DNA of 63,710 nt, filler included, from Asterionella formosa (lineage: Eukaryota): the NCBI GenBank assembly GCA_002256025.1. It is 22 parts of 22 records of this genome, joined end to end, with 100 filler letters (N's around TTAATTAATTAA, not from the genome) between each part and the next. Parts side by side here need not be neighbours in the genome. Positions count along the whole stretch, not along the records: positions 30,640 to 49,661 come from NKIB01003867.1; 21 more parts are not named here. The stretch is one strand, 5' to 3'. Below are positions 1-63,710 of the stretch, one piece after another. How positions within the stretch are numbered: the stretch's first letter is position 1; every line of letters starts with the position of its first letter. The notes under the pieces are model-generated. The model was not told the DNA's origin. It saw only the letters and a program-made list of their open reading frames with translations, and searched no databases. The position numbers were made by a program, and so were the translations under genes.

Positions 1-241
1 TAGGATCATAAGTTCCCATGAGTGCATTGACCTTGTACTTGAATCGATCAGTCAAGTCAGAACCTCCGTCATTTATGGTAATTTTGGTGGTCTTTGTTAT
101 GGCTTCTTGTTGCTGCTGCAGCTCGTCCTCTTCATTAATTGCGTACAATGGTGATTGTATTCCATGTCCATTGCCCAGCCGAACTACTATGTACGCGTCA
201 GTGATGGAGGGCACTAGTAATAGAAAGGCGACAATGAACAT
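1..241 (-). CDS. 5' fragment of a probable plastid-targeted protein (not in the ORF track; runs off the contig end)
   Basis: Open frame from ATG 241: MFIVAFLLLVPSITDA-YIVVRLGNGHGIQSPLYAINEEDELQQQQEAITKTTKITINDGGSDLTDRFKYKVNALMGTYDP. Hydrophobic signal peptide, aromatic residue at +1 of the predicted cleavage, then a transit-like stretch. Confidence 0.6.
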   Translation of the reverse strand, partial: MFIVAFLLLVPSITDAYIVVRLGNGHGIQSPLYAINEEDELQQQQEAITKTTKITINDGGSDLTDRFKYKVNALMGTYDP

Positions 242-1179
242 TTTTGGGGTCGGTTGATGGGGGTGAGTGTCGTATACCATTTTATTTATGTTGGCTGTCA
301 CACTTGCAGCAAAGCTCTTCTCCCCCTGGACCAACACACGACCTTCCAGCAATACTTTTTGATGAGTGTATTACTTACATACGGACGCCGGTACTCCTAC
401 CATATTTTTCTTTTTGTTTGTGCTTTGTTATATCACATGTCCCCGTAATTAATAATACTGCATGTACCGGTAGACTGTACCAGGGTAGACTGTATTGCAT
501 GGTACGTATGGTAAGGGAGAATACCAATAGTATACCGATTAGTACCCCTGGTACCAGGTACCAGGTACTAGGTACATGTAGACTCATACCAGGTGCTGCA
601 CGGGTACCATGGTACCTGGTACCTGGTAGACTCATTACGATAATTAAACATATTTATGCCGATATCAGTATTTAGTCTACGTAGATTCTAGATGCGAGGA
701 GCCGAGGCCATGTGTGCCTGTAAGTTATGGTATATATAGGTAGGTATGATGCTTTTGCGTATGTTGTATACCACATCCATACCGGCATGTATATATACCG
801 GTAGTACCAGGTACCAGGTGCCGGTACGGGGTAATGGTGCAAGTACCATCGCTCCCATTAAATTATATGTACCAGGATAGTAGTACCTGGTATGTATTAC
901 TGGGAATCGCTCAGCTTTTGTTCGACAATTAACTAATACGGCGACTACTAATGCCACCGGTAGCCATCCCCCACAAGAGAAAGCAATGAGCAATCGTCCC
1001 TTCCAACTGACTTCGCCATGATAACAATAGCAAAAGCAGCCTCTCTTTGCTTCGAGTGGACAGGCAGTTCCCCAGAGCAATGGTCCCATAGTCTCTTTGG
1101 CCCGACGACGCTCCATCTGAAGCATGAGTTCTATTTGTGGCTGTCGTTGTCGATGTTGTCCGTCGCGAGTTTGCAAGCG

Positions 1180-1279
1180 NNNNNNNNNNNNNNNNNNNNN
1201 NNNNNNNNNNNNNNNNNNNNNNNTTAATTAATTAANNNNNNNNNNNNNNNNNNNNNNNNNNNNNNNNNNNNNNNNNNNN
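1180..1279. other. Artificial contig spacer (first of 21 equivalent 100-bp linkers)
   Basis: N-run + TTAATTAATTAA (stops in all six frames) + N-run. The same spacer starts at 2459, 3738, 5017, 24147, 25426, 26705, 27984, 29262, 30540, 49662, 50940, 52218, 53496, 54774, 56051, 57328, 58605, 59882, 61159 and 62435. Confidence 0.98.
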
Positions 1280-1435
1280 CTCAAGCCAGCACAAGGTGAA
1301 TCAAACCATTGTCCATGCAGTCATTCCTCCCTTTTTTCGTTGCTTTTTTGTAACTACCGGTGTGTACGGTACTTGCTGATGGTACCAGGTACTAGACTAC
1401 CAGCTAAACCATCAAGTATAGCATACTATTGTGTG

Positions 1436-1606
1436 TGTTGAGAGGGAGAAACGCTTGCAACGGATGCCAGCGGCAGCTACATTAACAAGGAACTGAGATT
1501 CTAAAGTAGTATTTAACTAGCTGTAGAGGGACCAGTACTCACGGGAATTAAGCACTTACAGGAATCTTGGTAGGATATACGGAGTAACCGGTATATGGTA
1601 CCAACA
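1436..1606 (-). repeat. 3' LTR of a Ty1/Copia element (~171 bp)
   Basis: On the minus strand the polypurine tract GAGGGGGG (1614-1607) is followed directly by TGTTG..., and the block ends in ...CAACA at 1436 (inverted termini). Confidence 0.75.
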
Positions 1607-1612
1607 CCCCCC

Positions 1613-2458
1613 TCAAGTGAGAAAATTCCCATGAGACGGGACAATAATATTGCGGAGGCGGAGAAAATGGGCATCATCTTTATGTTCTTTGGTGAACAGA
1701 TCAGCAACATTGGTATCCCCTGGGAGGTGGGTGACAAAGATTTCGGAAAAACGGTGAGCGTCGCGCACAGCCATGTTGCGGATATTAATATGCCGCATCT
1801 TTTTGTTAGCACAGTTGTGGGACCAGTCCACAGCACCTCGGTTGTCATTCCAAAGAGGGGTGGGGAGAGTTACATCAGGCATGTGGAGGTCACTAAGGAT
1901 ATGGCGGATGAATTGGGTAACCTTGGTGCCCTCATCTGCAGATTTGATTTCAGATTCGCAGGTACTGCGGCTCACACGAGGTTCACGAATGACATGCCAG
2001 GCAATGGGGCCACCTGTACGTGTACTGATGGAACCAAGAAGGGAGCAACACTCGGCAAGAGAGATGATGTCGGTGGGGTTGGGTTTGGAAGCATCTTGGG
2101 GGCCCCAGTTGGCATCGGTGTAAGTGGTGAGAGTGGGAGTGTCCTTGGGCCAGCCAAAGGTGGTGGAGAGGTATGAGGAAGCAAATTGCGAGGTAAAGGC
2201 AATGCCATGATCGGCAGAGCCAGCCAGGTATCGTAACACATACTTGGCACCTAAAAGGTGAGCAGGGGTGGCATAGGAGTTGTGCTGAGCCAGGAGAGTG
2301 AGGGCCACAGAGACATCAGGACGTGTGCTGACAGCCAGCCAATTGAGAGCCCCAATGAGTGACTGGTATTGTGTAATAATGGCCGCGCGAGCTTTGGGGG
2401 AAAGTTCAGCACCATCAGGCACAATGCGGTCATAGACCAGGCCAGAGCGATAAGGGGT
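1613..2458 (-). mobile_element. Ty1/Copia pol C-terminus (end of RT + RNase H), 5' end cut by the contig edge
   Basis: YQSLIGALNWLAVSTRPDV, YTDANWG, SRSTCESE, LWNDNRGA, RHINIR and NVADLFTK are Copia RT/RNase HI motifs. Confidence 0.95.
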
Positions 2459-2558
2459 NNNNNNNNNNNNNNNNNNNNNNNNNNNNNNNNNNNNNNNNNN
2501 NNTTAATTAATTAANNNNNNNNNNNNNNNNNNNNNNNNNNNNNNNNNNNNNNNNNNNN

Positions 2559-2821
2559 ACTGCAACAATCCGGATGCTTATACAAGATTGATCTTGGATG
2601 TGTTACGTGGTCGGCAAGAATCCTTTGTGCGGAATGATGAACTACGTAAAAGTTGGGAGATCTTTACTCCTTTGTTGCACACGATCGAAAATGACAATGT
2701 TAGACCAATTTTGTACGCGTATGGAACAAATGGTCCCATGGAGCGCGATGCTTTTTTCCAAAAAATGGGCATTGGTAGTAGGCATCAATATGAAGAACTT
2801 CCCAAGCAAGCCAAAATGTAA
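2559..2821 (+). CDS. G6PD: Glucose-6-phosphate dehydrogenase, C-terminal fragment
   Basis: PDAYTRLILDVLRGRQESFVRNDELRKSWEIFTPLLH...YAYGTNGP matches the conserved G6PDH C-terminus. Confidence 0.92.
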
Positions 2822-3495
2822 CAACGGCGTTTAAGTGTTTGGACACGTTTATCCTATATACGTTATGTAATGTGTTCCATCCAGTCGATAAGAATGCATA
2901 ATACTAGACGTTTTCTGCTATTTCATTTTCATACATATATAGAGGTGCTAATACTGCTGGAAGCTAAACTTCCCAAGGACCAAGCCAACAAAGCAACACA
3001 ACTAGTAAGGGTTCGATTTGTAACACAACACCACCACACGCAACAAACCTGATAACAAGACACTCTACTATTTTAGCTAAGTCAAACGAAACTGAGATTC
3101 CTAGTAGTATAGTGATTAATGTAGCACTTGACCTCCATCATACTTGAAAATTGTTGTATGCTGCACCATGATCGATCATCATCACGGTAAAGCGGAAAAG
3201 GGAATATTGTTCCTATCTTTGATAATTTGGACATGTTGTTATGGGGCAGAACTATGAGAATATCGATGCACGACTCATTTGGTGACATCATTTACCAGTC
3301 ATATGTCATCATTGGTATATCTTCCTTCATTCCATTTTTAAGGTTCTTACATTGCTATTTCTTCCATATTTTATTCATTTGTCCTTTGGTCTACTACCGG
3401 TAGTCAATATTCAGTTACACCATAATTTTCTTATTATTTCTAAACTTACTCAGCAGTTCACTGTTTAGATCAATAGAATACAAATGCTAATTGGA

Positions 3496-3640
3496 TCAAC
3501 TGAAAGCAGCACCACCATTTCTGCCACTACAAGTCTGCCCTATGGGGGTCGTCCATAGTATGGAACAACTACAGTAGCCAGGTCCGCCATCATAACAGAA
3601 AAAGTGAAAGAATGTATTTCCAATTTGGCAGCAGAATAGT
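3496..3640 (+). repeat. Decayed copy of the pogo-like transposase 5' region also seen at 21895-22035 (opposite strand)
   Basis: Nucleotide similarity by eye, e.g. gaaaaagtgaaagaatgtatttccaatt, with the GGRP-encoding segment. Confidence 0.7.
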
Positions 3641-5116
3641 ATAGGAGGGTGAGAGAAAGCAAGGGAATGGCTTTGTGGTTTAGCATGGTGCACATTGCCT
3701 TTGATCTGGTGAGGTTGCTTGTGACAAGGTTCGATTCNNNNNNNNNNNNNNNNNNNNNNNNNNNNNNNNNNNNNNNNNNNNTTAATTAATTAANNNNNNN
3801 NNNNNNNNNNNNNNNNNNNNNNNNNNNNNNNNNNNNNATCAAATTGACATCATCTGGGATCACCATACATTTATAAACAGCATTTACTGGAAAAATGGAC
3901 CATATTATTGAAATGCTGATTCATATTCTGTTTAGTGATTTTCATCATCATGCTTCCAGCATTCTCTTGTGACATATTGGTTGCCACAATGGTCCCTCAC
4001 CTTTCTGCTCCTGAGTTCCTTGCCATGATGGTGGGTGTTCATCCAACAATGACTTTATCATTCTACAAGTCCTACCAGTTGACCTATTAATGATAATCAA
4101 TTAATTTACTGGTTTTTTGTCTACAGGATTTCAACTACTAGCTACCAGCACATGATACTGGTAAATGCTGCTGTGGGCGGGGGGCCTCCCTGCACCGGCT
4201 GCCCAGTACCTCATCCTGTGTCCCAGGAGTAATCATGCATGCTTTTGGAAGCCACCACTGGAACCTCGGGGCTGTCAGCAGATCCATCATGATACTAATC
4301 ATACGTAAGAGCCACTGGAGGCACTGGCTGGAGTTTCCGCATGATGTCATTTTCCTTCAAAGTTCGAATGTAAAGGTTATGCCATTGAATGGAACTCTTG
4401 GGAGTAAGGCTTGCTGGACCAGTCCATCTTGTAATTATGTTTTTAAAATACTCAGTGTATAAACTAACAGTATATATTTTTAATTTTTAATTGCTGCGTA
4501 ATACATATATTTACTTCACCTTCAATTTTGTATCTTCCACTAGTACCATTTTATTATTACTAGCTGTGATAGCAGTCGGCATGAAAAACTATTTAAAGCA
4601 GGCTGGCAAATGGAAATCGAACTAGGTAAAGCAAAATCCCATGCCTGCCAGATGAGATAGGCTGGCTTTCCATTCCAAACTCTCTTGAATATCTTTAATA
4701 AATTAAATTATCATTCATTAAATCCAAATCGTATTCCGATCAACGAAATCGTGTTCACCTCATCCTACTACTGGTAATGGTAGTATTCAGCAACTGGACG
4801 ATAATTTGCTTATCTGGTTCACCAATCAGTAACTTCTAACTAGTCGTAGGAGTCAGTTTCTATTGGTTTTCAGCAAATTCTAGTCGTATGTAATCACCAA
4901 CTGTATCATTTATCGCAAACAAAAGAGTCATTTTGAAAATGTCAATGGGCTATTAATTGATATTACTATTTAAATAGATAGTCAAACAAGATTTGCTTCG
5001 AGAATTGTACACACATNNNNNNNNNNNNNNNNNNNNNNNNNNNNNNNNNNNNNNNNNNNNTTAATTAATTAANNNNNNNNNNNNNNNNNNNNNNNNNNNN
5101 NNNNNNNNNNNNNNNN

Positions 5117-8100
5117 GAGTGCCATGGATAAAGTCAATGTGGCGTCCTCTGGAAGAGGTTGATGCATGGGATGGAATGCCGCGGGAGGATAGAAGATCAG
5201 TGAGAGAGCATGTACGCAGGAAGAGGGCGATATCAGAATCTGACGCAAGAGAGTTTGCATCCCCCATCAAGAGAACCTCATGATTTTTGGCTGTAAGGGA
5301 AATAATGAATGTTTGGAAAGATTGAAGCATTGAGAGCCGTGGATTGGGGTTATTGTCTTTGTAATGTTCAATTAAGTGGGAATGCTGATGCTCATATGCT
5401 GTTTGTGGGCCTGTTCTTTGATTCTGACAGACTCGGTAAGCTGTTATAAACGTCAGGCGGTTATGAGAGTATGATCGGAGTGTCTGGTAGCTCCATCTGC
5501 CTAGAGGATCACTACCTGTGGCTAGAAATCTTCCGCTGCATCTGCCTGTGACGAATTGTAATGTGCCTCCAGCCTGGGATATAGTGGTCAAGGGAACAGC
5601 ATTGGGGGTGTGAGCTGTCGCTAAACGACGGTGGGGCCATCGGGCCTTGATTGAATCGGTGATAGATTGACGAGTGGAGTGATGGAACCAGTTGATATTG
5701 GTTTCAGAGAGACCAACTAGCTACTGTTGGGTGAAGTGATGCTATCTGGTTGAGATAGGTGAATCGTTCATAGTAATCTCTGTTAAAGTATTACAGTTCT
5801 GGAATAAGATGCGGACATGACAAGAGGAGGGCTCTTGTAGTGGATCTCCCCATGAGTTCTTTGGTTGAACAGTTGCACGAAGAGAAGTAAAGTCAGGAAC
5901 GGGTTGAAAGTGTTGGGAGATTCTTTGTGTCCATGATGCTTGGGATGGAGGCGGCGCCATCTGCTCACCAAGAGGAGCAGAATTGCCAAGCCTACTAATC
6001 TTCGCTGTTGTCTCCCCCAGTTATCATAGGTGTGGGTTGAGACGACTCTGCTGCTGAGATTTGTGAGACAGGGGGGTGGAAGTGAAAGACTAGTTGCTGG
6101 CGGATATTTTCAGAGATGGTATTGCCAAATTCAGAGGAATTGATTGTGCTTCATACCTCTCTTGTAATGAGTGCAGAGAGTTGAGGGAGTACTTCTTCCT
6201 GCAGGGAAACTATTTTGGTGGCTTCAATGGCTGCGCGGAGAGCGGAGAGGGACAAAGGCGGTGTTGAGTGCTCCAGGCTTATGTCTAATGCTGCGATATC
6301 AGTGGTGTCAGAAGTGGGAGTAGGGGGAAGAGGAACTTGAGTAGCAATATGAGTGGTCAGGGTGTCAACTTGGGCTTGAAGCTTTAATAATGTGGTGGTC
6401 AGTGATTGGAGCTTGGAGTTTGTGGTGGATTCAAATGCTGTGGATAGTGTGGTACTGGAAAGTGAAGGTGGAGAATTATACCATGGATTGGGGGTCAGGG
6501 CCGGATATGTTCTGTCAGAGGGATGAGGGTGATTGGATGAGTGGGCAGAGGGGGAAGGGAGGGGTCCTCTATGATTTCGGCGCCCTCTGCCGCCTTTACC
6601 ACAGCGTGAGACAGGTCGTGACCTATTGTGGGAGGTTGGGTTGGGGAGAGCCGGCGTGTCAGAAAGGCCATAGGGGTTGAAATCGAGAAGATGAGAGAGA
6701 GTTGTGTTGGAGTGAGAAAGGAGATCTTCCAATGTTTGAGTGGTGTGGTGGTGGTCGGGTGCCAGCCACACATCTTCGGGGGTCAAGGTTGGATAAATTT
6801 GTCTCAGAGTTGGAACAGAGTTTCGATAAGAGATTCTAGGTAGCTAACATTAGAATAGTGAGTGCAAAAAAAGAGTATAGATGGATTGGCTGGATCTGTT
6901 TCAATGCTACGGAGAAGATATTGGGAGCCAGGAGAGGGTTCGAGGAAGCTAAGAAGTGCGCCGCCTAAGGTTTCAAATGTGTCAGGAAAGACATGTGTGA
7001 GGGGAAGTACTAGACCAGTAATGCGGACTGCCTCTTCATTGGCTTGAAATTCTTGCTGCTCTTGCATCTTTTGAGCGTATGACTGGTCTGGTAAACCTAA
7101 AAAGTGTGGTGAAAGGAAAATCATGGTGCGTTGGAATGGGTACCTGGTAGGGAACTTCGACTGTTCATCAGGTAACAAGATTTCTTGGAGAAGACGACGT
7201 GCATTGGACTGATAGGGTGGGGAAGTGCAGATAACAATAGTATATGTGGAGATGGAGGGATAATGACCAGGGCCATCGACTTGTCTCCAAAGGCAGACAA
7301 AAGGGATTGCAATCTGTAGCTCTGCCAAAGCCATTGTATAGCGAGACGATTCATCTTTTTGGACGAGTATAGTAGCCAACCACAGTCAACCGGGACATCT
7401 CCATAAAATTGGTCGTGCCGCAATGTCAATTGAAGGTGGGAAGTGGTTACTGTAGTTAGAAGAGATTGAATGGGTTGACAGGTACAAAGATGAATTCGGC
7501 CTTTGACTACATGGTCTGGGAGGCAGCGTGCAACCACCACGGAGAAGAGACGAAAAATTGTTGAATCAGATAAATGATTGAAGCGAGGCAAGTGAAGTGG
7601 GTATTGGGGAGTCCCGAGTGATCTGCTTGTCAGGCTTTCCAGTGACAGAGAGTAAGAGAGCATAGCTATCATGGAAGAATATGGCAGTGAGGAGGGATCG
7701 GACTGTTGTTGCGATTTGATGAGAGGAATAATTGACTGGAAGTGGAGTGATCTGTGGGAGGGGAACACTGAAGAAGAGCCAGGCTTGAAGTCCCGAGTGA
7801 TCTGCTTGTCAGGTTTTCCAGTGACAGAGAGTAAGAGAGCATAGCTACCATGGAAGAATATGGCAGTGAGGAGGGATCGGACTGTTGTTGCGATTTGATC
7901 AGAGGAATAATTGACTGAAAGTGGAGTGATCTGTGGGAGGGGAACACTGAAGAAGAGCCAGGCTCGAAGGAATGAGGCTTCGGGAGGAGAGTTGGCAGTG
8001 CTGGGTGGAGGGAGAATAGAAGGGGAAGTAGCAGTAAATACAGTGCCACTAGTGGAGACAGCAGAGTTGCGCTTTGGAGCAGGATTGGGTGATGGATGGG

Positions 8101-8290
8101 GGGGGAGGTATACAGAGGGCAGCGGAGGGGGAGGGATAGGAGCAGCCGATGCGGCGTTGTCCGAAGTGGACATGAAGGAGAGAGTTTTGGTCAGCGGCAG
8201 CGTGTAGCAGCGCCTGTGAACTGAGTACTGGAGTGCAATAAGTTTTAGAGAAGTAGGGAACCCGGAAGCGAGTACGCTACTATGTTGAAA
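5117..8290 (-). mobile_element. Decayed non-LTR retrotransposon (LINE): ORF1 plus the apurinic-endonuclease part of ORF2; RT lies beyond the contig edge
   Basis: APE motifs VRILFQNCN, GLSETNINW, DPLGRWS, ITAYRVCQ, LLMGDAN and RHIDFI spread over frameshifted pieces at 5117-5830. Pro/Ser-rich ORF1 pieces at 6151-8173. The 5' boundary is approximate. Confidence 0.85.
7610..7969. repeat. 179-bp tandem duplication inside LINE ORF1
   Basis: tcccgagtgatctgcttgtcagg starts at 7612 and again at 7791, with few substitutions between copies. Confidence 0.95.
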
Positions 8291-8294
8291 CTAT

Positions 8295-8915
8295 TGTCTT
8301 GAGCTAGATATATCTTCTGTGCAGCCTTCGAAAAAAGAACCACTGCTCATCTATGTAAACATCATGATGAAAGTTATCATAGAGACAAAAATTACCGGGA
8401 TTAAACAATTCATGGTTGAGCTAATGTGGATGGTTCAACTGCAAATGATTCATAGCGTAAAACAAACAATTTGAAGCATTTTTTGGTGTCAGTGATGGCT
8501 TCATAGCATTTGCATGAGGCTGAATGACTTCTGGCTTCTTCGAGTTTGTATAATTGAATATAGTACTAACACGAAGACCAAGCTTCTGAGCCAATGGGCG
8601 GTAAGTTCGTCTCTGATGGTGAGGTATGGAAATGACAGCTGCTTTAATATCTATGGGTGAGTATTTTACACCTCTCCCACTCTTGTTTTTTTAACAGTGC
8701 CAGGTAAGTTTCACTATCTCTGTTTGTGAACAATTCGATCGCGCGCTTCAAGATACGATAAATTGTGATTCTACTGACATCGAAATTTGTAGCCAACTGG
8801 AGGTGAACACCTGGATTTACTACCATCTCCGATGTTGTCCCTTTTAAGGAATTTGAAGCGAGCAATCGACGATATATTGCCGCTGTTCTGGTGTCAAATC
8901 CTTTTTCTTTTGTCT
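8295..8915 (-). pseudogene. Degenerate Tc1/mariner-superfamily transposase, N-terminal half
   Basis: Frameshifted translation gives LATNFDVSRITIYRILKRA, IPHHQRRTYRPLAQKLG and YDNFHHDVYIDEQWFF (HIDEKWF-type first catalytic Asp motif). Similar to the ORF at 61259-61620. Confidence 0.75.
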
Positions 8916-10468
8916 ATTGACTAGCGAAAAATGAAAGTCACTTCTAACGCGCTTTATAAGACCACGGAGTTACATGTGGAATTTCATAGCATGTCCTGCC
9001 AACCAGTCCTTGTGCTTCCCTAGTTTTGTTAGCATAAGTGAGTCCCCAACCACGTTTTGCGAAAAGGTGATCATCTTAGCAACAGCCTTTGGGGAAACTC
9101 CTATCGCCTAGTAAGGCGGCACACACCCTTTTGGGGGGCAACAAAATTCCTTGCACACCAGGCAATACCATGCGGGACAGTGAGGAGTGTGGGTGTCAAA
9201 CCCAACAATTGCTTCTCAAAAAATTGCGGGAATCGAATGACACAACTTCAAATCAAAGGCAATGTGCCCAGCCAACTAAGCCATTCCCCTCTATTGACTA
9301 GCTAATGGTCAACGAAAAAGGGGGGTCAAGAGCAAACATTCCAATCAGGGCGCAATTCTACGAAAAACGCGCAACATAATAAATCGAGGTCAGGTTCATC
9401 TAATTCTAGACTGCTTAGAACACATATTATATACACTATTCGGTTCGGAGAAACTTATAAAGAGGAAGGACTGTTAGCCGGATAATTTTTTGAGGTTGTG
9501 CTTCAGTAGAGGCAGTGACCTAAACTTTGGTTGCAACTATAGCTGAACAGAGGGAGAATGTACTGTTATTTGATCATCCCAGAAGAATTCTTGACATACC
9601 AACACTGTGTAGAATCTACGCAATGTCAGACTCAGAGAAAACCAGCCATTCCTGCTCCAGGGATATTATCTTTTTATTCGGGTATTTATAAGCAATTTTT
9701 ACAATCTAAGTAATGTTTTTCAGGAATAGTATGGGGCACATATAGAATTTTTTGGTTATAGAATTACAGATTTTTAGCATGAAATCTAGAATAATAAATA
9801 AAGAAATACACATTATGCGTTGGTGATGGTTAAATGAGCATCACACACACAAGAATGGTTGTAACATACAATATCAACAAAAATTGAATATGATGTTTGG
9901 AGCAACCAAATAACGATATGCAATGTAAAAATTGGTGGAAACAAAATGGTGCTCGACTGCAGCATCAATATTTCCATGATTTATTTTCTGATCAAAGCCC
10001 ATATTATTTGTACACATCTGCCCAACATCAAGTAAACATAAACTACTACATCATTGGCTGAAAAAAATAATTGATTAATAAATCATGATTTATCTGTTTA
10101 CAACAGACATATATCATGATGCATTGTCATGGCATTTTTAAAACTACCAGTAAGTATTGGTAAACATGTTTTAGGAGCATGCATGAATAGCTAGTACTAT
10201 ATTCTCTATATATCAAATCGATATAGTATTCAAATATACCTATCATTTTCTTCATTGAATATTTGTCGCAGATATACAGTCATTACTGTAGCTGTTGATA
10301 AATATATTCTATCTCTTTATGCCACTGTCGCAGACAGAATCTTATTCTCGAGTGTTAAAACCCAATCTTAGCTAGTTTGATTGGGGGAATGAGTAAGTTT
10401 CAGCAGAAACGTATTGAAAACAATCATGGCACAAATGAAATATAATTGTGGTGATAGCTAGCCAGCAT

Positions 10469-10625
10469 ATTTATATTAAGTATTGGATTGGCAGGCAGGT
10501 GTGAATATCCATAATGACCATATTCTCATGTCTGTGAATTTTCCACCATTTATATTAAGTATTGGATTAGCAGTTGTGAATATCCATGATGTCCATATTC
10601 TCATTTCTGTGAATTTACCACTATT
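10469..10625. repeat. ~79-bp imperfect tandem duplication
   Basis: atttatattaagtattggatt...gtgaatatccat...ccatattctcat...tctgtgaattt occurs from 10469 and again from 10548. Confidence 0.85.
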
Positions 10626-11179
10626 TGCAGGTCGGCATACTAGATTCACACTAGTACTAATTACCTGGTGAGGGCGGAGTACCATAAATCCATGTCCCTA
10701 TCTCCCCAAATGTACACACCCACGACTAGATTCACTTACTAGTTGGGGAAACAGCAGGATGATGCTGCCCTCTGCACATTTGTGTTATTAGAATAATTCT
10801 TTTACGATTGTGTTTTCTTAGATGTTGTGCTTGATATAAGGACCAAATTGGAAAGCGTTGTTCTCAATTTTGTGTAGGTATTCGCTATTTTTATTATGGC
10901 TGGTCAAGGCTTGACGACATGATACAAGATGCTCCAGCTGAACATAACGACTGCACTTAAGTGTTTTGTATGTACAAAATAATCACATTACTTCAGCTAA
11001 ATCATAATATACTGCAGTACTGCTTACAAGGGATTCTTCAGTTGCCCTGATCATGATTGCAGCCATACCGGTACATACTCAAAAATACCTTATAATAGAA
11101 AAAATTTGTTTTCTTTTCTGTTTGGGTGCATAGCACCAGCAAGTTGTGGTAATTAGCTTAAATAAACAATTTAATATAG

Positions 11180-11856
11180 AAAATGCTTCATGTGCATCCA
11201 GTGTGGCCGGTATGGGATTGCAAGACCTCACAAACCGTACCAATGAAACGGATATAAGGATAACCAATCAGAATATGAATAAAACAGCGGGCAATTACAT
11301 CGGAACTTTTTGTACACGAGATCTTACGACTAAAAATTTTAGCACAAGACTACCATTCCGATGATGACGTTTCGGCGATTAGCGATTCTGATTCCGACAT
11401 TTTGGTGACCATTGAAAAGGCCAATATTGTCGAATTATTGGACGATGATAGCTCAACGTTGGCAGGGTTTGAAGAAGAGTTAAGTACATAGATAATCTTC
11501 ATATAGCCCCAGAAGTTAACTTTCGGTAAGAAACTGCAGAAAGGAACTCGGTTTTTTACTAGGCCAAATAAACGAGTTAGCCCGGTAAAATCCACTATTT
11601 TCAGCATAGTTAAAAAACCGAAGTTCCTTTCTGCAGTTTCTCGCCAGATCCTATATCCTGACGATGTATAGCGTTGACCTATACCCCTACTTTGATAAAT
11701 GGCTGTATTTAAGCATGTGGAAAGGGTGTGTATTGGTGAAAGCTCCGTTTAGCGAAATACGTTTACATTTTACTCGTAAGAAGTCTATGTTTGACTACTC
11801 TGACTTAATTTTTTTTTTAAACCCTACCTCGAGCTAGGGGTTCAAATGTAGGAACC
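11180..11856. mobile_element. Right part of a non-autonomous TIR element, lying between two halves of a MITE
   Basis: 11180-11650 is near-identical to 26230-26704. It ends in ctaggggttcaaatgtaggaacc followed by TTAA, the inverse of the terminus at 25727-25749. Confidence 0.7.
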
Positions 11857-12265
11857 TTAAAATAGGATAAAGATAGCTAAACCTTTAGTTTCAGCAAAAT
11901 TACCCCAACTTGCATACAAATGTACAAGGAGGACAGGAACAAGAGATGTACGGTGACAGCACCTGGTACCAGGTACCATGTGCCGTACCCGGTACATTCC
12001 TTGTTGTTGTCGTTTGACAAAATCATATATAATTTATCATTCGATCCCAATATTTGCTTACGACTGTCTCTACGTAGCCTCTACATTGTAGACTGCAAAA
12101 GTATCGGTATAACTGAATACCGGTATATGTATCAATTATATCACCAGTAGAAATATACTGGCAAGCAATTCCAAAGCAATACAATCCCGACGCAAGAGAA
12201 GCACTCTGATCGGTGGCCCCCATTTTCCCTCGCTACAGCTCCCTCTTGAAGATTCTTTTGATGCC

Positions 12266-13053
12266 ATGGGTATCTTAATGAGCAGAATTTTTGAGTCTCT
12301 ATTTGGCTCCAAGGAAGTCCGGATTCTTATTTTGGGACTTGACAATGCAGGCAAAACAACGATCCTTTATCGGCTGCAAAACGAAAGCGACGAAGCTGTT
12401 CAAACCATTCCAACGATTGGATTCAATGTCGAGACCCTTCAATACAAGAATATAAAGGTAAGAGGGCAATGAATAGGCAGAAGCAATGAACGAGACCGTT
12501 GGGGGATGGTGTCCCACTGTACTCGTCATGGTCGCTCACCAGTAGTAAGTCAACGCAATGACTTTGCGACTTTATTAGCTTGGAAGGAGAAAACCATGCG
12601 CACGACACAAATTAAACTCGTCTTTTTTAAATTATTCTGATTGTGCTATGGGCTTACAAATTCCGATCTTCACCTTCTAAACAGTTCCAAGTATGGGACT
12701 TAGGTGGCCAAACATCGATTAGACCGTATTGGAGATGCTACTACCCAAATACTGATGCAATCATCTTCGTTGTAGATTCTGCTGATTCTGAACGAATGGC
12801 TGTTGCAAAAGGCGAATTAAATGCAATGCTGGACGAAGAAGACCTCCGGGATGCAATTCTTCTTGTTTTTGCGAACAAGCAAGACCAAAAGGGAGCATTG
12901 AACGCTCAACAAATCAGTGATGCACTAGGCTTACCCGAGGTGAGGAACCGACAGTGGTCAATCCAAGAGACATCTGCACTGCAAGGAAAGGGCCTATTTG
13001 AAGGATTTGATTGGCTTGTGACGTGCATCAAGGGCGCCGAGGAGGCTTCCTAA
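12266..13053 (+). CDS. ARL1: ADP-ribosylation factor-like GTPase 1
   Basis: Exons 12266-12457 and 12685-13053 (GT-AG intron). MG start, [25 protein letters not shown] (ARL1 signature), NKQD. Confidence 0.95.
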
Positions 13054-13243
13054 CTAAATGGAGTGGAGCTGTGAAAAAATTTAACAAATAGACTTCCGTC
13101 TACCATTACCATTCATTGATACCACGCTAAGCACGTTCGACTCTCATTGCAAGAGCGGGGGAATCGTGTATAGCTCGTCACATCATTTTGTCCAATTTAT
13201 AGATTACTAATGCCATCACACTCTGGGGCTGAATTGTTGGCGC

Positions 13244-13720
13244 CTACATCATGTCCGCCTTTGCCTTCTCGATCATCTCGCCGAGCTCACCACTTTGGTA
13301 CATCTCAATCATGATATCGCTTCCTCCAACGAATTCGCCAGCAACGTAGAGCTGAGGGATGGTTGGCCATTGAGAGAATTCCTTAATGCCTGACCGGATG
13401 GCCTCGTCAGCTAAGACGTCAACGGTGTGGAAGTCAATTCCGAAAGAATTTAGAATCTGACAAGCAGTGTTGGAGAAGCCGCACTGAGGGAACAACTTGC
13501 TTCCCTTCATAAAGAGAAGAACCGGCATTTCATCAACGAGATCCTGAATACGGGCCCTAGTCGAGTCTGGCGACTCCTGAATGAAATCACCGGCGAAATC
13601 CGCCAGAAACAGCTTGCTTGCCTCAGTAGATGTCTGGACGAAGTTGACGCGAGGAACAAAGGCTTGCGACGACAAAAAAGCAGAAGTGCTTACTAGAATA
13701 GCAAGTAAAGAACGGGCCAT
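13244..13720 (-). CDS. Monothiol CGFS glutaredoxin, plastid-targeted
   Basis: LFMKGS..PQCGFS, WPTIPQLY and GGSD motifs. Signal peptide with an SQA-FVP (ASAFAP-type) cleavage motif. Confidence 0.93.
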   Translation of the reverse strand: MARSLLAILVSTSAFLSSQAFVPRVNFVQTSTEASKLFLADFAGDFIQESPDSTRARIQDLVDEMPVLLFMKGSKLFPQCGFSNTACQILNSFGIDFHTVDVLADEAIRSGIKEFSQWPTIPQLYVAGEFVGGSDIMIEMYQSGELGEMIEKAKADMM

Positions 13721-13885
13721 CGTAACGATCTGACGAAAAGAAAGTATTATGATGTATAGGTTGTTGGCTGTCCAACATTACATCTAGTGGAATACGTATA
13801 ATAAGGACGTATTGGTAAACTACGTACAGTGCAAGGTACCGAGTACCCGGCAATACCTGGGCTTCCTGGGGTACCCTACCAGGTA

Positions 13886-13970
13886 CCAGCAAGTTGCGGT
13901 CATTTGGCTCAAATAAACAATTTAATATAGGATAAAGATAGCTAAACGTTTAGTACAATTACCGCAACTT
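13886..13970. mobile_element. Short MITE with aagttgcggt...accgcaactt inverted ends
   Basis: Related copies or ends at 11137-11179 + 11861-11913, ~34980, 62030-62121 and 63555-63582. Confidence 0.65.
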
Positions 13971-16726
13971 TCAGAGGTACCTGGTGGTACCAGGTACCTA
14001 TGCCTGTCTCATTGCTTGATGATCTGGTTACAAGTGGAAGCTCGTTCTTAAGTTTCAAGAAATCTCAACTTGTATCAGCTATCAATGTGATTTTTTAAGA
14101 AAAGAATCATTCTCAAGAAAATATTATTATTCTTTTTCTTACCGGATCAAGAAATACGAGGAGAATTCAGGAGGCTGGGGGGGGGGGGGGGGGGGGGGGT
14201 GGGGGGGGACTATGTTTGCTATCATTTCCAAATAAAGTGAGTCTAGCTTTATGAGATATACTATGGAAGACTCTTATATTGGGCGCGCTCCGATAATAAA
14301 AAATAATGTATCATGTCTATTATAATGTAAATTGCTGTAGTCATACCCCCAAAATTTGTTTTTGTGTTGATCCAAATTCTTTACAGTTGTAAATAACAGT
14401 GCGTAATATTAAAATATGTCTAAACATCAATGACAACATGTAAATTCCCGGAAATTTTCAAGACTTGCTTGCTCATACTCAAAATGGATTGCTCTCGCCA
14501 AAGAAGGTCTAAAAAATATTGACTTTATGTCAAATTAAAGTTGGTGCATGGACCTCAAGGTACAATACATGAATGTCTGCATCGCCAGCCATGTGCAAGA
14601 TTGGTAATGAACACACGGTCGAGGTATTGATTCGCCTATGATGACATGACACAGCTTGGTTTCACCCAGTGCCGGAACACAAGCAGGAGCCAAAAATCTT
14701 AATTGGCGATAACATCTTTCCAAAACAGTTTGAGAAAGAGATCATAGTGTGTTTTGCAAAGCGATGGCCTAAATTATCTCACACAATCAAAGCTGGAGAA
14801 TCTGAAATACTAAAGAAATCCGAAGCGAATCCGAATTCAGGAAGGAATGACCTGCGTTAACAGCCTCCAGCAGAAAAACGAAAATGAGATATAATGCATG
14901 TGTTTTGTGATAATAATCAAACTACTTACCGCCTGCAAGAAATCATACCATATGAGAGTGCAACATTTATGGTCCAGTCAGGTGAAAAGGTTGACTTGAA
15001 AATTTCCAGCTAGAGAAAATTCCAATGCTTATTTTTCTTCAGTGTCATCCAAGTAGAGAATGCTTATCAAAATGAGCTAGATCCTGAGGACACGGGCTTA
15101 CCTCATGCAGAACTCATTCCAATTGGGTCGATCTTTCGTTGAGCGATGTTCACCAATCCATTTAAAAGAATCCTACTAGTTTGTGTTGCAAAGAGTATTT
15201 TATATTTTTCGCTCAATCTTCTTTCTTTATTTTGCTTTGAGCCACATAAGACTCCGAAAATTTTTACTAATCGCAAATGTCACCATTCCTGATCAGTATG
15301 CTCAGGAGATCGATTGTATGGCCACTCAGAATCATTTGCTTCATACTCAGAAATTTGAGCAATCGCTTGCTGAAGCGAAAGGTCGAGTACATCTTTTATC
15401 TTCCGTCCATTATCCAGTGGAGGGCTTACGCATCCCCTGTTACCTACCATTTCGATTGGAACAAAGCGATATAGGCAAGACATATTTTTCGTGTCCTGTT
15501 GATACAGACATTCAGTAGCTTGATGTTTGTTCGACGTAGCTGACATTGCAATCTCTCCTTCGCCTTGCAAGTCAGTGTCAGACAAGCGCAACGCTTGTGT
15601 ATCGAGATCGATATCATTGGTTCACGGGATTTTTCTTTCCTTCGTTGTCATGGTCATGTTCAATGTTTGGTATCTCAAGCGCCGGAGCAGACCCATTTCA
15701 GATATCAGGATATAGAAAAATGCACTCTTCGAGAGAATTGGGTACGTTGTTGCATTCCAGTCATTTCCTCGAGCTCCTTGAGTTCTTGTTGTTTCTTGTG
15801 ATTGTACGATATTATATACCTGTCCTTCAATATATAAATCATATATCTAGCTTTTAACTACCAGTATATAGAGATCAATCAACCTCTAATCCTGGCAGAA
15901 TAAATTTAACTACAAAGATTCAACATAGCACTCAACTATTATTTTTTAGCAAAGAGTGAAATCACCTGTATTTTGTGATGTCAACATCATGGCAAATATG
16001 TAATTTGCTTGTTTCACACAACCAAATTTTCACATCTTTGATGATGACGTGCAGCATCCATTTTCACTTGTTCAATTGCTTTTCTGTTAAACAGAGAATG
16101 CGCACCATTGGATACCACCAACAGGTGGCATGATTGAATAGAGCACCAGCAGCTGTGTCACGCAAAGAATTTGTGTAATCCAAAGTTGTAAAGTTTTGAG
16201 TTTTTCCTTGTTTCTTTTATTGCTATATTTCGCCATCAACTTCAGTTCGCTTTTTATATGATGGAGAGTTGGTGAATTGCCGAGGCATTTGCTTTTCCTT
16301 GTTTTACGAAAAGTTGAGTCCTTCCAATCTGTGAGGGTTTGTTCTTAGATTTTGCTTTAGCACTTTTTCTTAACTGTGCTCTTGTTTCAGGTCCTTGCAA
16401 TCCTTTACCACCAATTTCTGAAATTTCTGGTCCTGTGCTCTTACTTGCTGTGACTGAAGTGTTGGTAAATTTCCATTAAGAATCTGGGAAACAATTATCA
16501 GCAATGGGTAAAAACTTGGGTGATGCAAAGCAACCCTTTTTCTGATAATCTAATATTACTGCAGTGCTATAAATTGTTTTAAGTATATTTTATCGTAAGA
16601 TTTTTGCTAAAGAACTCGACATTTGTGGAGGTTGTGAAGTCGCACTTAGCCCTCCAGAGGGGCCTTAGACCTGCTTGTTGTCTGCCTCACTACCCAGAAC
16701 CCAAGGGACTACACAAACAAAGCAAG

Positions 16727-16793
16727 TGGAGACTGCGGGAATCGAACCCGCCACTTCACTTGGAATGTGAGCTAACTGACTAAGCTATTCCCC
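16727..16793 (-). pseudogene. tRNA-like sequence (Ala-type acceptor stem): tRNA pseudogene or SINE head
   Basis: GGGGAATAGCTTAGTCAGTTAGCTCACATTCCAAGTGAAGTGGCGGGTTCGATTCCCGCAGTCTCCA. Perfect T-arm GCGGG/TTCGATT/CCCGC, G3:U70-like pair, shortened D and anticodon arms, only 67 nt. Confidence 0.7.
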
Positions 16794-17779
16794 TAGTATT
16801 ACTGTTCTATATGTAAAAAAGATTTCAAAGTACATTAATGAAAGACAAGAAATTGTACTTGCGCCTCTAGGGACATGGGGAGATGAAGAAATGTAATTCT
16901 GCCCAATATCATACATGGAGATGCCGACCCTCCAATGTTTCCCACCTTTGCGCAAGGCGAAGTCGAGTGCTGTCGCTAAAACTGGAGAGCCTATAAGGAT
17001 TCCACGCCCTGAGAGATACTTCAACTTTCTTAAGCCATAATAATTTTTTTGGCAAACTGTGATGTTGCTTTCTAGCATGACATGGAAGAAGTAAAAACAA
17101 GGACCGGTTAGCTACCCAGTATTATGGGGAATTGCTGCATTTAAGAAATACAAAAGTGGTTGAGCCTGTGTTGGAGCAAAGGGTCTGTACAGCAGGGGTG
17201 ATGATATAAATTTAAGTCAGCCATTCAAGGCTGATCTTGACTGGGAAGTTCTGGCAACCCAATGATTGTGATCTTCCCCTTGTTTGAAAATAACCCGGAT
17301 GTGGAAGCATCTTGTGACCAACAAATTCGCTACCCTTTTACCAGTAAAGAACTGCTGTGACCCACTGAGTTCTCCTATTCGTTTGATTAGTTCGACTAAA
17401 CCTTTTCCATGCCTTGCGAGAATAAAACTTGCAGGTCTTGTTAACCAAAGGAGTCAGCAGGTTGTGGATCAGTCGGTAATCTCATTGAAGGTCGAGGTAC
17501 TGGCTGAGATACGAACCATTTTATGTGGACAAAATTTGCCGGTAATGGGTCACAGCAGCACTTAAATTTTAATCTATAAATGTATATAATTTTATATACC
17601 ATTATGATCATGGATTACCCCGTTTAGTTTTCGCAAAATTATTTGTAAGAATTATCGCATCCAATATTTATATCACGATCACACACAAATGCATCCAGCC
17701 ACATAAAATGCTTGTGCCTATCAACACCACTGCAATATCGCCCTCATCCCTAATAAGCTCCTGCCCTTCCACTAGCTAG

Positions 17780-18110
17780 CACAACATCAAGAGGCCAAAT
17801 TGGATATGGAGAATCCTTTTCTCCATGGCAACAAGTCTCCAAGTATCTTGCCAACAAGTTCTGTCTGGTTATTGTAAGCGACGCATCGCCGTTGCGCTTT
17901 TACCATATCAGCATTTTTTTCAGTTCAGCTACGTTGTAGCTTCCAGCTTCCTTTCCAGTCTCTCTGATGGCCTGCACCTTCTGTGACAATTCAAAAAACC
18001 GTTGATTCAATTTCTGCTCCTTGTTTTGTTCCTGGATTTCATGCCAGCGTTTGATTTCCAGCATATGCTCAAAAAGCGGTGGTCCTACATCAAAGCCGCG
18101 TATTACGTGA
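17780..18110 (-). pseudogene. C-terminal relic of a pogo/DDE_1-like transposase
   Basis: GPPLFEHMLE...KVQAIRETGKEAGSYNVAELKKMLIW*KRNGD...TRQNLLARY resembles the tail of diatom DDE_1-type transposases (recognition from memory). Confidence 0.5.
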
Positions 18111-18282
18111 AGTGACCATCCAGTAAAAAAGCCTAGTTGATTTTGAATGGATCACATGAATTAGTTGAATACATCAAAATGCTTACTTGAATATATCTAT
18201 ATATTATCTGAATACATCACGTTAATTAGTTGATCAGAGTATCATGCATGCATTCCTGATCATCACTATATTACGTGATCAC

Positions 18283-18450
18283 CTTCACATAATTATTGGA
18301 AATACTTCACGTAATTATTTGAAATCCTTCACGTAATTAACTGAAATCCTTCAATTAATACTGTAATTTAGTTCACGTTGCCTTATAATTTTGTTCACGT
18401 AATTCTATAATGTAGTTCACGTAATGTATTAAATTTGTTTACGTAATTTA
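18283..18450. repeat. 22-bp-period degenerate tandem array (core TTCACGTAAT)
   Basis: About 8 units, e.g. cttcacgtaattatttgaaatc / cttcacgtaattaactgaaatc / gttcacgtaattctataatgta. Weaker units extend left to ~18150. Confidence 0.85.
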
Positions 18451-19789
18451 AAAGTACAATCAAATATGTTGATTTCTAATTCAACTGCCGGTATTTTACA
18501 TTACATGGGAAACAAATCTCGATGTGCAATCAAACAAAGCAGTTCTTTCAGAATGGCATCTTCAGTCTTGAGAAGGCAGACATCATGTGACGTCTGTAAA
18601 GACAATGCAAGACAAACAGAAGCCGTTCATTCTGAATGAAAAAATAATTTATTCTTGAAAAGGCATCATGGTGCGAAATCGCAACAGGAATGTATCACAC
18701 TGGCTTCCTCCTTGTCCGTGAAATGACTTCTTCATTGACCTGCAAAGGTTTACAAAAGAAAAGTGTGTCAGTAATTCATTTAATAGCACTAGCAACAGCA
18801 GAAAGCAACACACACATGTGCTATTCAACTGTTTCACGGAGCAGTCAAATTGACAGCAAGACACCGGCATTAGCCAGCCACCAGGCAGCACCGCAACTCA
18901 CTGATGCATTAAAAATAATGCTCCTGTTGTGAAATGGACAGCTGAAATGTAAAATAAATGTAGAGAACAATAATAGAACCACGTGATTTATTGCTCGCTT
19001 TGCTGATGTGATGACAAAAACTGAGGATTAAGCTTACCTTAGTAAAATCTTCCATTGTGGGTCTCCATATTGCATCATTTCACCTTCTATCACTCCTGCT
19101 TTCAAAATAACACCTATTTTCTGAAAAGGCCTGTTCAAATGTCAAATGAATGTTGAGAACAGCAGCATATCATTATGAATAATCCTTCGCTTGGTGATAT
19201 GATAGCAGAAATAGCAAGCAAATGAATCTTACCTTAAACGCATCCATTGCGGAACATCTCAATGTTGCATCATTCCACCTTTTGTTTTTGGTGCAACAAA
19301 CCATATGTGAGCTGATAAAAGATAAGTCTGTAGTAAGGCAGCTGAAAATCTGGAAGGGGGATGCTAGTTCTAAGGGTCTTCCCCATGTTGAAAATTAATT
19401 GTTCACAGTGGTGTTGATTGTTGGTGTTTTTATGAATTCAGATGGTTAAAAATACTGGCGCAGCCATGACTTCCTCTTTGTACCAACAGAACCTACAATC
19501 TAAACGAAAAAATCTGGCGCAGTCTTGCTAAGAACAATGTCGTCGGGACAAATTTCTGAGGCTACAAGTGTGACTTGAACAAATATGACAAGAGGGAGAG
19601 GACACAGCCAATAGTTACTACTCCAAATTGCACATGAACTGAATGATCTACCATTAGCCTTGTCCTACTATAGTAAAAAAATACAACTTGATTTTATATT
19701 GAAAACAATCAACTGATGAGTTATCCAATTCACTTGCATGATGAAGTTTTAATCTGTTGTGTCTTCCTCAATTCTGTGTGATTCGTACA

Positions 19790-20340
19790 TTCAGAGCATT
19801 GTAGCAACTGCGTGGCAACCCATCGGTCCCATGCTTGTTCCGCCTAAAAAGAGCTCTTGGATCCCTCGAGTGTCAGAGTGTCACTGAATCCATGTGACGT
19901 TTTACTCCTTCTCAGTTCATCTAGAATGGCTTCTGTTACTGAAATCACTCCATCTGGCCCTAATTGGCCGGTTTCCAGTCAAATACAGTTTTGTCACTGC
20001 GCAACCTCTCCTGATCCCATCAGCCAACACCATGGCTCCTTCTTCCTGCATGTGATTCCCTGCCAAGTAGAGCGTATGCAAGGCATATCCAAGAAAAGCA
20101 CATGCCTATGATCTAATCCCATCATCGCCGACTTGGTTGAATCCAAGATCCAACGATCCCAATGCGCAGTGTGCTGAAATCCCGACAACCAAAGTATTAA
20201 AACATACCTTCGTTGCCCAAGTTGTTGTAACCTGGTTTGAGAATGGAAAGATTTGAATTCTACAGCAGGGCCACTTTGACTAAGCGTGCGTCCGATGACT
20301 GCAATCCTCTGCTTCCTGTGATAGTCAATCTGCCAATTGT
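19790..20340 (-). pseudogene. RNI-like leucine-rich-repeat gene fragment with stops and frameshifts
   Basis: Successive repeats LSILKPGYNNLGNEG, LGSLDLGFNQVGDDG, LHTLYLAGNHMQEEGA, VTKLYLTGN..GPDGV and IQELFLGGTSMGPMG, spread over different frames. Confidence 0.8.
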
Positions 20341-20954
20341 GGTTACGGATGGAGTATTTGAGGGAAAAAAGCGCCAAGGGATTAGAACAACTGAGCCACG
20401 ACACAGCGCAAGAAAACAACAAGCACTCGGGGTGCTTGTACCAGTACTTAAATTGGTCAGCTATCGTCACATGAGTGCTTCTGATAAGCGCTGAAGGACA
20501 CTCTCTCGAGTCGGCGTTGCTTTGGCGTGCGTAGTGCGAGTTCAATTTGCCAATTTTACATTGACAATGCGCACTTACTTCAGCCTACAGCGGCGATGTT
20601 TATGGTTGCGTCAATTTGGTGCATGAGGATGGCGAAAACTCTTTTCACTGTCATTTCTTGGCCGATTCATACCTTCTTGGCATATGTACCATACATTACT
20701 TGAGTTGTCTTTCGCAATGATTTATTCTCTAAAACAGTTTTATCTTGAACTTTTATAATATGTAGTTGTAACATCAACTAGTTTTGTCTTGGAAATCACT
20801 GTAAGATTCTGAACCATCATATGAAAACCTCGAAGAGAAGTCTTGTTCACTATAATAGTTCATATTTTTTACGTGAAGTGCACAACTATAAACTGTAGAT
20901 TGTCCATGCATGAAATAAGACACCGCAAATATCCTTACTATTTTACAAATAAAG

Positions 20955-21136
20955 ATGCGTGTATTAAATGAATTAGCCACGAGAGCAGGATATTAGTCGA
21001 ACTTTGAAATGAATTATTTGAAACATCAACTAATTCAGTCTCGAGTTCAAAGTTCATTGTGAAAACTTCACATGAAACCGTTAAAACTTCACATGAAACC
21101 GTTAAAAGTAACCTTTTTTACGGGAAGAGTGGCATT
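20955..21136. repeat. Dispersed repeat with an internal 21-bp tandem unit (other copy at 27781-27983)
   Basis: aaaacttcacatgaaaccgtt is present twice here and three times at 27888-27950, with shared flanks. Confidence 0.9.
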
Positions 21137-21214
21137 AATTCATGTCGAGTACCCCATCATTAACACTCCTACGTAGATGAAATTTCGAAAAGTGGTGTAT
21201 TTCGCGGCTTAGAT

Positions 21215-22083
21215 GTAGATAAGTGTTTCCAACAGCAAAGTGCAGTCCTGCGGTCATTCGTTTGTGTGTGTCGATTGCTGCTTGTGAAGTTTGTTTTCTT
21301 TTCCTGGCATATTCTGCTGCATCATTACCATTTCGCACATCTTCTCTGTTTATGTATTCAACGATTTGATTTGTAAGAGTTCCTGAAAGTCCTTCTTGCA
21401 GGTTGAGCTGGTCAGGTGTAATAGAGGTTCTGTTGCTGTGCAAGATTCTATTCAATGGGACAACACCAAATTTCGTCAGCTGTATTTCAGTATTCAACAA
21501 ACAATTATAGTTCAAAGGTCCCCAGCCTCACTCTGCTACCGCTTTTTTGTTTGTGCGTAATCTCACAAAACTTTTTCCCCGAGGAAAGTGAATTTGTAAG
21601 TTGCAGTCCCTCTCGGCATGTGATGGATGAGCGCATTTCACCCAACTGATCAATGAGCTCCGCAATGTAAGGTTCCACTTCAAGCATAGGTGAGATGCGA
21701 GCTGTGTTTGTTCCTTGATTGTTTTATCTTTTTGCACGTGTTCTAACTGTTTCGAAATTAATATTGGCAGCAGGAGGAATGCCAAGCAAGCGCCTCCTTT
21801 GCTCTCAGTATTATACAGGTAAGTGTGTATTTCTTTTCTCTCGTGATTATCCTCCTCCTCCTTTTTCTTTTTCCTCTTCTCTCGCCCTCATTTAGTCTGC
21901 TGCCGAATTGGAAATACATTCTTTCACTTTTTCTGCCATGATGGAGCTGGCTACTGCAGTTGTTCCCTTTGGACGACCACCATAGTAGGGCAGGGTTGCA
22001 GTGGCAGAAATGGTGCTGCTGCTTTCAGTTGATGCAGTAGTAGTGCTGGCAGGAGGCAAACTAGAACTTGCGGACATAATCAT
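21215..22083 (-). pseudogene. Internally deleted pogo/DDE_1-like DNA transposase relic
   Basis: N-terminal GGRPKGTT and VEPYIAELIDQLGEMRSSITCREGLQLTNSL are joined to C-terminal NYNCLLNTEI...KRMTAGL. No catalytic core is visible; several frameshifts. Confidence 0.6.
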
Positions 22084-22450
22084 AGTAGTAATGGAAGAAT
22101 GATGATGATTTTTTCTGCTATAGCTGTAATTTTCTACACCTTCGATATTTTAGGAAAAACAAATTCCAATTTCTTTTAGTGGGTCACAGGAGTTTTTTAC
22201 TGGTACCCTGGTACCTGGCCTGGTACCGGTACATCATTGGCAACCTTGGTTTGGAGTGCCATCCCTTCTCTGTCCTGTCTTGGTATCCTCCAATACAGGG
22301 AATTTCTTCTCCTTCACATAATTGATGTATGTAGCGTACAGGAATGACATCCATGATGGGGAGGACCTTTTTCGGGGAACTTCACAGATTCATATTTTGT
22401 GGTTGCTTTTCACCCTTCACAACAACTCGTTTGAAGATCCAGTCACCATC

Positions 22451-23478
22451 ATGGCATCCACCGGCGGCAAACTTATCGTCAACTCGGCCCTTCGTGCGGC
22501 TATGCATGTGAACTCATCGCAGCTCCCTTCCGAATTCATCAGGTCTAGTGCTGCTTTCCTCTCCGCCGCTCCGTCCGGCGGAAAGTTCACTCTCCCTGAC
22601 TTGCCTTATGACTACGCGGCTCTTGAACGTGAGTTTTAACCTACCCGATAACTCTGTAACGCAACTGGCTGACATGTTTCTCTGTGCATATCTAAACCTA
22701 ATTGACCATTGCTGACTTTCTTGGCATCAATCCCTTCCAACTTAAGCCACACTTGACGCCGAAACGATGGAAATCCACCACTCCAAGCATCATAATACGT
22801 ACGTGACAAACTTGAACGTCAGTTTTGAAAAGCTCGATTCTGCTGTGTCTGCATCCGACGTGTCCGGAATTATTGCCTTGCAGAGTGCCTTAAAATTTAA
22901 TGGCGGAGGACATGTGAACCACTCGCTCTTTTGGGAGAATCTGACTCCTGCCGCTAGCTCTTCGTTGAAAGAGGGGCCTTTGAAGTCCGCCATTGTCGCA
23001 TGTTTTGGAGATGTTGAGAAATTTAAAACAGATATGAGTGCTACTACTATTGCAGTTCAAGGTAGTGGATGGGGCTGGCTTGGATACAACACCAAGACGG
23101 GTGAGTGCATTGTGCAAGATTTGATATTTTCTCGGCAGAGCTGACAAGGGTTTTGTGCATGGTGCCTTGTACAAGCTCGCTAACACGGTTTCTTTGCTTA
23201 TACTACAGGCCGTGTCGAGATCGCCACTTGTGCAAACCAGGATCCATTGCAGGCAACCACGGGACTTGTTCCTTTATTGGGAATCGATGTAAGTTCATGT
23301 ATGAGAGTCAGTGTTGCTATGGTTTTTATGACTGTCCGCTAAAAAATTTTTTCATTAGGTTTGGGAACACGCTTATTACCTTTCCTACCGAAACGTTCGC
23401 CCCAACTATGTCAAGGCCGTTTGGGACATTGTAAACTGGGATGTTGTTGAGGCTCGTCTCGTTGCTGCCCAGAAATAG
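22451..23478 (+). CDS. SOD2: Manganese superoxide dismutase (probably mitochondrial)
   Basis: Exons 22451-22628, 22747-23100, 23209-23288 and 23359-23478, all GT-AG. Motifs [48 protein letters not shown]. Confidence 0.96.
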
Positions 23479-23692
23479 GGATTCATTCATGCCAAAGGCG
23501 CTGTCGCAGAATGCATATCTTTGCGCTTGACTGCCATATGAGCAACGTTAAAGCACCTGAATAATATTTATATTTACATAAATCAAGTTGAGTCCAACAT
23601 AATGCTCTTTGTGCTCTATTCGCGTGTGATGAAACATTCAGTCTTGCTCCTTTTACTTCGTTTTCCAGAAGTAGCAGTAGGTAATGGCTGTG

Positions 23693-24146
23693 TGTTGAAA
23701 AATGGCGACCTGATAACTGTGGGACAGGAACTCCGGGTACCGATACTGGCACACTAGTTACAAGGAGAGAAGATTCGACAGTACCACTTACTTGGTCTGA
23801 GGTGGTGCGTAGAGGTACACCAACCACACAGAAGTAGATAAGATTTGTTTCAAGATCATTATCTCGAAACAATCCAGTTAGTAAGAACGAAGTTTGATCC
23901 GACTTTCTTCTTACCTTCAACTCAATCGAATATAACCGATTCTTGAAACAATCATAGGTTCAGGGCCTATGGTATGTCGGGGAAAATAGATTTTGCAACA
24001 TTGTTTCGAGATAAAAAAGACTCAAATAAAGGAGCAGAATGATCAGCGCCAGCGAAGCAGCACAGAATGCCATTACAGCGCCACTGAACGGCACCACTGG
24101 ATCGCAGCGGACCAACGGCAGCAGAGGTCGCGGAAGGGGACGACGA
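23693..24146 (+). mobile_element. Probable 5' end of an LTR retrotransposon (LTR 23693-23950, PBS-like site, gag start 24039)
   Basis: A TGTTG...AACA block is followed by ATCATAGGTTCAGGGCC (resembles the Copia half-tRNA PBS GGTTATGGGCC) and an ORF MISASEAAQ...SRGRGRGRR running into the contig end. Confidence 0.5.
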
Positions 24147-24429
24147 NNNNNNNNNNNNNNNNNNNNNNNNNNNNNNNNNNNNNNNNNNNNTTAATTAATT
24201 AANNNNNNNNNNNNNNNNNNNNNNNNNNNNNNNNNNNNNNNNNNNNTATTATTAAAATCATAGCATTGTTGCTATTGTCGCACATAATTCTGTTAAGGCG
24301 ATATGTTCAGCATTCTGCTGGTTTTTTATTAGGCACATCGGCCACTAACTGACCAACAGGAGGGTTCATGACCACTAAAATGTCCTCGTCTACCAAAACT
24401 GGAATGGCCATATCCATTATGACGACCAG

Positions 24430-24984
24430 TCATGTGACCTGCTCGACCACCTTGAGTACGAGGATTCTGGAAACAATTGATGTTAATATATCCTTAGAAG
24501 TAAAACAGGAAACCGGAATTGGGCCCTGATATGTATATTGAACATCATGTCCATCAATACAGTTATATATATCCCGCGTAACATTAACCGCGGCATCCAT
24601 AGTGTATTCAACCTGTAAATAAACAATATTATTCAGGTGATGACTAACGTGAGATATACTCAACGAGTCATTATAAATAGCATCGCTATTATCGCACATA
24701 CCTCTGTAATGGCGATCAGCAATCTGCTGTTGTATAGTAGGGACAAAAGTCACTATCTGGCCAGCAGGAGGGTTCGTGACCACTGAAATTTCCTGGGCAG
24801 ATGTATTCTCGGTAGGATCGGCACGTGGCACGGTACCCCAACCGGATGGACGAGTATTATGACTCCATGTATTTAACATACGAGCATGTGGAACAGGCAC
24901 AGGATTCCGAACAGGAACAAGGTTAGTAGTGTTAGTAATGTTAACTCCATGAACCTTATGTTTGACCGTTGTTTCATATCCCAT
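24430..24984 (-). CDS. Hypothetical ORF with an internally repeated segment, probably decayed
   Basis: 184-aa ORF. EISVVTNPPAGQIV...MCDNS recurs beyond the stop as DILVVMNPPVGQLV...MCDNS. Confidence 0.3.
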   Translation of the reverse strand: MGYETTVKHKVHGVNITNTTNLVPVRNPVPVPHARMLNTWSHNTRPSGWGTVPRADPTENTSAQEISVVTNPPAGQIVTFVPTIQQQIADRHYRGMCDNSDAIYNDSLSISHVSHHLNNIVYLQVEYTMDAAVNVTRDIYNCIDGHDVQYTYQGPIPVSCFTSKDILTSIVSRILVLKVVEQVT

Positions 24985-25525
24985 GCGTGGTCGGTTAAGT
25001 TTTTTTTTGTTGTTTCATATCCCATGCGTGGTCGGTTGCATTAAAATGCATGTGCCCTGCCATTTCCACTGAGTACAAAATTATCATGTACAAATTTACG
25101 CTTGAAATGGTGGTTGTACTCTTGATACATCACAGGACTGTATTTAGCAATGCGAAGACGATCTTTTGTTAAAATTGACACCAGTCACGCTTATTTTCTT
25201 GATGCGTCATGGAATTGTCTTCAACTTCAACTATTTATTTACGATTTTGTGTTAGAAAATTGACACCAGGCACGCGCGTTCTCTCGAAATAACACGATTG
25301 CCTTCAGCGATGCGAAGTCGATTTTGGCTTATGGTAGAACTCATGCTTGAGGATGTGCTTGAGTTGATCTTTGAATGATAGTTGACTCTCGAAGTAAGTC
25401 AAAACCAAGCGAATCAATTTTTTTTNNNNNNNNNNNNNNNNNNNNNNNNNNNNNNNNNNNNNNNNNNNNTTAATTAATTAANNNNNNNNNNNNNNNNNNN
25501 NNNNNNNNNNNNNNNNNNNNNNNNN

Positions 25526-25685
25526 GATCGTAAAACTAAAAACCAATGGAATACCAAATATTCAGGACTGTTGCTACTACCGTGGGACAATAAATCATCA
25601 TAGTTCTAGGATTGTATGATCGTAAAACTAAAAACCAATAGTCGGAGTAATAAGCGAGCAACAGAACACCATATGTTCTGGCATA
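25526..25685 (-). repeat. Inverted copy of the ~91-97 bp satellite at 59982-60335
   Basis: Reverse complement of 59982-60145, with few differences. Confidence 0.9.
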
Positions 25686-25726
25686 CCTACCCGGTAGTTA
25701 TCATGATATTGCTTTTATGAATTTAA

Positions 25727-26704
25727 GGTTCCTGCATTTGAACCCCTAGGCAAAAATTAAAATATTGCTTAGGGTTGCCGAAATTCCCTGGAACTAAGAA
25801 CTTTTATATGCTAATTTGAATATCAATGATTCCGTTTGAAAAATTCAAATGAGTGGAAATTTGCGCGTACGTATATAGATTCCATTTCAAATGCATAAAA
25901 TATGTAAAGATAGATTCTTCATCGATGAATGTTTTATATTGCTACTCTACCGATAGTATACCTACTCGTATCATAAATATGTGTCACATGCACGACCCGG
26001 CGGCTGCAAAATATATTTGAATGTGCAAACTATCGGTACTAAGGTACTGGTTAGCGTGCACTACCATTTACTATGACGAATGATGATCAGTTACCTGGAA
26101 CCGGTAGGTCTACCCGGTACTCGGTATTCCTACTCCGTACGGATTCCGGTATACGGGTAAACCTACCCGGTACTCGATATTCCTACTCCGTACGGATACC
26201 GGTATACGGGTAGGATCGGCCAACACCCAAGAAAATGCTTCATGTGTATCCAGTGTGGCCGGCGTGGGATTGCACGACCTCGCAAACCGTGCCAATCGAA
26301 CGGATGTAAGGATAACCAATAAGAATATGATTATTACAGCGGGCAATTACATTGGAACTTTTTGTACGCGAGATTTCACGACTACAAATTTTAGCACAAG
26401 ACTACCATTCCGATGATGACGTTTCGGCGATTAGTGATTCTGATTCCGACGTTTGGGTGACCGTTGAAAAGGCCGATATTGTCGAATTTTTGGACGACGA
26501 TAGCTCAACGTTGGCAGGGTTTGAAGAAGAGTTAAGTACATAGGTAATCTTCATATAGCCCCAGAAGTTAACTTTCGGCGAGAAACTGCAGAAAGGAACT
26601 TCGGTTTTTTTACTAGGCCAAATAAACGAGTTAGCCCGGTAAAATCCACTATTTTCAGCATAGTTAAAAAACCGAAGTTCCTTTCTGCAGTTTCTCGCCA
26701 GATC
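25727..26704. mobile_element. Left part of the TTAA-flanked TIR element, containing a 53-bp tandem and a 38-bp hairpin
   Basis: TTAA followed by ggttcctgcatttgaacccctag. Body shared with 11180-11650. Confidence 0.7.
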
Positions 26705-26804
26705 NNNNNNNNNNNNNNNNNNNNNNNNNNNNNNNNNNNNNNNNNNNNTTAATTAATTAANNNNNNNNNNNNNNNNNNNNNNNNNNNNNNNNNNNNNNNN
26801 NNNN

Positions 26805-27022
26805 TTCTAATCAGAATCATTCTATAACTATAGCTATGTGGACAGTAGTCTGTTACGCACATTTTCGTATCTCCTTCTATGCTGAATCGAAATAGTAGAT
26901 GTAGTATCATGTGAGAATTGAAAATTTCAACGAGAATAAGTACCGGTAGAATGTGTCTGTTTACGGGTTGATTGGCGAGATTGTCATGCTGAAGTGGACG
27001 AAACGGATATACTTTGTGCGCA
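26805..27022 (+). repeat. Dispersed repeat, second copy at 28727-28943
   Basis: ttctaatcagaatcattctataactatagctatgtggacag...ggatatactttgtgcgc is near-identical in two contigs. Confidence 0.9.
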
Positions 27023-27409
27023 AAATCGGAAGTTGGTAGGGTTTATAATGTCGTTTATTTCTCCGTTCTGAATGATTGGACCATTAATAGCAGCAGCATC
27101 ATGATCTACTAAACTATCAAGGAATAAACCATTGTCATAGTCATCGGCATCAAAACAAACTGTTTGAACGAAATCAATGGCTGCTGGCGATTGTTTCAGG
27201 AATTTTGCAAGGGGGTCTTGAGAGTGGTGTCGTCCATCTCTTGGAGAAGTCGCTACCGTTGATGATGTCTGCGATGCTTGAATCTGAGATTGAATCATAT
27301 ATTGTTGCCCACACGAGGGGCTGTGTCTGTGATGACCACGAATTGATTTAAAAGGACCTTTACCGCAGAATTTACATTTGTCCTCGTCGTTATTGTCACA
27401 CAGATCCAT
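26984..27409 (-). CDS. Short ORF with an N-terminal CxxC...H...C zinc-finger-like motif, probably transposon-derived
   Basis: MDLCDNNDEDKCKFCGKGPFKSIRGHHRHSPSC. The ORF is terminated by a dispersed repeat. Confidence 0.4.
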   Translation of the reverse strand: MDLCDNNDEDKCKFCGKGPFKSIRGHHRHSPSCGQQYMIQSQIQASQTSSTVATSPRDGRHHSQDPLAKFLKQSPAAIDFVQTVCFDADDYDNGLFLDSLVDHDAAAINGPIIQNGEINDIINPTNFRFCAQSISVSSTSA

Positions 27410-29604
27410 GATATTTACTGTCGTTGCAGTGCTGTGTTGGCGAGAGAAAAATAAGAATAACAGGTAGCTAAAATAATGGACCTTGTTCGGCACATATTTG
27501 GCAAACAATACTACCTGGTACCATCCTCATCAGTAGACATAATTCCACCAGTGTTGATTTTGATTAATAATAATCACGTAAAAAAATTGGGTTGCCTACC
27601 ACTGGCTAGTAGTACATTTACCTAGTACCGGTAAAAACCTACATAACATGAAAACTGGGAAGAGGGAGCTTTTTTACCGGTAAGTGTGAGTTCTTCATGT
27701 GATGTGTACAACCGTAAAACTTTGATCTCAGATGGATGACATTAGACACCACAAATAACCTTACTATTTCATTAAGTAAAATGCGTGTTGCGAATGTATT
27801 AGCCTCAAGAGCAGGATCTTAGTTGAACTTTCAAATGAATTATTTGAAACATCAACTAATTCAGTCTCGCGTTCAAAATTCATTGTGAAAACTTCACATG
27901 AAACAGTTAAAACTTCACATGAAACCGTTAAAACTTCACATGAAACCGTTAAAAGTAACCTTTTTACGTGAAGAGTGGCATTANNNNNNNNNNNNNNNNN
28001 NNNNNNNNNNNNNNNNNNNNNNNNNNNTTAATTAATTAANNNNNNNNNNNNNNNNNNNNNNNNNNNNNNNNNNNNNNNNNNNNTGTAACCTTATCATGAT
28101 ATCACAGTATCATCTTATCAATCATGATGAGATGATTGGGAAGCAACTGTATTCTGCATCGTGCTACAGGGTATATTATTATATCACGCAATTTAGTAGC
28201 GAAGTCACTCTGCCTGTAATGTACTAAAGTCGACAGTGCACATACCGGGTACCGGTACTCAAACGCTAATCAGGTTTGAGGCAACGGACAGTGGTTCGAA
28301 CGAGCGAATGATGATACCACGAGTACCAATTTTTCCAACGAAAGAACTTGTCTCTCTATTGATGAGGATGACACGGACACCGACTTTTCCAGGAGCAAAC
28401 GACAATGAAGAGACCCACTTGTCGCTCTATTGATGGTAACAAAGATGCGGACAAGCAAGTTCAACAGTGAATACAAGAACAACATACCATTGAAAACAAG
28501 TCAACAGTGTGTGCACGCACACGCCAAGCAAGTTTGAGGCAACGGACAATTCCAACAAGCAAATGACGATACAGATATCAAATTCTTCCTACGAGCAAAC
28601 AACAATGAAAAGAGCCACTTGCTTTCGCTCTCTTGATGGTATCAAAGATGCGGACAAGTTCAATACTTAATTCAAGTACAGTATACCAAATGCAGAAACG
28701 AGCGAGCGATATGAAAATGAAATGCGTTCTAATCAGAATCATTCTATAACTATAGCTATGTGGACAGCAGTCTGTTACGCACATTTTCGTATCTCCTTCT
28801 ATGCTGAATCTCAATAGTAGATGTAGTATTATGTGAGAATTGAAAATGTCAACGAGAACAAGTACCGGTAGAATGTGTTTGTTTACGGGTTGATTGGCGA
28901 GACTGTCATGCTGAAGTGGACGAAACGGATATACTTTGTGCGCTGTGTGCGGAAACATTACGAGTTCGAATGGTTCCTTCTCTCCTGTAAACTCTTAATT
29001 GAATGATCATGAACAAAGGTTCACTGCACATGACGATTACTCGAAGGTATAAAGATCACTTGACCAACAAATTGAAGACGTTATCGCAAACATTCATTAG
29101 TTAAAAGGGAAATATTCAATTAGTAAATCAACACCAGTTGCACTACAATTGGTATAAAACATTGTCAAGATGTTAAGACAGGCTAGAATTGACTTCTTGA
29201 GGCATCTACAATTCAATTGGCGTCATCAACACCAATTGAATTGGCATTGACATGAATTTAANNNNNNNNNNNNNNNNNNNNNNNNNNNNNNNNNNNNNNN
29301 NNNNNTTAATTAATTAANNNNNNNNNNNNNNNNNNNNNNNNNNNNNNNNNNNNNNNNNNNNTAACGGGTGCCATGTATAGTAGAATAGATTACTACTTTT
29401 ACTTTCAAACGGTTCAATGGCGTAGCTGCTCCAAGTAGAACAGATAGCTCAAACAATGCTTGTATTTTTGCATTGGACGTGACCAAGTGAGCTTATTCAC
29501 CGTCTACACTGTGCTTCAATAGTATGATGTAGCGAGTCGACGTCATCCCTCACAATAGCACAGGCTTGGCACAGGGTAGATTGGTCCTGCCGATGGTAAA
29601 AAAA

Positions 29605-30539
29605 CTAACAAGCTACTCGCATCCGACTTGAGATATTGCGCAAAACGGTGATCAATGCGGCCCAGCTAGTCTGGTCCTCGTCTTTTGGAAGCGGCTTGGA
29701 GTACCCACCGAGCAACTTCCAGTCTTTTGGCCATTCCTTGATCACTATTTCCTTCAGTTCAGCATCAGTTATGCTGGGACGGTCCAGCAATTCTTGCCTA
29801 ACGTGAAACAGTGCCTTCGCTTCCGAGTACTCGACATAATGAAATGATATAGTCTCCTTAGAACAACAATGTTCGCCTGCCGGCACAATTGCATAGGAAT
29901 CATCGAAGCCCGCAATATCTTTTAGGTTGTCGTGCTTGTTGATATACCATTCATCCACTTTACCAGCAACCGTACCGACTAACCCAAATGCATGAAATCT
30001 GTGGCTACCTTTGTCTCGAGTATCTACTGTGTTGACGCCCATTTCTTTTGCCAGACACGTCGCCGTCACCAAACCAGGATTTCCCTGAAGCCAATTGCTC
30101 TTTCCATTACTCTTGGCCAAGCATTCAGCATTTCCTTCGTCCCATTTTTGAACGAGACCTTGCATGGTCATTCTCGACAAAAAGTACCCGGCAGCTCCGG
30201 AGTTGAAGGCATCGTTTTCATTTTTCAATGCGTGACCTTCGTACATGTGCTGGTCGGGAGACTTGTCGTGAAGGTACGAGCACACGTGGTCTGAAATGAC
30301 ATATGTATGGTCGTTGACGAAAAACGCAAAGTCAGGATTCACTTGTTGAAAGACGGTTCGAATGACGTGGTTCATTCGATTCAAGCCATCGTGAACAGAG
30401 ATTTCTGGAGGAACCAAGAGAGTTTGAGGAAATGTTTGAACGTTGAGCGCCAAGTGCGGTGCCTGTTGGAATTCAGAAACATTGTGCAAAACAAAAATCG
30501 CATGAGACAACGGCCCCCAAGTCGAAGCGATGGTGTCCA
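29605..30539 (-). CDS. GT31 / core-1 beta-1,3-galactosyltransferase-like protein (5' truncated)
   Basis: FFVNDHTYVI, YEGH, FNSGAAGYFLSR, DTRD...RFH and CCSKETISFHYV follow the C1GALT1/Fringe motif order. Confidence 0.8.
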
Positions 30540-30684
30540 NNNNNNNNNNNNNNNNNNNNNNNNNNNNNNNNNNNNNNNNNNNNTTAATTAATTAANNNNN
30601 NNNNNNNNNNNNNNNNNNNNNNNNNNNNNNNNNNNNNNNATAATTATACTCCGACTTTCACGACTCCGTCAACAATATAGCAGC

Positions 30685-31884
30685 ATGGTGCTCTGGATCA
30701 TACCTACCGTGTCTGTATTAGTGATCGCCATCGGAGGCGGCCTGCTGGCTCGCCAGAGGAATGGGAAGGACTCGGCCCAGCCAACCATCATCAGCCGATC
30801 GTCCACCATTTACATCATTGGGGACCTTCATGGCGATGCCCAGTGCGCTTGGCATTGGATTGACAAGATTGGCGTTGTGGATGACGTGTGGAACCCCACC
30901 CGATGGATAGATGCCGACACTTCGCTAGTCTTCATGGGCGACTATGTTGACAAAGGCCCTCAATCCAAACAAGTTATTGATATTGTCAAGGCATTGACTG
31001 ACGCATTTCCAACAAAGGTGACGGCTTTGATGGGGAACCACGAGATGGAACTGCTGAAGGACCGAGATGCCACCCGACCCTATTTCTACTACCACATGCC
31101 ATATGCTGTCGTGCATCCTGGGGAATATTTAAACTACTTGGATAGGGAGATCGACGATGACGATGCCATTGTCAATGACCTATTAATGAAAGCGTCACTC
31201 GAAGTATACGGGAACAATTGGTATGGTGCAGTTAAATATGCACCGACTGTATCGAGGGGCCATTCAGTTGTGGAGTTGGTACACCCCGACTATCAACCAT
31301 TGGTGAGAGAACGTTTGACAGAATACCAACGAGCATATATCAACGCATATCGCAGCAACACTACACTTGGACAGTGGCTCATGGAGCGACCAATCGTACA
31401 TTGGCAGGATGGGATGTTGTTTGTTCATGGTGGTGTAAGCGCCACTGAAGCAGAATTTATAAATACAGCTGCAAAAGTGAAGGCATTGAATGCCGAGGTG
31501 AAAAAGAATGCAGGAGAAGATGACTTCCGACATTTCATGGAATCTACACCCATGGGGCAAGCGGCAGAGGAAATGATGATTTATCGTGGGAATCATGGCG
31601 ATTGTAGAACAACGAACAAAATCTTGGACACCATGGAATCCACTAGCAAATTGATTGTTGGCCATACACCAGGCAAGTCTGTCCGCATTGAATGTGATGG
31701 ACGCTTCCTGGCTGCTGATTCACTACTGGGGAGGTATATTAGAACATCTGGAAATCAATACTGTTCTGATCAAGGTGGAATTAGTGCCAATAGAGAATTT
31801 GTCTGTCCACCAATTGCAAAAGAATGCAAAGGCCAAATAGCCAAGATTTTGAATGGTCATGAAGTGGAATTGATTAAAGCATGA
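30685..31884 (+). CDS. Calcineurin-like metallophosphoesterase (Shewanella-like phosphatase type) with an N-terminal signal anchor
   Basis: GDLHGD, GDYVDKG, GNHE, FVHGG and VGHT motifs. Hydrophobic first ~22 residues. Confidence 0.9.
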   Translation: MVLWIIPTVSVLVIAIGGGLLARQRNGKDSAQPTIISRSSTIYIIGDLHGDAQCAWHWIDKIGVVDDVWNPTRWIDADTSLVFMGDYVDKGPQSKQVIDIVKALTDAFPTKVTALMGNHEMELLKDRDATRPYFYYHMPYAVVHPGEYLNYLDREIDDDDAIVNDLLMKASLEVYGNNWYGAVKYAPTVSRGHSVVELVHPDYQPLVRERLTEYQRAYINAYRSNTTLGQWLMERPIVHWQDGMLFVHGGVSATEAEFINTAAKVKALNAEVKKNAGEDDFRHFMESTPMGQAAEEMMIYRGNHGDCRTTNKILDTMESTSKLIVGHTPGKSVRIECDGRFLAADSLLGRYIRTSGNQYCSDQGGISANREFVCPPIAKECKGQIAKILNGHEVELIKA

Positions 31885-33109
31885 TGGCATTTGATGACAG
31901 TGCATCCCCAGGCTAACATGTGCTATAGCAATGATGAATGTGTAAAATAAGTCCAACTTATAACAACTTAATTTATATTACTTTAAATCTACTCTTGGCA
32001 TCCTAGTATCACAAGAATTTCCTTTGTTGACTAAATATCAAATATTATGATAAATAGGATAAGTAATTCAAGGTACCAAAAGTGCTGTTACTGTGGGTAG
32101 TAGTAATGTACTGTTTGAGTATGCCTACATTAATGATGAGATCACTGGTAAACAAGAAGGGGCTATTCAAGCCAAAATGAGTGTGAGTGGTGCAAAAGCT
32201 CCAGGGATACCAGAGTAGCTATTGTGGGATACCTCTCCAGGTACATTTCAAGAAATACTGGTGGAGTACTTCCTCGTGTGGGTAGGAGGGCTACAGTATT
32301 TGAGCTGCTTGATAATTCCAGTGATACCAAAAATGTCACATAAAGATCCAAGATCAGGGACTTGCTACATCTGCATTTGATGACATCAAAATTGAAGCAG
32401 AACTTGTTGAAGCTGTTTCTGCTATTATCCCTCTGATGTTACACTATAATTTATTTTGTCATCGTCAACTCAATCTTACACATTGCACCTGTAGAGTTTA
32501 TATATTGTATTCTAGTATGCCATTGAGTAAACTCTTGTTGATATGAAACTGTAGAATATACATATGGATTGGAGAGAGGAACATTTTGAATCGAATTCAG
32601 CCATACAACACCAGAAACAAACAAAACTGTCGCATGTGATGTTGAAAGCCTAAAAGTCAATTCCGTCATGAAACAAAGAAGTCCATGCCAATTCTATCTT
32701 TGCCTTCACAGGAGACTCTGGATGAATTTCAAGAATTTTCCCCACAGTTTTTTTCGGACGACGGATGGTCACCCGCGGTAGTACCAGTACGTACTGTACC
32801 GTGTGCACATTCCGTACCGGAATCGCATATACCGGTAGTCAATACGTGTTCAAACAGGTGTATGTATTACACATATTATATGATATACTGAATATATATA
32901 TTCTTGAAAGTGATCGACTTGTCATGATCGTGAACAAACGCCCCATTATGACCATCACTGCCCTCAGCCCTTCTTCGATCAACCTCCTTTGCAATAGTAA
33001 GCAACACCCATCTCGCTTTCACTGTGACACAACGCAATAAAATTTCTTCCCAGAAACAGAAAGCAAAAGTGTCCAAATCTAATAACGTCAATAAGGAAAC
33101 CAAGAGAAA

Positions 33110-33532
33110 ATGGCGCAAGTCAAATCTCATCATGAACAGCATCACTCCCCCATGTCCCCAAGGAACTCATCAAATCCTTACTTATTGATAGCTGTCAAGA
33201 TCCTTTTCGTCGTTGTGATACTACTCCTTTTGCCCAAATTCGTCGTTGGTACTAATGTACATCCCGGAGCGAAGCACCCACACCTGGCAAGACACAGAAT
33301 TTCCCTCAAGTCGAAAGAATGCACCAGGGTCCAGTGCGCAGAATGGTTGCTAGAAGAGAATATGAATTGTGTTAATCAGTGCGTGGATCAAGAATGCTAT
33401 ACAGAAGTTTATGGAGACCAACCATTAGAAGATGGGGAGATTGATGTTATACGAGCAAGGGATTTCGAAAGGTGTTTTACGAAGGTGATCCGGAGGGAAC
33501 GAATGAATGCTAGGAAGGAACTCACGCAATAA
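33110..33532 (+). CDS. Small Cys-rich secreted/anchored protein, DUF4787-like
   Basis: Hydrophobic segment, then C..C...NCVNQCVDQECYTEVYGDQPLEDGEID...FERC. Confidence 0.75.
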   Translation: MAQVKSHHEQHHSPMSPRNSSNPYLLIAVKILFVVVILLLLPKFVVGTNVHPGAKHPHLARHRISLKSKECTRVQCAEWLLEENMNCVNQCVDQECYTEVYGDQPLEDGEIDVIRARDFERCFTKVIRRERMNARKELTQ

Positions 33533-33573
33533 AAAAACTCCATAAGTAATAATATCTGCGATGACTACCGGTA

Positions 33574-34842
33574 TTATCCATTCATTTCTTCCAGCGTTAG
33601 TCCACCGTTTACTTCTGGTCGATGCATGCTGGTCAACTCAATTCCCCGTCGTGGTCCCGAGGACCAATCGTCCTCTTCCGACAAGCCACCACCACAATCA
33701 TCGTCTGAATAATTGCTCACCACCGATCGATCATCCGCACCAGCCGAATATTCATCATTGAAATTGTCAAAAAGCATTTCTTCGTACTGCGCCGCAACTG
33801 CTCGATATTCGCCCCGCAACGCACCTTCTCGACTCGCTGCGGCAGCCCGACACCGGCGATAACACAACAAAAAAAGTAGGACCATGGAGACGCCGTAGGC
33901 GACAGGGTGAGAATGAATGCCAGCCTTTACTTTGCAAGAGAGATAGTTGACACCTGTACAATGATGGACAATAATTATGTCGCCATCGTCGTCCCCCTCC
34001 GTAAGGGATGGAGATAAGTTGTTATCGACGTGACTCGAAGTATGGTTGTGTGGCAACGATTCTTTTGGTTTGAGTGTCGGTCTTGGGCGACCAGTAATGT
34101 CGTGATCTGGACCATTGATATCACGCAGGGTCATGGTCTCAGGTTCATCATTGATCGTACCTTCGCCCCCCTTGGTAACATTTTCCATTGGAATCAAGGG
34201 AAGAGTCCCAACCTCCGTGGGTGCCCCTTCCGCAAGGGGTTGCACTCCGCCGCCTTCCGTAGCATTACTTTTGGGCATTAATGTTCCATTCTGAGATTCT
34301 TGTTCCTTTTCAATAACATTACTATTGCTGTCTTCAATTGGTTCAGCAATGGTAGCATTTGGAAGTTCAACCTCGGTGAGGGCACTTGTCCCTGGCTGGG
34401 TTTGGGGGTGTTCTAACAATGGGGTATTGGCGCTCACAACTTCATTGTTTTGCCTCTTTGTATTCAATTGGGCCACATCGGTAACATCTAATGATGTCAC
34501 AGGAAAGGCAACATTGCCGCCATCGAAACTTCCGTTAGGCGTAGGTACCTGTAGTGCGCTGTTTGTATCTTGAGTCCTAGAAACAGGAGGACCTAGGCTG
34601 TTTCTTGTGGCATCTTGTGGTCGCTTTCGTAAATGCGACATTCTACTTAATTCCTGTAATGCACAACAATCTTTGACACCACAGTAACAACAAGAGAAAC
34701 AAAAGATGGAACAGTTCGCGACAGCACCAAGCAATTGCAGAATTGAACTTGAGCAATTACCGGTACCTACTGGTAGTGACGACAACTGATCCTGCAATGC
34801 ATGCATGGGGCTGCCGTTGATGGGTGCGGACAAGCAATGCAA
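33574..34842 (-). CDS. Single-pass membrane protein with a low-complexity ectodomain and acidic cytosolic tail (start uncertain)
   Basis: Long ORF with many N-x-S/T sequons, TM VAYGVSMVLLFLLCY followed by RRCR, and tail YRAV...DDWS...GGLTLEEMNG. Confidence 0.75.
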   Translation of the reverse strand: MHCLSAPINGSPMHALQDQLSSLPVGTGNCSSSILQLLGAVANCSIFCFSCCYCGVKDCCALQELSRMSHLRKRPQDATRNSLGPPVSRTQDTNSALQVPTPNGSFDGGNVAFPVTSLDVTDVAQLNTKRQNNEVVSANTPLLEHPQTQPGTSALTEVELPNATIAEPIEDSNSNVIEKEQESQNGTLMPKSNATEGGGVQPLAEGAPTEVGTLPLIPMENVTKGGEGTINDEPETMTLRDINGPDHDITGRPRPTLKPKESLPHNHTSSHVDNNLSPSLTEGDDDGDIIIVHHCTGVNYLSCKVKAGIHSHPVAYGVSMVLLFLLCYRRCRAAAASREGALRGEYRAVAAQYEEMLFDNFNDEYSAGADDRSVVSNYSDDDCGGGLSEEDDWSSGPRRGIELTSMHRPEVNGGLTLEEMNG

Positions 34843-36187
34843 TCGAGACTACCGGTACCAGAAGGCTATGTACGGTGTACATACATGCTGGTATTATCAG
34901 TAAACGCTCATGCGGTCACAGTCGTATACCGGTAATGACTAAACATAATACCGGTGGTACCTGGTACCTGCTACCGTGTAGTTGCGGTCATTTTGCTGAA
35001 ATTTATAACGTGACGCAGGACAGGCGTTTCTTATATAGAAAACGTCATCCATACACTCGTTTAAGTCGTCTGTATGATGACCAAAAAGTGACGTAGGGTT
35101 TTATGCTACTTTTTTTCTTTCCAACAATAGGGAAACGCCGAAATTTGGGCAAATGGCTTAAAACAAGCAAATGACAATGACCAGTAATGGCGGTCCGAAG
35201 AAAAAGAAAGCAATCCTAAGCAAAAGTAAGCAATCACATGCAACCTTCACCATAGTCAGACGTCTGTAAAAGCCGGGTTGTTTTAGGATGTTTTTCCTAC
35301 AGATCAATCTTCTTCTTCGAGTTTCACAAAAATTTTAGTTGAGTAATTCAACAAACTCCTACAATACTTTATGTTACTCCTTGTTGCTTATTTTAGAAAA
35401 AGTGGCCACTGAGATACCCCTTGAGCACAATTAACCACGAGAAAACCACTAGCAATGCTAAATCAATCAAGTGATCGACAATGGTGGTGCTTTTTGTAGT
35501 GTCGGTGACCTCATAAACAGGGTGAATGATAGCTAACGATAGGAATTAATTAGCTACTATTATATTTTTTGGGGCATGTCAACAGTCTGATGGATCTGTA
35601 GGCTATTTGCTTGTAGATACTAATTGGCACGAAATTGGCAAATAAAAAGCATATCTCCCAACAATCCATCTGAGAATCGTGTTTGCTACTCCTCCATTGC
35701 TACATCTGTAGATAGAATGACCGGTTTGTTGCTTCCCTTGCCCCTCCTGATCTGTTGATTGTAGCTTGCATCAAATGTTTGCCAATTGACGATTCCTTGT
35801 CCAGCCAGTTGGTAATGTCAGCCTTGAAGTATTTATTCTTTGCCTTTCATTGCTCCAGTTTTCTTTCAAATCAACCCATAACTCAAATCATCGTTATTGC
35901 TGCTTCTGCAAGAAAAAAGAGGTGCAACAATACCCGGTCTGCTGGTCGACACTTACTGTTAATAGGTATCTCTGTTTTTTTTCTTGCCACATGAGGGACT
36001 ACTGTAGGTACGATTCCCTCCCCTCCAAGCGGATATTTCTAAACCCAACAATCAACCGGTGTGATTCTATGTTTACATAACACATAATTGCTGTATAAAG
36101 ACTATTTCCTACTTGGTGCACCATCACAAACACAATACTTTGAATTAAGTAATCGAAACTGTTTCAACAATGTTAACTGTATCACTC

Positions 36188-37312
36188 CTATTGCAAATCA
36201 CTCACTTGTGCCTGTTCTTGCTCCTTTGCCATATTTGCTTGAAAATGAGTCACGGCATCCTGGACCATCCCAACTCCCAACGAAATCCCGCTCCACAGTT
36301 GCTGGGCACTTTCGACAGGATGCAAGACCCGGTCTACAACCACATCCTTGATTTCTCCCACGACAGCACCCAAACCACCCCGCCGGTCTAATTGACGAAA
36401 GGCTACTCGAATTGCTTGCTTCGCCACTAATTTAGTGGACAGAAATGTTAATTTACCAGCATACAAGGCCTGGGCTGCACCTCCTTCCAACATATCACCG
36501 AAAGGTGTGTGTTGAAACGAGTCGTATACCTTTTGGACAATGGCATCACCGACGATGATGGGAGTTCCAATTAAGGCGGTGCTAACAGCCATAGGCCACA
36601 AAACGAGGCCAAGGGCGACTGATAAAAGTGGTTGTTTGGACGCTTCATGTTGGGTCCACTCTAATGTTGTAGCGACGGCAGGTCCAAGAGGTGGCCACAT
36701 GCAGCGTACCCGAGGTTGTTTTGGCCTGGGTTTGGAAAGAACTGGTTCGTCTTCTTCTTCTTCGTGTTCATCAAGAAGCTCGATTCTACCGGAAAACTCT
36801 ATATTTCTTGATGAGTACGCAGGATTTGTGGCATTCGCGATATCTTTGGGACTCGTCGAGTCGAGAAAGTTCTGTAGACTCAACAAGAACATATTGGCCA
36901 AGGTAAGCGCCACGTCCGCTATCTCATCGGCTTCGTCTAGCCTGATCGAACGAAGTGACGCCTCAACGTCTCGCAATAGCTCTTGACCTCCTACCAATGC
37001 AACGTTCATGTCATCAAGGGTCAATAGCTGCAGTTCATCCTCATTTTCACTGGCTGTCAATAACGAATGCGGCTGCTTTGTTTGCATATCTTTCAAACAG
37101 GCTTTTGCCAGGGCATTTCTTTCGTCATCATTCCGACTCTCCAGTTGCTCGGCCAATCCCCCGACTGCATCCGCAAGCTCCTGGCATTTCCTCACAATGG
37201 CTGATCCCAGCATGCCATTAGATTCCAAATCAGAAAGAACGTCCTTTGCTTTCTCGCAGAAGTTGTTGGCAAAGTCCAATGATTGCTGAGCCGCTTTTTC
37301 ATTGTCAGCATG
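36188..37312 (-). CDS. Hypothetical helical protein with a hydrophobic hairpin; 5' end lies in the N gap
   Basis: ~374 uninterrupted codons. RVRCMWPPLGP and the TM-like LLSVALGLVLWPMAVSTALIGTPII. Confidence 0.8.
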   Translation of the reverse strand, partial: HADNEKAAQQSLDFANNFCEKAKDVLSDLESNGMLGSAIVRKCQELADAVGGLAEQLESRNDDERNALAKACLKDMQTKQPHSLLTASENEDELQLLTLDDMNVALVGGQELLRDVEASLRSIRLDEADEIADVALTLANMFLLSLQNFLDSTSPKDIANATNPAYSSRNIEFSGRIELLDEHEEEEDEPVLSKPRPKQPRVRCMWPPLGPAVATTLEWTQHEASKQPLLSVALGLVLWPMAVSTALIGTPIIVGDAIVQKVYDSFQHTPFGDMLEGGAAQALYAGKLTFLSTKLVAKQAIRVAFRQLDRRGGLGAVVGEIKDVVVDRVLHPVESAQQLWSGISLGVGMVQDAVTHFQANMAKEQEQAQVSDLQ

Positions 37313-38103
37313 NNNNNNNNNNNNNNNNNNNNNNNNNNNNNNNNNNNNNNNNNNNNNNNNNNNNNNNNNNNNNNNNNNNNNNNNNNNNNNNNNNNNNNNN
37401 NNNNNNNNNNNNNNNNNNNNNNNNNNNNNNNNNNNNNNNNNNNNNNNNNNNNNNNNNNNNNNNNNNNNNNNNNNNNNNNNNNNNNNNNNNNNNNNNNNNN
37501 NNNNNNNNNNNNNNNNNNNNNNNNNNNNNNNNNNNNNNNNNNNNNNNNNNNNNNNNNNNNNNNNNNNNNNNNNNNNNNNNNNNNNNNNNNNNNNNNNNNN
37601 NNNNNNNNNNNNNNNNNNNNNNNNNNNNNNNNNNNNNNNNNNNNNNNNNNNNNNNNNNNNNNNNNNNNNNNNNNNNNNNNNNNNNNNNNNNNNNNNNNNN
37701 NNNNNNNNNNNNNNNNNNNNNNNNNNNNNNNNNNNNNNNNNNNNNNNNNNNNNNNNNNNNNNNNNNNNNNNNNNNNNNNNNNNNNNNNNNNNNNNNNNNN
37801 NNNNNNNNNNNNNNNNNNNNNNNNNNNNNNNNNNNNNNNNNNNNNNNNNNNNNNNNNNNNNNNNNNNNNNNNNNNNNNNNNNNNNNNNNNNNNNNNNNNN
37901 NNNNNNNNNNNNNNNNNNNNNNNNNNNNNNNNNNNNNNNNNNNNNNNNNNNNNNNNNNNNNNNNNNNNNNNNNNNNNNNNNNNNNNNNNNNNNNNNNNNN
38001 NNNNNNNNNNNNNNNNNNNNNNNNNNNNNNNNNNNNNNNNNNAAAATCGAAGAATTACTACCACAATAAATACATAGAAACACTGGCAATCTTCACCTCC
38101 GTC

Positions 38104-39771
38104 ATGATGCTAAAGATGGAGGCCATGGAAATCCAGACGGGAGATGAATTCGACGATGACAACGAGTCGTCGTGTTCATCCCTGAGACGGCGTGGATGCG
38201 TCCTGCTTGCCATTCTGACAACTGTAGTTACTATGAGTATTGGATACATTTTGTCGACCAGGAACAGTGTGGCTCATATGGCTGACGAAACCGACGAATT
38301 GATACAACTTTTGTCCGAAAATATTTACTCCAAGCTGTTGCCTGATGAACTATTTGAACAGCGCATCTACAACAACAGTGACTTTGTCAACAAGTTGGGT
38401 GTGACGCCTGCGTTTTGGGGTCAGAACGAAACTTGCGACGATCTCGGGAACAATTGCGCGAAAGTTTGGGGACCTTGTTATGCGAAAAACAATCCACATT
38501 GGAAGAACAAGACACAGTATCTACCCATTTCCAAGTCAGCGGCACAATACTCAATCAACATGGATAACTTGTCAGGATATTGTCGCCCGGGATTTTTAAT
38601 CATTGGTCAGGGAAAATGCGGCACAAGTAGTTTATATCACTACCTTGTTGGGCATCCACGCGTGTTGCCAGCAAATGAGAAACAAATTCATTATTTCAAG
38701 GTTCGTGCAACCATGTAACAATACACTATTTTCTAACTTGGGGCTTGTATTCTTACCACACCGACGTCCCATGCCAAACCATTGCAGTATTACACCAACT
38801 ATCCCATGAAATGGTACCTTGGTCATTATCCGACAGCTGAGTCATTTCTAGGCCAAGGAGCGCTGATGACAGGCGAAGCCTCGCCTGGGTATCTTCCCTA
38901 CCCTGACGTTGTGGCATTGATTCGGCAAGAAATGGCTGGAACAAAGATTATTTGTGTTGGGCGAGATCCATTGGAACGATCATACTCGTCCTATCGATAC
39001 AACTATGTCAATCCAGCAATATTGAAGCTTCGCAAGGGAGCCAGAAGGGATATTAAAAGGGACCAGCCCGAGTCGTATTATAATCAGTATTTATTCTCCT
39101 TTGAAGAAATGATGAAGGCAGAGTTGGAGGTGATCCAACAGTGTTTGCAACCTGGGGGAATAGGCATAACTGGAGCCGAGAAGCAATGGAAAAAGGAAAA
39201 GTGGGGAGAAAAGGTCTATGCAGCACGAAACGCTAGCGGTGAACCGCCATTGGTGGATATTGATGGAATGTGCTATGGGAACCCCCTTTCTGTGGCATGC
39301 CCTCGCAAGCAGTGGTTGGGGCTGAATGCAAAGTATCCCGAGAAGTACCTAGATGTACCCAATGTGCACCTTTCACAGGCCATTATTGGAAGGTCATTAT
39401 ATGTGTACCCTCTTGAGTGGTGGTATGCCATGTTTCCTGAGAAGGATTTATACTTTCTGTGTACAGAAGAAATGAAAGATTTCTCAGGGCAATCATTAAA
39501 TCAACTCGGTCAATTTCTGGGCTTGCCATCGCATAACTTTAGTTCTGTTATATCGGAGGGCATGTACAATGTTGGAGACCATCAAGGCTACGACAAGGTC
39601 ACGTCATGGGATACGGTGGAAGATGAGGCCATGCATCATGCAGAAGAATTGAATTTGACTGCTGAGGAAATCCCTCTATCTGCCGAGTTTCGGAAGGTGA
39701 TGGTTGATTTCTTTCGACCTCATAATGAACGACTATTTAAATTGGTAGGTCGAAGGTGCAAATGGGATTAA
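38104..39771 (+). CDS. Type II membrane (Golgi-type) sulfotransferase, heparan-sulfate 3-O/N-sulfotransferase-like
   Basis: Exons 38104-38700 and 38788-39771. TM anchor, [14 protein letters not shown] (5'-PSB), [24 protein letters not shown] (3'-PB), FFRPHNERL. Confidence 0.9.
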
Positions 39772-39823
39772 ACATTCTCTCTATGATGTTAATCTAGCAT
39801 GGCATGTTAATTTCATGATGTAA

Positions 39824-40357
39824 TCATGATTCACTACTGCCTTGAGCTGTTTCCTTGGCTTCTTTTGCGGCCTTCTTCGCCCTTCGTTTTTCTTCTGCAA
39901 TCTTCTTCTTTTCTTCCTTGCTCATCTTCTTTTCAAAGAGTCCTTCATGGTTCCCAGCTTCTTGAGCAGCCGTAGCAGGTTCTCCTCCCGGTCTTGGCTT
40001 ACTGCTTGGCGGCGCAGACCCCAGGTCCACGTTTTCTGGAATCTGCACTGCCACTCCCTGAGCTCCTCCTGTCCACCCCAACATTTTGGAGTCGCAAAAG
40101 ATGCCCTCGCTCATGACCCTAGATACTGGCGCCTTCTTGACCGTAATTTCTTCCCCCGATTCCAGTTCAACAACAGATCCCACTGGCGCCACAACGAGTC
40201 GATCTCCTGCTCTGACACTGGCAACCGTCACGACAGTAATTTCTTCACCATCACCAACGTCCACCTTGCAGGCCCTCATGGTTTTCCCATCCCTGTTCTT
40301 TCCGCATTCTTCGAGAGACAGCACTTGGCAAACTTTGTATAACGATAGATCCGGCAT
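39824..40357 (-). CDS. Stand-alone tRNA-binding OB-fold protein (PheRS-beta N-terminal-like) with a Lys-rich tail
   Basis: CKVDVGDGEEITVVT, VVAPVGS, VMSEGIFCDSKMLG. C-terminal KEEKKKIAEEKRRAKK. Confidence 0.8.
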   Translation of the reverse strand: MPDLSLYKVCQVLSLEECGKNRDGKTMRACKVDVGDGEEITVVTVASVRAGDRLVVAPVGSVVELESGEEITVKKAPVSRVMSEGIFCDSKMLGWTGGAQGVAVQIPENVDLGSAPPSSKPRPGGEPATAAQEAGNHEGLFEKKMSKEEKKKIAEEKRRAKKAAKEAKETAQGSSES

Positions 40358-40710
40358 GGGCAATGATGAAGATGATGGTTGTACTGTGTAGTTATTTCAG
40401 AGCGATGATGGCATCAACTCAACAACGCTGTGCGTAATAAAACGACGAGGATGCTGTTTCAAACAAGAAACATCGCAGGTACACCGCACATACAGCCATC
40501 CGAAGCTTCCGCCAAACTCACATGCATTGCTCCATAGTGCGCAGTGACACATACTAAATCACACAGTCGTACCACCATGGTTACCAGGTACCTGCTGGAA
40601 CTGGTAGAGCGATTGGACTGGACTCGATGGTTGTGTCCATGACTACCTGGCACCTGGTACATAGAATAACACACCATCAGTGGTGATCATTGAACATCAC
40701 TCACACTGCC

Positions 40711-42071
40711 ATGGCAACGACCAGCAAGCTCCGCTCCGCTCTCAGCTCTCGAGATCCCTACCAGTTAGCTGCAGCCCTGGAAGTTCCTCCAATATCAACT
40801 GCTACGTCGAAACAAGACCTGCCAACATACAATGAGTCCCTCCAAGTCGATGGCGTTGACTGGTCCGCCGTTGTTAACTCGCATTTGCAAGTCCTCGATG
40901 CCTGCCAACACGGACAGCCTGACAAAGCCTACCAAGCCCAGTCGTCACTGCACAGTAAATTAAATGACATATACGGGTCTCAGTCAGGCAATCTTTTGAT
41001 TCCAGCTTTGCATATGGCGTGCAGGAATACGCACAAGATTGCTGTTGCGGCAGATGCATGCAAGCCAGGAGTAGTGTCGCACGAAAAGGTGGAGTTGGCA
41101 GTCACGCTGTTGCAAAAGTCTTTTGCGTTGTCATTGAATGATCGGACTGAATACAACGTAAGCTATGCGCCATGGTTCTGCGTGTCTTGTCCATGTTGTG
41201 GTCTGTGTTATCAACTCAACCTTTGTACCAAATTCAGCCGACCGCCCCTCTCTCGGAAGCTGGATCCAAAAAGGTCGGCGTCCTCTACATTGTCAACCAA
41301 CTCTTCAGTATGTACTTTACTCTCAATACACTGAGATTGTGCAAAAACTTACTGAAACCAGTGGAAACAAGCAAGCTCCATTGTTCGGGGAACAAGGGAA
41401 ACATGGTCACCTATCGGTACTTTGTTGGGAGACTCATGATGTTTGAAGATCAATATGAAACAGCTGAAGAAAATTTGGATTATGCATTGAGACATTGTCA
41501 CAAAAATGCGTTCAAGAACAAGAGGAGTATACTTAGGTACTTGGTTCCAGTCAAGTTGTATCGGGGGAGGCTGCCAACATCGGGTTTGTTGCAGAAATAT
41601 GGACTCAAGGAGTTTTTACCACTGGTGGAAGGAATGAGAAGAGGAGATTTGAGAACTTTCAATGATGGACTCAATCAGTATCAGGATCTTTTTATTCGGT
41701 ATGTTGATTTCCTATATGGAGTCCTTGTGTGTGTACCGGTAGTTGTTTAAACAAACAAACGCCTCACACTTTTCACTCTCAGTCGCGGAATTTACCTCTT
41801 GCTGGAGAAAACAAAGACTGTTTGTTACCGAAATCTTTTCAAACGCGTACACATGATTTTAGAACAACCACATCTTAGCTTGGTAGATGTCGCAAAAGCA
41901 TTTAAATGGCTGGACTTGCCAATGGACTTGGACGAAATCGAGTGCATCCTGGCCAATCTGATTTTTAGGGGATATGTTCGGGGATATTTGAGTCACACCA
42001 AGCGAATGCTGGTCTTGAGTAAAAGCAATCCCTTTCCGACTTCGGCTGTAATTGCATCGTCCAAGGTATAG
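40711..42071 (+). CDS. PCID2: PCI-domain protein 2 (THP1/CSN12 family, TREX-2)
   Basis: Exons 40711-41157, 41238-41698 and 41783-42071. Motifs SKKVGVLYIVNQLF..YF, VTYRYFVGR, YRNLFKRV, ECILANLI..GYVRGYLSH..LVLSK..PFP. Confidence 0.93.
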
Positions 42072-42301
42072 TGATACCGGTCCATGCATACTTGTGCGTT
42101 GTGGTACATTACAGTATGCAATTACACATCAATGAAGTATCGAGGATAAAAGGGGACCCAAAGGATAAGCAAACTAGGAAATTGAGGTTGTATACCGGGT
42201 AGTAGAGTTATTCTAAGTTACCATTATTAATTTTATCGTTCAGCTAATATAATTACACCATGAGGCGAACTGTAGAAGGGCAACCCAAAACTTTAGGGAA
42301 A

Positions 42302-44154
42302 TTAAAATGCCAAAACTTCGTCAATAGCGTGAATAATCCCATTCGACGCATCGATATCAGCATCAACGATAGAAGCAGAACCATTGAGCTCAACACCGAG
42401 AAAGAACCACAAGAAATATCGAACAGCGACCTTAATAGAAGATCCTTGCTTGAGAGTTTTCACATCTCCATTCTGAAGGTCGTGAAGAGCAACACGGCCC
42501 GAAACAATATGATAGAGAAGAATATCTTTGAGCGCTGCTGGATCAGCAAGGAGCCCGGTCAATGTCCCCTCACCAAGCTGGGAAAAAGCTGCTTCGGTGG
42601 GAGCGAAGATCGTGAAGGGACCATCTCCTTGCAATGCATCCGTTAGATTGGCAGCTTCGACCGCTGCTACGAGAGTGACAAGACCTTGAGCAGTGGCAGT
42701 GGCCAAAATATCTTGAGGGGGCATCAATACCTTATTAATAATGTGCACAACTCCGTTAGAAGCTTTGTTATCAGCATTCACGACTAAGCTTTCGCCGTTC
42801 AGAAGATAAAAGTTGGAGAACCACCATCGACTAACATCGACATTGATACTTGCTCCAGACAAGGTTTCCACACTTCCAGTCTCCAGGTCACTCGAAAAGA
42901 CGGCTCCACTGACGACATGATACTTGAGTATATTCGCGAGCTTGGTTGGGTCAGCAAGTAGTGCTGTCAAAGTTGCTTCTCCAAGCTCTGCAAAGGCTTC
43001 GTCGGTTGGTGCGAATACAGTGAATGGCCCGTTGCCGTTCAAAGTATCAACGAGGCCAGCAGCAGTGACGGCAGCGACAAGCGTCTTCAAGTTGTCATTG
43101 CTTACAGCAAGCTCAACAATAGTTGGATCAGCAGGACCAGCGTCAGACGGGGACAAGACAGAATCAATGACATGGATAACTCCGTTCGAAGCGAGGACGT
43201 CAGCTTTGATAATGTTGGTTCCTCCATTGAGAACTTTCGTCCAATGGAACCATCCTGCAAATGAAACAGTGATACTGCCTCCTTGAAGGGTGAAAATTCT
43301 TCCTTCCGTAAGCTCGTCATAAAATACAATGGTGTCGGGAATGACATGGTAGGTCAATATATTCTTGAGTGCCGTGGTGTTTTGAAGGAGAGCATCAATG
43401 GTTTCCTGACCTAGCTTCTGAAAAGCTTCATCAGTTGGTGCGAAGACGGTAATTGGTGAGGACGTTTTCAGGGTATCAACAATACCGGCAGCTTCGGCAG
43501 CTGCCAACAGAGTTTTAAAAATACCGGTTGAGCTAGCAACGTCGACAATATCCTTGGACATGAAATCAGGTAAGAGAATACTTTTACCAATGGCGTGAAT
43601 GACTCCATTACTAGCCTCAACATCAGCTAAGATGACAGGAGACTCGTTGATAGTGACTACACCATTAGAAACAGAGGCGTTAACACTCTCACCAAGCAGA
43701 AGTGTCGGGATCTTGTCACCGTCGCTAATATCTGCAGCTTTGACCACTCCAAGAGCAACATGGTAAAGTAAGGTCTTGGTGAGGTGTCTTTTAAATTCCT
43801 TGTTGGTGGTCAATGTGTCCAGTACCCCGGCGGGAAGGTTGGCAAATGCGTCGTTTGTCGGAGCGAAGACTAACAAAAGTAATAGGTTCACCGAAAGGGT
43901 GAGTTGTGATTCCTTTCTTATGACAACATAAAAGGCCTCATACCTCATGATGCAAACTCACCGGTGTACGAGCTGCACAAAAAGCTCTGGCAACGAAAAA
44001 GATAGTCAATTTGTGCAATCTCCAAAGCAGTAACAAGTGTGGAGAAGTTACCATTGCTCTTAGCAATGTCAAGGATGCTTGTGGTTCCTGCACCGAAGGC
44101 TGGTGAGCCAGCCAGTATAAAGGCAAAGCCTAATGCACGAAGAATAGATTTCAT
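42302..44154 (-). CDS. Secreted fasciclin protein with four FAS1 domains (~586 aa)
   Basis: Exons 44154-43962 and 43869-42302. Signal peptide; four T[VI]FAPT, [LK]YH and ASNG[VI][VI]H.I motif sets. Confidence 0.95.
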
Positions 44155-44952
44155 TCCGGCTCTTTTGCAAATACAACTCGTTCTGCTAACGACAACGCAT
44201 TGAATTTAGTGAGACTAATGATTGTTGATCAGGAAGGAACAAACGCTATCCAAGACTCAATTCCCTTTTGACAAGACCGCCTGCGTCAGTAATCTGGATG
44301 ATGTGACTATCATACATCATATGTAGTACGCATCTTTGGAAGCCTTGATTGTGCGAAGAAGTTCCGAATGATACGCTTCTACCGGTACTAAAATTGCATG
44401 CCATCATGTGTCAAAACGAATACGTCCTGCCGCTCTTGTGAAAAATTTAGCATGTCATTGGGGATGATTTGCACAACATACCCGTATCATTTAGCACCTC
44501 AGGTCTACCGTACGACCGGTACATATTTAAATGTGATGGTGATGGTTCCAGGTACCGTTATTCTCACCGAGTTCAACCTCACGCCCAGGCCTCCCCCGGA
44601 CCGGTACCTGCTACCTGGTACCTGGTACTAAGCAACCTTCTATTTGTTTCATTATACCGGTGCCACTGCTGTACGTACAGGTTGTTTATGCACGACGAAA
44701 TGATGACGACGACCAGCCGACGGAGAAAAGCGTGGCTGATGGGGACTGTTTGAAGCTGAAATAGCAGATCAGCCGTAAAGTACTTACTGGTACATGAATC
44801 ACTGTATCACATATATATATTGCAATAAACAAATAAAATACATGATTTTCCATTCATATTATAAAGTGAATTTATATATTTATGAGGGACATCAAATTTA
44901 CGCTCTCGCTCGAGGACTTGAAGAATCTCCAACACCATCGTCATAACCTTAT

Positions 44953-45157
44953 CAATCGAATCGAATCGAATCGAATCCAATCCAATCCAATCCAATCGAN
45001 NNNNNNNNNNNNNNNNNNNNNNNNNNNNNNNNNNNNNNNNNNNNNNNNNNNNNNNNNNNNNNNNNNNNNNNNNNNNNNNNNNNNNNNNNNNNNNNNNNNN
45101 NNNNNNNNNNNNNNCAATCGAATCCAATCCAATCCAATCCAATCGAACAATCGAATC
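44953..45157. repeat. Compound pentanucleotide microsatellite (AATCG)n/(AATCC)n spanning a gap
   Basis: Visible on both sides of the N-run, immediately upstream of ATG 45167. Confidence 0.9.
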
Positions 45158-45166
45158 AATGCAACA

Positions 45167-47116
45167 ATGCTGGCATCTTGGCTAGAACGAGGACTGGGCC
45201 AGATTTTGGCGCCTGATGTCAAGGTCGCAGAGCAACCAGAGCTGACGGAAGCAGCTTCGTCGTTCTGGACAATGGTAGCTCCCGACCCGAAATGGGAAGC
45301 ATCCGTGCATGGGGCATCTGTGCATGGGCCACCTGATATGCTCACTCCTGGTATCAACAAGCCAAATATAGCGAGGACACTGAGTGTGCCTCCGCAATCT
45401 GCTTTCCTCTCCCCGGCTCATGCTGCAATGCCCACCCAAGTCCGCTGTGTCCATTGCCACGCAATGACTCCTGTAAACCATGTTGACCCGTCCACTCCTG
45501 ATTATCATTCGATGCCGAATTCGTCGTCCGGGAAAGATCCAATCGACTTGCTGGACAGAAAAGTATTATCGGCTGCCAAAGAAACTGCTTTCAGTCTAGC
45601 GTCGCCTCCCAACGTTGTCGAATCGCGCAACAAGGTCTTCCGCCTCTGCGCCTCGTCAAAGCCCCTCAATGAGAAGCTTTTGTCAAGGCTTTCCAAGCTT
45701 CTGGAGAAGGACAATGCGCTGTTGCAAGCTAGGGCTGCGCATCTTGGAAGCTTGGTTCCTGATGGACTCACACCACTTATGGCATCGGCCTTTTGCAATC
45801 AACTTGAGGCTGCTCAAATTATAGTCAACATGGATGCTTCCACCAAGGACGACGTTGATTTGCAAGGACGCACTGCCTTACACATTGCCGCGGAAATGGG
45901 AGCCATGGATGTGGTTAAACTTTTGCTAGGGCCAGAAGGGCCTGAGGCGCCGCTAGATCTTACTGGGTACACTCCCTTCGGCCGGGCACTGACTTCCACC
46001 GTTTCGGCAGCACAACAATCTCAGCCACAATTGAAGCAAACTCTTTTCAGTCCAGGTGACAAAAGTGTTAGCGGGATATTTTCGCCACTGAAGCAACGAT
46101 CCAATTCTAGTTCCCTTCAGTTGGCGTATGGAACTGCTGAAATGCCGGGCTTTCGGGTTGTAATGGAAGACGCCATTGCGACGCATTCCTGGCCTGGTCA
46201 CTTGCTCTTGGGTGTTTGCGACGGGCACGGCGATCTGGGAAAGGTCAGCCATTTCGTGGCTACCAATATTGGAAAACTTATCAAAGAGCAGTCGTCAGAA
46301 TTAACGGCGATGGAAGACCGATGGATATCTGCTTGTTTGGAGTTGGACCAACAAATCAAGGACTCTGGATACAAAGGTGGATCTACAGCGGTATTTGCGT
46401 TGATTACTGAAACAACCATTGTGGTAGCCAATGTGGGTGATAGTAGGTGCATTTTAGTGCAATCGGCACCAGCGGTCATTCCTGAATTGACTGAGGCTCC
46501 TGCTGCCGAAGGCTCGGCCGAGAGACCCTGGATGGCGACCCCGCAATCGGAAGGCACCCTAGTTGACGATGCTGACGTTTGCGTTGTGGCCATGTCAGAA
46601 GACCATAAACCAAACCTACCCGAAGAAATATCCCGCATTGAAGCCGCTGGTTTGTCCGTCTTTGCCGAAACCTTTGCTGTCGACAATGGAAATCAGGAAA
46701 CCATTTACAAGGTCAAACGGTCCGAAAAAGAACGACTAGCTGTTTCGCGAGCCTTTGGAGATTTTGAATACAAGTCCAACACGACATTGGCTGCCGAAGA
46801 ACAAGCTGTATGCTGTGTTCCCGAGCTCAAGGTGCATCGACGTGACAACGATCATGATCAGTATCTCGTTTTGGCATGTGATGGTATCTGGGATGTCATG
46901 ACAAACGACGAAGTGGGAACGTTTGTAGTGAACCAAATGGAAATGGCAACAGATGCCGACGATGTTCTACCAAAAGTTGGAGATTTGCTGCTCAATGAGT
47001 GCTTGAATCGAGGGTCAACCGACAACATGTCGTGTGTAATTATCGCTCTCGGAAAATCCACAGCCAAGGCTGGAGTGAGTAGTGGAGTAATGGTGGGCAA
47101 GACTTTGAACTTTTAG
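45167..47116 (+). CDS. Ankyrin-repeat + PP2C (PPM) protein phosphatase
   Basis: GLTPLMAS, GRTALHIAA and GYTPFG ankyrin repeats. PP2C motifs MEDA, CDGHG, GSTA, ANVGDSR, DHKP, LAVSRAFGD, LACDGIWD, GSTDN. Confidence 0.93.
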   Translation: MLASWLERGLGQILAPDVKVAEQPELTEAASSFWTMVAPDPKWEASVHGASVHGPPDMLTPGINKPNIARTLSVPPQSAFLSPAHAAMPTQVRCVHCHAMTPVNHVDPSTPDYHSMPNSSSGKDPIDLLDRKVLSAAKETAFSLASPPNVVESRNKVFRLCASSKPLNEKLLSRLSKLLEKDNALLQARAAHLGSLVPDGLTPLMASAFCNQLEAAQIIVNMDASTKDDVDLQGRTALHIAAEMGAMDVVKLLLGPEGPEAPLDLTGYTPFGRALTSTVSAAQQSQPQLKQTLFSPGDKSVSGIFSPLKQRSNSSSLQLAYGTAEMPGFRVVMEDAIATHSWPGHLLLGVCDGHGDLGKVSHFVATNIGKLIKEQSSELTAMEDRWISACLELDQQIKDSGYKGGSTAVFALITETTIVVANVGDSRCILVQSAPAVIPELTEAPAAEGSAERPWMATPQSEGTLVDDADVCVVAMSEDHKPNLPEEISRIEAAGLSVFAETFAVDNGNQETIYKVKRSEKERLAVSRAFGDFEYKSNTTLAAEEQAVCCVPELKVHRRDNDHDQYLVLACDGIWDVMTNDEVGTFVVNQMEMATDADDVLPKVGDLLLNECLNRGSTDNMSCVIIALGKSTAKAGVSSGVMVGKTLNF

Positions 47117-47465
47117 CTCACCTTCAAAAGCTAATTATAGTTTGCCACTTGATCCCTTGTTGTGAGTGGAGTAGGTTTTGAATAAACGAGCAATGCTAGA
47201 ACCATGGTACTTCATGATTCCACCATAATACAATGTTGAGAGGCGCTTTGAATCAATTCTAAGTAAGGGGATTTCATGGTTTTGGCAGTAAATTAGTCAA
47301 CTGTTTGCAATTCACTTAACTGAAAGTAGAGAATGTAGTACCGAGTAGGTGCGCACTCAGAAACGTGGTCAGTCAGAAAACCATTCCGAATACCCAACTA
47401 GGTCTTGGAAGTAAACTGTGTTTGGACCTCATTAACTTTAGCCAAAATCAAATAGCGAAACACAA

Positions 47466-49544
47466 TCAAAGGAAAAGCTTGGGGTGACGATCTCGGACTG
47501 GGCTCACACCAGCCAAAGCAGGAAGCCTGCTGAATGTTTGGGCGTTGTTGTCAACTGGCACCCCCATTAATGTTTTCTTAACACGTTCAATATCAGCAGC
47601 CAAATAGTTCATCTCCATATTCTTGTGTCGCACGAGGACGGCTTTACCATTTCTGCCCTTAAGAATGTTGCATTCCCTGGGCTGAGGGTCAGCCCTACAA
47701 TAGACGGTTTCCCACGCTCGTGGGGGGCGTTGATATCGTTTCATGGAAGATCCATCAAAATACTTGAGTGCCAGTGCTCCTGATTTGGTGGGAATTATTC
47801 GCTGGTGAATTTTGCGGCTAATCTCGGCCTCGTTGGCATACCACTGCCCGGAGCAAGCGATTGCCTTGCAGGCAATCATGTAACTCCATGGATGAGAAAA
47901 GTCACTGTGGGTCTCTTCGTATAGATGCAAAGTTGAAAAGCCAACCTTGACGACAGTATCAAAGAGGTCGGCTCTGTTCGAATAAACTCCGAATTGCTCG
48001 CCGAACTCTGAGTTTGTTGGCGATCCACCAAGTTGCATGACAAGGATGCCATCATCGTTCAATGCTTCCTGCAAACCGCGCCAAAAGGACTGATCTTTGT
48101 AGAGACCCTCTGCAAAATCCACCTTATCTTCTGGATCTAGAGCATCCATAATGATTAAGTCAAATCTTTCTTCGCCTTCGATAGTCTTCGATTCCCCAAA
48201 TCGGTTCATAAACCACCCAAACGCATCTTCACACAACAAGTCCGTTCGATCATCGTCGAAACAACTCTCGTGCGTGCCGAAGTCCGCACAATTGTTCAAT
48301 GCTGGCAAAAAGTCTTTCGCCGCTTGTACCATCACGGCATCAATCTCAATCATTTTACATAGGTTCACCGCTTTGTGTTTCAACACTTCGCGAAGGGTTG
48401 CTCCTTCGCCACCTCCAATAACGGCCACCCGTTTGGGATTAGGATGAGCAAACATGGCAGGGTGCACCAGAGCTTCGTGGTAGGCTTCGTCTCCTCTACT
48501 GGTTGACTGCAGAACACCGTCCAAGAACAATACACGGTTTGGCTTGTACCATTCGGCGTGGCCGTGCTCGTAAGTGCCCTCCACGAGCGACTGTTCGTAG
48601 CCAATGACATGGGAGACACGAGAGTCGACAAAGTCCCAAACATCAATTTCTTGAAAGATGGATTTTGCGTGGCCAATCGGTGTCTTGTAAAAAATGTAAT
48701 TCTTCAAATCGAGATAGAGATCGGCTATATCAGACTCGTATGTCCTCCACCGTGCGAGCCTTTCTCGCTGGCCTCGAAGGAGATGGTTCCAGCGGACCCG
48801 GGGTTTGCCAATAGCAAAATGTTTATGCATCAATGCCACCAAATCCAAGATGTGGCCATCAACGGCGGCAAAAAAATCCAAAAAGAGCATTCCTCGAGAT
48901 GGAAAGGTTCTAACGGCGAAGTGATGACCGTCTTCAAGGATTGCTGCACAATGAACATTCACATTGATTTGACAGTGCATGGATTTCATGGCTACATCAC
49001 GATCAACGGAAGCTTCCCATACAAGAGCTAACATGGCAGTTTGTATGGCATCCTTGTCCTTAAGGAATCCTTGGTCCACAAATTCCATATCCATCATGAC
49101 GGAAATAGCTGTTGGTTGTTCCGGCTCGCAGTCCTCCTTGTCGTCGTGGTCGTCGTACTGGCCAAAAGCATCTGTTTCAAATAGTACTTCTTCCATGGAA
49201 ATAGAAAAACTTTGTTCATTCTCAAAGGAGGAAACAAGGATCGTTTGACGTCGAAGCACCGTTGCTTCCTCGAGCATCTGGTTGAGCTGTTGTGGTACCG
49301 CGTGGCCGTACAAGTGCAGTTGTTGCTTACAGTGCCGTCCGGCATAGAAGGATAAGGAGACTCCACAGATCAAATAAGAGATAAACAACAATGGAGATAT
49401 TCCACTTTTCCGTAGATTCACAGCATTAGACGGATCATCAGCGACGATACTCGTTTTAAAAATCGTTTCAGGACCAACGCTTGACACCGGCGACAAATTC
49501 GGCGAAACAGAGGACAATTCTGGAACAGGACCTTCTTTGCTCAT
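47466..49544 (-). CDS. Membrane-anchored degenerate AdoMetDC + spermidine-synthase-like aminopropyltransferase fusion (candidate long-chain polyamine synthase)
   Basis: TM LLFISYLICGVSLSFYAG; SpeD-like block ~49110-48770; SpeE motifs SIFQEI, LDGVLQST, YHEALVHPAM, IGGGEGATLREV, MIEID, IIMDALDP. Confidence 0.88.
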   Translation of the reverse strand: MSKEGPVPELSSVSPNLSPVSSVGPETIFKTSIVADDPSNAVNLRKSGISPLLFISYLICGVSLSFYAGRHCKQQLHLYGHAVPQQLNQMLEEATVLRRQTILVSSFENEQSFSISMEEVLFETDAFGQYDDHDDKEDCEPEQPTAISVMMDMEFVDQGFLKDKDAIQTAMLALVWEASVDRDVAMKSMHCQINVNVHCAAILEDGHHFAVRTFPSRGMLFLDFFAAVDGHILDLVALMHKHFAIGKPRVRWNHLLRGQRERLARWRTYESDIADLYLDLKNYIFYKTPIGHAKSIFQEIDVWDFVDSRVSHVIGYEQSLVEGTYEHGHAEWYKPNRVLFLDGVLQSTSRGDEAYHEALVHPAMFAHPNPKRVAVIGGGEGATLREVLKHKAVNLCKMIEIDAVMVQAAKDFLPALNNCADFGTHESCFDDDRTDLLCEDAFGWFMNRFGESKTIEGEERFDLIIMDALDPEDKVDFAEGLYKDQSFWRGLQEALNDDGILVMQLGGSPTNSEFGEQFGVYSNRADLFDTVVKVGFSTLHLYEETHSDFSHPWSYMIACKAIACSGQWYANEAEISRKIHQRIIPTKSGALALKYFDGSSMKRYQRPPRAWETVYCRADPQPRECNILKGRNGKAVLVRHKNMEMNYLAADIERVKKTLMGVPVDNNAQTFSRLPALAGVSPVRDRHPKLFL

Positions 49545-49761
49545 TGTGATGTCGAATGGATGCTGTAGCACTACTTATGAATTGATTTTGGCATGGGTAT
49601 GAACCAACCAAATCCAGAGATGTCAACAATAGTCTTCAGGTCGTTCCCCTTTCCCTTTCTTNNNNNNNNNNNNNNNNNNNNNNNNNNNNNNNNNNNNNNN
49701 NNNNNTTAATTAATTAANNNNNNNNNNNNNNNNNNNNNNNNNNNNNNNNNNNNNNNNNNNN

Positions 49762-50456
49762 CGACGGGTGATCGGGTAGCAGAGAAAGCGAAGGTTGCAG
49801 AAGAAGTGGAGCTCTTGGCCAGAGAACGTGGCATTCCAGTCGCTATGACCGACAAGGGATCATTGAATGCTCTTGCTGGAAATCGTCCTCATCAAGGTTA
49901 CGTATTGCGCTGCGGTAAACTTGATTTTGAAAATCTTCCGCGACTTCCAATGGAGGCAGACTCTCCCAAGTTGTGGCTTGTTCTGGATGAAGTAGTAGAT
50001 CCACAAAACTTGGGTGCACTTTTGCGATCTGCATATTTCATGGGCGGAAATAGAATTGGTGTCTTGGTATGCGCAAAGAACTCGGCCCCTCCCAGCCCTG
50101 TAGTCAGTGCAGCGAGTGCGGGAGCATTGGAACTTATAAAAGTTTATTCAACGTCCAATCTCCCAAGAACTCTTAATTCTGCCAAGGAAAGTGGCTTTCG
50201 TGTTATTGGTGCGTCGTCCTCTGTCCCTAATTCTGACGCAGAAGTGTACGATTTGAACGAGTTACCATTGGATGATCGAAGGACTATTTTGGTGCTTGGA
50301 AGTGAAGGGTATGGGCTTAGAACACTAGTGGCCAAGGCATGCACTGATTTTGTTCAGATCCCTGGTATGGATAATACTGGAGTAGATTCATTGAATGTAA
50401 GTGTTACCGGAGGTATTTTGTTGTGGCACCTTATGAATAAGGCTCGCAGCACATAG
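49762..50456 (+). CDS. SpoU/TrmH-family rRNA 2'-O-methyltransferase (MRM1/RlmB-like), 5' truncated
   Basis: HQGYVL, LDEVVDPQNLGALLRSA, LVLGSEGYGL, IPG..VDSLNVSV. Confidence 0.92.
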
Positions 50457-51039
50457 AATAAAAAGCAAAAAAATAACTACCATTATAGGCATCAGTTGTA
50501 TGTACGAGATATCTGAATTAGTATGATGCTACCTCTGCTCATGTATAGTTGCACCAATTCTTTTAATCGGCCTCCTCGATCCATGTCCTCAAAAGAAGTC
50601 CTCTGTACAAGCAACATTTATTTTCTACACAAGTTCCGGTAAAATTTTGAATTTACTAATTATATAGTATCTATGGATCTCTAACTTTATGTGATTGCGC
50701 ACATTAGGGCAATTGAGGAGCCAGAGAAAATCTTAGGAATCAAAATTGCCCTGTAGAAATTTTAAGATTGACCATTTATTTTTAACCAAGGGGAGGATCA
50801 TATAATTTGACATGCTTCACATATGTTAGAATCATGCTTTTAATTATAAATAATAATCAAGATAAGGCATTGTAGCATTTGATCTTTTCATACCCACATA
50901 GGTATACATCTATTTATATGATAATAGCATCACTATTGTNNNNNNNNNNNNNNNNNNNNNNNNNNNNNNNNNNNNNNNNNNNNTTAATTAATTAANNNNN
51001 NNNNNNNNNNNNNNNNNNNNNNNNNNNNNNNNNNNNNNN

Positions 51040-52217
51040 TACAGTTGCTTCCCAATCATCTCATCATGATTGATAAGATGATACTGTGATATCATGATGT
51101 TGTTTCAACTACCGAAATCGACCGTATCGTAGGCCTTGAACCTACATCTACAACGCCGATTACTGGCACAGCCGCCACAAAAAAAACGCTAGTCAAATAT
51201 GATCACCCAAATTAATTATTTGGGTGGCCCAATATGACGAATTTAGCTACGTACATAATTTAAGGGTATGACATCACATAAAAAATATGATGCATCATAC
51301 AATATATATGAACGGAGTGAACTAAAATAGTTTCGACAACTTCCATAATTATTTTAGAAACCCACATAATTTTTGGGGCCAACTAACAATATTTTCTTGC
51401 GACACGAAGAAAAATTTGTTCAGTAATAATCTCTATAATACGGTACTTTTCTCGACAATTCGCAACATTTCCGTTCACAAATATTCTTCACTCTGACTAC
51501 CATTAATTCTGTTAGTTTGCTCCCATTTTATCTTTACTTTGATCACATTAATACCTCAAGGTTAAACAAATATATATGCTAGTCAAACAAATAATTATGT
51601 GTAACCAATTCACTTTTTCAATTTCATTCTACAATCGCAAAATCAATCAAATTAATCGCTTCGCTATATAGTTTATATTGATACCGGTACTTTCTATAGA
51701 ACGTGATTCTCAAACCAATACGACAAGCAATGGATGTTCATTCTTGCAGCTGGATGCTGTAACTTAACGCAAGATTGCTTGGCTACTCATAGTACTTGCA
51801 GGGATCCATGTTAATACTACCGGTAGATCAATTCATAGCAAATGAGCCGGCTGCTCATTCTCATTGCTCGGATTGATTGTCTTTTGTAGAAAGAGGGAAA
51901 CATTTGCAGAGTGAGTTGATGAGAAAAAAAAGTTACGAAGCCATGATTTCGTTTCTGCTGTGCTCCTTACCATGTTCCCCAATGGCCAACCCAGCCCTCA
52001 TCATATGATTGTCTGCAATCAGTGAACAACAATCGTAGAGTGAGTTCATGAACAAACAATCGTTACAAAGGCATCATTTTCGTTGTGCTTAGCTACCATG
52101 CCGCAGCCTGATTCCCAACAAATCTCTCGCTCAACAGATTGATTGTCTGTAGACAAAGAACAGCGTTTGCAGAGTAAGTTCGTGATCAACAAGCAAGTAA
52201 CAAGCACACAATCAAGC
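51040..52217 (+). repeat. Non-coding contig nearly identical to 57428-58604
   Basis: Same start and end, a handful of SNPs and a 1-bp indel. Confidence 0.95.
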
Positions 52218-52317
52218 NNNNNNNNNNNNNNNNNNNNNNNNNNNNNNNNNNNNNNNNNNNNTTAATTAATTAANNNNNNNNNNNNNNNNNNNNNNNNNNN
52301 NNNNNNNNNNNNNNNNN

Positions 52318-53495
52318 GATACTTGGCGTATTGCTATTCCTACATCATTATTGGATCCTATTATTAATTGGTATCATCAGATGTTAGCTCATGTGGGTAT
52401 GACAAGATTAAATGCTACAATTGCTACACATTTTTATCACCCTATATTAAAAACAAGAGTGGAACATATTGTAAGAGTATGTGAAGCATGTCAACGTACA
52501 AAATTACCTGGTACTGGTTTTGGTGAACTTCCACCCAGGAATGCATTATTATTACCATGGTCAGAAGTCGCAGTAGATCTAATTGGTCCATGGAAGATAA
52601 CAGTGGCTGCTCAAACGATTGAATTTCGTGCTCTAACTTGTATTGACACAGTCACCAATTTAGCAGAAATTTCGCGTATCATCAACAAAACATCAGAATA
52701 TATTGCAATGAAATTTGAAAATGATTGGTTAGCCAGATATCCCCGTCCAGAACGTTGTATACATGACAATGGAGGTGAATTTACTGGTGCTCCTTTCTTA
52801 CACATGTTAGTATTGAATGGAATCAAAGATGTGACTACCACAGTAAAGAATCCACAAGCAAATGCTATCTGTGAACGTTTCCATCAATCTATCAGCAATA
52901 GTCTACGAGTTATGTTAAAGGCTCATCCTCCAATCAATGAATTTCAAGCCCAAAATATTGTGGATACATGTTTTGCAGCTGCGTCATATGCAGCTCGAGC
53001 TACTTTTCATAGTATATTACGTATTTCACCAGGAGCATGGGTTTTTCAACGTGATATGATATTAAATATTCCTTTGATTACAGATTTACAATTAATACAT
53101 CAACGTCGACAGGTGATAATTGACGAACGTTTACGTCGTGCAAATTTCCGTCGTCGATCTTATGATTACAAAGTGGGTGACGAGATTTTAATATTATTGG
53201 ATAATCCTACTACTTTGGATGATCGTGGACGAGGTCCTTATACTATTATTCAAGTACATGCCAATGGTACAGTTACTTTTCAACGCACTATGCATATTAC
53301 CGAACGAATTAATATTCGTCGTATCAAACCTTTTCAAAGGTAAAAGGTTTTCCCTCAAGTGTGGGAGAGTGAGCAATCCTGCACATCGATACAGATATAT
53401 ATAGAGTTGGGGTTATGTCAAATATATCGGAATTCAATAATGAGAGAACTCGACTAACACCCATTCTATACTTTGATGTCAGTTCAGGAAATGAG
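52318..53495 (+). mobile_element. Ty3/Gypsy integrase, PPT and start of the 3' LTR (copy 1)
   Basis: H..H..C..C zinc motif, VAVDLIGPW, HDNGGEF, PQANAICER, GPY. Stop at 53343; GGGAGAG then TG at 53370. Confidence 0.95.
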
Positions 53496-53595
53496 NNNNN
53501 NNNNNNNNNNNNNNNNNNNNNNNNNNNNNNNNNNNNNNNTTAATTAATTAANNNNNNNNNNNNNNNNNNNNNNNNNNNNNNNNNNNNNNNNNNNN

Positions 53596-54773
53596 GATAC
53601 TTGGCGTATTGCTATTCCTACATCATTATTGGATCCTATTATTAATTGGTATCATCAGATGTTAGCTCATGTGGGTATGACAAGATTAAATGCTACAATT
53701 GCTACACATTTTTATCACCCTATATTAAAAACAAGAGTGGAACATATTGTAAGAGTATGTGAAGCATGTCAACGTACAAAATTACCTGGTACTGGTTTTG
53801 GTGAACTTCCACCCAGGAATGCATTATTATTACCATGGTCAGAAGTCGCAGTAGATCTAATTGGTCCATGGAAGATAACAGTGGCTGCTCAAACGATTGA
53901 ATTTCGTGCTCTAACTTGTATTGACACAGTCACCAATTTAGCAGAAATTTCACGTATCATCAATAAAACATCAGAATATATTGCAATGAAATTTGAAAAT
54001 GATTGGTTAGCCAGATATCCCCGTCCAGAACGTTGTATACATGACAATGGAGGTGAATTTACTGGTGCTCCTTTCTTACACATGTTAGTATTGAATGGAA
54101 TCAAAGATGTGACTACCACAGTAAAGAATCCACAAGCAAATGCTATCTGTGAACGTTTCCATCAATCTATCAGCAATAGTCTACGAGTTATGTTAAAGGC
54201 TCATCCTCCAATCAATGAATTTCAAGCCCAAAATATTGTGGATACATGTTTTGCAACTGCGTCATATGCAGCTCGAGCTACTATTCATAGTATATTACGT
54301 ATTTCACCAGGAGCATGGGTTTTCCAACGTGATATGATATTAAATATTCCTTTGATTACAGATTTACAATTAATACATCAACGTCGACAGGTGATAATTG
54401 ACGAACGTTTACGTCGTGCAAATTTCCGTCGTCGATCTTATGATTACAAAGTGGGTGACGAGATTTTAATATTATTGGATAATCCTACTACTTTGGATGA
54501 TCGTGGACGAGGTCCTTATACTATTATTCAAGTACATGCCAATGGTACAGTTACTTTTCAACGCACTATGCATATTACCGAACGAATTAATATTCGTCGT
54601 ATCAAACCTTTTCATAGGTAAAAGGTTTTCCCTCAAGTGTGGGAGAGTGAGCAATCCTGCACATCGATACAGATATATATAGAGTTGGGGTTATGTCAAA
54701 TATATCGGAATTCAATAATGAGAGAACTCGACTAACACCCATTCTATACTTTGATGTCAGTTCAGGAAATGAG
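53596..54773 (+). mobile_element. Ty3/Gypsy integrase, PPT and start of the 3' LTR (copy 2)
   Basis: Near-identical to 52318-53495 (3 amino-acid differences). Stop at 54621; LTR from 54648. Confidence 0.95.
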
Positions 54774-54896
54774 NNNNNNNNNNNNNNNNNNNNNNNNNNN
54801 NNNNNNNNNNNNNNNNNTTAATTAATTAANNNNNNNNNNNNNNNNNNNNNNNNNNNNNNNNNNNNNNNNNNNNCCACAAACTCTCCTTGTGTGTTT

Positions 54897-55964
54897 TCAT
54901 GACTGTGGATAATCCATATCAAGTCCTTCACCAATAGCCCAATCTTCTTCTGTAAGATCAAATAAAAAATCGGGAAAGTCTTCTGGAACCACATTTAGAT
55001 GATGAGATGATGGTTGTGGTAAAGGATAGGATGGAATAATTGGTAATGATTGACTAAGTTGCAATGGCATGGACAATGAAATTGGCAATGGCATGATCGG
55101 TGGCGTATTAATTGCTGTTGTTGTTGCTGCTGTTGCTGTTGTTGTTGTTGGACTACCAGTAGTACCATTTGTCATAATAGTTAGACGTGGTGGGATCATA
55201 TGTCGAACATGTCCAAGGATAGCATCAACAGTTGGTTGAGCAGCTGTTTGAGCTTCTTCTGATGTCATGACAATAGATATGCGTTCCCCACGTGATGATG
55301 ATGATGATGATGGTTCACCATAACCATTATCATCATCATCACAACTCATATCTGACATTGTACGTTTCAATGATCCACTGGAAGAATAATGATTCTGATG
55401 ATGATCGTCACGACCATCATCATTGAATTTCCCACCTCCCTCTGTAATACCCAAAGATTCAAAGGATGGCCGGCGTGCAAGACGTTTCATTTTTGATGGA
55501 ATAACAAGTATTGAAGGAGTTGGTAATGTATCAAGTACATTCTGTAACCGATGAGCAAGGATATATAAATTGGCAGCATTATGTTGAGTAGAATCAATAG
55601 GAGTATTGTCTGACATGGTTTGCTTCGGTCTTGTCCTTGCCTTTTTGGCAATCGCCTCAGCATTCTTTGCAGCCCATGTTAAAAATGCTTTCCTTTGATG
55701 TTCATTTAAAATGGCCAATGCATTGGTTTCTGTGGTTTCAATAACAACATTCATAATTTGGCAACAGTCATGTGTATTTCGTAAGAATCGACTAGTGGCA
55801 GCTGCAGCATGTCGACAATGGACCCATGATTCTGGTGTGGACAAGAGTGTTTTTTGAAACACTCGTACCTTTTCTTCTTGATCGTATGACAGTCCAACTT
55901 CATTGCAAAGTAATGGCCACATTCCATGCGAGGGTGGGACAGAGTCAGTGCCCCCAGTGAGCAT
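54897..55964 (-). CDS. Terminal exon of a larger protein, possibly a diatom bZIP-type transcription factor
   Basis: Preceded by a CTAAC branch site and a CAG acceptor. MWPLLCNEVGLSYDQEEKVR, AANLYIL, RRPSFESL and an acidic-aromatic C-terminus (FLFDLTEEDWAIGEG). No DNA-binding domain lies in the window. Confidence 0.6.
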   Translation of the reverse strand: MLTGGTDSVPPSHGMWPLLCNEVGLSYDQEEKVRVFQKTLLSTPESWVHCRHAAAATSRFLRNTHDCCQIMNVVIETTETNALAILNEHQRKAFLTWAAKNAEAIAKKARTRPKQTMSDNTPIDSTQHNAANLYILAHRLQNVLDTLPTPSILVIPSKMKRLARRPSFESLGITEGGGKFNDDGRDDHHQNHYSSSGSLKRTMSDMSCDDDDNGYGEPSSSSSSRGERISIVMTSEEAQTAAQPTVDAILGHVRHMIPPRLTIMTNGTTGSPTTTTATAATTTAINTPPIMPLPISLSMPLQLSQSLPIIPSYPLPQPSSHHLNVVPEDFPDFLFDLTEEDWAIGEGLDMDYPQS

Positions 55965-56150
55965 CTGAGTAAGTAGTTAGTAGTAACCAATGGTGAGTGC
56001 ACAAGAGAGTACGGTAGTACATTTGACAAATTGAGACAATATATGCAACGNNNNNNNNNNNNNNNNNNNNNNNNNNNNNNNNNNNNNNNNNNNNTTAATT
56101 AATTAANNNNNNNNNNNNNNNNNNNNNNNNNNNNNNNNNNNNNNNNNNNN

Positions 56151-56447
56151 ACAACTGGGTTCCAAAAAGACGACATTTTTGTTGTCATGCTTCTTCAGCC
56201 AATGCAATGTGAGATGAATCAATTGCGACGCACTTTCTTCCGTGCAAAAGTATTGGCCCCACTGAGAGGATTCTTGCGACGACGGTTCGCTTGGTGCTAA
56301 GGAGGGAGAAGGATGTTGTGCTACCTTTTGCAGTTGCAATCCGACAGTGTCGAATGGTCGGCAAAACTCGCTCCAAACCCCAGCCAATGGTTCCGCACGT
56401 GAACATGCACAAAGGAAGCGATGGATCTGCAACAGACTCTTCTTCAT
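56151..56447 (-). CDS. 5' fragment of a SAM-dependent methyltransferase (N6-adenine / KsgA-like motif order)
   Basis: MKKSLLQIHRF...WGQYFCT...VVFLEPSC, then the contig ends: motif X (GQYF) followed by the start of motif I (LEPSC). Confidence 0.55.
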
Positions 56448-56921
56448 GGAACGATGATAATTGTCAATGAATACTACCGGTAGTGATGGTGGGTCGGATG
56501 TGGACTGTCCTGGGTGTACATTATCGTGACTGGTTGGGTTCATCCATGGCGCCTTGTTCGATAACTTCTCAAGGGCTGCCTTGGGGGGTTGATGATGAAT
56601 GCATTTTGCGGCTCGAAAGAGCAGCAAAAAGTCTCGCTTCGACCGCCATTGCCGATGATGATAGCGCTAGTTGTCATTTGGAAGCTGAAGGAGCTCATAG
56701 ACGGGGAAGAGTAATGAAATCTTTTGAGCTGTGTTGATCCAGACTTGCTTGTAAAGCTGATAATCATGGTCACGAATGGGTTGAGTGATCATTGTTTAAG
56801 CTGCTGTGTAGTTCGTGTTATCGAGCGAACTAACAAATGAAATCACTTGTACACCAACACATGATTTTTTTAACAATTACCTTGTTTCTAGTATTTCACC
56901 TGACAGCTACATTCGATTTTA

Positions 56922-57327
56922 TCATTCAAATTGGTGGACTGAATGATGGATGATGTCGTTGCTCCGGATTATGCCATTATGTAATGACTCTTCCAGGTCA
57001 GACAAGCTCATTTCGTTAAAGTCATCCAATGCACGTGAGCAGCAGCAAGATCCAACAGGCGGAGATACTGGGGGGTAGTAGTCATATCCCCGAACTGTAC
57101 ATGATACATTGGACAATTGATCGGCGGGTGAGGACTGTTCTTGGTAGACCTCCATATCATTGATCTCATGTGGTGAAGTAGGAGTGAGTGGTACCAACAA
57201 AGGTTGTGATACTTGTCGTACCGACTGGTGCAATTTATAGATACTTTTGTTACGGTCGGTGCGGGCATCTCGGAAGGAATGTGCCACCTTGCATTCCGCA
57301 CCCTTGTAACCAATGTCGTACCAATGG
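56922..57327 (-). CDS. 3' part of a DUF6824-like diatom protein
   Basis: In-frame HWYDIGYKGAECKVAHSFRDAR matches the W.......A..KV...FRD end of this domain. Confidence 0.6.
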
Positions 57328-57427
57328 NNNNNNNNNNNNNNNNNNNNNNNNNNNNNNNNNNNNNNNNNNNNTTAATTAATTAANNNNNNNNNNNNNNNNN
57401 NNNNNNNNNNNNNNNNNNNNNNNNNNN

Positions 57428-58604
57428 TACAGTTGCTTCCCAATCATCTCATCATGATTGATAAGATGATACTGTGATATCATGATGTTGTTTCAACTAC
57501 CGAAATCGACCGTATCGTAGGCCTTGAACCTACATCTACAACGCCGATTACTGGTACAGCCGCCACAAAAAAAACGCTAGTCAAATATGATCACCCAAAT
57601 TAATTATTTGGGTGGCCCAATATGACGAATTTAGCTACGTACATAATTTAAGGGTATGACATCACAAAAAAATATGATGCATGATACAATATATATGGAC
57701 GGAGTGAACTAAAATAGTTTCGACAACTTCCATAATTATTTTAGAAACCCACATAATTTTTGGGGCCAACTAACAATATTTTCTTGCGACACGAAGAAAA
57801 ATTTGTTCAGTAATAATCTCTATAATACGGTACTTTTCTCGACAATTCGCAACATTTCCGTTCACAAATATTCTTCACTCTGACTACCATTAATTCTGTT
57901 AGTTTACTCCCATTTTATCTTTACTTTGATCACATTAATACCTCAAGGTTAAATAAATATATATGCTAGTCAAACAAATAATTATGTGTAACCAATTCAC
58001 TTTTTCAATTTCATTCTACAATCGCAAAATCAATCAAATTAATCGCTTCGCTATATAGTTTATATTGATACCGGTACTTTCTATAGAACGTGATTCTCAA
58101 ACCAATACGACAAGCAATGGATGTTCATTCTTGCAGCTGGATGCTGTAACTTAACGCAAGATTGCTTGGCTACTCATAGTACTTGCAGGAATCCATGTTA
58201 CTACTACCGGTAGATCAATTCATAGCAAATGAGCCGGCTGCTCATTCTCATTGCTCGGATTGATTGTCTTTTGTAGAAAGAGGGAAACATTTGCAGAGTG
58301 AGTTGATGAGAAAAAAAAGTTACGAAGCCATGATTTCGTTTCTGCTGTGCTCCTTACCATGTTCCCCAATGGCCAACCCAGCCCTGATCATATGATTGTC
58401 TGCAATCAGTGAACAACAATCGTAGAGTGAGTTCATGAACAAACAATCGTTACAAAGGCATCATTTTCGTTGTGCTTAGCTACCATGCCGCAGCCTGATT
58501 CCCAACAAATCTCTCGCTCAACAGATTGATTGTCTGTAGACAAAGAACAGCGTTTGCAGAGTAAGTTCGTGATCAACAAGCAAGTAACAAGCACACAATC
58601 AAGC
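57428..58604 (+). repeat. Duplicate of non-coding contig 51040-52217
   Basis: Near-identical along its full length. Confidence 0.95.
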
Positions 58605-58704
58605 NNNNNNNNNNNNNNNNNNNNNNNNNNNNNNNNNNNNNNNNNNNNTTAATTAATTAANNNNNNNNNNNNNNNNNNNNNNNNNNNNNNNNNNNNNNNN
58701 NNNN

Positions 58705-59881
58705 AGGGTCGTTCTTATCATTTTTTTTCGTGTATCACGGAATTTGAATTTTTTTGAAAATGTATCAGCAACGGTAACTCGATTTGAACTGAATTTCATT
58801 CATTCCAAAAGTGTCACTGTATCACTAATTTGTGATCACATTGTATCATGGAGTAAAATGAATCTTCAACGGCAACAGGCTGGCGAAGATCATGTGTATA
58901 TCCCTCCAGAATATAATGATGGTCTTGATATCAAGCAACAACAAAATATAATTACCGGGAAACTAAATATAATATTAAAAACACACATTTGCATGAATCA
59001 TGTCGTCGCCATTTGATTTACTTGATGATAATGACGATGACAGTAGTGATCTTGATTTCTTCTTCCTCTGTCATTTAACTAAGGAAGCAGAGGAAAAAGA
59101 ACACTCATCCAAACGACAAAGGCGACGCTGTAAACGGCAGCTTCAGTCATCTGAACGACGACGACAACGAAGGCACAAGTGGCACCACGAAAGAATCTCC
59201 TGGCAATCACATGTCGAGAAACTCAATCACGAGATTGCTTTCGAGAAGACATACAGAATGTCACACAGAGCATTCAAAAAACTCACCTCCATGCTGGAAA
59301 TTCAGATTGCAGGGAATTATTCCAAATGTGGCACTTCTGAGCCCATAATTCCCGAAATTGTGGTAGCCATTGGTTTGCGATGGCTGGCTGGTGGCAGTTA
59401 CATCGACATTCGTCATGCCTACGGTTGTAGCATTGCTTCACTTTATCGATGTCGTGATTTGTTCATTGATGCTGTACTAAACTGTGAAGAACTCGAAATT
59501 ATTTTTCCAAAAGAAAAAGAAGAATTTATCAAATTGGCTTCCAGCTTTGAATGCAAAAGCTCAGAGGGCATGATGAGAGGATGTGTTGGTGCTATTGACG
59601 GCTTCCTTGCCACCATCAACCGCCCGACTATAGTTGAAAGTGGCAACAACCCTGGTTCATTTTTTTCCGGTCACTACATGACTTATGGAATCAATGTCCA
59701 GGCTGTTTGTGATGCTGACTCAAGATTTATTTATTTTGGTGTGATTGCACCGGGAAAATGCAGTGACCAAGTAGCTTTTGAAAAAACTTCCATTTTCGAT
59801 CAAGTTGCAGCATTCAACACAGGTTTTTATCTGGTCGGCGATGCAGCTTACACATTGTCTGATGTAATGCTTGTTCCCTTT
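58705..59881 (+). mobile_element. PIF/Harbinger transposase (DDE_Tnp_4); ORF starts at 59000, 3' truncated
   Basis: FEKTYRMS, LRWLAGGSY, GCVGAIDG, INVQAVCD..SRF, PGKCSD, LVGDAAY. Confidence 0.93.
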
Positions 59882-59981
59882 NNNNNNNNNNNNNNNNNNN
59901 NNNNNNNNNNNNNNNNNNNNNNNNNTTAATTAATTAANNNNNNNNNNNNNNNNNNNNNNNNNNNNNNNNNNNNNNNNNNNN

Positions 59982-60335
59982 TATGCCAGAACATATGGTG
60001 TTCTGTCGCTCGCTTATTACTCCGACTATTGGTTTTTAGTTTTACGATCATACAATCCTAGAACTATGATGATTTATTGTCCCACGGTAGCTAGTAGCAA
60101 CAGTCCTGAATATATGGTATTCCATTGGTTTTTAGTTTTACGATCATACGATCCTAAAATTATGATGATTTACTGTCCCACTGCAGTAGCAACAGTCATG
60201 AACATTTGGTGTTCTTTTGGATCATAATTTTACGATCATACAATCCTAAAACTATGATGATTTACTGTCCCACTGCAGTAGCAACAGTCCTGAACATGTG
60301 GTGTTCTGTTGCTAGTTTACCGGTACTACTCCGAC
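59982..60335. repeat. Three-unit ~91-97 bp minisatellite
   Basis: ttttacgatcatacaatccta...tatgatgattta.tgtccca...agtagcaacagtc.tgaa occurs three times. Confidence 0.9.
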
Positions 60336-61258
60336 TACCCCCAGTATATCACTTACTACCTGCTACTGGTACCCTGTATGTATAAATGATACATTGTTAT
60401 TGTCATATGATGTACCGGTACACATGAAGAGCTCCCGCCCAAAAAAAGGGGCATTTGAACGGTCTAAATAATTAGTTTCAACGGACGTAGAAAATATCGA
60501 TGCAAACAAATTTCAGAGATAATACCGGTACATGTAGTTGTGGAAAACAATGGACATATAGTGCATTGAGTATTTTCGAATTATGTATATGCGAGTATGA
60601 TCATCTCAACCATATCAGATGTTCCATATCGAGAGCGCCTTTGAATTTTATAAATGTCCAACGCTATATATATATATATATTTACAAATTTTATTAGTAT
60701 ATTCATGGCCAGTATATTTTTCAAATCGTTCTGTCATGTTAACAAACAATGCCTGCTGCTTCATGAAAAGATACGTCGTAGTAAAGCACATGACAAGAAA
60801 AGAAATTTTTTGCAATACATAACGAAAAACATTGTGACTTCGACACATTGCGCCTTCGAAGGATGGAGAATGTTTAAGGTAATGAAGCCATCAATGTGGT
60901 AGCTACTTGGATGACAATCGTTGGGAGACAGGCAGCACAACAACAAATTGTTAACTAAACGCAGCCACATTTCCTTTTTTCTCAGTTGATTAAACAGCTC
61001 GTTTCGCTTGTTAGGGAGCACCAATGTAAAACAAAACCAAACCAAATTGCGTAAGTGCTCTTGTCGCTCGTTGGACCTATTCACTTCTGTTGGAACAAAG
61101 CTGACAAAACGTTTACCTTCTCTCAAAGTTAAGATGACAAAAATGTACCGGTAAGTTTNNNNNNNNNNNNNNNNNNNNNNNNNNNNNNNNNNNNNNNNNN
61201 NNTTAATTAATTAANNNNNNNNNNNNNNNNNNNNNNNNNNNNNNNNNNNNNNNNNNNN

Positions 61259-61620
61259 CAAGCGCAGCTGCTAATTTACGATAAGTACTACGCTTGCGAT
61301 AAGGGATATCTGCAATCGCTGTAATCATTTCCTCACGATTATATTTGAGAGGACGCCCAGACAAGAATTTGCGGGAAGGCGATGCTAAAACGTCAGTATC
61401 ACCATTATAATAGGATTCGAGCGCGCGGTTCCTAATACGTTGTGTAGTTGTTTTATCAACTTTGAACCGGCCTGCCAAATATTTAACGGTTCCATGCACT
61501 AAAAGGAGCTGACCATCAATTTCGCTCATCGTCTCCATCAGGTCATTTTTGAGTTTCCGTAAACCATAATCCAAGACAAGTTGACGGTCTTCTGGTGTTA
61601 GATCCCTTCTCATATGGCAT
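61259..61620 (-). mobile_element. Tc1/mariner-superfamily transposase, N-terminal HTH region
   Basis: RRDLTPEDRQ, HGTVKYLAGRFKVDKTTTQRI, SGRPLKY, IPYRKRSTYRKLAAAL. Confidence 0.8.
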
Positions 61621-62029
61621 CTTGATTTTGCTCGAGAGGCGCAAAAGTGGAAATCGAACAAGCCCAAAAACATTTTTTTCAAATGTAGTTGCCAATTTTT
61701 ATTTTTCTATATATCTTATCAACATGATCCTATAGCTAAGGGCAAACCGCACAATAGAGCAATTGAGCCGGAGAAAATCATAGTAGTCTAAATGGTCCCT
61801 GAGAAATTTGAAAAATCAATGCAACCATTTTCCGACAGAGGGAGTACCAGGTACCATGGAACCTCGTTACCTGATTACGCAGACATGATACCTGTATGTA
61901 GAAGCTGGTCAAGGTACATGTACGAGTGGTACATCCTATGGTGCTTGATACCTGTTACCAGGTACTATCGCTAAATAGCGCCCGGTAAAAACGTGCGCAT
62001 ACCGGGTGAGTGAGTACCTGGTATATCTG

Positions 62030-62121
62030 CCAGTTGCGGTAAGTGTGCTTAAACTAGACTTTTCGCTTTCTTTATCCCATAATAAATTGTTTATTTAAGC
62101 TAAATGACCGCAACTTGCTGG
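62030..62121. mobile_element. MITE of the CAGCAAGTTGCGGT family (inverted relative to 13886-13970)
   Basis: cagttgcggt...accgcaacttgctgg ends. The internal aaattgtttatttaagctaaatg is the reverse complement of the other copies. Confidence 0.65.
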
Positions 62122-62377
62122 CACCTGTTACCTGGTACCAGGTACCAATACTTACCGCTCCTACCAGGTATTTTAGCCACCCGTATTTACTGGTATGATT
62201 GCATTCGAAGTACCGGTAGTATTCCCTGGTTCCAGGTTCCGCCCTGGAATGGCATACCGGTAATGGAGAAACTCTGGCATCAACAATGAGGAGAAAACAG
62301 CCAGGGTTTCATCGGGGCATAAAGGCTAACGCATGAATGCCAATTCATTTCTGTCCTCCTCAATTGCTGTCATCACC

Positions 62378-62434
62378 ATGTCCGCTGTCACATATGCGTT
62401 GTCAAGACGCGCTGTTCCCTTCCTTCGAAGCACT
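62378..62434 (+). CDS. Possible start of a mitochondrion-targeted protein
   Basis: CACC-ATG context. MSAVTYALSRRAVPFLRST is Arg/Ser/Ala-rich with no acidic residues. Cut by the contig end. Confidence 0.35.
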
Positions 62435-63710
62435 NNNNNNNNNNNNNNNNNNNNNNNNNNNNNNNNNNNNNNNNNNNNTTAATTAATTAANNNNNNNNNN
62501 NNNNNNNNNNNNNNNNNNNNNNNNNNNNNNNNNNTTGTTTAGCTATGAATGAGGTTGTAACACTGATTGATGCTCTGGTGACAGACCGGAAATATTCGTC
62601 TTGTGTGATGAGCCATTTCGTTTTCATTGGATTTCTTTTCAAGCTCTTAACGGATTGCATACAAACATACTGTGCACTGTAGATGATGATTCATCGAAGA
62701 AATATGATGACTTTAACGACAAATGAAGATTTTTTCACAAACAATTGTTCCTCTTGACATGGCTGTTTTGTCGTTGTTGCAAGAATCAGAGTGAGGACTG
62801 CAGAGGACAATAAACCAAACCATATTACTTTAGCTGGTAAATTATCCTACCAGGAAATGTAAATAAAGGAACCTAATAGAAATAATACATATAATAATTA
62901 AATATACATTGTCAAAAGGGTTACTATTTAAATTACAATGGCATTTATCAAAATTAATAGATGATATAACGAAAAAATTATGATCAGATGATCATAATCC
63001 TATGATGCATCATAGGAATATGATGGTTTTTCTTGCAGACGCAAGGATTCACTAATCAGCTCATATATTCAACAAATACAACTACTTCTATAGTTAGATA
63101 CTTCACCAGGTACCCTGAGCAGCATGAGTCCAGCCAGCATTCAAATGGTGGTATCATGATGGTATAATAGTTTTATTGGGTACCACCGGTTGCTATGTAT
63201 GATGCTAGCATGTCAATATTCAAATCCTAAGTGGCATACTTTAGTACAGTTCATTATTGATTGTTTTCATCACTTCGGCCGGAAAAGGAGAACAATTTTG
63301 AGTGTGGAGAAAATAAAACAAAGTAAGCAATACTTGCTTACTTTTGCTACAGACGTCCCCTCCATTTTGCCTCAGTCATTTTCATTTTTCAGCCATTCGC
63401 CCTCGATTTGACCTTTCCGCATTTAGATGGAAATAACTAGCTTAAAACCTTCTATGTCACTTATAATTCATGATAATATCGGTTCAACGAGAAATTTGAT
63501 GAAGTTCTTTATTTAGTTCTTAAACAGTCTGACCTGTGTCATGCATGTTTTCCATTTCAGCGAAATAACTGCAACTTGCTGGTAATGACTTTTGATGTGC
63601 ACCTTCATAGTTTCAGCTTGCTCCCGATTATTTGTTGCATGCCTGCCAGGTGAGATAGGTCCGCTTTCGATTTCAAATATTCCTTTAAGTAATTTAAGAA
63701 ATGTTTATCT

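Follow-up and report, generated by a model that had tools for sequence, protein, structure and literature searches.

The window, which is the whole 63,710-nt stretch of Asterionella formosa DNA that was analysed, filler included, carries on its minus strand a gene for a protein in which an AdoMetDC-like domain is fused to an aminopropyltransferase behind a predicted membrane anchor (Table 1). The open reading frame is uninterrupted and begins at the first ATG, and a database protein of equal length, P0002, is 99% identical to its product. Together with its flanks (47200-49655), the frame is spanned without joints by 4541-nt RNA-library contigs in X1 and X4. The joint-free contigs that cover it completely were assembled from polyA RNA, and more than one study contributed libraries, although such contigs may include DNA and neither strand nor expression level can be read from them; in X6, contigs cover the frame only in part. 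The neighbouring convergent gene is also included in one RNA-library contig. No second aminopropyltransferase that would represent a tandem paralogue was recognised by Pfam among 14 ORFs chosen from the 24 in the window of at least 150 aa. A metagenome scan for orthologue DNA yielded just L001, a weak match with 43% identity across residues 413-650. Among the changes listed for the X7 variant, 10 of 12 in residues 263-609 are synonymous, whereas 10 of 12 in residues 626-672 are non-synonymous; none of the listed differences falls within residues 144-258, with 26 further differences lying outside that listing.

Table 1. Parts of the fusion gene and of the protein that it encodes
Feature	Residues	Position in the window	Strand	Basis or remark
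Whole coding sequence		47466..49544	(-)	692 codons + stop, intron-free
N-terminal segment	1-48	49401..49544	(-)	little conserved, predicted disordered
Hydrophobic helix	49-70	49335..49400	(-)	single membrane anchor or signal anchor (predicted)
Juxtamembrane linker	71-143	49116..49334	(-)	acidic near its end (residues 120-143)
Catalytically dead class-1b AdoMetDC-fold domain	144-258	48771..49115	(-)	Pfam PF02675 and structure match
Degenerate self-cleavage site E204-D205-G206-H207	204-207	48924..48935	(-)	alignments; E-S-H in active relatives
R212-T-F-P215 replacing H-T-W-P	212-215	48900..48911	(-)	His68 equivalent lost
A226-A227 replacing T-C	226-227	48864..48869	(-)	Cys83 equivalent lost
Hinge and N-terminal beta domain of the aminopropyltransferase	259-335	48540..48770	(-)	strands, conservation
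Aminopropyltransferase catalytic (Rossmann-type) domain	336-560	47865..48539	(-)	motifs intact
Family-specific extension with conserved Cys616 and Cys625	561-626	47667..47864	(-)	pLDDT, conservation
Fast-evolving tail	627-692	47469..47666	(-)	probable SET remnant at its end
Conserved tail end G-V-S-P-V-R-D-R-H-P-K-L-F-L	679-692	47469-47510	(-)	

The N-terminal segment shares only 15-21% identity with its orthologues and is modelled by AlphaFold2 at a pLDDT below 50 over residues 1-46. It is followed by a hydrophobic stretch in which the Kyte-Doolittle 19-residue mean peaks at 1.79 (residues 48-66) and which AlphaFold2 confidently places in a helix comprising residues 51-80 (pLDDT 92-94 across 51-70). 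The linker is 33-48% identical among orthologues, with a pLDDT below 50 over residues 81-139, and its last 24 residues (120-143) contain 10 D/E against 1 K/R. A membrane anchor and an acidic linker had both been described in an earlier, sequence-only reading of this DNA, and both are borne out. A hydrophobic segment precedes the AdoMetDC domain in 86 of the 99 full-length members of the family. Among these 86, the N-terminal flank of the anchor is the more positive in 39 and the C-terminal flank in 34, with 13 ties; the Asterionella protein itself has flank charges of 0 on the N side and +2 on the C side, so that its C-terminal flank is the more positive. To judge from these charges, the orientation of the anchor, and hence the secretory-pathway location that the sequence-only reading had proposed, is not established.

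The aminopropyltransferase part is intact. Its N-terminal beta domain includes two strands (residues 284-294 and 299-307; pLDDT 89-96), and residues 259-335 are 75-84% identical among orthologues; the NCBIfam and PDB alignments begin around residues 326-337. The catalytic domain (85-87% identity among orthologues) scores 107.5 bits against Pfam PF01564, well above the gathering cut-off of 22.9, and finds solved relatives both by sequence (7xif, E 1.5e-32; 1uir, E 1.1e-30) and by fold (Foldseek against 1uir, E 4.6e-21). Twenty columns are invariant in 116 sequences, among them G377-G378-G379-E380, Q346, S347, H356, E357, D402, D467, and P471, and D470 is nearly so. In particular, we take G377-E380 to be the Gly-rich dcSAM loop and D467-P471 to be the D-x-x-D-P catalytic motif. 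Thus, the SpeE motifs are intact, as had been noticed from the sequence. The equivalog cut-offs for bacterial SpeE are nevertheless missed (NF002010, 150 against 260 bits; TIGR00417, 135.3 against 249.55 bits).

Beyond the catalytic domain, the extension is well folded in the model (pLDDT 91-97) and 74-77% identical among orthologues, and W568, R582, D597, Y604, P607, C616, P622, and C625 show little or no variation. The tail is less conserved (52-59%) and is modelled with a pLDDT of 45-58 over residues 631-680, which rises to 84 over residues 681-690. A SET domain (PF00856, with its NHxC and C-terminal Tyr motifs) gave no Pfam match at E<=1 in this protein, in agreement with the earlier impression that none is evident. 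The tail probably derives from a degenerate SET domain. Evidence for this comes from the wider clade, in which a degenerate SET lacking NH is kept: hhalign aligns the tails of the wider clade with SET-bearing tails at a probability of 96% (E 4.8e-9, 49 columns) and the tails of the query orthogroup with those of the wider clade at 66% (14 columns); the orthogroup alone reaches just 10-23% over 14-17 columns against SET-bearing tails. The only part of the Asterionella protein that aligns to SET-bearing tails is SPVRDRHPKLF, with a probability of 10-67% depending on the rows used.

Between the linker and the transferase lies the domain on which the interpretation of the protein turns. By sequence, Pfam AdoMet_dc (PF02675) matches residues 149-248 with E 4.4e-5 and 24.2 bits, just short of the gathering cut-off of 25, and a search of the PDB with the sequence of the domain alone yielded no match at E<=10. 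In the ESM Atlas, the top scores (0.75) belong to AdoMetDC clusters, which, being under the level that counts, serve as a lead only. By structure, the model of residues 135-300 (pLDDT 86) matches AdoMetDC of Thermotoga maritima (1vr7) with Z 13.9 and an rmsd of 2.8 over 115 of 120 residues and that of Aquifex (2iii) with Z 13.4, against a baseline of Z <=7.5 for unrelated structures, and Foldseek gives TM 0.78-0.79 for these bacterial enzymes (E 1.8e-6 to 5.7e-6). The fold is partly homology-informed because the alignments from which the models were built include active paralogues. The models indicate that the AdoMetDC alpha-beta fold is retained in residues 144-258, which is the fold that had been postulated for this region.

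The residues required for catalysis have not been retained. Active diatom paralogues read LLE-SH..FHTWP...LFTCG where the Asterionella protein reads LEDGHHFAVRTFP...FFAAV, and these alignments substantiate the replacements of ESH by EDGH, HTWP by RTFP, and TC by AA that had been read from the sequence. The self-cleavage turn lacks the Ser and contains one residue more than the active E-S-H. Residues 4-86 of 1tlu align without gaps with a segment of an active paralogue, and the S63A mutant 1tmi, which has Ala in place of the Ser of ESH, marks Ser63; through 1tlu, Ser63, His68, and Cys83 of the T. maritima enzyme correspond to D205-G206, R212, and A227, respectively. His68 (of HTWP) acts in processing and Cys83 (of FTCG) in protonation. 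With other residues at the positions of the cleavage-site Ser, the processing His, and the Cys that donates the proton, the alignments indicate that the AdoMetDC domain of this sub-clade is unable to form a pyruvoyl cofactor. Along with these residues, the His in the N-terminal G-x-H-L strand has been lost.

Loss of this kind is not confined to Asterionella. Of 106 domain-bearing homologues, 78 appear active and 28 lack the catalytic motif, and on the tree of these homologues the loss involves about 6 state changes, which indicates that the AdoMetDC domain of diatom fusions has died repeatedly. The Asterionella protein belongs to a supported clade (98*) of 11 homologues, all of them dead, whose sister group consists of active fusions, and the same altered site occurs in about 12 further representatives at 50% identity. 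Thus, where the sequence-only reading had seen a variant machine, the anatomy of a pseudo-AdoMetDC joined to a transferase stands but the word variant goes too far; the protein is no oddity and is typical of a diatom family that has yet to be characterised.

The fate of the dead domain within this clade bears on what it might still do. It could be a functionless relic, kept merely because its removal would upset folding or targeting. Such decay would fit its identity among four orthologues, 66-71% against 85-87% in the transferase, as well as Pfam scores of just 19-29 bits in the dead clade where active paralogues reach 77-83 bits, and the above absence of PDB matches by sequence when P0122 alone is searched. 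However, all 11 members of the clade, down to about 45% overall identity, retain a confidently folded domain together with the altered site, the clade members that seemed to be devoid of the domain proved to be 5'-truncated models with no genuine loss, and the domain is conserved far above the disordered parts that flank it. These patterns indicate that the dead domain is under constraint, and we consider simple decay very unlikely. The conservation could also mean that the dead pocket has been turned to the binding of a ligand or substrate (SAM, dcSAM, a polyamine chain, or a silaffin lysine), with the domain serving as a sensor, chain-length ruler, or substrate dock, an idea that goes back to the sequence-only reading. 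A D/E-G pair at the former cleavage turn is found clade-wide, and D152, D157, F160, L161, C191, C199, and P215 are invariant and common to active enzymes too. The three catalytic positions and the His of G-x-H-L are nevertheless gone, and a precedent was not found in the literature searched; we regard a pocket of this type as highly improbable.

A structural role is suggested by prediction of the oligomeric state. Modelled as a homodimer, residues 135-300 reached a score of 0.68, whereas the best of three controls reached 0.00; this result may reflect AdoMetDC and spermine synthase dimers of known structure that the model has memorised, and it expresses likeness rather than binding. The mark applied here was passed by 21 of 30 proteins whose solved structures are pairs of one and the same chain and by none of 23 proteins solved as single chains; for eukaryotic proteins, it was passed by 17 of 29, and by 1 of 7 where there was no older solved relative. 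The dimer runs share at least 58% of their contacts, with a partner pLDDT of at least 66. Every strand contributes alternate residues to the predicted interface, which thus corresponds to one face of the beta-sheet and includes the former active-site positions. Within the clade, conservation of the interface was not significantly higher than that of the rest of the domain (0.47 vs 0.39; Mann-Whitney p = 0.22). The predicted homodimer fits a spermine-synthase-like arrangement, in which the dead domain would pair through its sheet face and hold the aminopropyltransferase as a dimer. Decarboxylated SAM would then be supplied from outside, either by active fusion paralogues or by an ordinary AdoMetDC, and the enzyme would transfer aminopropyl units from it onto polyamine acceptors. 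That the dead domain serves, as in animal spermine synthase, as the dimerisation scaffold of a membrane-anchored aminopropyltransferase that uses external dcSAM is the reading we prefer, and we give it about an even chance of being right.

The same interface could serve a mixed complex equally well. In class-1b AdoMetDC, the active sites are located at the dimer interface, and the predicted pairing face of the dead domain bears the former active-site positions. The domain might join the active AdoMetDC of a fusion paralogue in the same membrane and activate or tune the production of dcSAM within a hetero-oligomeric polyamine synthase, in the manner of the trypanosomatid prozyme (5tvf, 5tvm), a dead AdoMetDC paralogue that acts through its partner. 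Possible partners are plentiful, as active fusions with the same order of membrane segment, linker, AdoMetDC, and transferase make up the majority of the family, the sister group to the dead clade among them, and the domain also matches in fold the AdoMetDC/prozyme heterodimer of Trypanosoma brucei (5tvf, Z 8.4). The known prozyme, however, is of the two-lobed eukaryotic AdoMetDC class, stands alone, and forms heterodimers, whereas the diatom domain is of class 1b and fused to a transferase; moreover, the homodimer by itself already passes the prediction test. A prozyme-like role is thus judged rather unlikely. The broader proposal of a bacterial-type prozyme, according to which membrane hetero-oligomers of live and dead subunits would set the supply of dcSAM and through it polyamine chain length and species-specific silica patterns, seems less likely still. 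The findings offer a concrete idea of assembly that can be put to the test, in which these enzymes would form either homodimers, as spermine synthase does, or complexes that combine dead and active paralogues.

Long-chain polyamines shape diatom silica, and the enzymes that make them are still uncharacterised. The Asterionella protein may help to make long-chain polyamines, a role that the literature proposes for its family, or may act in silaffin chemistry. Diatom fusions with a catalytically dead AdoMetDC were reportedly described by Michael as early as 2011 (FEBS Lett 585:2627). In the literature searched, with Michael 2011 and Green 2011 lying outside it, neither dead AdoMetDC in diatom fusions nor functional tests of them were found. 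Michael 2011 is cited in PMC12803844, PMC6356823, PMC3820600, and PMC12029483, and the first of these (December 2025) names the diatom fusions among the proteins that have yet to be studied. No member of the diatom fusion family has been biochemically characterised. About a quarter of the fusions sampled (28 of 106) carry an AdoMetDC domain that is conserved but dead, with its predicted pairing face kept. The present gene is a clean example, being intron-free, found in RNA libraries, and confidently folded, and not a new kind of system.

The closest relatives are the diatom AdoMetDC-aminopropyltransferase(-SET) fusions, a family of bacterial descent, with which the protein shares its domain order, an N-terminal hydrophobic anchor, and 34-47% identity. 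It is nested within this family in the tree (98* clade) and differs in the lost AdoMetDC catalytic residues and in a SET domain cut to a short terminal motif. Compared with bacterial class-1b AdoMetDC (1tlu/1vr7, 2iii), the dead domain matches in fold over 115 of 120 residues at 15-17% identity but lacks the equivalents of Ser63, His68, and Cys83 and has one extra residue in the cleavage turn. The best matches of the transferase in both sequence and fold are the enzymes of Thermus thermophilus (1uir/3anx) and Pyrobaculum calidifontis (7xif), with Foldseek TM of 0.75-0.82; the Gly-rich loop and the D-x-x-D-P motif align with their counterparts in 7xif and 1uir, GGGEGATLRE being held in common. 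Unlike the diatom fusion, these enzymes are soluble and stand alone, and the diatom transferase adds an insertion of 8 residues flanked by Cys (C419-C428) and, at its C-terminal end, an extension of 130 residues.

Animal spermine synthase, which the sequence-only reading did not mention, is the closest precedent. According to PMC12803844, its ancestor was a bacterial AdoMetDC-aminopropyltransferase fusion in which AdoMetDC function was lost, the domain being needed for dimer formation and activity. The human enzyme (SMS, 3c6k), like the Asterionella protein, combines a dead class-1b AdoMetDC-like N-terminal domain with a bacterial-type transferase; it is the next fold match of the dead domain after the bacterial AdoMetDCs (Z 9.2, Foldseek E 1.2e-4), and 425 columns of the full model align with it in Foldseek. 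SMS is soluble, and the membrane anchor, the acidic linker, and the C-terminal extension of the diatom protein are absent from it. Sequence similarity is marginal (E 0.008) and limited to transferase residues 337-422. Because the Asterionella protein groups with active diatom fusions and its sequence match to 3c6k is marginal, the comparison indicates that its loss of AdoMetDC is independent of that in animal spermine synthase. The architecture of spermine synthase would thus have been reached in diatoms by a second, independent route.

The query gene (47466-49544, minus strand) is an uninterrupted ORF of 692 codons that starts at the first ATG. Its product is 99% identical to a database protein of equal length and 68-71% identical to four orthologues; the close relatives with a named source are diatom proteins throughout, which places the window in a diatom. 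By its sequence, the gene belongs to the known diatom family of AdoMetDC-aminopropyltransferase fusions. Contigs from polyA-selected lake-water RNA libraries, which prove neither transcription nor strand, span 47200-49655 without a joint; the gene therefore has no intron. A run of a different study has two successive contigs there, the first ending at 47340 and the second starting at 47439, just past the stop codon; this fits separate transcripts for the query gene and its convergent neighbour. Two polyA lake-water RNA libraries each contain a single 4541-nt contig that covers the query gene and continues for approx. 2 kb beyond 47200 into the PP2C gene; this could reflect overlapping 3' ends or DNA in the library.

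Features of the query protein (residue numbers) and of its surroundings (window coordinates)
Feature	Position	Strand	Remarks
N-terminal segment	residues 1-48	-	poorly conserved, predicted disordered
Hydrophobic helix	residues 49-70	-	Kyte-Doolittle 1.79; helix pLDDT 92-94
Linker with acidic end	acidic run at residues 120-143	-	10 D/E in residues 120-143
AdoMetDC-like domain	residues 144-258	-	Pfam AdoMet_dc hit is weak (24.2 bits, cut-off 25; E 4.4e-5)
Aminopropyltransferase	residues 336-560	-	strong Pfam match, 107.5 bits
Family-specific extension	residues 561-626	-	confidently folded (prediction)
C-terminal tail	residues 627-692	-	mostly disordered; Pfam SET match absent
Fasciclin ORF	42302-43948	-	548 aa, four fasciclin domains, E 1.6e-128; two genes away
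Ankyrin-PP2C phosphatase gene	44882-47116	+	convergent with query gene
Assembly gaps (runs of N)	49663-49705, 49718-49761		divergent promoter region upstream of query gene
SpoU-type RNA methylase gene	49845-50456	+	divergent from query gene, across the two gaps
Two 320-aa ORFs	52381-53343, 53659-54621	+	equal scores to integrase zinc-binding H2C2 domain; 1.3 kb apart
Transposase ORF	59000-59929	+	DDE_Tnp_4 (Harbinger-type) domain

The fasciclin ORF likely encodes a secreted or cell-surface adhesion protein, and the H2C2 pair probably represents duplicated retrotransposon fragments. Pfam searches of 14 ORFs, chosen from the 24 ORFs of at least 150 aa in the window, revealed no second aminopropyltransferase. 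Runs of N also occur inside the PP2C ORF, and positions 6001-8000 (GC skew 0.398, GC content 0.483) are distinct from the rest of the window.

The N-terminal block of the query is, on sequence and modelled structure, a dead AdoMetDC. A model of residues 135-300 (pLDDT 86), built from an alignment of 105 family members and partly homology-informed because that alignment includes active paralogues, was searched against a set of 48,161 representative solved chains. The top match was Thermotoga maritima AdoMetDC (Z 13.9, 115 of 120 residues aligned), followed by the Aquifex enzyme (Z 13.4) and then by eukaryotic AdoMetDCs, human spermine synthase (Z 9.2), and the prozyme heterodimer of trypanosomes (Z 8.4). 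No unrelated fold exceeded 7.5. Foldseek concurs, and the SpeD-like block of the sequence-only reading is confirmed. His68 and Cys83 have roles in T. maritima AdoMetDC. Active diatom paralogues read VLLE-SH(I/V)xFHTWP...LDLFTCG in alignments, whereas the query reads AILEDGHHFAVRTFP...LDFFAAV. A segment of P0016, one of the active paralogues, gives a gap-free alignment to residues 4-86 of T. maritima 1tlu (E 2.8e-16), and 1tmi, deposited as the S63A 'non-processing mutant', carries Ala at the Ser of ESH. Mapped from these structures, Ser63 corresponds to D205/G206, His68 to R212, and Cys83 to A227 of the query. Since the cleavage turn has lost its Ser, a pyruvoyl group cannot arise by the canonical route; the class fold is kept, yet all three equivalents are replaced, as the description of a pseudo-AdoMetDC had implied.

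Loss of the catalytic motif is not confined to the query, which is not very unusual within its family. The AdoMetDC-like domain is present in 106 of the best 121 homologues; the full motif occurs in 78 of these 106 and is absent from 28. On a FastTree tree of the transferase region only, from which the 15 domain-less rows were left out, the query clade comprises 11 rows, all dead (support 98); in an earlier tree its sister group consisted of 12 active fusions. Domain-less rows inside the query clade are 5'-truncated gene models. The tree requires six changes for the dead state, at least three of which are forced by strongly supported branches. Other dead lineages carry different lesions, e.g., DEGH...IRTWP...FTFG, or KSH with A-S for T-C, and some still possess a SET domain. 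A search with the dead domain only, against 1.84 billion representatives, gave 111 hits at E<=0.001, of which about a dozen have the altered site of the query, including its one-residue insertion; the next rows are active. A 2011 abstract by Michael reportedly already described diatom fusions with catalytically dead AdoMetDC, and none of the papers searched makes the point again.

The other catalytic half appears intact, as first read. Residues 336-560 match the solved Pyrobaculum (7xif, E 1.5e-32) and Thermus (1uir, E 1.1e-30) enzymes, and the 20 columns invariant in 116 family members, including Q346, S347, H356, E357, G377-E380, D402, D467, and P471, align to the same motifs in solved enzymes. 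An environmental variant (X7; 95-99% identical to the query; 26 more differences exist beyond those listed) shows, among the differences listed, 10 of 12 synonymous in residues 263-609, 10 of 12 non-synonymous in residues 626-672, and none in the dead domain. The variant also has three bases inserted in frame in the acidic linker (49148) and many substitutions.

Outside the folded core, no stretch other than the hydrophobic helix is strongly hydrophobic, and such an N-terminal segment, found in 86 of 99 full-length family rows, is a family trait. Flank charges split the family on orientation (39 versus 34, with 13 ties); those of the query point to a cytosolic C-terminal side. The cysteine pairs C191/C199, C419/C428, and C616/C625 are invariant or nearly so in 116 family members, two of the three with identical x8 spacing, and between C419 and C428 lies an 8-residue insertion that solved bacterial and archaeal enzymes lack. 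These pairs could be disulfides of a lumenal enzyme or a metal site. Residues 101-124 (49172-49244) form a conserved, clade-specific juxtamembrane stretch, R-Q-T-x-L-V-S-S ... I-T-E-E-V-x-F-E ... F-G-Q-Y, with two strands predicted at low confidence; active paralogues have another conserved motif in its place.

At the C-terminus, Pfam found no SET domain in residues 627-692, in agreement with the sequence-only reading. Ten tails from the wider dead clade, each 118-128 residues long, have no NH in the NHxC motif; with hhalign they match the SET-bearing tails found in active paralogues (probability 96%, E 4.8e-9, 49 columns). The query orthogroup ends directly after a conserved SPVRDRHPKLF motif, which matches the same place in the wider-clade tails (66%, 14 columns) and, compared directly, SET tails at 10-23%. 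It is moderately supported that the ancestor of the query lineage was an AdoMetDC-transferase-SET fusion of three domains, and that the two outer ones then decayed. The terminus G-V-S-P-V-R-D-R-H-P-K-L-F-L (residues 679-692, 47469-47510) is conserved across the clade; pLDDT returns to 84 over the last ten residues after the disordered stretch, which suggests that they dock on the folded core. Some SET-less active paralogues (P0079, P0117) terminate in similar S/N-P-V-x-E/D-R motifs.

The dead domain is kept in every member of the query clade, with orthologue identities of 66-71%, compared with 15-48% in disordered parts and 85-87% in the transferase. A homodimer of residues 135-300 is predicted with a score of 0.68 (0.00 for the best of three controls), at least 58% contact agreement between runs, and partner pLDDT of at least 66. 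Of 30 proteins solved as pairs of one chain, 21 reached the mark, compared with 0 of 23 solved as single chains; for eukaryotes the figures were 17 of 29 overall and only 1 of 7 for those without an older solved relative. As AdoMetDC and spermine synthase dimers have been solved, the pass may reflect the model's memory of them, and it speaks for likeness, not for binding. Predicted contacts involve alternate residues of every strand, that is, a sheet face, whose conservation does not differ significantly from the rest of the domain (0.47 versus 0.39, p = 0.22). The same face would serve a prozyme-like heterodimer between the dead domain and an active paralogue. Domain retention, the predicted homodimer, and the spermine synthase precedent favour a different role: the dead domain is probably a scaffold, with dcSAM supplied by other enzymes. 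The anatomy in the original interpretation was upheld, and the interpretation as a whole is partly supported; literature proposals for the family are the only source for its substrate, its product length, and any part that it may play in silica formation.

According to PMC12803844, animal spermine synthase goes back to a bacterial AdoMetDC-transferase fusion whose AdoMetDC function was lost; the dead domain was retained for dimer formation and is itself essential for activity. It is the nearest precedent to the query, whose gene is clearly parallel to it and provides a hypothesis of assembly that can be tested.
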